From NCBI GenBank assembly GCA_031441445.1, contig GCA_031441445.1_4353.1: 24,085 bases of DNA. The stretch is one strand, 5' to 3'. Under the pieces are notes generated by a model. The model was not told where the DNA came from. It made no database searches and saw nothing but the letters and a program-made list of their open reading frames with translations. The position numbers and the translations under genes were made by a program. Origin of the DNA: a phage. Numbering within the stretch: position 1 is the stretch's first letter; the number at the start of each line of letters is the position of its first letter. Of the stretch, positions 1 through 24,085 are shown in pieces.

Positions 1-322
1 CTTTGTACCAGGTCAGAGAATACGGCGCTTTGCCTGCCTTAACCTCGACAGTGATGGTTGCGCTGCCGCCCGCCAGTTCAGCGTCCTGCGGTTGCGCAGA
101 GAAATACACGTCGCCAGCGTCCGCCAGATACGGAATTTCATAAAGCATACCGGCGGCGGGCAACGCAATACCGGTTTTATCTGCAAACGGCATATCATCT
201 ACCGGTGTACCGAGTACACTTTCGTCCCCAATAAATACCACGTTCTCGCCAGAGCCAGACACCCGAGCGTACTGGACTACGCGACGTGACGGCACATCAG
301 TTACTTTGAAAAAGCCCATCAT
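1..322 (-). CDS. hypothetical phage protein, 3'-truncated by window edge (N-terminus MMGFFKVTDVPSRRVVQYARVSGSGENVVFIGDE...)
   Basis: Minus-strand frame open from ATG at 322-320 (second in-frame ATG 319-317) to position 1 with no stop; ATG overlaps TAA of the upstream gene (TAATG); AAGGGG Shine-Dalgarno 5-6 nt upstream. Absent from ORF track because it has no stop inside the window. Confidence 0.5.
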   Translation of the reverse strand, partial: MMGFFKVTDVPSRRVVQYARVSGSGENVVFIGDESVLGTPVDDMPFADKTGIALPAAGMLYEIPYLADAGDVYFSAQPQDAELAGGSATITVEVKAGKAPYSLTWYK

Positions 323-1398
323 TAATCCCCTTTCAGATAATCAGCAACACGTTTATCGAGTTCCGCCATCTGCTTAAGCGTAAGCGGATTCCCGAAACCA
401 TCTACAGATTTTACGCGAAACTCTTCCGGCGATATACCGCTGTTACGGAAAATCTTACCACGAACAGGACCGAGCGCCTGGTCCTGAAACCATGCTGGTT
501 GTTGTTTCAGGAACTCGTAATAGGTGGTGTCTGCGCTTACCTGAGTACCGCCGTCCGCACCCTTAGCCGCACGTTTTGCGCCTTTATCAAGGAAGTCGAA
601 CTCTGAACTGATTACCGGTGCAGTGGTACTTCGGCAATTAGGATGGGCTGGTGGCATCGGACCTTTACCGATTTCCCACGTCATCCCGTCTCTGACCCTG
701 CAAATCGTACTGGTGCGGCTGTCAAGCGTTGACACCCACTCGTACTTCTCGATGATGTTGTCGTTCTGGCGGTACGTCTCGTTACGGGCCTCGTTGGATA
801 CGTGGGACAGCGCGGTGCGGATTACCGTAGTCGCGTTACGTTCTGAGATGTCGGCTAGTCCACCAGCGCCAACAACATTCTTAACAATCTGCCGTGTGGT
901 TTGACCTTGCACAAAGCCCATCTTAACTCCAGTTACAAGACGTGCTACTTCCGTTTCGCCCCATCCAGACATCAGCTTGGTGAAATCAACGGGCTTGTCG
1001 CTCAATGATAATGGTTGAAACTCGGCAGCGGCCCATACCTGCTCAGCGGTAGGCGTAACAAATTCCGCGTCTACGTTGGCGGTCAGTGTCTTTACGTTCC
1101 ACTCAGCCTCGTACGCCGCCAGTTCCTTAAGGTCGTCTGTTAGCTTTGTTTGCCAGTCACCCGTAATACCGGTTAGTGCTTCTTCCAGGTCGCGTAACAG
1201 TTTATTCAGTCGCGCAGTGCTGCGACCGTCGTCACCGAATAACAGCACCTGCCGTTTGATTTCATCCCTTATCTCCTGAATGAACGGCGTGAGGTCTTTC
1301 ACCTCACCGGATGCGGTGCGTTGCAGCCATATCTGATGGCTGATTAGGGATGTAAGTAAGCTCATAGATAAACCCTGTGGCGCTAAAGTTAATAGCAT
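322..1398 (-). CDS. phage head morphogenesis protein (Mu gpF / SPP1 gp7-like minor head protein)
   Basis: 358-aa ORF directly downstream of the portal gene on the same strand; carries the family motif ...STICRVRDGMTWEIGKGPMPPAHPNCRSTT... (C-x-x-DG ... PPxHxNCR). Confidence 0.8.
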   Translation of the reverse strand: MLLTLAPQGLSMSLLTSLISHQIWLQRTASGEVKDLTPFIQEIRDEIKRQVLLFGDDGRSTARLNKLLRDLEEALTGITGDWQTKLTDDLKELAAYEAEWNVKTLTANVDAEFVTPTAEQVWAAAEFQPLSLSDKPVDFTKLMSGWGETEVARLVTGVKMGFVQGQTTRQIVKNVVGAGGLADISERNATTVIRTALSHVSNEARNETYRQNDNIIEKYEWVSTLDSRTSTICRVRDGMTWEIGKGPMPPAHPNCRSTTAPVISSEFDFLDKGAKRAAKGADGGTQVSADTTYYEFLKQQPAWFQDQALGPVRGKIFRNSGISPEEFRVKSVDGFGNPLTLKQMAELDKRVADYLKGD

Positions 1399-1434
1399 AC
1401 TATAAGAAAGCCCCTTTCGGGGCTATAGGTGAAC

Positions 1435-2916
1435 TTACTGCTGAGTGGTGTCCTGTTGCTGCGCCGACTGCGGAATCTCTCCCGCTACCTGAGCAACAGA
1501 ACCCAACGGCAGAGGTGCGTCTTCAATAGCGTTCTGAATGTCCTCATCTGTCCAGTCAGTCACACCTGCCTTGCGCAACGCAGCATAGTAAGCGGTGGCG
1601 GGTAGCAGGCCAGCGTTAATATCCGCCATCCACTGAGCGCGGTCCTGAGCTGTCATAGGTTGCAGGAAGAATTCCATATTCAGCTTGAACTCAATCTCAG
1701 TATCTTCACTAAGCCCAAGCATACCCGCAACCCAGCGCAACGCATCGGTATACGCCATGCTTACATTACGTGCTATTGTTGCCATGACTGACGTGTCGGC
1801 GCCGCGTTGCAGGCGGGCCGATTCCGCGGTGATTTGCTGCGTCGGGGTGATAAGCTGCGCGCCAATCTGGATGGCCTGATTCTCTTTATCCAGCATATTC
1901 TGTTTGGCGAGGTTAGTTTCCGCCGCCTGAACCAGAAACGCATTTCCGCCGGAGCCGATGTTGTGGCCTGAACGCGACCCCATGCGTATGCCGTGTGGGT
2001 TGGCTTCTTTCCACTGCTCCATGCTCATGTTCTCGCCGGGGGCAATGAACAGTGTCGGTTGACCTACTATAAAGCTGGCCTCTTCCACATCGGCCGAATT
2101 TCTGAAGTGTCCTATATTTAGCTCAGCTAACGGCAGTAAAGGCGCATCGTCTATAGTGGCGTCGTTGTTGCTTGCGCCAATGAACGTGAACGGGATTTTA
2201 CCGCGCAACTGTTCGCCGAGTTCCGGGAAGATTTCGATTACTTCATCCTGTGCGCCACCTTCGGCATCGAAGCGGTAGATGCGCTGGCGGTAGCGACCGT
2301 CAATCAGGTCAAGGACGCGGTATTGCTCGCCGAATTTTGTTTCAAACTCAGCGCCTGGTTCCGAGTATTCCCATGCCTCACGCAATACAACCATCGTCAC
2401 GCGGTTCACTGAACCGATGCGGGTGAGTCTCCAGTTGATAATGTTCTCCGCGGTATAGAATGCGATTACCGGGTTTAATAATCCCGCGTTCTGCTCTGCC
2501 GCCGTTGCTGCGGCTGTTTCCGGGGCATCCACCAGCAACCCACCGCGTCCTATCGAGTCAATCTCCATTAACGTATCCTGCGCGTGCTGCCACAGCCCTA
2601 CACCCGAACCGTCAGCGTTGTGCAACAGGTACTCAAGTTCAGGCGGGATAATCTGCTCAGGGTCTTTGCGCATCACTGACCCCGTCATCCCCGCCAGGGT
2701 ACGTTTAGTGAAGTTGTAACAGATAGCACCGTTCTCGTATTCTTCCTGGCGCTGGGCTGCGTAGGTCGGGTCAGGTTCGTTCTTCCCGACGTTGCGCAGA
2801 TAGCGAATAAGGTCGCCTTCCAGCGCGTGGCGTACCTTCTGCCATTTATCGAAGTGATGCAGCCATTCCCGGTGTTTTGTCTTAACACCCTGATTCTGAC
2901 CGTTCATAGTTAACAT
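1435..2916 (-). CDS. portal protein (putative)
   Basis: 493-aa ORF immediately downstream of the large terminase gene and upstream of the head morphogenesis gene (canonical TerS-TerL-portal-F order); AAGAGGA RBS before ATG at 2916. Assignment is by position and size; no diagnostic motif recognised. Confidence 0.65.
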   Translation of the reverse strand: MLTMNGQNQGVKTKHREWLHHFDKWQKVRHALEGDLIRYLRNVGKNEPDPTYAAQRQEEYENGAICYNFTKRTLAGMTGSVMRKDPEQIIPPELEYLLHNADGSGVGLWQHAQDTLMEIDSIGRGGLLVDAPETAAATAAEQNAGLLNPVIAFYTAENIINWRLTRIGSVNRVTMVVLREAWEYSEPGAEFETKFGEQYRVLDLIDGRYRQRIYRFDAEGGAQDEVIEIFPELGEQLRGKIPFTFIGASNNDATIDDAPLLPLAELNIGHFRNSADVEEASFIVGQPTLFIAPGENMSMEQWKEANPHGIRMGSRSGHNIGSGGNAFLVQAAETNLAKQNMLDKENQAIQIGAQLITPTQQITAESARLQRGADTSVMATIARNVSMAYTDALRWVAGMLGLSEDTEIEFKLNMEFFLQPMTAQDRAQWMADINAGLLPATAYYAALRKAGVTDWTDEDIQNAIEDAPLPLGSVAQVAGEIPQSAQQQDTTQQ

Positions 2917-2928
2917 TTAATAATCCTC

Positions 2929-4179
2929 TTAAAGTGCGAAAGTCACCGGGATGTTGATTACTGGTTTAACCACCGGCATCTCATAAACTACAGGATAGCC
3001 GAGAGCATCAGCCATATGGTCAATGACGCCGTCTTTAGCCGGCTCTCCGTTATCGTCGTATGCCTGCTGTTCCAGCGTCTTGGCTATCTCAGGACATAAG
3101 TGGTCATTAACCCACAGCTTACCTTTTTCCAGCGCGGTGTTCACGGCTAAAACGCGGTCTTTAACCGGGGGGTTGGCTGATTTAGCGCGAACATCGAAAC
3201 CCGCCTGCTGGAGTAATGCAATATCAGAGATTGACGCCGAGTTTGTCTTACGGTTCTTGCCGCTAGCGTCGGGGTAAACGACGATGCGGTGGCCTTGTGA
3301 CTTCCACTTCTCGGTAATTACGCGCACGGTGTCCGGCGTATCGAACAGGCCCTTCAGTTCTGCAACCGCGTGCCATCCATCTTTACGCTGCACATACACG
3401 GCGCTGGCGTTCTTCGTAACGTTGAAGTCCTGCCCGATGTACAGCGTGTCGCCCGGTTGAATTGTCTCTTTGCTGCGGTGCTTGCGTCGGTCGTATGCGT
3501 AATACACGCTTCCGGATGTCAGGTTGACAAACTCACCGTTCAGATACGCGTTAATCAGTTGCGCCGGGTAAGTCTCAGTCAGCGAGCTAATGTAATCCGG
3601 CGGCAGGAATCTGGCGTTCTCGTGAGTGGACGCCTGCACCATTGAGTAACTCGGCGTCGGGTTCTCCTTGAACTTGGCGTAAACGAACTTGAACCCTTCC
3701 GGAGTCGTGGTGACGGAGATGTGGTTAATTACCCCCGGGATAACCAGACGCATGCGGGCTACGATTTTGTACCACGCCAGCTCGGCTTTCTCACGGCTCA
3801 ATACGTCCAGCTCATCCACGACCGCAGCCGCGATTTTGAAGCCGACTATCGAGCCGGGGTTATCCATCGAGCGGCAGATAACAGTTCCGAGCACCGTCTT
3901 ACCGCGAGTGACCACGACTTCTTTGTCGCCAGATTTAACCAGCACATCGAGGCCGAGGAGGTTAGCCGCTTCCTCGAATGTCGGGTAGAAGATGTCGCGG
4001 ATAGCCGGGTAGGTGGGGCCGAAGTAGCCCAGGCGGGTACCCGGGTTCCGGAGCATGAACGTAAGCAGGTCGAGACAGCCGACAAATGTCTTGCCGCTAC
4101 CGAAGCCTCCGACATAGGCCTTGTATTTGTTATCGCAATTCAGGAACAGTGCCTGTGGTGCGGATAGCTGAATACTCAT
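2929..4179 (-). CDS. terminase large subunit
   Basis: 416-aa ORF with Walker A (YVGGFGSGKTFVG) and Walker B-like (AAVVDELDVL) motifs; ATG overlaps stop of upstream small ORF (ATGA); GAGGTAGAGGA RBS. Confidence 0.8.
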   Translation of the reverse strand: MSIQLSAPQALFLNCDNKYKAYVGGFGSGKTFVGCLDLLTFMLRNPGTRLGYFGPTYPAIRDIFYPTFEEAANLLGLDVLVKSGDKEVVVTRGKTVLGTVICRSMDNPGSIVGFKIAAAVVDELDVLSREKAELAWYKIVARMRLVIPGVINHISVTTTPEGFKFVYAKFKENPTPSYSMVQASTHENARFLPPDYISSLTETYPAQLINAYLNGEFVNLTSGSVYYAYDRRKHRSKETIQPGDTLYIGQDFNVTKNASAVYVQRKDGWHAVAELKGLFDTPDTVRVITEKWKSQGHRIVVYPDASGKNRKTNSASISDIALLQQAGFDVRAKSANPPVKDRVLAVNTALEKGKLWVNDHLCPEIAKTLEQQAYDDNGEPAKDGVIDHMADALGYPVVYEMPVVKPVINIPVTFAL

Positions 4180-4721
4180 TCCTCTACCTCACCCATGTTC
4201 GTTGTTACGATTTTACCTACAGGCTCCGCAACACTGAAAACAATCTCAGTCGGTGCTGGTTCTTCGGTGGATGCAACCGGTTTCTCTTTGCTGAGGCCCA
4301 GTTTAGCCGCGGCAAACGTAGCCGAGATGCCCGCAGCCCCTGTCTCAGTGAAGTATGCCTCTTCCAGCGCCTGTGCTGTCTCCCAGGCTTCTGCAAATGC
4401 GGGAATCTCACGCAGCCAAAGCTTAATAATAGGGATAGTGACGCCGATGTGTAAGGCGAAGCGGGCCAGTGACGGCGGCTTATCCTGAATCAGTGGGCGT
4501 TCACCACCCTTAGACGTTGGCACAAGCTCCCACGACGTGCGGTCGAAGAACTCGATTAACGCGTCACAGTAGTCCGGGTCCCACAATGCCGCAGAATTAC
4601 GGGATGATTGATAAAGGCTCTGTTTACCGCGCGGTCGTTTACGGCGACGGTTTGCGCTAACAGCTTCTTCATGTGCAGCTTGCACCACCTCTGGTGATGG
4701 CTGCTTAAGTTTCAGCTTCAT
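4176..4721 (-). CDS. terminase small subunit (putative)
   Basis: ORF track gives 4176..4760 with a GTG start; the in-frame ATG at 4721 (MKLKLKQ...) has an AAGGGGA RBS and is preferred. Basic N-terminus (RRRKRPRGK); stop overlaps large-terminase ATG. Assignment mostly by position. Confidence 0.55.
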   Translation of the reverse strand: MKLKLKQPSPEVVQAAHEEAVSANRRRKRPRGKQSLYQSSRNSAALWDPDYCDALIEFFDRTSWELVPTSKGGERPLIQDKPPSLARFALHIGVTIPIIKLWLREIPAFAEAWETAQALEEAYFTETGAAGISATFAAAKLGLSKEKPVASTEEPAPTEIVFSVAEPVGKIVTTNMGEVEE

Positions 4722-4786
4722 AGAATCCCCTTGCATATGCGTCTGACCATCAGAGCGCACCAGACGCGCCCTACGCGTCTAAAGTG

Positions 4787-4816
4787 ATTATATAAGGGGA
4801 TTGGGCGGGATGTACA
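4787..4816 (-). promoter_or_regulatory. candidate promoter for the packaging/late operon (TGTACA-N18-TATAAT on minus strand)
   Basis: Perfect -10 TATAAT (rc of 4787-4792) with a 4/6 -35 (rc of 4811-4816), 18-bp spacer; lies between the early-operon terminator and terS. Confidence 0.3.
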
Positions 4817-4819
4817 GAA

Positions 4820-4839
4820 AAGCCCTCCGTAGAGGGCTT
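4820..4839 (-). terminator. stem-loop terminator candidate at the early/late boundary
   Basis: 8-bp stem AAGCCCTC / GAGGGCTT with CGTA loop; on the minus strand followed by UUCUGU. Confidence 0.4.
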
Positions 4840-5028
4840 GTTGGTCAGGATATAGCTTTGAATATGAATGCTACTGTAACACGCGCGGCGAAGAACGTAA
4901 CGCAGTTCAACAACCATTGCACGACCCAATATCGCTATGGTTTAGCTGCGATCCAGTCACTTATTTTATCCAGAATATCTTTCATCTCTCGCTCTCCAAT
5001 CAGTTATACAGGCCGTATCATGGTTATT

Positions 5029-5259
5029 TTACAGCTCTACGGATGCCAGATGACTGACTGCGGCTTTAACCGCATCTTTAAGGTTGTCATACGCGGAAGT
5101 AAAAGACGTATGCGCGCCTTTTGAGACAACTGTAGCGCCGCCGTTAAAGTACGCTTTTGCTCTCCAACTACCATTTACCTTGTCAATAAGGATGTAGTGG
5201 CTACCTTCTTCCGTTACCGTAACTGTGTTTTCATCGATTACTTCAAATTTAGTATCCAT
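5029..5259 (-). CDS. hypothetical protein (76 aa)
   Basis: ORF with GAGAGAG RBS, preceded by the cassette promoter at 5305-5333; last gene of the minus-strand early operon. Confidence 0.5.
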   Translation of the reverse strand: MDTKFEVIDENTVTVTEEGSHYILIDKVNGSWRAKAYFNGGATVVSKGAHTSFTSAYDNLKDAVKAAVSHLASVEL

Positions 5260-5304
5260 ATTTGCTCTCTCTCTGTTCGTTAAATTAGTGTATGAAGCGT
5301 TTTA

Positions 5305-5333
5305 ACTATACTAGTGAACTATTCACGCGTCAA
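5305..5333 (-). promoter_or_regulatory. early promoter with operator-like palindrome (TTGACG-N17-TATAGT, minus strand)
   Basis: -35 is rc of 5328-5333, -10 is rc of 5305-5310; the spacer contains TGAATAGTTCACTAG, a near-perfect copy of the recurring AATAG-N4-CTATT palindrome. Confidence 0.5.
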
Positions 5334-5352
5334 TAACTTCTGCGTGTATGAT

Positions 5353-5508
5353 TTAGTCAGTTATATCGCCGCCGTCTACCAGTGCGATTGGTATTCTCAC
5401 TTCACCGTTGAATGTTTCGGCATACCAGAACTTTTCACACTGCGTTACGCTGAAAACATCGAGTTCTGACGTAGCCCCTGTTTTCCAGTAGATAGTTAAC
5501 TTTTTCAT
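5353..5508 (-). CDS. hypothetical small protein (51 aa, MKKLTIYWKTGATSELDVF...)
   Basis: Below the 60-aa ORF-track cutoff; its ATG overlaps the stop of the upstream ORF (ATGA), indicating translational coupling. Confidence 0.35.
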   Translation of the reverse strand: MKKLTIYWKTGATSELDVFSVTQCEKFWYAETFNGEVRIPIALVDGGDITD

Positions 5509-5741
5509 TCTCCACTCTCCTCTTTAGCAATACGTTGCTCAGTTTTAGTGATACCACGGCGCGTGAATAACACCGGGCTAGTCTTAACGTGCGTCATCAG
5601 ACGATTGTTATAAATTACGTGGCGCTCACAATCAACGTCTTTACTGTACTTAGCAATCGTCATTTCGTTGATACCGGTTTGTCGGCATGTCTCCGCCATC
5701 GTACCAAATTCTTTAATCAGGTTAGGAATGCTGGTAATCAT
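5505..5741 (-). CDS. hypothetical protein with possible helix-turn-helix (EFGTMAETCRQTGINEMTIAKYSKD)
   Basis: ORF track 5505..5765 starts at GTG; the internal ATG at 5741 overlaps the stop of the upstream 56-aa ORF (ATGA) and is preferred. Confidence 0.45.
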   Translation of the reverse strand: MITSIPNLIKEFGTMAETCRQTGINEMTIAKYSKDVDCERHVIYNNRLMTHVKTSPVLFTRRGITKTEQRIAKEESGE

Positions 5742-5908
5742 CCTAAGAAATTCCTCGTTGTCCACATCGCATTCGGGTATTTGTTATCGCGGTCCTGTAC
5801 TACGGCAATCATGTTACCGCGTTGTACCAGGCAGAAGTGCCGCTGCTGCTCGCCGTTGTAGCGACGCCAGATTGCTTCTTCGATTGCCGCGTTGATGTCG
5901 CTGAACAT
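5738..5908 (-). CDS. hypothetical small protein (56 aa, MFSDINAAIEEAIWRRYNGEQQRHF...)
   Basis: Unlisted sub-60-aa ORF; start overlaps the stop of the upstream tiny ORF (TAATG) and its stop overlaps the downstream start (ATGA). Confidence 0.35.
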   Translation of the reverse strand: MFSDINAAIEEAIWRRYNGEQQRHFCLVQRGNMIAVVQDRDNKYPNAMWTTRNFLG

Positions 5909-5991
5909 TAGTATCTACCCCACAGAAATCCAACCAACAGCCCAACGAAGTAACTAAGACCAACCAGACCGATAACCACCTCGAGACTCAT
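5908..5991 (-). CDS. tiny hydrophobic peptide (27 aa, MSLEVVIGLVGLSYFVGLLVGFLWGRY)
   Basis: Single predicted transmembrane helix; GGGGTGAGAG RBS; sits 4 nt after the upstream stop and overlaps the downstream start. Confidence 0.3.
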   Translation of the reverse strand: MSLEVVIGLVGLSYFVGLLVGFLWGRY

Positions 5992-5995
5992 ACTC

Positions 5996-6196
5996 TCACC
6001 CCACTATCTCATCACCGAGCCACGCCGTTTCTCGTATATCGGAAACCACGCAAGCGGCGTGCTCACGGCTAATTGCAAAAATGTAGAAGCTAAACTTCTT
6101 CCCGTCGGCGTCGATGTGGTTAACCGAGTATGGTTTCCACAGGACGCCATCAATAACTACCGGTTCAGGCGCTTTCATCTTCTGGTCCGACAACAT
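5996..6196 (-). CDS. hypothetical protein (66 aa)
   Basis: ORF in the coupled minus-strand early operon. Confidence 0.45.
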   Translation of the reverse strand: MLSDQKMKAPEPVVIDGVLWKPYSVNHIDADGKKFSFYIFAISREHAACVVSDIRETAWLGDEIVG

Positions 6197-6455
6197 TGTC
6201 GTACAGCGGGATTATCACATCAGCCCCATCCTTTGAAGCTGCGGTTGCCGTGTTGTAATAAGCCAGCGAAGAACTGTCTTCACCGACGAACAACCCCGCG
6301 TACACGTTCGGTTCTTGCGTCTTAATAGCCAGTAACTCCTTAAACGCCTCCAGTTGAAACTCACCGTTAATTGACAGTTGCCCGCCTAACGTCTGTTTCT
6401 CTGACTCAAGGACCAGAATACGACGCTCAAGTGACGCGATTGTGATTTTAGGCAT
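6165..6455 (-). CDS. hypothetical protein (about 96 aa)
   Basis: ORF track 6165..6464 starts at GTG; the in-frame ATG at 6455 (MPKITIASLE...) is preferred. Overlaps the stop region of the upstream small ORF. Confidence 0.45.
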   Translation of the reverse strand: MPKITIASLERRILVLESEKQTLGGQLSINGEFQLEAFKELLAIKTQEPNVYAGLFVGEDSSSLAYYNTATAASKDGADVIIPLYDNVVGPEDESA

Positions 6456-6621
6456 TGGTGTCACCTTTGTTCAGGTTGAAGCGGTTAATCAATTCACGAC
6501 GATGCTCCTGTACCACAGATAACGCCTTTTCTAATTCGGCAATCGTCTTGTCGCACTCTTCAATAGCGTACATACCTAGCGCCGACTCTACGCATGCCTT
6601 CTCGTATTCGCGGTCAGTCAT
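6448..6621 (-). CDS. hypothetical small protein (57 aa, MTDREYEKACVESALGMYAIEECDK...)
   Basis: Unlisted ORF; its ATG overlaps the stop of the upstream ORF (ATGA). Confidence 0.35.
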   Translation of the reverse strand: MTDREYEKACVESALGMYAIEECDKTIAELEKALSVVQEHRRELINRFNLNKGDTNA

Positions 6622-6776
6622 TCTTTACGCTCTCCCCACATGCGATTGAGATACTTGTTCTTGTCCGGCCCAGGGAAACTGTTACGTTTCATCAGTTCCT
6701 CGCGTGTCGGGGACGGGGTGTGGCTGACTTTACGGCCTACCCGTAGTGGTTGGCTTACTTGACCTTGTTCGCTCAT
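6618..6776 (-). CDS. hypothetical small basic protein (52 aa, MSEQGQVSQPLRVGRKVSHTPSPTREELMKRN...)
   Basis: Unlisted ORF; ATGA overlaps at both ends (with 6773..6970 upstream and 6448..6621 downstream). Confidence 0.35.
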   Translation of the reverse strand: MSEQGQVSQPLRVGRKVSHTPSPTREELMKRNSFPGPDKNKYLNRMWGERKE

Positions 6777-6970
6777 TCTACAATCTCCCATTTAACGCCG
6801 TGGAAGCCATCACCTTCATCGTTACCAAAGTCTATGAAAATACAGCAGTCGTCGTCGGAGTCTATATAACCGAAACCAGTAGCTGTCGGGTTGTATACAT
6901 CATACACTTTACCCTCTGTCACATAGTCAAGGGCGGCTAACCAGAGAATTTTAGCGGCTTTAACTTTCAT
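6773..6970 (-). CDS. hypothetical acidic protein (65 aa)
   Basis: ORF in the coupled operon; ATGA overlap with the upstream gene. Confidence 0.45.
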   Translation of the reverse strand: MKVKAAKILWLAALDYVTEGKVYDVYNPTATGFGYIDSDDDCCIFIDFGNDEGDGFHGVKWEIVE

Positions 6971-7215
6971 TTCTTCTCTCCTGCATAAGCGGACTTCAGG
7001 GTCTGCATTGCAGCGAACCAGAACGCGTCCGCAGGGATGCTATTGCTCAGGTTACTAACGGCGATGCGTGCCATCAGTTGTGCATCTTTGAATGCTTCGA
7101 TGTCTGTGATTTTCATTGGAAATTTACGCATAGCAACCGGGTCATTACCCATAGTCCATGCGATACATTTGGCTTCAAGTTCCTCGGTTATTGCGATTGT
7201 CTGTACGTTACTCAT
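6967..7215 (-). CDS. hypothetical protein (82 aa), first gene of the early operon
   Basis: ATG at 7215 with ACGGAG RBS; preceded by the promoter at 7249-7277. Confidence 0.5.
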   Translation of the reverse strand: MSNVQTIAITEELEAKCIAWTMGNDPVAMRKFPMKITDIEAFKDAQLMARIAVSNLSNSIPADAFWFAAMQTLKSAYAGEKK

Positions 7216-7248
7216 CTTCTCTACTCCGTTCTCGTTGTCGATGGAGTA

Positions 7249-7277
7249 AATATAATAGGGTCGTAGGTAATAGTCAA
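7249..7277 (-). promoter_or_regulatory. sigma70-like promoter (TTGACT-N17-TATATT) for the minus-strand early operon
   Basis: -35 is rc of 7272-7277, -10 is rc of 7249-7254, 17-bp spacer; about 30 nt upstream of ATG 7215. No operator palindrome in this copy. Confidence 0.5.
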
Positions 7278-7299
7278 CTAGTCATTGCAGAAAATAGAT

Positions 7300-7331
7300 A
7301 AAAAAAATCCCGGCTGGGTCAGGGCCGGGAT
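7300..7331 (-). terminator. rho-independent terminator (minus strand)
   Basis: 8-bp stem ATCCCGGC / GCCGGGAT (7307-7314 / 7324-7331) followed on the minus strand by eight U (A-run 7300-7307 on plus). Confidence 0.6.
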
Positions 7332-7364
7332 AAAACTGGAGAGCAGAGGTATGGAACAGGAGGT
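7300..7364 (-). ncRNA. candidate small RNA (about 65 nt) between promoter 7371-7399 and terminator 7300-7331
   Basis: Promoter, short ORF-free transcript and strong terminator in series; predicted RNA begins ...ACCUCCUGUUCC... (anti-Shine-Dalgarno-like CCUCC). Confidence 0.3.
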
Positions 7365-7370
7365 GATTTA

Positions 7371-7399
7371 AGTATCGTCGGATTAGTCTTAGGTGTCAA
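7371..7399 (-). promoter_or_regulatory. sigma70-like promoter (TTGACA-N17-GATACT) driving the candidate sRNA
   Basis: Perfect -35 (rc of 7394-7399), 17-bp spacer, -10 GATACT (rc of 7371-7376). Confidence 0.35.
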
Positions 7400-7526
7400 C
7401 AGAGATTCTCCGGCACGCGTTACCGCACTTTGGCTCGACCTTGTTACAGGTCCGCGAGGGTGATGATACCCGGAATTCCCTCAATGTTGTTTAATCTTCT
7501 GTTGCCGTTAGTCTATCAAACTACTG

Positions 7527-7559
7527 GCAAAATAAAACCCGGATTCGCGGTCCGGGTTT
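7527..7559 (-). terminator. rho-independent terminator after the lysis cassette
   Basis: 9-bp stem AAACCCGGA / TCCGGGTTT (7535-7543 / 7551-7559) with a 7-nt loop, followed on the minus strand by UAUUUUG; 38 nt downstream of the endolysin stop. Confidence 0.6.
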
Positions 7560-7596
7560 ATGGAGATGCAAGCACAAGCGGCGTATGACGATTATA

Positions 7597-8085
7597 TCAG
7601 CCTTTCACCGCGCGTCCAATAGCAACCGCCTCTTGCCACGGCTTACCGTCGAACAATGCCAGCCGCCCGGCGGTACGGCGGCGCAGGCCGAGTAACGGTT
7701 TGCCGTTCTGGTTGATGAACAGCGCCAGCTTAGCCCGCAGCGTCGCGATGTCACCAGAGCGCAGTGCCTTACCTGTACCGGTAGTAGCTGCGATAACGCC
7801 AGCGCCTGCGTTAAACACAAGGTCACACACGGCGTCGAACTGAGCCTGTGTCAGTGAGTGATGCGCTGCAGCGTCAACGGCGGCTACGGCCTTAGCCATA
7901 TCGCGATTGAGTAGCAGAAGACCCTGGCCGGGCGTGATGGTCTGCCCGGGCTTAACGTCTGGCCCGTAATGCCCGTAGCCAATAGTCAGGTACTTCTCGG
8001 CGGGTGTAGCACGATACGCAGTTCCCCGGAAGCCCTCGAACTCGGCACAAAAATGTAAGCCGTTATCTGAAATGTTTCGAGACAC
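7597..8085 (-). CDS. endolysin, GH24 lysozyme-like (T4 lysozyme / lambda R family)
   Basis: 162-aa ORF with N-terminal catalytic-region motif EFEGFRGTAYRATPAEKYLTIGYGH; GTG start at 8085 with a strong AAGGAGG RBS 8 nt upstream; follows two membrane-protein genes. Confidence 0.75.
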   Translation of the reverse strand: MSRNISDNGLHFCAEFEGFRGTAYRATPAEKYLTIGYGHYGPDVKPGQTITPGQGLLLLNRDMAKAVAAVDAAAHHSLTQAQFDAVCDLVFNAGAGVIAATTGTGKALRSGDIATLRAKLALFINQNGKPLLGLRRRTAGRLALFDGKPWQEAVAIGRAVKG

Positions 8086-8344
8086 GCTTATGTCCTCCTT
8101 TCGACTGGTAATGCAGCCACGACTGACGAATCTGTCGCAGCGCTACCAGGGTAATTAATGTTTCCGGCAGCGTCGGGGACATGCTGCCCTGTAACAAGTG
8201 GATACAACCGGCGGCGCAGACAATAGCTGTCAGGATATAGAGCACCCGGCCAAATAGCCCGTCGTCAACGCTGGGATGATACACATTAAACAGCGATGTG
8301 CCTCCGATTGCCAGCATACCGCAGAACCAGAATAACTCATTCAT
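8063..8344 (-). CDS. lysis-associated membrane protein (holin/antiholin-like, two predicted TM segments)
   Basis: ORF track 8063..8437; the internal ATG at 8344 (MNELFWFCGMLAIGG...) has a GAGGAGG RBS and overlaps the upstream stop by 8 nt; basic C-terminus. Confidence 0.45.
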   Translation of the reverse strand: MNELFWFCGMLAIGGTSLFNVYHPSVDDGLFGRVLYILTAIVCAAGCIHLLQGSMSPTLPETLITLVALRQIRQSWLHYQSKGGHKRVSKHFR

Positions 8345-8645
8345 CCGGGCCTCCTCGACGTGCGATGTATTCTCCGGCGACAATGCCAGAGAGACGGGAA
8401 TAAATTGGCATCCAGAGAATAGCAATGATGAATCCAAGGCCCGCTATTTCGCGTTCACCTGCGATACCGAACCATTGAGCGGCGAGAGGCGCACCGAATA
8501 CGGCGCACGCAAAGCCAGTGGCGAGAAAACAGAGAGCATCGACAGGGCCGGTAATAGTGGCTTTGTGTTGCCGTAAGCCTATTACCCCACCAGCTAATGC
8601 GGCAGCGAGAAGCCACCCCGTCTCTGTTTCAGTAAATTTATCCAA
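8337..8645 (-). CDS. holin-like membrane protein (three predicted TM segments)
   Basis: 102-aa ORF with hydrophobic segments GWLLAAALAGGVIGL, ALCFLATGFACAVFGAPLAA and IAGLGFIIAILWMPIY and a charged C-terminus; TTG start at 8645 with GGAGG SD 7 nt upstream; first gene of the lysis cassette. Confidence 0.55.
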   Translation of the reverse strand: MDKFTETETGWLLAAALAGGVIGLRQHKATITGPVDALCFLATGFACAVFGAPLAAQWFGIAGEREIAGLGFIIAILWMPIYSRLSGIVAGEYIARRGGPDE

Positions 8646-8650
8646 GATGA

Positions 8651-8690
8651 ATCCTCCAGGTGCGTATTAAGTATGCAGTAACTGGAGGAT
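8651..8690 (-). promoter_or_regulatory. RNA hairpin sequestering the holin Shine-Dalgarno
   Basis: Perfect 9-bp inverted repeat ATCCTCCAG (8651-8659) / CTGGAGGAT (8682-8690) with a 22-nt loop; the minus-strand 3' arm contains the holin GGAGG SD. Confidence 0.45.
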
Positions 8691-8720
8691 AGCACGGTTA
8701 GGAATTATCTTAATAACGGT

Positions 8721-9014
8721 TTATTTATGACGCCAGATGTATTGTCGTCTCTGCGGTTTAGTCGGAATATCATCGTATCCGAGCGATTTCCAGTAATTAA
8801 ATAACCGATTAGCGATTGCCGCGCGTTCCTGTGTTTTAAACTCTCCTAGATTCACGGCCTTTCCGTTCTGGAATCCACAGGCGCGGATAGCTTTACGCCG
8901 TTCTTGTATCTCTGGGTACAGCACGTTACGGCGACGCTTGTGTATACGTGTCTTCGCTCTCGGTGACAGCGGCGCAAGGCCGCTTCGTTTCAGGATGTCA
9001 GTTGCTAACGACAT
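8721..9014 (-). CDS. hypothetical basic protein (possible DNA-binding)
   Basis: ORF track 8721..9059; the internal ATG at 9014 overlaps the upstream stop; K/R-rich (RAKTRIHKRRRN); weak resemblance to AP2-type DNA-binding domains, not diagnostic. Confidence 0.4.
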   Translation of the reverse strand: MSLATDILKRSGLAPLSPRAKTRIHKRRRNVLYPEIQERRKAIRACGFQNGKAVNLGEFKTQERAAIANRLFNYWKSLGYDDIPTKPQRRQYIWRHK

Positions 9015-9202
9015 CACTCCACCCCCTCCACATGTGTAACCGACCCACAGTTCGCGCACTCGACGTAATCAGGGTACTGGTCTTTGTATTTCTGTAACTC
9101 AGCTTCAAGTTTCGCGTAATCTTCGTAAAGCACTAACACGCCCTCAACATCAGGAGTAAACCCGAATATCTGGTCGTAGGTATATCTCTGCACCATAATC
9201 AC
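9014..9202 (-). CDS. hypothetical protein (62 aa)
   Basis: ORF coupled to its neighbours by overlapping start and stop. Confidence 0.4.
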   Translation of the reverse strand: MIMVQRYTYDQIFGFTPDVEGVLVLYEDYAKLEAELQKYKDQYPDYVECANCGSVTHVEGVE

Positions 9203-9417
9203 TTCTCCTGTTTACCAAGTCTCTTAGGTGAGCAGATAGCGCGTACCTCTGAATCGTTGGGCTTGTCGCCCTGAAACAGAAAGTGCGCGTTCTCTGCAGC
9301 GCGGGCGGCCGACTGGCACGCCTCCATTGAGTGAAACGTTTCCGATGCTGCGAGTTGCATCTGGCCTGCGGACAATACCCAGATAAATAAGATGCTGGTC
9401 ATTTCTTTAACCCACAT
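9199..9417 (-). CDS. hypothetical secreted or membrane-anchored small protein
   Basis: N-terminal hydrophobic signal-like segment (MTSILFIWVLSAGQMQLAA) and two Cys in the mature part; an alternative start at 9402 would overlap the upstream stop (ATGA). Confidence 0.4.
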   Translation of the reverse strand: MWVKEMTSILFIWVLSAGQMQLAASETFHSMEACQSAARAAENAHFLFQGDKPNDSEVRAICSPKRLGKQEK

Positions 9418-9599
9418 TTAATGTACATACATGGAAACCCGACTCCGTAAAATTGCCATTCGTGTTCACGCTGTTTCTCCTTCCACCGTACCCACATCCG
9501 CTGAACCTCTGGTTCAGCGTAGCCATTGTCTTTCCGGGCCGGGGTGAACCCAAACCGGCTCCGGAACCATATTTCAAACTGCCGCAAAGTAAGTCTCAC
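9399..9599 (-). CDS. hypothetical protein (66 aa)
   Basis: ORF with apparent GTG start overlapping the upstream gene by 26 nt; start uncertain. Confidence 0.35.
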   Translation of the reverse strand: MRLTLRQFEIWFRSRFGFTPARKDNGYAEPEVQRMWVRWKEKQREHEWQFYGVGFPCMYIKCGLKK

Positions 9600-9759
9600 T
9601 TCCTGGTAACTTGAAGCCGTTTTCAGTTCTCACCACGTTCCACTCCATCCCGCCGTGGTACACAACCATGTCTTCTAAATCCAGGTCTATAATGGTTCCT
9701 ACTTTGAAGATGCCTTTAGTCAGTTCACTGTCTCTTTTTGTAACTTTAACTTCTAACAT
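9574..9759 (-). CDS. hypothetical protein (61 aa)
   Basis: ATG at 9759 with GAGGAAAA RBS, downstream of the cassette promoter at 9792-9820. Confidence 0.45.
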   Translation of the reverse strand: MLEVKVTKRDSELTKGIFKVGTIIDLDLEDMVVYHGGMEWNVVRTENGFKLPGSETYFAAV

Positions 9760-9791
9760 TTCGTTTTCCTCTGTCTCGTCTGTGTAAATGA

Positions 9792-9820
9792 ATAGTAGCC
9801 TATTCTATCTTAGTGTGCAA
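9792..9820 (-). promoter_or_regulatory. early promoter cassette (TTGCAC-N17-TACTAT, minus strand) with operator palindrome
   Basis: -35 is rc of 9815-9820, -10 is rc of 9792-9797; palindrome AATAG-TAGC-CTATT at 9791-9804 overlaps the -10; whole cassette to the ATG is homologous to the one at 11022-11090. Confidence 0.5.
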
Positions 9821-9904
9821 GTAAATTTTATTGGTGTTTGTATTGTTGCATCTCCTGCAATAGCCGCTTCGATTGTTGCGTTTGGTGAAATAGAACAAAA
9901 ATGA

Positions 9905-9934
9905 GAAAAATGATACGCTGCTGTGTAGCAGCGT
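9905..9934 (-). terminator. rho-independent terminator (minus strand)
   Basis: Perfect 8-bp stem ACGCTGCT / AGCAGCGT (9915-9922 / 9927-9934) with GTGT loop, followed on the minus strand by AUCAUUUUUCUCAUUUUUG; just after the stop of gene 9938..10177. Confidence 0.6.
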
Positions 9935-9937
9935 AGG

Positions 9938-10177
9938 TCACTCAGTAAAATCCCAAACTATTGTTACAGTATAACATAACACTTCTGGCGGCTCGGGTAA
10001 CGGCATCCAGTGCGTCACGTACTTATCGTAGTTATTCCAGAAAGGCTTTCTCCCGTCATCAGGAACGATGTAATAATCGTGTTGAACTGCGTTATTTAAC
10101 GTTTCATACACCAGGAATTCTTTATCCGTATACCCGTTACCCGGCAGCATCTCACTACACTTAATCCACTCGCCCAT
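9938..10177 (-). CDS. DUF551-like phage protein
   Basis: 79 aa with N-terminal WIKCSEMLPG and C-terminal THWMPLPEPP, as I recall for the DUF551 family (from memory, not searched); a paralog lies at 16029-16286. Confidence 0.5.
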   Translation of the reverse strand: MGEWIKCSEMLPGNGYTDKEFLVYETLNNAVQHDYYIVPDDGRKPFWNNYDKYVTHWMPLPEPPEVLCYTVTIVWDFTE

Positions 10178-10180
10178 AAA

Positions 10181-10324
10181 TCACCCCTTATTCATCACAG
10201 CTTGCGCACCAGCTTTCCACGCCCGCCACGCGAGACGCGTCTTAACGTTCAGGTACTCTTTCTTCGAACCCTTGTTAACCGGCAGACCCTCGACTACGGC
10301 CCATCGTTCGAATGCTTCTCTCAT
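10181..10324 (-). CDS. hypothetical small protein (47 aa, MREAFERWAVVEGLPVNKGSKKEYLNVKTRLAWRAWKAGAQAVMNKG)
   Basis: Unlisted ORF filling the gap between the HNH and DUF551 genes; stop lies 4 nt before the DUF551 ATG. Confidence 0.35.
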   Translation of the reverse strand: MREAFERWAVVEGLPVNKGSKKEYLNVKTRLAWRAWKAGAQAVMNKG

Positions 10325-10327
10325 AAC

Positions 10328-10684
10328 TTAGTCCTCATGATATTTTTCAAACCAGAACACAACCGGGTCAGATTTCATTTCAACCAACCCCATACGAACC
10401 AGCGCTTTGCCTTTCCCGGACGCAAGGAATTCACGACGACCATCACTGATAATTCGCCGATAATCTTCCAGGCTACCGCAATGCTTGTGCAGATTGCATG
10501 GGCGGCATGCCGGAACCATGTTGGATATATCGTCGCGTTCCTGGTGAAGCATATTTCCATCAAAACGAATGACCGGTTTTACATGGTATGCATGCCACTT
10601 TTCACCAAGTTCGCAGCCACAATAAGCACAGCGACCGCCGAACTTCATACGCAATTCTGCTCGTTGTTTTTTAGTTATAGCCAT
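10328..10684 (-). CDS. HNH endonuclease
   Basis: ORF track 10328..10696 starts at GTG; ATG at 10684 preferred. HNH signature CAYCGCEL...WHAYHVKP...NMVPACRPCNLHKH (Cys pairs, His, Asn). Confidence 0.7.
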   Translation of the reverse strand: MAITKKQRAELRMKFGGRCAYCGCELGEKWHAYHVKPVIRFDGNMLHQERDDISNMVPACRPCNLHKHCGSLEDYRRIISDGRREFLASGKGKALVRMGLVEMKSDPVVFWFEKYHED

Positions 10685-10788
10685 ACCAACCCCCACAACG
10701 CGTGCACCGCATAAACGGCGCTGACAATTAAGATAAACGGGTAATTATTCACGGCAACCTCCCTCAGAGTCGTCGGCACTGGCGCCAT
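10675..10788 (-). CDS. tiny hydrophobic peptide (37 aa, MAPVPTTLREVAVNNYPFILIVSAVYAVHALWGLVWL)
   Basis: Unlisted ORF with one predicted TM helix; overlaps the HNH start by 10 nt; no clear SD. Confidence 0.25.
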   Translation of the reverse strand: MAPVPTTLREVAVNNYPFILIVSAVYAVHALWGLVWL

Positions 10789-10805
10789 GATTCGGCGCCG
10801 TGGGT

Positions 10806-11024
10806 TTATTTAAAGTAGATAGCGAATTTCTTGTAACCCGCAGGCTCATTACGAAGCCCCTTACCGATAGCGAAACGTTGTACGTTGTTAAAATCGTTTC
10901 CATCCATACCGTCGGTGCCGAACGTAAAGAAGTTGCGTTTGTTCCCGATAATTACGCGCTCTGAAATATCGATGCCGTAAACTTGTTTGATTGCGGAAAC
11001 TACGCTTGCGGTCGCTTTGTTCAT
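10806..11024 (-). CDS. hypothetical protein (72 aa)
   Basis: ATG at 11024 with AAGGAATTTAGAAATG initiation region (same leader motif as genes at 17616 and 21003); first gene after promoter 11059-11087. Confidence 0.5.
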   Translation of the reverse strand: MNKATASVVSAIKQVYGIDISERVIIGNKRNFFTFGTDGMDGNDFNNVQRFAIGKGLRNEPAGYKKFAIYFK

Positions 11025-11058
11025 TTCTAAATTCCTTATGTCTCGTTTCGATAAGTGA

Positions 11059-11087
11059 ATAGTAACCTATTATGTTGGGGTGTGCAA
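11059..11087 (-). promoter_or_regulatory. early promoter cassette (TTGCAC-N17-TACTAT, minus strand) with operator palindrome
   Basis: -35 is rc of 11082-11087, -10 is rc of 11059-11064; palindrome AATAG-TAAC-CTATT at 11058-11071. Confidence 0.5.
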
Positions 11088-11129
11088 GAGAATAGTTACG
11101 TTGCCGTTGTGATTCTTTCGTTTCTTAAA

Positions 11130-11185
11130 AGAGTACGCAACGCAGTGGGTGGGCGTTAGCCCACCCCAGCGGAGTGAAGTACTCT
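11130..11185. other. nested inverted-repeat element in the divergent intergenic region
   Basis: Inner perfect 8-bp GC-rich stem GGGTGGGC / GCCCACCC (11147-11154 / 11159-11166, GTTA loop) nested in an outer 7-bp stem AGAGTAC / GTACTCT (11130-11136 / 11179-11185). Confidence 0.4.
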
Positions 11186-11421
11186 CTACCTTGCTCACGG
11201 CAACTATAGAAACTTTTAATTATCAGTGACTTGGATATTTAGGCGGGATTAACAATAGACTTTGACCCTTCCGAAAGCGTCAGCGGAACTACACTCAAGT
11301 GCCTAATGGCACGCGTTGCGTTCCCTGCCGCTCCGCGGTCGCTTGCGATATCTCACAAGCTCAGTGAAGCTTAGCATATTTTCAAGTAAAAGTCAATACC
11401 AGTAGCATCTTTTGTATTTTA

Positions 11422-11461
11422 GTAACTTTGCGTGGTGTTTTGGTTGCTTTTACAAAGTTAC
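11422..11461. promoter_or_regulatory. perfect 9-bp inverted repeat upstream of the AlpA-like gene
   Basis: GTAACTTTG (11422-11430) / CAAAGTTAC (11453-11461) separated by 22 bp, 41-80 nt upstream of ATG 11502. Confidence 0.35.
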
Positions 11462-11501
11462 CGCCTTATACTTCGATACATATTACACAGGAGAGCGCGA
11501 G

Positions 11502-11672
11502 ATGACTATCAATGAAGTTGCAGAATTAATCGGCGTCACCCGCCAGACGATCAATAACTGGATTAAGAGTGGAAAGTTTCCTGATTGCAGCGTTAAAGTA
11601 ATGGGGCGCCGTTTACCAGGAACATTTGACCGTAATAAAGTTGAAGCGTGGATTAAGGAGAACGTGAAATGA
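11502..11672 (+). CDS. AlpA/excisionase-like helix-turn-helix DNA-binding protein
   Basis: ORF track 11412..11672; ATG at 11502 with AGGAGA RBS preferred. 56 aa with the HTH signature MTINEVAELIGVTRQTINNWIKSGKFP. Confidence 0.65.
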   Translation: MTINEVAELIGVTRQTINNWIKSGKFPDCSVKVMGRRLPGTFDRNKVEAWIKENVK

Positions 11673-11959
11673 AAGGTGTAATTTTCCACGATAAAGAAAA
11701 TGACAGTGCTTATATGGTCTATTTAGTGCAAGGTGAGTATGCGTTGTGTTTTAACGTTTCCTGTAAACTGGACTCATATTTGCCGTTTTGCGTTACAGAA
11801 GAATTGCAGTTGATTAGTCTAAGAAGACTCAGCACAATGTCGGCTTCCATCGATGTCTCCGACCACCTATCCTACGTTTATCAGTATTTCGGGGATGAGA
11901 TTGTCGCAGATTATTACCGTAAGTACGCGCATTTGATGGAATGTCTGGCTAATAGATAA
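11669..11959 (+). CDS. hypothetical protein (96 aa)
   Basis: ATG overlaps the upstream stop (ATGA); GGAG RBS. Confidence 0.5.
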   Translation: MKGVIFHDKENDSAYMVYLVQGEYALCFNVSCKLDSYLPFCVTEELQLISLRRLSTMSASIDVSDHLSYVYQYFGDEIVADYYRKYAHLMECLANR

Positions 11960-12016
11960 AAGAAGGCCCCAGCGTTAGAGCGCCGAGGCCAAATTACTTG
12001 CTGAAGGAAATACAAC

Positions 12017-14302
12017 ATGTCCGATGTAATTTTATCCTACTCGTGGTCACGCCGCAACGCGCGGGCGGGAAAAAAGGATATAAATGTCAGAACCGCACAC
12101 ACGGCAACACTGGACGACCTGAAAGAGTTAATCCAGCCGCTCGATGCCGTTCGCGACGGGATTAACCCTAAGACCGCGCCCGGTTATATCACCGCCGCGT
12201 GCGACTCAACGCACAGCACCGTAAAAGACCCGGAAACTGGAGACTTTAAGCAAGCGCGTAAAGGTTTTTTCTACCGCTGCGATGCGTCTGTAAGCAAATC
12301 GTCGCTGGCCTATCTGGATTTCGACAGCACAACACCGGAAGAGTATCAGGAAGCGGTGCGCCTGGTTAAGCGCAGCCGCTGGGCCATGTGCCTCTATACC
12401 ACGGCATCACATACTGATGAGTCACCGCGCTTTCGCGTCGTAATGCCACTGGCCCGTCCGGTGGAGGGTGGTGACATCATCCGTGTTCGTCATGGGTTGC
12501 TGGAGCACTTCTTCAAAGGCATGGGTGCGGACCGCAGCGGGTTCACTCTGTCGCAGCCGATGTACCTGCCGCCGGTCGGCGCTACCGTTATCTGGTCGCG
12601 CCGCAACGACCTGATCGACCCGAACGAGTTACTGGAAGGCATCCCAGCCGTTGACGTTAGCAGCGCATCGGATTACCAGATACCGGAAGAACTGCGCACC
12701 GCGTTTACAGACGCGTTTGAAGCACTGGCGTTTGAGTACGGCGGCGTCATGACGCCGCGCGGCCTTAAGATGCCAGCCACACCGGAACATGCCGAAAACT
12801 ACAGCGACCCGACACCGCGCCCGGACGACTTCCTGCTGTGCTTCCCGCGCGAGGGGTATGAAGCGCCAAACGTAACCATGATTCACGACACAGACATTAC
12901 GGCGACAGAAGGCCTGTCACCGAAAGAGGTGTGGAAGTACGCGTGCGATGCGACCGGGCTGCCGTTCAGTGAAGTCGCAGAGGCCATCGGTTGGGGGGCG
13001 CGTGAATCTGTCTCATGCAGCCTCGACGACCTGGAAGACGACGAGGACTCAGAGGAGGACGAGTTACCAGAACCGGTAAAGGCTGATTTCGTCGTTGAGG
13101 GGTACATGCCGTCGGATTGTATCTGGGATATTGTCGGGGAATCCGGCACGTACAAATCATTCTATACGCTGGGGATGATGTACCTGAGCGCCGCCGGGTA
13201 CCGGTTTGCGGGGGCTGACACCCAACGTTGCCACCATTTCTATATTGACGGCGAGGGTGGTGCAGCTACACGAACACGTATTGATGCACTCGCGGCTAAA
13301 TATGGCGAGGAAGGTAAAGATTATGTACATGTCATCGATATGGGCGAAATACTCGCTACGCATGGTGATAAAAAAATTCCAGCTCTAATCCGCAGGATGC
13401 GCGAAACCGCAGGGGATGAACCTATTGGCATGGTTGCCTTCGACACCCTTAACCAGACGCTGGCCCTGACGATTGATAAGTTCGACGAGAACAGTTCATC
13501 AACGGCAATCGGTATGGGTAAAGTTATCGCCATCCTGAAAGAAGTGCGCGATGCAACTAAAGCCGCTGTCGGTGTCGTTCACCATACTCCGAAGGGCGGA
13601 AAGAAAGCCCGCGGCAGTGGAGCATTGTATGCGGGTGTCGACGTGGAACTGACAATCGAACGCGCTACCGACCGTCAGATAAACGTATACCACTCTAAAT
13701 TTAAGCACGGTCCGCAACAGAAGACGGTTGGCATGGTACTGGAGTCTGTACAGTTCCGTGAAGCACCGCCGCCGAAAGAGTACCGCGCGGTTGAGTTCCT
13801 CGGTAGCACAGAGGAATACGGCACAATAGTAAACCTCGACCTGCCTGAGCCGCACAAGGCGCTTGTATTGATGCCGTGGGGCTTCGAGCCGTTCAAAACT
13901 GACGAGGAGAAAGAGAGGGAAGAAGGGTTAACTAACGAAGGTAAACAAAATGTACGTAAAACCATAGAGAACGCCGTCAACAGTTCCGAGGCCACGATAC
14001 TCGCGGCGTTTGAACTGGCGGAGGGGACCTACAACGGCAACGAGGGCATCACGGTATCCGCAGCGAATAAGCTCGCGCAGTCTGACCCCAACGCAAAGGC
14101 GTTTAACTCCAAAGAAGCCATAGAACGCGGGAAGATTAAGAAAATGGTTGAGGCTGGGTATCTTGTTCCGGGTACTGACGAAAACAATCAGATAATCCCA
14201 GGCCGTTACAGACTGAACACCATGATAACAGATAACAAGATTCCGAAGACAATATACGAACCGAATGAAATGCTGACAGTGACCGAGGAGGATTTGGAAT
14301 GA
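12017..14302 (+). CDS. bifunctional DNA primase/helicase (AEP-type primase-polymerase N-terminus fused to RecA-like ATPase)
   Basis: 761 aa. N-terminal AEP motifs LAYLDFD (DxD) and TTASHTD (sxH); acidic linker DDLEDDEDSEEDE; C-terminal Walker A GESGTYKS and H-motif VGVVHHTPKG; GAAGGAAA RBS. Confidence 0.7.
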   Translation: MSDVILSYSWSRRNARAGKKDINVRTAHTATLDDLKELIQPLDAVRDGINPKTAPGYITAACDSTHSTVKDPETGDFKQARKGFFYRCDASVSKSSLAYLDFDSTTPEEYQEAVRLVKRSRWAMCLYTTASHTDESPRFRVVMPLARPVEGGDIIRVRHGLLEHFFKGMGADRSGFTLSQPMYLPPVGATVIWSRRNDLIDPNELLEGIPAVDVSSASDYQIPEELRTAFTDAFEALAFEYGGVMTPRGLKMPATPEHAENYSDPTPRPDDFLLCFPREGYEAPNVTMIHDTDITATEGLSPKEVWKYACDATGLPFSEVAEAIGWGARESVSCSLDDLEDDEDSEEDELPEPVKADFVVEGYMPSDCIWDIVGESGTYKSFYTLGMMYLSAAGYRFAGADTQRCHHFYIDGEGGAATRTRIDALAAKYGEEGKDYVHVIDMGEILATHGDKKIPALIRRMRETAGDEPIGMVAFDTLNQTLALTIDKFDENSSSTAIGMGKVIAILKEVRDATKAAVGVVHHTPKGGKKARGSGALYAGVDVELTIERATDRQINVYHSKFKHGPQQKTVGMVLESVQFREAPPPKEYRAVEFLGSTEEYGTIVNLDLPEPHKALVLMPWGFEPFKTDEEKEREEGLTNEGKQNVRKTIENAVNSSEATILAAFELAEGTYNGNEGITVSAANKLAQSDPNAKAFNSKEAIERGKIKKMVEAGYLVPGTDENNQIIPGRYRLNTMITDNKIPKTIYEPNEMLTVTEEDLE

Positions 14303-14613
14303 ATATTTACGATTTTATAGATAACCCGTTTAAAGCAGTGAAGGCAGGATACCGCCCGTCATACCTGACATGTGTTTCCGCTGTAAGCAACAACTGGTGG
14401 ACTTTTTGTGTGTATGCAGCGGGGATTTTTGCGGAGTTTAAAGACATTTTAGACATGACGCTGGCAGAGATTATAAAGTGCCTTTTCAAATTAATTATAT
14501 CGATAACTATTGTTATAAGTTTTCCTGTAAGTGCGTGGTTTCTCGCCTGGATTCAGTACCTGAACGTGCAACACACTATTAAGAATTTGGAAGAACTCGA
14601 TAAGTTGCTATAA
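14299..14613 (+). CDS. small membrane protein (two predicted TM segments), low-GC moron candidate
   Basis: 104 aa; ATG overlaps primase-helicase stop (ATGA); hydrophobic stretches WWTFCVYAAGIFAEF and LFKLIISITIVISFPVSAWFLAWIQYL; visibly AT-richer than flanking genes. Confidence 0.55.
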   Translation: MNIYDFIDNPFKAVKAGYRPSYLTCVSAVSNNWWTFCVYAAGIFAEFKDILDMTLAEIIKCLFKLIISITIVISFPVSAWFLAWIQYLNVQHTIKNLEELDKLL

Positions 14614-14618
14614 AAAGA

Positions 14619-14637
14619 AAGGGGCTTTAAGCCCCTT
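14619..14637 (-). terminator. terminator hairpin for the XRE gene (possibly bidirectional)
   Basis: 7-bp stem AAGGGGC / GCCCCTT around loop TTTAA; the XRE stop codon (14627-14629) lies in the loop; followed on the minus strand by UCUUUUU. Confidence 0.5.
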
Positions 14638-14842
14638 CACCTAACGCCAGCCACTTGGCGTCTACTTCCAGAACTTCCGCCAGTTTGAACAGCGTTGCCG
14701 GGCGGACGTCCTGAGTTACTCCAAGTGCCAGTTGGTTAATCGCGCCCTGGGAAACGCCGGTCAGGGCCGCCAAACGGCGCTGGGAGATGCCGAGTTCTTT
14801 ACGGCGTTGTTCTACACGGGTGCCTAGTTCAGATGGTTGCAT
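14627..14842 (-). CDS. XRE-family (Cro/CI-type) helix-turn-helix transcriptional regulator
   Basis: 71 aa with HTH_3 signature GISQRRLAALTGVSQGAINQLALG; AAGGAG RBS; the only minus-strand gene inside the plus-strand module, with its own promoter and terminator. Confidence 0.8.
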   Translation of the reverse strand: MQPSELGTRVEQRRKELGISQRRLAALTGVSQGAINQLALGVTQDVRPATLFKLAEVLEVDAKWLALGEGA

Positions 14843-14872
14843 GTCAGTTACTCCTTAGTCAGTTGATATGTG

Positions 14873-14886
14873 AATAGTACCATATT
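14873..14886. promoter_or_regulatory. operator-like site O1 overlapping the XRE promoter -10 (AATAG-TACC-ATATT) with extended -10 TGGTACTAT
   Basis: Imperfect copy of the recurring palindrome; minus-strand TGnTACTAT (rc of 14874-14882) serves as an extended -10 for the XRE gene; the -35 is poor. Confidence 0.45.
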
Positions 14887-14906
14887 AATTATTTTAGAAA
14901 AGCCCA

Positions 14907-14935
14907 TTGACATGTGAATAGTTCGCTATTATAGT
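14907..14935 (+). promoter_or_regulatory. early promoter cassette (TTGACA-N17-TATAGT) with operator palindrome
   Basis: -35 14907-14912, -10 14930-14935; palindrome AATAG-TTCG-CTATT at 14917-14930 in the spacer; drives the operon starting at 14964. Confidence 0.55.
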
Positions 14936-14963
14936 TAGCCCATACCAAACGAGAGGGGCAGAT

Positions 14964-15191
14964 ATGAACACAATCACTGGGGCCATAGCTAAAGGTTTTC
15001 GAGCAATTTTCGGCGCTCCGCAAGAAGTGTGCACAAAACATAAATTTGTACTTTCTTGCGTAGTAGGGGATGAGTTTGATGGGTTCGATAAACTTGTTGT
15101 CTGTGACCATTGCGGGCAAGAAGCTATTCAACACTCAAACGGTAAATTTGAACTAATAGACGATAGCCTTACTGAAGGCGACGGTGAGTAA
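14964..15191 (+). CDS. hypothetical small Cys/His-containing protein (possible zinc-binding)
   Basis: 75 aa with C-x3-H ... C-x2-C pattern (CTKHKF...CDHCG); GAGAGGGG RBS. Confidence 0.45.
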   Translation: MNTITGAIAKGFRAIFGAPQEVCTKHKFVLSCVVGDEFDGFDKLVVCDHCGQEAIQHSNGKFELIDDSLTEGDGE

Positions 15192-15215
15192 CTTACACAA
15201 ACAGGAGAGAAACAA

Positions 15216-15716
15216 ATGTTAGAGAAATTCTTAGTATTGCTGGAACGTTTCGTAGTTGCACATGAACTGATTGCCGCGAACAGTGCGAAACAAGTTGTTC
15301 AGGTTGCCACGCCGCTGGAAGTAGAGACGGTATCGTACACCAAAGAAGCGGTAGCTGAGTGCGCTGAAGAAGCAACAAAAGAAATCCCGGTTGAAGGTGA
15401 AGACGTAGTTGACACTAAACCGGCGGAGGAAGAGAAGCCAAAACGCAAGCCGCGTAAAGCTAAAGTAGAGGAACCTGCGCCAGAACCGGAAGAAGAGAAA
15501 GAAGAAGTCGATTACAAGTCTCTGCGTGACCAGATTCAGGCCATCGACGATGCAATTAATGAAGGTCCTAGCGATGCCGCGTGCGATGATTCTGATGAAC
15601 TGCTGGAAGAGTTCACAGGTAAGAAGATGAAGATTGCCGCGATTAAAGACGAAGACCTGGTTGAGTACCTGGAACGCCTGACAGCAATCAAGAACAAGTA
15701 TTTCGAAGAAGAATAA
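15216..15716 (+). CDS. highly acidic low-complexity protein (candidate DNA mimic)
   Basis: 166 aa rich in E/D with a PAEEEKPKRKPRKAKVEEPAPEPEEEKEE segment and EEE C-terminus; CAGGAGAGA RBS. Confidence 0.5.
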   Translation: MLEKFLVLLERFVVAHELIAANSAKQVVQVATPLEVETVSYTKEAVAECAEEATKEIPVEGEDVVDTKPAEEEKPKRKPRKAKVEEPAPEPEEEKEEVDYKSLRDQIQAIDDAINEGPSDAACDDSDELLEEFTGKKMKIAAIKDEDLVEYLERLTAIKNKYFEEE

Positions 15717-15723
15717 CTATCTC

Positions 15724-15742
15724 GCGGCCTTCGGGCCGCTTT
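15724..15742 (+). terminator. UUCG-tetraloop hairpin (weak terminator or attenuator)
   Basis: 6-bp stem GCGGCC / GGCCGC with TTCG loop followed by TTT; between genes 15216..15716 and 15760..16032. Confidence 0.35.
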
Positions 15743-15759
15743 AACTGAGGGTCGGAATT

Positions 15760-16032
15760 ATGATTTACCAACTCTACCGAGCCGTCGACAGGCGGGATAA
15801 CACAGAGGCGCTATGGCTATTGCGTGCTCCGTCCGGTGCGCACCAGATGGAAGAGATGGCGTACTTAGGAAAAGTACCACGGCCTAAAGATATAGGCCGT
15901 CACGTGTCACAGATTAAGCGCACAACTTTCGCCAAGCCTGACTTTTATGTCTTCGAGTCGATGTATGGGTGGGCCATGCACTGCGACCATAAGACACGAC
16001 ATTTAATTGACCAGTGGGAGAACAGGGTATGA
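15760..16032 (+). CDS. hypothetical protein (90 aa)
   Basis: ORF with ATG at 15760; its stop overlaps the downstream ATG (ATGA). Confidence 0.45.
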   Translation: MIYQLYRAVDRRDNTEALWLLRAPSGAHQMEEMAYLGKVPRPKDIGRHVSQIKRTTFAKPDFYVFESMYGWAMHCDHKTRHLIDQWENRV

Positions 16033-16286
16033 ATTGGGTTAGCGTAAACGAAGCACTACCAGAGTCAAAAGATGATTCTGTTTTAGTTTGCTCAGTAGAC
16101 GGAAGTAAATGTGACGATAATGGGTTCCCGGAAGGCGGAATTGATTTTGTGCATATACAGGACTATTTCGACGACATTACTGCTGGGCTGGATGAAAACG
16201 GAAATCAGTTATATACGAAACGGTATATCGAGATGGGTATAACACACTGGATGTATTTACCAGAACTACCGGAGGAGGCTAAATAA
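16029..16286 (+). CDS. DUF551-like phage protein (paralog of 9938..10177)
   Basis: ORF track 16014..16286 starts at GTG; ATG at 16029 preferred. MNWVSVNEALPE N-terminus and THWMYLPELPEE C-terminus parallel the minus-strand paralog. Confidence 0.5.
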   Translation: MNWVSVNEALPESKDDSVLVCSVDGSKCDDNGFPEGGIDFVHIQDYFDDITAGLDENGNQLYTKRYIEMGITHWMYLPELPEEAK

Positions 16287-17527
16287 TGATTCTAAAAGAA
16301 CGAGGCGGCAATAATGATGTACACGCCTTACTGTCACCGTCAGGCGCTAAAAAGTGGCTGTCATGCGCTGCGTCGCTGGCGTGTGAAAAAGATACCCCTA
16401 ACACGTCGGGTAAAGCCGCTGTATTAGGAACCGCCATGCACACCATAGCTGAGGTCCATCTCAACGCCTATATACGCGGCACTGCGTTGCCGTTGGAGCG
16501 TGAAGTCGGCGCTTACGTACTGGATGAAGGCAAAGGTCAGATTAAGGCGCTAATCAGCCCGATGAAAGGCGCGGTACTGATTACGGCGGACATGATTGAG
16601 CAGGTGCGCAAGTACACCGACTACTGCAAAGCGATTATAGACGTAGCGACTTACGCCAAGCTGGAAATGCGTGTCAATCTTACTGAGGTATTGCATCCGG
16701 GGTATGAAGGCGTTGAGACGTTCGGAACCGCTGACCTCGTTGCTGTCCAGGAACTGGCAAACACCGACGAGCACATGCTCATTATCGGCGACCTGAAAAC
16801 CGGGCGGCATCGCGTCGAAGCGAAAGAAAACAAGCAGCTTATGCTTTACGCTCTCGGTGTTTATCGTCGACTCAAGAGACGTTATAACATAACAACCGTT
16901 CGTCTGGTCATCTTCCAGCCTTACGCTGGGGGCGCGACAGAGTGGGACATCTCGGTTGAAGGACTGGAACTGTTCGCTAAGTTCGCACAGAAACGCGCGC
17001 TGTTAGCACTTGATGCATATTTCCGCGGTAAGAAGAACCTGAAAGCGTCAGACTTTAAGCCGTCAGTAGATGGTTGCCAGTGGTGCCGGTTCTCTGAACA
17101 GTGTGCCGCGCGTACAAAGACGGTTAATTCTGTACTGGCGGAAGAACTTGAAGACGACTTTGTGCTGGAACTGACGACGGAGCAACTCGTAGTTGAGTAT
17201 GAGAAGTTGCCGCTGTTGCGCCAGCACATCGACAAGGTTGAGAAAGCTATGGCGGCCGCGTTGCATTCAGGTAAGAAAGTTCCTGGTTACAAGTTGGTTG
17301 AAGGCCGCCCGGGTAATCGTGCATGGAAGGATACCGATGCGGTATTCGAAAAGTACGGTACTATGCTGCAAAAGGTAGTTCTCATGACGCCAACCGAAGC
17401 GGTTAAAGTTGTGCCTGAAGATGAACTGAAAGACTTCATTACACGTAAGCCAGGCGCACCATGTGTCGCAACGGCAGATGACAAACGTCCTGAGTGGAAT
17501 CAGGTTAGTGAAGAAGATTTGGAATAA
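16286..17527 (+). CDS. PD-(D/E)XK nuclease, Cas4/RecB-like with Cys cluster
   Basis: 413 aa. Motifs TADLV, IGDLKTG (D-x-K) and QLMLY (QxxxY); N-terminal Cys (WLSCAASLAC) plus C-terminal CQWCRFSEQC suggest an Fe-S cluster; GGAGGAGG RBS; ends in SEEDLE. Confidence 0.65.
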   Translation: MILKERGGNNDVHALLSPSGAKKWLSCAASLACEKDTPNTSGKAAVLGTAMHTIAEVHLNAYIRGTALPLEREVGAYVLDEGKGQIKALISPMKGAVLITADMIEQVRKYTDYCKAIIDVATYAKLEMRVNLTEVLHPGYEGVETFGTADLVAVQELANTDEHMLIIGDLKTGRHRVEAKENKQLMLYALGVYRRLKRRYNITTVRLVIFQPYAGGATEWDISVEGLELFAKFAQKRALLALDAYFRGKKNLKASDFKPSVDGCQWCRFSEQCAARTKTVNSVLAEELEDDFVLELTTEQLVVEYEKLPLLRQHIDKVEKAMAAALHSGKKVPGYKLVEGRPGNRAWKDTDAVFEKYGTMLQKVVLMTPTEAVKVVPEDELKDFITRKPGAPCVATADDKRPEWNQVSEEDLE

Positions 17528-17531
17528 AGTG

Positions 17532-17560
17532 TTGACACCTGAATAGTTAGCTATTATAGT
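17532..17560 (+). promoter_or_regulatory. early promoter cassette (TTGACA-N17-TATAGT) with operator palindrome
   Basis: -35 17532-17537, -10 17555-17560; palindrome AATAG-TTAG-CTATT at 17542-17555; drives the SSB gene. Confidence 0.55.
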
Positions 17561-17615
17561 TCTAATCACTGGCCGGGCAGCTCCCGGAGTAAACTGAAAA
17601 CTGAGGAATCGAGAA

Positions 17616-18242
17616 ATGGGACTGAAATTAAATCTGCGTAAAGTAAACACTGCTTGGGTTAACGTATTCGAACGCGAAAAAGACCGTGAAAATGATGATG
17701 GTTCAATCACTAAAGGTCAGTACAGCGCGACTATTATCCTGCCGTCCGACCACGCGCAAATCGACGCGCTCTACGACACCGTTTACGCTGTAGTTGAAGA
17801 AGCGTTAGGTGCAGCCGCCGCCGAGAAGTGGATGAAGTCCAACTACGGCGAAGGTAAGCACATGGATAAATGTGCGATTAAAGACATTGCCGAGCGTGAC
17901 AATCCGTTTGAAGACTTCCCGGAAGGCTTCTACTTCAAAGCGAAGGCACAGAAGCAGCCGCTGATTGTAACCTCTAAAAAAGGTGAGACTCAGGTAGAAC
18001 AGGACTTCAATGTAGACGGTGAACAGATTGAAGGTGAACAGGTTTACAGCGGATGCTTAGCTAACGTAAGCGTTGAAATCTGGTTCAGCCAGAAATACAA
18101 AGTCCTCGGCGTTAACCTGCTGGCGATTAAATACGTTGGCGAAGGCAAAGCGTTCGGCGGTTCTAAAGTCGCTGCGAGCGTCAATGACCTGGAAGACGAC
18201 GAAGAAGATGAAGCACCGCGCCGCGAACGTCGCCGCCGCTAA
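17616..18242 (+). CDS. single-stranded DNA-binding protein, T7 gp2.5-like (putative)
   Basis: 208 aa with architecture resembling gp2.5-type SSBs (by recollection, not alignment) and an acidic C-terminal patch DLEDDEEDE followed by RRERRRR; GAGGAATCGAGAAATG initiation region. Confidence 0.5.
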   Translation: MGLKLNLRKVNTAWVNVFEREKDRENDDGSITKGQYSATIILPSDHAQIDALYDTVYAVVEEALGAAAAEKWMKSNYGEGKHMDKCAIKDIAERDNPFEDFPEGFYFKAKAQKQPLIVTSKKGETQVEQDFNVDGEQIEGEQVYSGCLANVSVEIWFSQKYKVLGVNLLAIKYVGEGKAFGGSKVAASVNDLEDDEEDEAPRRERRRR

Positions 18243-18262
18243 TATCTGAATCAATTTAACTA

Positions 18263-18285
18263 AGGCCCTTCATTGGGCCTTTTTA
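18263..18285 (+). terminator. rho-independent terminator between SSB and DNA polymerase genes
   Basis: 7-bp stem AAGGCCC / GGGCCTT with 5-nt loop followed by TTTT. Confidence 0.55.
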
Positions 18286-18301
18286 CTAGGGGTCAAAAAT
18301 A

Positions 18302-20482
18302 ATGAGTTACCTGTTCTTAGACTTTGAAACATTCTCAGAAGCCGATTTGAAGAAAGTCGGTTCTTACGCTTACGCCGAACACCCGTCAACCGAAGTGCTT
18401 ATCTGTACATATGCTTTTGACGACGAACCTGTGCGGGTATGGGATTGCACCGACGGCAGCGACATGCCGGGGGATTTACACCGCGCACTGCGCCGCCTTG
18501 TTAAGCCCAACAGCCGCATCAAGATGGTGTGGCACAACGGTGGACTTTTCGATCGCCTAATCATGAAACACTGCTGGGACTTTGATATTCCGGTAAGTAA
18601 CACCATTGATACTATGATTTGGGCGTTCCGTCACGCGCTGCCGGGTTCTCTTGATGCGCTGTGCGAAGTGCTGGGCGTGTCTGCAGACAACGCGAAAGAT
18701 AAACGCGGCAAGGCTCTGATTAAGCGTTTCTCTAAACCGACGCCGAAGAACTACAAAATCCGCCGCTACACCGCAGAAACTCACCCTGACGAGTGGGCGA
18801 TGTTCATCAGGTACGCCGTGAGCGACATCACTGCGATGCGTGAAGTCTTCCATAAGCTGCCGCGTTGGGGTAACTCCGAGTTCGAAGACCGTGTACTGGA
18901 ACTTGACCAGTTAATCAACGACCGCGGATTTAAGGTTGACGTCGCACTGGCGGAAGCCGCGATTGAAGCCGTAGAGAAGCACAAGGCACAGTTACAGGAA
19001 GAAGCTCAACGTAAATACGGCGGCTCGCTTACCGGTAAAGACTTCCTTCCGATTCTGCGTGAACTTGCGCCCGCGCACCGCATACACAATGCACAGAAGT
19101 CGACGCTTAACGACCTGTTGGCAGATGATGATTTACCGGACGACGCCCGGATGATTATCGAAATGCGCCTCGGGGCCGCGTCAACAGCGTCCACGAAATA
19201 TAACCCGCTGCTGTTAGGCCGCTCGTCGGACGACCGACGCCGCGGTTGTATCCAGTACGGTGGGGCAAAGCGTACGTTACGGTTCGCGGGTAAAGGCTTC
19301 CAGCCACAGAACCTGGCGCGTGGGTACTATCACGATGATGAACTGGATAAAGGCATTTCAGCGTTACTTAAGGGCCGGGCGCACCGCCGATTTGACGTAG
19401 CCAAGCTGACGGCATCTACCGTTCGTAGCTGCATTATACCGGAAGCTGGGCATAAGTTTGTCGTCGCCGATTACTCTAACGTTGAGGGTCGCGGGCTTGC
19501 GTGGCTGGCAGGCGAAGAAACCGCGCTAGATACGTTCCGCGCCGGACTGGATATTTACTGCGTAACAGCAGGTAAGATGTTTGGCATGGAGCCGGATTAC
19601 ATTAAGAAAGAACGTAAAGACTTACGCCAGATTGGTAAAGCCTGCGAATTGGGCCTCGGATACGCGGGCGGTGTCGGTGCTTTCGTTCAGTTCGCCAAGA
19701 ACCTCGGCCTTGACCTTGTAGATATGGCAAAAACAATGGATGGGACTTTCCCTGACCACATCTGGGCCGCTACCGCGCGCGGGTACGAGTGGGCGCGTAT
19801 TCAGGAAGCCAAGCGACCACCGCGTCCGGGTGAAAAGGATGACCGACCATCATATATTCTTGATAAGAAAGTCTGGCGTACATGCGACGCAATTAAGCGT
19901 ATGTGGCGGGAGTCCCACCCGGAAACAGTAGCTTTCTGGCGTGATATTGAAGACGCAGCTATGGCAGCAATCCGTAATCCGGGGAAAGAGTTCACCGCTG
20001 GCCCTCGCGGGGTTAAGTTTTCTCGCAACGTAGAAACAGACAATAACGGCAACAAAGTCGCTGGTTGGTGGTTGCGCATGACGTTGCCGTCAGGTCGCGT
20101 TATGTCATACCCGGGCGTCGGGTTGAGCGTGTCAAAAGAGACAGACGAAGACGGAAAAGTTTCTACTAACGTGCGCATCAAGTATCAGGGTGAAAATCAG
20201 TTAACCAGGCAGTGGGGCTTCCAGTACACCTACTCCGGTAAACTGGTGGAAAACTGCACTCAGGCACTGTGCCGTGACTTGCTGGCTAATGCGCTACTTA
20301 ACGTTGAAGCAAACGGCTACCCGATTGTACTTCACGTACACGATGAGATTATCTGCGAGACACCGGATTCGCCTGAATACAATGTGGCGGAACTCGAACG
20401 ATTGATGTGTGAATTACCAGACTGGGCTAAGGGGTTCCCTTTGGTTGCAGAAGGTGCGGAGATGAAGCGTTATGCTAAGTAA
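18302..20482 (+). CDS. DNA polymerase, family A, with 3'-5' exonuclease domain
   Basis: 726 aa. Exo I motif LDFETFS; polymerase motif A ADYSNVEGRGLAWLAGEE, motif B RQIGKACELGLGYAGG, motif C VLHVHDEIICE; AGGGG RBS. Confidence 0.85.
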   Translation: MSYLFLDFETFSEADLKKVGSYAYAEHPSTEVLICTYAFDDEPVRVWDCTDGSDMPGDLHRALRRLVKPNSRIKMVWHNGGLFDRLIMKHCWDFDIPVSNTIDTMIWAFRHALPGSLDALCEVLGVSADNAKDKRGKALIKRFSKPTPKNYKIRRYTAETHPDEWAMFIRYAVSDITAMREVFHKLPRWGNSEFEDRVLELDQLINDRGFKVDVALAEAAIEAVEKHKAQLQEEAQRKYGGSLTGKDFLPILRELAPAHRIHNAQKSTLNDLLADDDLPDDARMIIEMRLGAASTASTKYNPLLLGRSSDDRRRGCIQYGGAKRTLRFAGKGFQPQNLARGYYHDDELDKGISALLKGRAHRRFDVAKLTASTVRSCIIPEAGHKFVVADYSNVEGRGLAWLAGEETALDTFRAGLDIYCVTAGKMFGMEPDYIKKERKDLRQIGKACELGLGYAGGVGAFVQFAKNLGLDLVDMAKTMDGTFPDHIWAATARGYEWARIQEAKRPPRPGEKDDRPSYILDKKVWRTCDAIKRMWRESHPETVAFWRDIEDAAMAAIRNPGKEFTAGPRGVKFSRNVETDNNGNKVAGWWLRMTLPSGRVMSYPGVGLSVSKETDEDGKVSTNVRIKYQGENQLTRQWGFQYTYSGKLVENCTQALCRDLLANALLNVEANGYPIVLHVHDEIICETPDSPEYNVAELERLMCELPDWAKGFPLVAEGAEMKRYAK

Positions 20483-20603
20483 ACTGATTGTTACAGCACT
20501 GGCGGGATTCGCCGCCGGTGTCTACTGTCACGGGGGGCAATACGGCATGATGGTAGCCGTATTGGGTATGTTCATCGCAATTTATCTGTGGGTGCCGGAA
20601 TGA
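20472..20603 (+). CDS. small hydrophobic peptide (43 aa, MLSKLIVTALAGFAAGVYCHGGQYGMMVAVLGMFIAIYLWVPE)
   Basis: Unlisted ORF overlapping the 3' end of the polymerase gene by 11 nt; its stop overlaps the next ATG (ATGA). Confidence 0.3.
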   Translation: MLSKLIVTALAGFAAGVYCHGGQYGMMVAVLGMFIAIYLWVPE

Positions 20604-20698
20604 AAATTTACTGGTTTTATGAGGAAGACTGCCGAATCTGTCCGCGCTGCGGTATTGAGCATACGAAACGTGAGGGGTGTATAGATGAGTACGCCTGA
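20600..20698 (+). CDS. small Cys-rich peptide (32 aa, MKIYWFYEEDCRICPRCGIEHTKREGCIDEYA)
   Basis: Unlisted ORF with C-x2-C-x2-C ... C pattern; coupled to the upstream peptide; overlaps the VRR-NUC start. Confidence 0.25.
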   Translation: MKIYWFYEEDCRICPRCGIEHTKREGCIDEYA

Positions 20699-20972
20699 GG
20701 GGCGCATACAGAAATACGCAAAAGAGCGATTCGAGGCCCTCGGTGGCCTCGTTCGCAAGCTCTCCTACGAAGGACGTTCCGGCGCTCCCGACCTGCTGGT
20801 AATTCTCCCCGGCGGTATCATCTGGTTTGTCGAGGTTAAGAAAGACGAAAACACGAAGCCAGACCCGCACCAGTTACGTGAGCATGAGCGGATGCGTAAA
20901 CGCGGTGCAAATGTTTTTGTCGTTGGTTCGTTTAAACAGGTTGACGACCTAATAGCAAACTATTATAGTTAG
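20685..20972 (+). CDS. VRR-NUC domain nuclease
   Basis: 95 aa with PD-(D/E)XK core GAPDLLVILPGGIIWFVEVKK; GTGAGGGG RBS. Confidence 0.7.
   Translation: MSTPEGRIQKYAKERFEALGGLVRKLSYEGRSGAPDLLVILPGGIIWFVEVKKDENTKPDPHQLREHERMRKRGANVFVVGSFKQVDDLIANYYS
20941..20969 (+). promoter_or_regulatory. early promoter cassette (TTGACG-N17-TATAGT) with operator palindrome, inside the 3' end of the VRR-NUC gene
   Basis: -35 20941-20946, -10 20964-20969; palindrome AATAG-CAAA-CTATT at 20951-20964; downstream leader matches the cassette at 14930-14945. Confidence 0.5.
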
Positions 20973-21002
20973 CCATACACCAACAATATAAGGAATTGAG
21001 AA

Positions 21003-21197
21003 ATGAAACACGAATATGACCGCAAGCCAGCACGTGACATCGTACCTGGCGACATGATTTTCAACGTTAAGACCCGCCAGCCTGTTGCCGTTGATACTGT
21101 GTTCGTCGAGTCAAACGGTAAACTGGTTATCGAAGATGTAACAGGCAACGTTACCGCGTTCGGGCGTAAAGAGCTGGTACTCTACGTTAAGGATTGA
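21003..21197 (+). CDS. hypothetical protein (64 aa)
   Basis: ATG with AAGGAATTGAGAAATG initiation region, downstream of promoter 20941-20969. Confidence 0.45.
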   Translation: MKHEYDRKPARDIVPGDMIFNVKTRQPVAVDTVFVESNGKLVIEDVTGNVTAFGRKELVLYVKD

Positions 21198-21199
21198 AC

Positions 21200-22624
21200 A
21201 TGTCTAAATTTATCCGTCGAGAGTACCAGAAGCTCATGACTTCGTTCATGCTGCAACACCCGCGCTGTAATATCTGGTGCGGAATGGGGGGAGGTAAAAC
21301 CTCCTCCACTATGTGGGTGCTCAACCGCCTGTTCCGCAACGGGCAGCTTACGGAAGAGGACCGCGTGTTAATCCTTGCCCCGTTACGTGTTGCGTCCGGT
21401 ACGTGGCCCGCTGAACAAGAGAAATGGCAATTCCCTTGTCTGCGTGTCGTAGATGCAACTGGTTCGGAGAAGCGCCGCATCGCAGCGCTGGAGTCAGATG
21501 CTAACGTGGTGTGCACTAACTACGAAGTTATCGAGTGGCTAATTGACTACTACGGCAAAGACGACTGGCCTTTTACGGTTATCGTTGCCGATGAAAGCAC
21601 GAAGCTTAAATCGTTCCGCAGCCGTTCGGGTGGTAGCAAGCGGGCAAAGGCGCTCAGCAAGGTTGCGTTCGGAAAGGTTAAGCGTTTCATCAACCTGACA
21701 GGCACACCGTCACCAAACGGCCTCAAAGACTTGTGGGGTCAGAACTGGTTTATCGACGCTGGCGAGCGCCTCGGCTCTTCGTACACAGCATTCACCGACC
21801 GCTGGTTTAACTCGGTACAGAAAGGTAAATCGGCTATGGCCCGCGAGTATCATGCACGACCGGGTGCGGATAATGAGATTCATCAGAAGATGAAAGACAT
21901 CAGCCTGACCATAGACCCTGCCGAGTGGTTTGGTTGTGAAGCGCCTGTTATCGTACCGGTGGAAATAGACCTGCCGAAGAAAGCGCGTCAGGCGTACATA
22001 GATATGGAGGAGAAGTTATTCGCAGAACTGGAGAGCGGGGAAGTTGAAGCGGCTAACGCTGCGGCGAAGACCTCAAAGTGCTTGCAGATTGCATCTGGTG
22101 CTGTATATGTATCCGGGCCAGACGGCGAAGCAACCAAAGAATGGGAGAAAGTGCACGACACGAAACTGGATGCGCTGGCGTCCATTGTCGAGGAGTTACA
22201 GGGTGCGCCGTTACTGGTAGCCTATCAGTTCAAGCACGAACTGGAGCGCGTCCTTAAGCGATTCCCACAAGCACAGGCCTTTGCCAAAGGCGCCAGGGGT
22301 AATAAGCAGATGGAAGCATGGAACCGCGGGGAAATAGAGATTTTGTGCGTCCACCCTGCGTCCGCCGGGCATGGTTTGAATTTACAGGACGGGGGTCATC
22401 ATCTGGCGTTCATCTCGCAAGGCTGGAACCTTGAGCACTATTTGCAGGTTGTTGAGCGCATAGGCCCAGTCCGCCAGAAACAGGCGGGTCACGAGCGCCC
22501 GGTGTTCCTTTATCACATCGTTGCTAAAGACACTCTGGACGAGGTTGTCGCCGCGCGTACCGACGAGAAGAAATCGGTACAGGAAGAGTTGCTTAATTAC
22601 ATGAAGAGACGAGGTAAGAAATGA
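21200..22624 (+). CDS. SNF2-like (superfamily 2) helicase
   Basis: ORF track 21194..22624 starts at TTG; ATG at 21200 preferred. Motif I CGMGGGKTSST, motif II VIVADESTKLK, motif V-like HPASAGHGLNLQ, motif VI-like QVVERIGPVRQ. Confidence 0.75.
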   Translation: MSKFIRREYQKLMTSFMLQHPRCNIWCGMGGGKTSSTMWVLNRLFRNGQLTEEDRVLILAPLRVASGTWPAEQEKWQFPCLRVVDATGSEKRRIAALESDANVVCTNYEVIEWLIDYYGKDDWPFTVIVADESTKLKSFRSRSGGSKRAKALSKVAFGKVKRFINLTGTPSPNGLKDLWGQNWFIDAGERLGSSYTAFTDRWFNSVQKGKSAMAREYHARPGADNEIHQKMKDISLTIDPAEWFGCEAPVIVPVEIDLPKKARQAYIDMEEKLFAELESGEVEAANAAAKTSKCLQIASGAVYVSGPDGEATKEWEKVHDTKLDALASIVEELQGAPLLVAYQFKHELERVLKRFPQAQAFAKGARGNKQMEAWNRGEIEILCVHPASAGHGLNLQDGGHHLAFISQGWNLEHYLQVVERIGPVRQKQAGHERPVFLYHIVAKDTLDEVVAARTDEKKSVQEELLNYMKRRGKK

Positions 22625-23136
22625 TGGATTTCGAAGAGTTTCTACTTAAAGCTCATCTGCTGGCGCGTGGGTTTGACGCTGACCGTCTCCAGGTAGTCTT
22701 AGCCCCTGGAGTAGCTACGTTTTACCTGTGGGGGTTTGACGGTAGGCTTCGCGGATACCAGCATTACAAACCACATGCCGAAAAGAACTGTAAAAACCCT
22801 AAAGACGCGCGGTACTTTACCAGAACAACAAGGCCGTGTTTATGGGGGCTTGAGTATTTGCCGGAAAGCGGGGTGGTATTTGTTACCGAAAGCATATTCA
22901 AAGCCGTAGCCTTGATGAATTGCGGGTTCAATGCTGTAAGCGCACTGGGGTCAAATATATCAACAGACCTACGGCAGCAAATGTCACTTTTGCCGTATGA
23001 CTGGGTGTGCGCTGGCGACAATGATAAAGCTGGATTAAAGTTCAGCAAAACATTCACCAGAGGATTTGTATCTAACGACCTTGATGAACTTTGTGAAGAA
23101 GAAATAACGTATCTTGCGAGGAAATTTACCAGATGA
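22621..23136 (+). CDS. Toprim-domain protein (DnaG-like catalytic core)
   Basis: 171 aa with conserved Glu (VFVTESIFKAVAL) and DxD (VCAGDNDKAG) signatures; ATG overlaps SNF2 stop (ATGA). Confidence 0.55.
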   Translation: MMDFEEFLLKAHLLARGFDADRLQVVLAPGVATFYLWGFDGRLRGYQHYKPHAEKNCKNPKDARYFTRTTRPCLWGLEYLPESGVVFVTESIFKAVALMNCGFNAVSALGSNISTDLRQQMSLLPYDWVCAGDNDKAGLKFSKTFTRGFVSNDLDELCEEEITYLARKFTR

Positions 23137-23270
23137 ACATCATAGCCCCGATTCCAGCATTGCAAAAACGTATCAAGGAACTCGAAGAAGAGGTTCTACG
23201 ACTACGGCAACAAAGAGACGCCGCTAATGCGCAACTGGCGTTTGTACTGGAGAAGTTATCAGAAGAGTAG
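23133..23270 (+). CDS. hypothetical small coiled-coil protein (45 aa, MNIIAPIPALQKRIKELEEEVLRLRQQRDAANAQLAFVLEKLSEE)
   Basis: Unlisted ORF; ATG overlaps Toprim stop (ATGA); ends 5 nt before the terminator hairpin. Confidence 0.4.
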   Translation: MNIIAPIPALQKRIKELEEEVLRLRQQRDAANAQLAFVLEKLSEE

Positions 23271-23274
23271 AGAA

Positions 23275-23294
23275 AAGGCCCCGTTTGGGGCCTT
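23275..23294. terminator. bidirectional terminator between converging replication and tail-fibre transcription units
   Basis: 8-bp stem AAGGCCCC / GGGGCCTT with GTTT loop; T-rich on both sides (AGTTTT on plus, UUCUCU on minus). Confidence 0.55.
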
Positions 23295-23298
23295 AGTT

Positions 23299-24085
23299 TT
23301 AAGCCAACGACATTCTGGAGTTAGCGAAAGCTAAAGCCTGAGCCTGCGTCGTAAACTCAGCGATGAAGAAGTCACTAAATCTGATAACAGCACCTGAACC
23401 TCCCCCAGTAGAGACGTACAGACCTACAGTACCGTTAGCGGAAGCTTTACCCACACCAAATGTGCTAATCCACTCATCAGACTTAGTATAAACGCTACCC
23501 ATAGTAATACCTAACGTTATACTCACATCTGCTGTTCCTGATTGGAGGCGAGAGTTGACGCCCCACACGTACCATCTGCCGGATGTAAGTGTCGTTCTTG
23601 ACGCTACCATTTCATATAAACCGGACCTAGGGAATGAAAATTCGGTACATGTAGCGGCGTGAAGTCCGTCAGATACAGTCGAACCGTTAACGGTACCGCT
23701 ACCAGAAAAATTATGTCTACCTGAGTCAAATGTGATAGCTTTTAACTTATTCCCCGTCGGCGTATTAAACAATCGTCCCCTTGTTAAATTTCCTCGCAGA
23801 GACAAGTTTGTAGTGGCTATCGTTGCGGATTGCGACGCGACAGACTCTACAATAACGTCCTTTCCAGAGCTGCCGTTTAAATACACGTCGTGGGCTACGA
23901 TGGTGCTTTGTGCATCCACTACAATATCCTGATTACCATCGGCGTTGTCAAAACGGCAACCATAAGTTACTAAGTTGGAGTTGGATAGCTCGATGTTATT
24001 GAGATAAGAATACTCAGCAAAGAATATCGCGGTGTCTACCAACTTGAGAACTCGCGGTTTTTGCGCCACGCCGTCTACCCGAACA
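23299..24085 (-). CDS. tail fibre / receptor-binding protein-like, C-terminal part (5' end beyond window)
   Basis: Frame open to the window edge (ORF track starts at GTG 24069, but upstream codons remain open); G/S/T/N-rich composition (…GSGTVNGSTV…, …STGGGSGAV…); last gene of a minus-strand unit ending at the bidirectional terminator. Confidence 0.4.
   Translation of the reverse strand, partial: VRVDGVAQKPRVLKLVDTAIFFAEYSYLNNIELSNSNLVTYGCRFDNADGNQDIVVDAQSTIVAHDVYLNGSSGKDVIVESVASQSATIATTNLSLRGNLTRGRLFNTPTGNKLKAITFDSGRHNFSGSGTVNGSTVSDGLHAATCTEFSFPRSGLYEMVASRTTLTSGRWYVWGVNSRLQSGTADVSITLGITMGSVYTKSDEWISTFGVGKASANGTVGLYVSTGGGSGAVIRFSDFFIAEFTTQAQALAFANSRMSLA

Follow-up and report, generated by a model that had tools for sequence, protein, structure and literature searches.

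A putative one-repressor regulon in virulent Kagunavirus phages: a Cro-sized XRE protein and a palindrome repeated in promoter cores

The Cro protein of the temperate phage 434 works together with CI on two tripartite operators (OR1-3 and OL1-3), and the 434 operators are 14-bp sites with conserved outer bases and a variable centre. Networks of many sites for one repressor are known from the temperate mycobacteriophage L5, with its gp71 'stoperators', and from the temperate Streptomyces phage phiC31, with the CIR sites of its repressor; both networks maintain lysogeny, and the L5 sites lack symmetry and work mostly inside transcribed regions. Virulent phages derived from temperate ancestors retain cro-like regulators, which are usually read as single-locus remnants of lysogeny. 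Restriction-modification controller (R-M C) proteins such as C.BclI and C.AhdI are small XRE dimers that time gene expression after entry into a new cell. Here we describe an XRE gene, its divergent promoters and a recurring promoter palindrome in a stretch of phage DNA of 24,085 nucleotides (GenBank assembly GCA_031441445.1, contig GCA_031441445.1_4353.1; hereafter the window). Our preferred reading, to which we give slightly better than even credence, is that the gene encodes a 434-Cro-like single-domain repressor that regulates itself and damps most of the promoters used by host RNA polymerase in a virulent Kagunavirus.

The region was matched by 118 phage records at 80-99% identity, nearly all of them E. 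coli phages of the genus Kagunavirus in the Guernseyvirinae. When compared with Kagunavirus genomes of 41-45 kb, the window as a whole showed ~90% identity across 70-78% of its length; judged by alignment, it is roughly half the genome of a Kagunavirus, a lytic siphophage of this subfamily. Its gene content agrees with this placement. The leftward arm, which runs from ~11.1 kb down to 0.3 kb, carries small genes, an HNH nuclease, two holins, an endolysin, terminase and portal. The rightward arm (~11.5-23.3 kb) carries a small HTH_17 protein, a helicase-primase, a PD-(D/E)XK/DUF2800 exonuclease, an Enc34-type ssDNA-binding protein, a family A DNA polymerase and a helicase. Small uncharacterised genes are plentiful on both arms. 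Rfam and tRNA scans of the window returned no matches, and no phage-encoded RNA polymerase or sigma factor was seen among the genes examined. An Ant-type antirepressor has been reported for a Jerseyvirus (PMC9409062), and none was found when 20 ORFs of the window were scanned against PHROGs.

An earlier reading of this DNA, made from the sequence alone, had seen no integrase and had left room for a lysogeny module outside the window. The window indeed holds no integrase, and none is annotated in the complete genomes of the relatives Bas70, AH01, SE1 and 37P2; the second repressor for which that reading had suggested searching the rest of the genome was likewise not found at the XRE locus of these four genomes. 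The 11.9-kb replication module had no match among 5,426 complete E. coli genomes. In a word-indexed protein search, which returned close relatives alone (at least 77% identical), clusters of close homologues were found solely on contigs of 45 kb or less. Across 185,579 species, each represented by one genome, there was a single Jersey-like match, on a 19-kb scaffold, probably a contaminant, in the assembly of an unrelated bacterium of the Bacteroidota. Published descriptions of these phages give their lifestyle as lytic (PMC9787291, PMC12919940, PMC7412135). On these comparisons the phage appears to be strictly virulent, and the unseen lysogeny module is rejected.

The XRE gene (14627-14842, minus strand) is monocistronic and encodes a protein of 71 residues, identified as an ORF with a Pfam HTH_3 match. 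Annotation of Bas70, which is 99% identical here, bears out the earlier observation that it is the only minus-strand gene in the replication module, being the sole credible opposite-strand gene of that block. The intrinsic terminator that had been ascribed to the gene is present at 14618-14638 on the minus strand, with a stem of 9 bp, a loop of 3 nt and then CTTTTTAT. Its RNA fold has a free energy of -14.7 kcal/mol (z = -1.97), and the UAA in the hairpin loop is the stop codon of XRE (14629-14627), as had also been noted. The match to HTH_3 (PF01381) covers residues 11-65 (E=3.9e-13; 49.6 bits, cut-off 23). According to both Pfam and an AF2 model, the protein is a single HTH domain with no C-terminal oligomerisation or autocleavage domain, in line with the earlier remark that it is too short for the cleavage domain of a CI-like repressor. 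The AF2 model, computed from the single sequence, contains five helices (residues 5-17, 21-28, 32-39, 48-57 and 62-66) in a globular fold, of which the second and third make up the HTH, at a pLDDT of 84.

In a Foldseek search this model gave TM-scores of 0.75-0.83 to 434 Cro, P22 c2, SinR and C.BclI and of ~0.8 to HipB, with C.BclI as the top match and C.AhdI close behind (TM 0.77-0.80). XRE aligns end to end with 434 Cro and with the N-terminal domain of 434 cI (E ~5e-6), and its identity to 434 Cro is 38-40% over 62-68 aligned positions in the Foldseek rows. Gln32, at the start of the recognition helix, corresponds to Gln28 of the 434 repressor; all seven phage homologues compared have this residue, as do both 434 proteins. 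A C-terminal WL..G motif is also common to XRE and the 434 proteins. In its size, its alignment and this Gln the protein has the marks of a 434-Cro-like repressor, and it is predicted to bind its operator as a dimer. The gene was found in 489 phage records, at 90-99% identity in Kagunavirus and 35-49% in Jerseyvirus and others, and in every clade examined. Outside the subfamily, its closest relatives are proteins of greater length that look like CI-type repressors; their translations extend beyond the 100 residues read, and they face a divergent small HTH (cro-like) gene.

The spacer upstream of XRE (14843-14963) contains two promoters back to back. The rightward promoter, P_R (14907-14935, plus strand; TTGACA-17-TATAGT, as originally described), matches the consensus at 11 of 12 positions and serves the rightward recombination/replication operon. 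It ranks in the top two among the sigma70 matches over 20 kb, and both of its hexamers are essentially invariant among 35 relatives. The leftward promoter, P_L (14874-14882, minus strand), consists of the TG-extended -10 TGGTACTAT with no usable -35, and for lack of a -35 it was not listed by the consensus scan. This extended -10, which the sequence-only reading had assigned to the XRE gene, aligns base for base with the promoters TTGCAC-N17-TACTAT at 11058 and 9791 of the window and at 5138 and 14242 of Bas70, and it matches TTGCGT-N17-TACTAT at the same place in Jerseyvirus. The consensus scan did list a different leftward candidate, alternative or additional, TTCACA-16-TAAAAT (14891-14918, minus strand). 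As the XRE promoter this candidate is uncertain: among relatives the -35 is variable, and Jerseyvirus lacks an equivalent. The TACTAT promoter has four paralogues.

A 25-nt direct repeat (14863-87 and 14907-31, spacing 44) spans both promoters. Within it, each promoter holds one copy of a palindrome. The copy in P_R, here called O_R (14917-14930), is a perfect AATAG-TTCG-CTATT that fills the spacer between the hexamers and touches the -10. The copy in P_L, O_L (14873-14886), reads AATAG-TACC-ATATT, matches at 9 of 10 arm positions and covers the -10. Its imperfect arm has AATAT for AATAG, and the same G-to-T change supplies the TG of the extended -10. The centres of O_L and O_R lie 44 bp apart, or 45 bp in the 16 of 35 relatives that have an extra base. 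There is one site per promoter and no shared tripartite operator.

The identity of the conserved element was taken from an alignment of the spacer in 35 distinct Kagunavirus contigs. All 20 arm positions of O_L and O_R are invariant in 35 of 35 relatives. The 4-bp centre of O_R varies (TTCG, TTCA, TTAG, CTAG, TTTG, CTCG; variable positions 14924 and 14925), and so does the linker between the P_R -35 and the arm, which also has a 1-bp indel. Pairwise identity in the spacer is 95.1% as compared to 82.6% at third codon positions of XRE, which indicates that the spacer is under selection as non-coding DNA. Judged from this alignment, the conserved element is AATAG-N4-CTATT, with fixed arms and a free centre. 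The earlier claim of a palindrome copy at each promoter, about 44 bp apart, therefore holds for this redefined element but not for TTGACATGTGAA, the near-palindrome over the P_R -35. Although the latter was the only near-palindrome inside the repeat flagged by the scan, its ATGTG part varies and carries an indel among the 35 relatives, and it was rejected as the operator. The 25-nt repeat as a whole was also rejected as the functional unit: comparison of the relatives leaves just the core TGAATAGT-N3-mTATTA, and the TTGATA of the first copy is not strictly conserved.

The same palindrome recurs across the window. Perfect copies of AATAG-N4-CTATT number 5 against 0.01 expected, and sites with at most one mismatch number 9 against 0.56 expected, with a maximum of 3 in 200 shuffles; a search for AATAG-N4-mTATT gave 18 strand matches against 2.1 expected. 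In an unbiased enumeration that counted every 5-N(2-8)-5 palindrome, AATAG-N4-CTATT ranked first both in the window (5 copies, null maximum 2) and in the 43-kb genome of Bas70 (7 perfect copies, null maximum 3). Every good site falls within a sigma70-type promoter at the start of a gene cluster; such promoters number at least seven over both arms, and the sites take two fixed registers. In the class R register, TTGACr-N4-AATAG-N4-CTAT-TATAGT, the palindrome fills the spacer and abuts the -10; the members are 14917(+), 17542(+), 20951(+) and 5310(-). In the class L register, TTGCAC-N10-AATAGGnTACTATTCA, the -10 TACTAT lies inside the palindrome; the members are 11058(-), 9791(-) and, as a weakened copy, the XRE promoter at 14873(-). 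The extended site reads TGAATAG...CTATTCA. Class L promoters are weak by consensus, with ~7/12 matches.

In addition to P_R, a class R promoter with a perfect palindrome (17542-17555) lies at 17532-17560 on the plus strand, ahead of the gene for the ssDNA-binding protein, and is conserved in Bas70. A second, TTGACG-17-TATAGT at 20941-20969 on the plus strand, has a perfect palindrome (20951-20964) and precedes the 21003 and helicase genes; in the corresponding Bas70 site the arms are identical and the centre differs. The third, also TTGACG-17-TATAGT, lies at 5305-5333 on the minus strand with a 9/10 palindrome (5310-5323), ahead of the 76-aa, terminase and portal genes. Both full class L promoters read TTGCAC-17-TACTAT on the minus strand and carry perfect palindromes: the one at 11059-11087 (palindrome 11058-11071) is the first promoter of the leftward arm and is conserved in Bas70, and the one at 9792-9820 (palindrome 9791-9804) stands ahead of small genes, the holins and the endolysin. 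At orthologous sites in Bas70 and the window the arms are kept and the centres differ. Of the strong intergenic promoter candidates of Bas70, all seven whose -10 is TATAGT or TACTAT contain the palindrome and the two others do not; the XRE promoter, which lacks a -35, contains it too. Class L promoters of Bas70 drive opposite-strand gene islands within structural genes.

Two further lineages have a comparable arrangement. In Jerseyvirus, AATAG-N4-CTATT is enriched, with 4 perfect copies, and ties for the top rank with its own extension TAATA-N6-TATTA; the promoter registers are the same, and P_R and P_L stand back to back. In Pantoea phage AH01, whose XRE is 43% identical, the enriched palindrome is AATAC-N4-GTATT (5 perfect copies), which is perfect at P_R, imperfect at P_L and also found at other promoters in the same registers. 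Both arms are altered in parallel at every AH01 site, and the bases next to the -10 change in step. In each of the three lineages, Kagunavirus included, the promoter of XRE itself bears a weaker site in which one arm is imperfect. The spacings between O_L and O_R in the three lineages are 44/45, 55 and 65 bp, three data points that lie in roughly the same helical phase. We do not claim a simple residue-to-base code for specificity. Unbiased enumeration found no enriched perfect palindrome in SE1, Klebsiella phage 37P2 or Hafnia phage TS33, whose promoter sites are loosely similar, roughly ATTAs-N4-sTATT; at the level of sequence, the palindrome network is demonstrated in three lineages and not for the whole subfamily. 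The XRE gene heads the helicase-primase operon in SE1, AH01, 37P2 and TS33; Kagunavirus and Jerseyvirus have this operon in inverted orientation, convergent with the XRE gene.

From the gene, its fold class, the promoters and the number, position and conservation of the palindromes, we infer that XRE is the binder, by association, and likewise that it represses and has the following physiological role. Host RNA polymerase would transcribe XRE early, from its own weak promoter with a TG-extended -10 and no -35. XRE dimers would then bind the 14-bp palindrome AATAG-N4-CTATT within the core of most sigma70-type promoters of the phage, and because the palindrome lies inside the promoter core, binding would occlude RNA polymerase. 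Since the site in P_R is perfect and that in the XRE promoter is weaker, XRE should damp its own promoter last, after P_R and the others, with dimers occupying the perfect sites before O_L and the last step capping XRE. The outcome would be negative feedback on, or temporal down-regulation of, phage transcription during lytic growth. This would amount to the job of Cro performed with no CI partner, in a one-repressor regulon that takes no decision between lysis and lysogeny.

The palindrome also stands in promoters ahead of the lysis and packaging genes, and its presence there fits a global throttle better than an early-to-middle switch. As for the earlier suggestion of a Cro-like early-to-middle switch in a virulent phage, the virulence and the Cro-sized repressor survive, but the same palindrome in at least seven promoters, including those for lysis and packaging, makes a switch confined to this locus too narrow a description. 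A simple role in early shut-off does not explain how late genes escape. In RNA-seq data for the Kagunavirus vB_Eco_K1B4, the HTH-domain gene _008, three genes after the AAA-domain gene _005, is among only four genes that peak early (PMC12645636), and the early peak of this candidate XRE counterpart fits early expression of XRE. In a literature search that did not include the subfamily-defining paper (doi 10.1007/s00705-015-2344-z), no description of the operator network was found, nor any binding, footprint, transcription-start or mutant study for a member of the family; promoters may have been described earlier in that paper.

It is unlikely, in our view, that the palindromes are real operators of a host transcription factor or of some other phage protein, with the targets of XRE lying elsewhere or being limited to XRE itself. 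The many small uncharacterised genes on both arms could supply such a protein, and the other rightward operon begins with the gene of another HTH protein, HTH_17 (11502-11672), which is labelled 'excisionase and transcriptional regulator' in Bas70. However, HTH_17 has no detectable homologue in SE1 or in AH01, and AH01 has the palindrome network, so this protein was rejected as the binder. Among DNA-binding genes, XRE alone was found in every lineage examined, and it has a site on either side, one of which lies in its own promoter. The change from AATAG to AATAC would not be accounted for by a host factor, and the two types do not simply track the host, as E. coli and Salmonella phages share AATAG and the XREs of AATAG and AATAC phages are only 42-48% identical.

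A reading that keeps XRE as the repressor but extends its reach seems to us rather improbable: XRE, with its site in almost every promoter used by host polymerase, would alone silence and release the whole transcription programme, giving phages that are treated as strictly lytic a non-integrative pause. Such a pause could possibly take the form of dormancy or a carrier state in non-growing cells, of gene-dosage compensation during replication, or of superinfection exclusion. If superinfection exclusion were the true form, the AATAG and AATAC half-site types would be immunity groups.

We consider it quite improbable that the shared sequence reflects resemblance among duplicated promoter cassettes, or a spacer element related to RNA polymerase, with no dedicated regulator. 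The motif always accompanies a promoter and has just two fixed registers, and promoter-bearing gene cassettes seem to be mobile, as in the class L islands within Bas70 structural genes. Substitutions nevertheless spare the 5-bp arms and gather in the 4-bp centre and the linker: among the four class R copies, 1 of 40 arm positions is mismatched as compared to 12 of 32 positions in linker and centre. Such a pattern marks a site for an HTH dimer and would not be expected if duplicated copies had simply drifted. We know of no sequence-specific demand of sigma70 on these spacer positions. Measured from the -10, the position of the palindrome differs by 6 bp between the two classes, which argues that the palindrome, and not promoter geometry, is the conserved unit. 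The parallel change of both arms at every AH01 site speaks against shared ancestry of cassettes as well.

Regulation of a different sign, in which XRE would either activate the weak class L promoters or act as a concentration-dependent dual regulator in the manner of C proteins, strikes us as very improbable. C.BclI and C.AhdI lead the structural matches, and promoters as far from consensus as those of class L might need help. The site centres, however, lie at about -18.5 (class R) and -12.5 (class L) from the inferred start, where they overlie the -10 and the spacer, so a bound dimer should, by geometry, block polymerase and not recruit it. The spacers already have the optimal 17 bp, so no untwisting of the MerR type would be needed. 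The XRE gene is, moreover, monocistronic, with no nuclease gene after it.

The lambda-like bistable CI/Cro switch of the sequence-only reading, possibly part of a lysogeny module outside the window, is barely credible and is largely refuted: it would suit the two divergent promoters with their common palindrome, the adjoining HTH gene of the Cro/CI family, and the apparently CI-like relatives outside the subfamily with their divergent small HTH gene, but the protein has 71 residues and no C-terminal domain, the complete genomes of Bas70, AH01, SE1 and 37P2 show neither an annotated integrase nor a second repressor at the locus, the replication module and its homologue clusters gave the search results described above (no complete E. 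coli genome, contigs of at most 45 kb, one match among the species genomes), the palindrome is at seven or more promoters with one operator each and not at one locus with a tripartite operator, at least five different genes occupy the first rightward position among relatives, and the first three rightward genes of the window (orf75, orf166 and a 90-aa ORF) have no Pfam domain match and thus no recognisable DNA-binding domain.

Guernseyvirinae, including Kagunavirus, Jerseyvirus and their relatives, rank among the phages that are isolated and proposed most frequently for use against E. coli and Salmonella, and are widely suggested for therapy and food biocontrol. Synthetic biology is feasible with genomes as small as theirs (PMC11990801). 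Annotations of the 'transcriptional repressor' gene disagree, calling it DicA, Cro, repressor or hypothetical, and published accounts either list it without comment or deny any repressor (PMC9787291, PMC12919940). If our model of a Cro-like throttle holds, one gene and a 14-bp site would explain the order of transcription in a virulent phage that shows no RNA polymerase or sigma factor of its own among the genes examined, and removing or overexpressing the 71-residue protein would alter expression of the whole phage. It would also provide a defined, portable promoter-operator cassette in two strengths, and a question of safety would be settled, as the repressor gene would be no sign of lysogeny.

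As compared with described systems, the protein is closest in build to 434 Cro, sharing its length of 71 residues, its single-domain, five-helix XRE fold and the initial Gln of the recognition helix. The putative operator, likewise of 14 bp, has conserved outer bases and a variable centre and overlaps core promoters, including that of the XRE gene. It differs from the 434 system in having no CI and no lysogeny, one site per promoter, a half-site of AATAG where 434 has ACAA, and sites that are dispersed, from at least seven in the window to about nine in the Bas70 genome. With the lambda CI/Cro switch at OR, the locus shares divergent promoters overlapped by operator copies, an adjoining small HTH repressor gene and a geometry suited to negative autoregulation. 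Unlike in lambda, there is no antagonist repressor, cooperative three-site operator, integrase/attP or prophage copy, and the operator centres are 44-45 bp apart, each serving its own promoter.

The use of one small repressor on many sites scattered over the genome recalls the stoperators of L5 gp71 and the CIR sites of phiC31, but here the sites are symmetric and in fixed register in promoter cores, and the phage is virulent. Set against such genome-wide repressor regulons, the many sites are there, and a part in prophage immunity or maintenance is not. C.BclI and C.AhdI are the best structural matches and, as small XRE dimers, use palindromic boxes at their own promoter; whereas C proteins have a co-transcribed nuclease and a paired C-box at one promoter, XRE is monocistronic and its probable sites are at seven or more promoters. 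A Cro/CI-family HTH gene with no integrase is also what is seen in virulent phages that retain cro-like regulators. Unlike such remnants, the regulator here is conserved across a virulent subfamily (489 records) and has probable sites throughout a set of promoters. While the locus does not match a CI/Cro switch or an R-M C-protein system, it resembles 434 and lambda Cro in its promoter-operator pair and L5 and phiC31 in its multi-site network.

The cassette formed by P_R, the promoter of the rightward operon, its leader and its Shine-Dalgarno sequence (TATAGTTAGCCCATACCAAACGAGAGG; window 14945-14964) is near-invariant among relatives (loci L002-L037), and this same leader also occurs in some Jerseyviruses (loci L044, L050 and L053). 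The first gene after the cassette is variable, with at least five unrelated genes, whose products begin MNTITGAI, MLEKFLVLL, MTNNRKAK, MAKRKDYD and MKFRVDMQ, found at this position among the relatives. What lies directly 3′ of the ribosome-binding site in the P_R cassette looks like a recombination junction. On the other side of the XRE regulator gene, between the helicase-primase gene and the XRE terminator, a 104-aa hydrophobic ORF (14299-14613; phrog_2638, with a weak match to DUF4750) has the appearance of an accessory insertion. This ORF is missing in the complete relative Bas70 and in most other relatives, as indicated by megablast, where query coverage begins at about base 192-212 (window ∼14591-14611) in most matches.

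Copies of the palindrome (the putative XRE operator), or sites resembling it, also occur away from the XRE locus. Between the portal and head-morphogenesis genes, a palindrome-like site, TATAGTATGCTATT (1391-1404, read on the minus strand), lies directly downstream of a terminator hairpin (1409-1424) and is kept in Bas70 at 3335-3348; it combines a -10-like hexamer with a near-operator and lacks a -35 element. Bas70 (L001) also carries, at 5138 and 14242, two near-identical cassettes (TTGCACACCCCAATATAATAGGGTACTATTCA) that join a class L promoter (TTGCAC-N17-TACTAT, with its -10 inside the palindrome) to the palindrome and drive small opposite-strand gene islands within the structural gene block. 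That near-identical cassettes drive these embedded islands suggests that accessory cassettes move with, or pick up, the regulated promoter.

Two other non-coding regions contain candidate regulatory elements. The leftward and rightward arms are separated by ∼430 bp of non-coding DNA (window 11072-11501), which includes a GC-rich hairpin, GGGTGGGC-GTTA-GCCCACCC (11147-11166), and a candidate weak rightward promoter, TTGCTT-17-TATACT (near 11446-11474), with no palindrome. The equivalent region of Bas70 has a strong TTGAAA-18-TATAAT match, and an Rfam scan returned no matches in the 11072-11501 stretch, which could be the site of a replication origin or of other cis elements. The gene for the ssDNA-binding protein has a hairpin in its 5′ leader, CCGGG-cagct-CCCGG (17573-17587), with flanks (CACTGG...AGTAAACTGAAAA) that are kept in Kagunavirus and in SE1; in Jerseyvirus the stem and 5′ flank are kept. 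The loop is variable. This hairpin may serve as an operator for translational control or as a signal for processing.

A search for the subfamily XRE across 185,579 species genomes gave a single match, on scaffold22 (L078) of Taishania pollutisoli, a short scaffold (18,987 bp) in a Bacteroidota isolate assembly. The match is 48% identical to the query, the level seen for Jerseyvirus XREs, and probably represents phage contamination as opposed to a prophage.

In Kagunavirus and Jerseyvirus, the helicase-primase operon is inverted, has an HTH_17 gene at its head and is convergent with XRE. The XRE terminator has no T-tract in the plus-strand direction, and read-through from the convergent helicase-primase operon could therefore yield RNA antisense to XRE. 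In four other Guernseyvirinae lineages, SE1 (loci L042 and L077), Pantoea phage AH01 (L043 and L076), Klebsiella phage 37P2 (L102) and Hafnia phage TS33 (L103), XRE and the helicase-primase genes share a strand, with XRE as the first gene of their operon.

Follow-up and report, generated by a model that had tools for sequence, protein, structure and literature searches.

The window, a stretch of 24,085 nucleotides, comes from a Kagunavirus-like (Guernseyvirinae) siphophage of E. coli, and the features discussed here are collected in Table 1. The 171-aa ORF begins ATGATGG, with the first ATG sharing four nucleotides (ATGA) with the TGA stop of an SNF2-family helicase gene and a GAGG motif 9 nt upstream of the start; the ATG of a 45-aa ORF likewise overlaps the TGA of the 171-aa ORF. 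Both the positions of these three ORFs and their ATGA coupling, as originally predicted, are confirmed by the sequence. That the 171-aa ORF is a real gene is indicated by a 93%-identical cluster holding 450 member sequences. The family comprises 632 cluster representatives at E ≤ 1e-3, most of the best 150 of which are 160-200 aa in length. The 45-aa ORF has only sub-threshold Pfam matches, all to coiled-coil families. Beyond it, the hairpin GGCCCCgtttGGGGCC separates the convergent early operon from the tailspike gene; although not picked up by a consensus terminator scan, it is a probable bidirectional terminator.

Table 1. Positions of genes, domains and other features in the window
Feature	Position	Strand	Basis
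AEP-type primase-helicase candidate, 761 aa	12017-14302		Pfam AAA_25; shared motifs
SNF2-family helicase, 476 aa	21194..22624	+	Pfam SNF2-rel_dom 7e-13, Helicase_C; PHROG 62 7e-165
ATGA junction, helicase stop/rad start, left edge of cargo slot	22621..22624	+	Sequence; alignment
rad-like gene, 171 aa	22621..23136	+	ORF; PHROG 849 2.7e-48; Pfam Toprim_2 23.1 bits
N-terminal subdomain of primase core, residues 1-83	22621..22869	+	Model secondary structure; T7/DnaG alignments; conservation
Toprim domain, residues 84-157	22870..23091	+	Pfam Toprim_2 over residues 87-147; invariant columns
ATGA junction, rad stop/micro-ORF start, right edge of cargo slot	23133..23136	+	Sequence; alignment
Coiled-coil micro-ORF, 45 aa	23133..23270	+	PHROG 5915 at 2e-27
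Candidate GC-rich hairpin GGCCCCgtttGGGGCC	23276..23291	.	Spotted by eye

The 171-aa protein is a complete primase catalytic core of the DnaG/T7 gp4 type, consisting of the N-terminal subdomain and the Toprim domain without the zinc-binding or helicase-binding parts. Its AlphaFold2 model has a mean pLDDT of 94.5, and the top Foldseek matches to this model are the T7 gp4 primase fragment 1nui and the DnaG cores 1eqn, 3b39 and 1dd9 (E approximately 1e-6); the superposition on 1nui extends over the whole protein (TMq 0.66, rmsd 3.9 Å). Identity to the T7 gp4 and DnaG structures is 14-18%, and PDB searches with the single sequence or a shallow profile were non-significant, with only a profile of 90 family sequences recovering DnaG cores at a significant level (1.4e-6). 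The original prediction described a Toprim-only protein; however, residues 1-83 supply the N-terminal subdomain of the DnaG/T7 core, and hence the whole RNA-polymerase domain is present. This subdomain has conserved residues at G45, Y49, P51, Y65 and G76, and also contains R16. The conserved Toprim glutamate and DxD motif that had been predicted are indeed found as E90 (22888-22890) and D133-N-D135 (23017-23025), invariant in close relatives and at least 90% conserved over 90 family members. Further acidic residues of the Toprim domain, D153, D155 and E156, lie at 23077-23088, with D153 being conserved across the family, and only 14 residues remain C-terminal to the domain.

The prediction of a stand-alone DnaG-like core lacking zinc-binding and helicase-interaction domains therefore holds. 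No Zn-ribbon match was found for the protein or its neighbours, the sole find of a Cys-motif scan for a zinc-binding partner over all ORFs in the window was an HNH-like ORF, and of the 17 family representatives with an N-terminal extension, only one has Cys motifs. Homology to the core of a conventional primase, accompanied by a zinc-binding partner encoded nearby, had been named as the observation that would count against the original prediction: the homology is clear, but no such partner was found near the gene. The suggestion that the protein might instead be an OLD- or RNase M5-like nuclease is contradicted by both profile and fold searches, which place it with the DnaG/T7 gp4 primase cores. 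RNase M5 was rejected as an identity on a Foldseek E value of 0.02-0.1 and a TMq of about 0.43 over the Toprim half only (about 95 columns), small Toprim proteins appeared in the PDB profile search only at E > 0.4, and a PADLOC search of the 171-aa protein gave no match to OLD, GajA or AriB.

The 761-aa protein encoded elsewhere in the window is the probable resident primase, and on motif and architecture grounds it is likely to be an AEP primase fused to a helicase, as had been assumed. Its motifs LDFD, YTTASH and PRFRVV (corresponding to DxD, SxH and PRFR) are common to phiFL4A gp26, which is a VapE helicase fusion, and to a PriCT_1-bearing satellite-phage protein. The helicase part of this assumption is seen by Pfam as AAA_25, and the AEP domain is putative, a weak match to BT4734-like_N (E 0.21) being the only other Pfam result. 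The AlphaFold2 model is unusable for fold assignment (pLDDT 38), and a word-indexed homologue search returned just three matches; a profile of three sequences found nothing in the PDB.

The genomic setting of the 171-aa gene in related phages is that of cargo. At least 65 records carry a homologue with at least 60% identity, against 442 phage records with the helicase (about 15%), such that the gene is missing from about 85% of syntenic relatives; it has also been reported from only two subtypes of one Jersey-like group (PMC10783031). In phage LPSE1 the slot is empty and the helicase stop directly overlaps the micro-ORF start, while it is occupied by an HNH endonuclease in Jersey and by a different small ORF in K1H. 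Alignment shows the GGTAAGAAATGA junction to be the same in LPSE1 and Jersey, leading to different downstream genes. The micro-ORF is 76-82% identical in K1H, Jersey and LPSE1, all of which lack rad, and is a conserved backbone gene of the Guernseyvirinae independent of it; this argues against the 45-aa protein being a partner of the Toprim protein. The ATGA coupling to the helicase and micro-ORF is thus a property of the insertion slot and not of a partnership. Nor is there support for the proposal that the protein works together with the SNF2 helicase and VRR-NUC, as the slot contents vary among relatives and the adjacency to SNF2 is limited to this lineage: no SNF2 homologue lies within 8 kb in any of 76 loci from other lineages. 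Partnership was rejected after all ORFs of 80 loci were searched by phmmer with this helicase as the query and only the four loci from Guernseyvirinae gave matches. The helicase is a core replication/recombination gene that borders the slot.

The closest characterised relatives of the 171-aa protein are Rad proteins. It is 48% identical over 166 aa to T5 ORF071 (AAX12008.1; E 2e-39), which has been linked to Rad (PMC10644984), and 47% identical over 174 aa to the 189-aa ORF75 of phage SP15 (E 1e-38). The latter, Rad itself, is reported to rescue T5-like phages from retron defence, with activity on Ec67, Ec78, Ec83, Ec48 and Se72, and to lower the levels of msr-msd ncRNA and msDNA without lowering RT or effector transcripts (preprint 10.1101/2023.03.15.532788). 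That evasion of Eco2 and Eco7 is determined by ORF75 was later confirmed (Nat Commun 2024, PMC11555353). Whereas the mechanism by which Rad would lower ncRNA and msDNA rests on the preprint (10.1101/2023.03.15.532788), the peer-reviewed version states that it could not be determined (PMC11555353), and a search for a later paper on the mechanism found none in the literature covered. Deletion mutants without rad, T5n and SP15m, are viable (10.1101/2023.03.15.532788; PMC11555353).

Anti-retron activity is reported to be reduced by the Rad mutations R13E, P33T, I88T, D135H and E156H, although single mutants of the catalytic site lose it only in part (10.1101/2023.03.15.532788). The equivalent positions in the window protein are R16, Y35, V88, D135 and E156, of which three are identical, one is conservatively replaced and one, P33, is different. 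Activity has been reported for the T5, SP15 and Privateer proteins and for two weaker homologues (10.1101/2023.03.15.532788). The homologue from Proteus phage Privateer, described as strongly active, resembles the window protein less closely than T5 Rad does, at 34% identity with a TM of 0.80. One source of a tested Rad, the Salmonella phage vB_Sen_I1, was considered as a Jersey-like phage and rejected, being a Tequintavirus.

Outside the Guernseyvirinae, homologues occupy accessory regions that also hold genes for tRNAs, RNA repair or NAD, where the context includes tRNA arrays, CCA enzyme, PNK-like kinase, ligase, NAMPT and homing endonucleases; such neighbours mark accessory or anti-defence islands. 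As a counterpoint, the gene in the window lies at the end of the replication module and not in an obvious island of this kind. In T5-like phages the homologue stands at the head of the tRNA array, and in T5 itself it is far from the replication genes. The tRNA linkage is striking in T5-like phages, but was rejected as a general rule, because just five of 80 IMG/VR loci have a tRNA within 2 kb (16 of 80 within 8 kb); the neighbouring tRNAs are all on the same strand. Recurrent neighbours are an AAA_33 PNK-like kinase, Metallophos, ATP-dependent ligase, CCA enzyme and an Asn-synthase/QueC-like protein, each in three to five of 25 lineage groups, and when about 1,250 neighbouring ORFs were clustered all against all, no family turned up in more than five of the 25. 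The gene abuts, or is called as fused to, a CCA-adding enzyme in Vibrio phages and in the representative P0112. Longer family representatives bear GNAT and Arr, cytidylyltransferase, Mom, CCA enzyme and HD, or HAD domains. These fusions were rejected as Rosetta stones: since the partners differ widely and also match the neighbours of the family elsewhere, they are probably read-throughs of gene calls. No zinc finger or helicase is among them.

The explanation that best accommodates these data, and which we consider likely, is that the 171-aa gene belongs to the Rad family and serves in anti-defence as an accessory gene, carried as cargo in a slot that closes the early/replication operon on its 3' side. 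This follows from the full-length homology to the tested T5 and SP15 proteins, the retention of the Toprim acidic residues and the presence of the gene in a minority of relatives. On homology it would be a new member of a known family, and the anti-defence role, one of the alternatives in the original prediction, becomes the best-supported reading. The protein would be made early, alongside the replication genes, and its primase-type groove and metal-dependent Toprim site would engage the retron ncRNA, which is structured, or else the RNA-DNA precursor of msDNA, with cleavage the most likely outcome. Were the substrate to be cleaved, the retron sensor/effector complex would never be assembled, or would be dismantled, and abortive infection would consequently stay untriggered. 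The protein should be dispensable for replication of the phage DNA. For Rad, nuclease activity is nonetheless a putative one, and the retention of the full set of primase-type catalytic residues means that polymerase activity is also conceivable.

As an auxiliary primase, the core would make RNA primers, with template recognition provided in trans, for example by the SNF2 helicase or the helicase-primase, so that the lagging strand or restarted forks could be primed in a second way. This seems very unlikely, despite the best fold and profile matches all being bona fide primases, the acidic triad and N-terminal subdomain being intact, the gene closing the replication operon in translational coupling with a helicase, and the DNA primase label given by PHROG and GenBank annotators. 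A zinc-binding domain is absent in cis and, save for the HNH-like motif, from the ORFs of the window; most syntenic relatives replicate without the gene; and in T5 the homologue is dispensable and adjoins tRNAs, while a separate Zn-ribbon primase is kept. Of the conserved DnaG primase motifs upstream of the Toprim domain, GFGGR and KYxNSPET, the HMM alignment to Aquifex DnaG places the conserved Y49 of the family at the Arg of the first, and matches the KYxNSP segment of the second only by K55...P60, in a stretch where the alignment is of low confidence. That the protein is the replicative primase of the phage, which the original prediction had also doubted, is itself very unlikely given its absence from most syntenic relatives. 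A wider role in RNA processing or repair, acting on tRNA precursors, damaged tRNAs or structured RNAs, with the anti-retron effect a by-product of cutting ncRNA, is quite unlikely, if marginally less so. The tRNA array and adjoining CCA-adding enzymes, the neighbouring RNA-repair and QueC-like genes and the uniform strand of the tRNAs all fit such an enzyme. Against this, proximity to tRNAs and to each of these families is infrequent among the loci, the window phage has no tRNA genes, and as the neighbouring regions are general accessory islands the co-location may be incidental.

Inhibition of retrons need not involve degradation. Retrons or other RT defences could be neutralised through sequestration of msDNA or ncRNA in the template groove, or through polymerisation of RNA on the single-stranded msDNA such that the sensor is masked, which would suit a primase core built for ssDNA and a nascent RNA-DNA hybrid with all its nucleotidyl-transfer residues kept. 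The sole PADLOC similarity, to an RT-associated DnaG-like protein of DRT systems, and the partial activity of the Rad catalytic-site mutants are also consistent with this. However, the fall in both ncRNA and msDNA reported in the preprint (10.1101/2023.03.15.532788) is better explained by degradation, the PADLOC match is weak (17.8 bits) and the zinc-binding domain needed for template-specific initiation is absent, making this the least probable of the readings considered. There is a somewhat larger, if still small, chance that a complete primase core, having lost its zinc finger, now serves a new purpose in the broad inhibition of RT-based immunity. Its nucleic-acid groove may then act on the RNA-DNA msDNA precursor, possibly polymerising on it or remodelling it instead of simply cutting it. 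If so, the Guernseyvirinae version would bring this weapon to small siphophages through a precise, translationally coupled slot that exchanges with homing endonucleases, and in jumbo phages the two-frame form, which is conserved, would be a variant of it that is split or regulated.

Membership of the Rad family would have consequences for annotation, as the common 'DNA primase' label of rad-like genes is probably misleading. This label is found in many phage genomes, including many of therapeutic-candidate Kagunavirus, Jerseyvirus and T5-like phages. If the gene encodes an anti-retron factor, knowing whether a phage carries it would help to predict the host range of that phage among E. coli and Salmonella with retrons. 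The finding of a full DnaG/T7-type core, and not an OLD-like nuclease, narrows the question of Rad function to whether ncRNA or msDNA is cleaved or used for priming. In addition, the exact ATGA-to-ATGA slot beside the SNF2 helicase offers a natural place at which payloads could be engineered into these phages.

Compared with known systems, the window protein shares the N-terminal subdomain, Toprim core and metal-binding acidic residues of T7 gp4 and DnaG (1nui, 1dd9, 1eqn, 3b39 and 2au3), but has no zinc-binding, helicase or helicase-binding domain, and its gene does not belong to the core genes of the lineage. The replicative primase of T5 (AAX12049.1, 296 aa), encoded beside the DNA polymerase in a phage that also carries Rad, has a Toprim_2-type domain too, but with Zn_ribbon_DnaG and DNAG_N in cis; it is 22% identical to the window protein (E 0.087). 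With the OLD and RNase M5 Toprim nucleases there is a common fold and acidic metal site, and Rad has been proposed to act as a nuclease, although the window protein lacks the ATPase domain of the OLD family and has the DnaG-specific N-terminal subdomain. PADLOC PDLC03800, from DRT, shares a link to RT-based immunity and a weak match in the Toprim region (17.8 bits with the window protein, 26 bits with T5 Rad), but is a host defence protein of 550 positions, of which the match spans about 65 residues. The Rad proteins with reported activity come from phages outside the Guernseyvirinae, and at 47-48% identity the target specificity of the window protein could differ. The settings are also different, with the T5 gene heading a tRNA array and that of the window ending a replication operon after an SNF2 helicase. 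Nevertheless, the two have in common their length class, single-domain architecture, end-to-end homology and status as accessory genes in variable regions, and the Toprim glutamate, DxD, downstream D-x-D-E and R13/R16 of Rad are all kept in the window protein.

The 171-aa ORF downstream of the SNF2 helicase gene is a real gene: the cluster of sequences 93% identical to its product has 450 members, an exhaustive profile search recovers 632 cluster representatives of the family at E ≤ 1e-3, and the AlphaFold2 model has a mean pLDDT of 94.5. As originally predicted, ATGA overlaps couple it both to the stop of the helicase ORF and to the start of the 45-aa coiled-coil micro-ORF. The expected conserved Glu and DxD are likewise found, as E90 and D133-x-D135; these do not vary among close relatives and reach 90% conservation or more in an alignment of 90 family members, as do R16, G45, Y49, P51, Y65, G76, G138 and D153.

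Pfam identifies only Toprim_2 in this protein (23.1 bits against a threshold of 22.1), and PHROG 849 ('DNA primase') matches it at 2.7e-48. The earlier description as 'Toprim-only' is not sustained, because the best PDB match to the model, the T7 gp4 primase fragment 1nui (TMq 0.66, rmsd 3.9 Å), aligns with the whole query and an N-subdomain is present. Further matches are DnaG catalytic cores from E. coli, Aquifex, S. aureus, M. tuberculosis and P. aeruginosa, these and 1nui having E-values of about 1e-6 to 1e-4, while RNase M5 (E 0.02-0.1) covers the Toprim half only. The 90-sequence family profile matches DnaG cores at 1.4e-6, T7 gp4 at 0.018 and small stand-alone Toprim proteins only at >0.4. 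The PADLOC models for OLD, GajA and AriB do not match the protein; the sole PADLOC match, a weak one, is to the RT-associated DnaG-like protein PDLC03800 (17.8 bits for window 22621-23133, 26 bits for T5 Rad). On the basis of these PDB, family-profile and PADLOC results, the protein is a complete DnaG/T7-type RNA-polymerase domain, comprising N-subdomain and Toprim. The suggested OLD/RNase M5-like placement is rejected, the RNase M5 match being weak and half-length and the OLD-type models unmatched. That the core stands alone was correctly anticipated: the protein has no zinc-binding domain, and no zinc-ribbon ORF was found anywhere in the window. With few exceptions the family consists of stand-alone proteins 160-200 aa long; of 17 N-terminally extended representatives, just one has Cys motifs. 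PDLC03800 is a protein of defence-associated reverse-transcriptase systems, a possible hint that DnaG-like cores are used both for and against RT-based immunity.

A translated search of 50,697 phage records gave homologues in 488. Those in Guernseyvirinae are 90-100% identical, the next closest being in T5-like phages (46-49%), where rad, the retron anti-defence gene, lies at the head of a tRNA array, outside the replication module. Aligned with T5 ORF071, the window protein shows 48% identity over 166 aa (E 2e-39), and with SP15 ORF75 47% over 174 aa (E 1e-38); it is nearer to T5 Rad than to the Privateer homologue (34% identical, TM 0.80). A preprint reports that SP15, a T5-like phage, has in its ORF75 (189 aa) a protein that rescues deletion mutants from retrons Ec67, Ec78 and Ec83 and does the same for lambda-vir with Ec48 and Se72; several other phages' homologues are active too, that of Proteus phage Privateer strongly (10.1101/2023.03.15.532788). 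With Rad, msr-msd ncRNA and msDNA fall, but RT and effector transcripts do not, and the mutations R13E, P33T, I88T, D135H and E156H weaken it (10.1101/2023.03.15.532788). These residues, numbered on the 172-aa T5 form, correspond to R16, Y35, V88, D135 and E156 of the window protein. The peer-reviewed version (Nat Commun 2024, PMC11555353) confirmed that escape from retron-Eco2 and retron-Eco7 is determined by ORF75, and the family, described in 2023 (10.1101/2023.03.15.532788), is cited in an anti-defence catalogue (PMC11370490). 'Salmonella phage vB_Sen_I1', a source used in the preprint, is a Tequintavirus. By sequence, the window protein is a Rad-family member in a different phage subfamily and genomic setting, and a putative anti-retron protein. 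At the same locus in BF23, an older 14.5-kb GenBank fragment (AJ604530.1) has a 99.4% identical rad gene, and a ~4-kb deletion is reported to take out rad in a recently sequenced stock (PMC10644984); laboratory stocks appear to differ here, as T5j and T5n do.

For region 21000-24085 there are matches in 464 phage records, led by Kagunavirus-type Escherichia phages (96-98% identical) and followed by Jerseyvirus and other Guernseyvirinae. The surrounding genes form the known replication module, followed by a convergent tailspike gene. The 95-aa ORF is plausibly VRR-NUC, judging from a sub-threshold Pfam match (18.6 bits against a cutoff of 23.8, E 0.002) and from relatives' counterparts annotated as VRR-NUC or Holliday junction resolvase. 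The closest record, OR594183.1 ('Escherichia phage vB_EcoM_SHAK7858', 97% identical to the window), is filed as Autographiviridae; Kayfunavirus, with a myovirus-style name; this taxonomy line is probably wrong, gene content and identity marking a Kagunavirus-like siphophage. The minus-strand 122-aa ORF, with an HNH-like CxxC...H...H...CxxC pattern, is almost wholly antisense to the 170-aa ORF, which has no family match. The perfect GC-rich hairpin GGCCCCgtttGGGGCC between the early operon and the tailspike gene is a probable bidirectional terminator, missed by the consensus terminator scan because its T-run is short.

Coordinates of features in the window and in individual phage loci (L-numbers)
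Feature	Location	Remark
170-aa ORF	10202-10714 (+)
122-aa ORF	10328-10696 (-)
Helicase-primase, 761 aa	12017-14302	replication module
DUF2800 PD-(D/E)XK nuclease		replication module
Enc34-type ssDNA-binding protein		replication module
Family-A DNA polymerase		replication module
VRR-NUC protein (plausible), 95-aa ORF	20685-20972	replication module
Second variable slot	21003-21200; L002 3192-4121; L086 1660-2484; L087 1826-2509	just 5' of SNF2 helicase
SNF2 helicase	21194-22624	replication module
rad homologue, 171 aa	22621-23136 (+)	ATGA overlap
Micro-ORF, 45 aa	23133-23270 (+)	ATGA overlap
Hairpin	23276-23291	probable terminator
Two-frame Rad homologues	L004 5010-5508; L032, L037, L042, L056, L058, L063, L083 at about 8001-8500	jumbo phages
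'tRNA-Pyl' (ARAGORN)	L053 5206-5280; L076 3894-3968	metagenomic phages

In LPSE1, a relative lacking rad, the helicase stop directly overlaps the micro-ORF start (…GGTAAGAAATGAACATCATAGCC…), and in the window rad sits exactly between two copies of this ATGA junction. The same position is filled by an HNH endonuclease in Jersey, by a 61-aa ORF in K1H, and by rad in Jerseyvirus strain UPWr_S1 and the divergent SaI_NFG_5579. Read from these sequences, the coupling marks an insertion slot, not a complex. Phages without rad also have the micro-ORF, at 76-82% identity; it is therefore a backbone gene and not a partner of Rad. A recombination complex with SNF2 and VRR-NUC likewise finds no support: of 80 IMG/VR loci that carry a family member (25 groups at 70% identity), only four have an SNF2 homologue within 8 kb, and all four are Guernseyvirinae. 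At the second variable slot, fEg-Eco06, K1H and Jersey have a Dcm-type cytosine methyltransferase between a 63/64-aa ORF and the helicase, which the window lacks. Some relatives have a helicase intein (an 821-aa CDS in UPWr_S1; 'intein-containing helicase' annotations).

Elsewhere, recurrent neighbours are a PNK-like AAA_33 kinase, Metallophos, ATP-dependent ligase, CCA-adding enzyme, NAMPT, an Asn-synthase/QueC-like protein, WYL_2 and HNH/GIY-YIG endonucleases, none of them seen in more than 3-5 of the 25 groups; 16 of the 80 loci have a tRNA within 8 kb, and five have one within 2 kb. This pattern is the signature of accessory islands. The two 'tRNA-Pyl' calls, a few kb 5' of a Rad homologue, have a CUA anticodon (amber suppressor) and could reflect stop-codon recoding, which would also explain some apparent 'fusion' representatives. 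In Erwinia, Dickeya, Serratia and Klebsiella jumbo phages the homologue always occupies two frames, the N-subdomain frame ending '...VWG(T/S)EI...RILN*' and the Toprim part lying in the +1 frame ('...KLNLYGSTVFLTESVFKA...'). Since the break falls at the identical place across diverged genomes, these sequences suggest a programmed +1 frameshift or a split two-polypeptide form, not a decaying pseudogene.

A replication primase role is very unlikely. At megablast level the SNF2 helicase turns up in 442 phage records, against about 65 with the Toprim gene at ≥60% identity, a gene that a separate survey recorded in no more than two subtypes of a single Jersey-like group (PMC10783031). T5n and SP15m mutants without rad grow normally except on retron hosts (10.1101/2023.03.15.532788, PMC11555353). 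T5 encodes another primase next to its polymerase, a 296-aa protein that combines Zn_ribbon_DnaG, DNAG_N and Toprim domains and is only 22% identical to the window protein (E 0.087). The window also has its resident helicase-primase, core to the lineage (428 records), whose N-terminal DxD, SxH and PR(F/Y)R motifs recur in phiFL4A gp26, a VapE helicase fusion, and in a PriCT_1-bearing protein of a satellite phage. This is the pattern expected of an AEP; the AEP assignment of the original prediction stands as putative, on motifs, neither structure model nor PDB profile search having confirmed the fold. A true auxiliary primase role is unlikely, and the 'DNA primase' label that many genomes give the gene is probably wrong.

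Fold, intact metal site, Rad homology and accessory distribution are established here; the anti-retron phenotype and loss of ncRNA and msDNA come from the literature (10.1101/2023.03.15.532788). In the mechanism proposed, the protein would be expressed with the early genes, its primase-type groove would engage either the structured ncRNA of the retron or the RNA-DNA precursor of msDNA, and cleavage of this substrate at the Toprim site would prevent or dismantle the retron sensor. Polymerisation on msDNA, or simple sequestration, is a possibility to be kept beside cleavage, because every residue needed for nucleotidyl transfer is retained. A wider RNA-processing role, suggested by tRNA and RNA-repair neighbours, is a minor rival.

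The Rad family and the basic anti-retron finding were already in the literature; new here are the structural class, a zinc-finger-less DnaG/T7 core as opposed to an OLD/RNase M5-like one, the slot anatomy, the independence of the micro-ORF from rad and the restriction of SNF2 adjacency to this lineage. The mechanism of Rad is now a well-framed question. The members assayed, such as SP15 ORF75 and T5 ORF071, lie outside Guernseyvirinae, whereas the window protein is known as a Rad homologue by sequence. Unlike the T5 primase encoded beside the polymerase, it lacks a zinc-binding domain; its likeness to RNase M5 is confined to the Toprim half, while with T7 gp4 and DnaG it shares the same catalytic core, minus the zinc finger.
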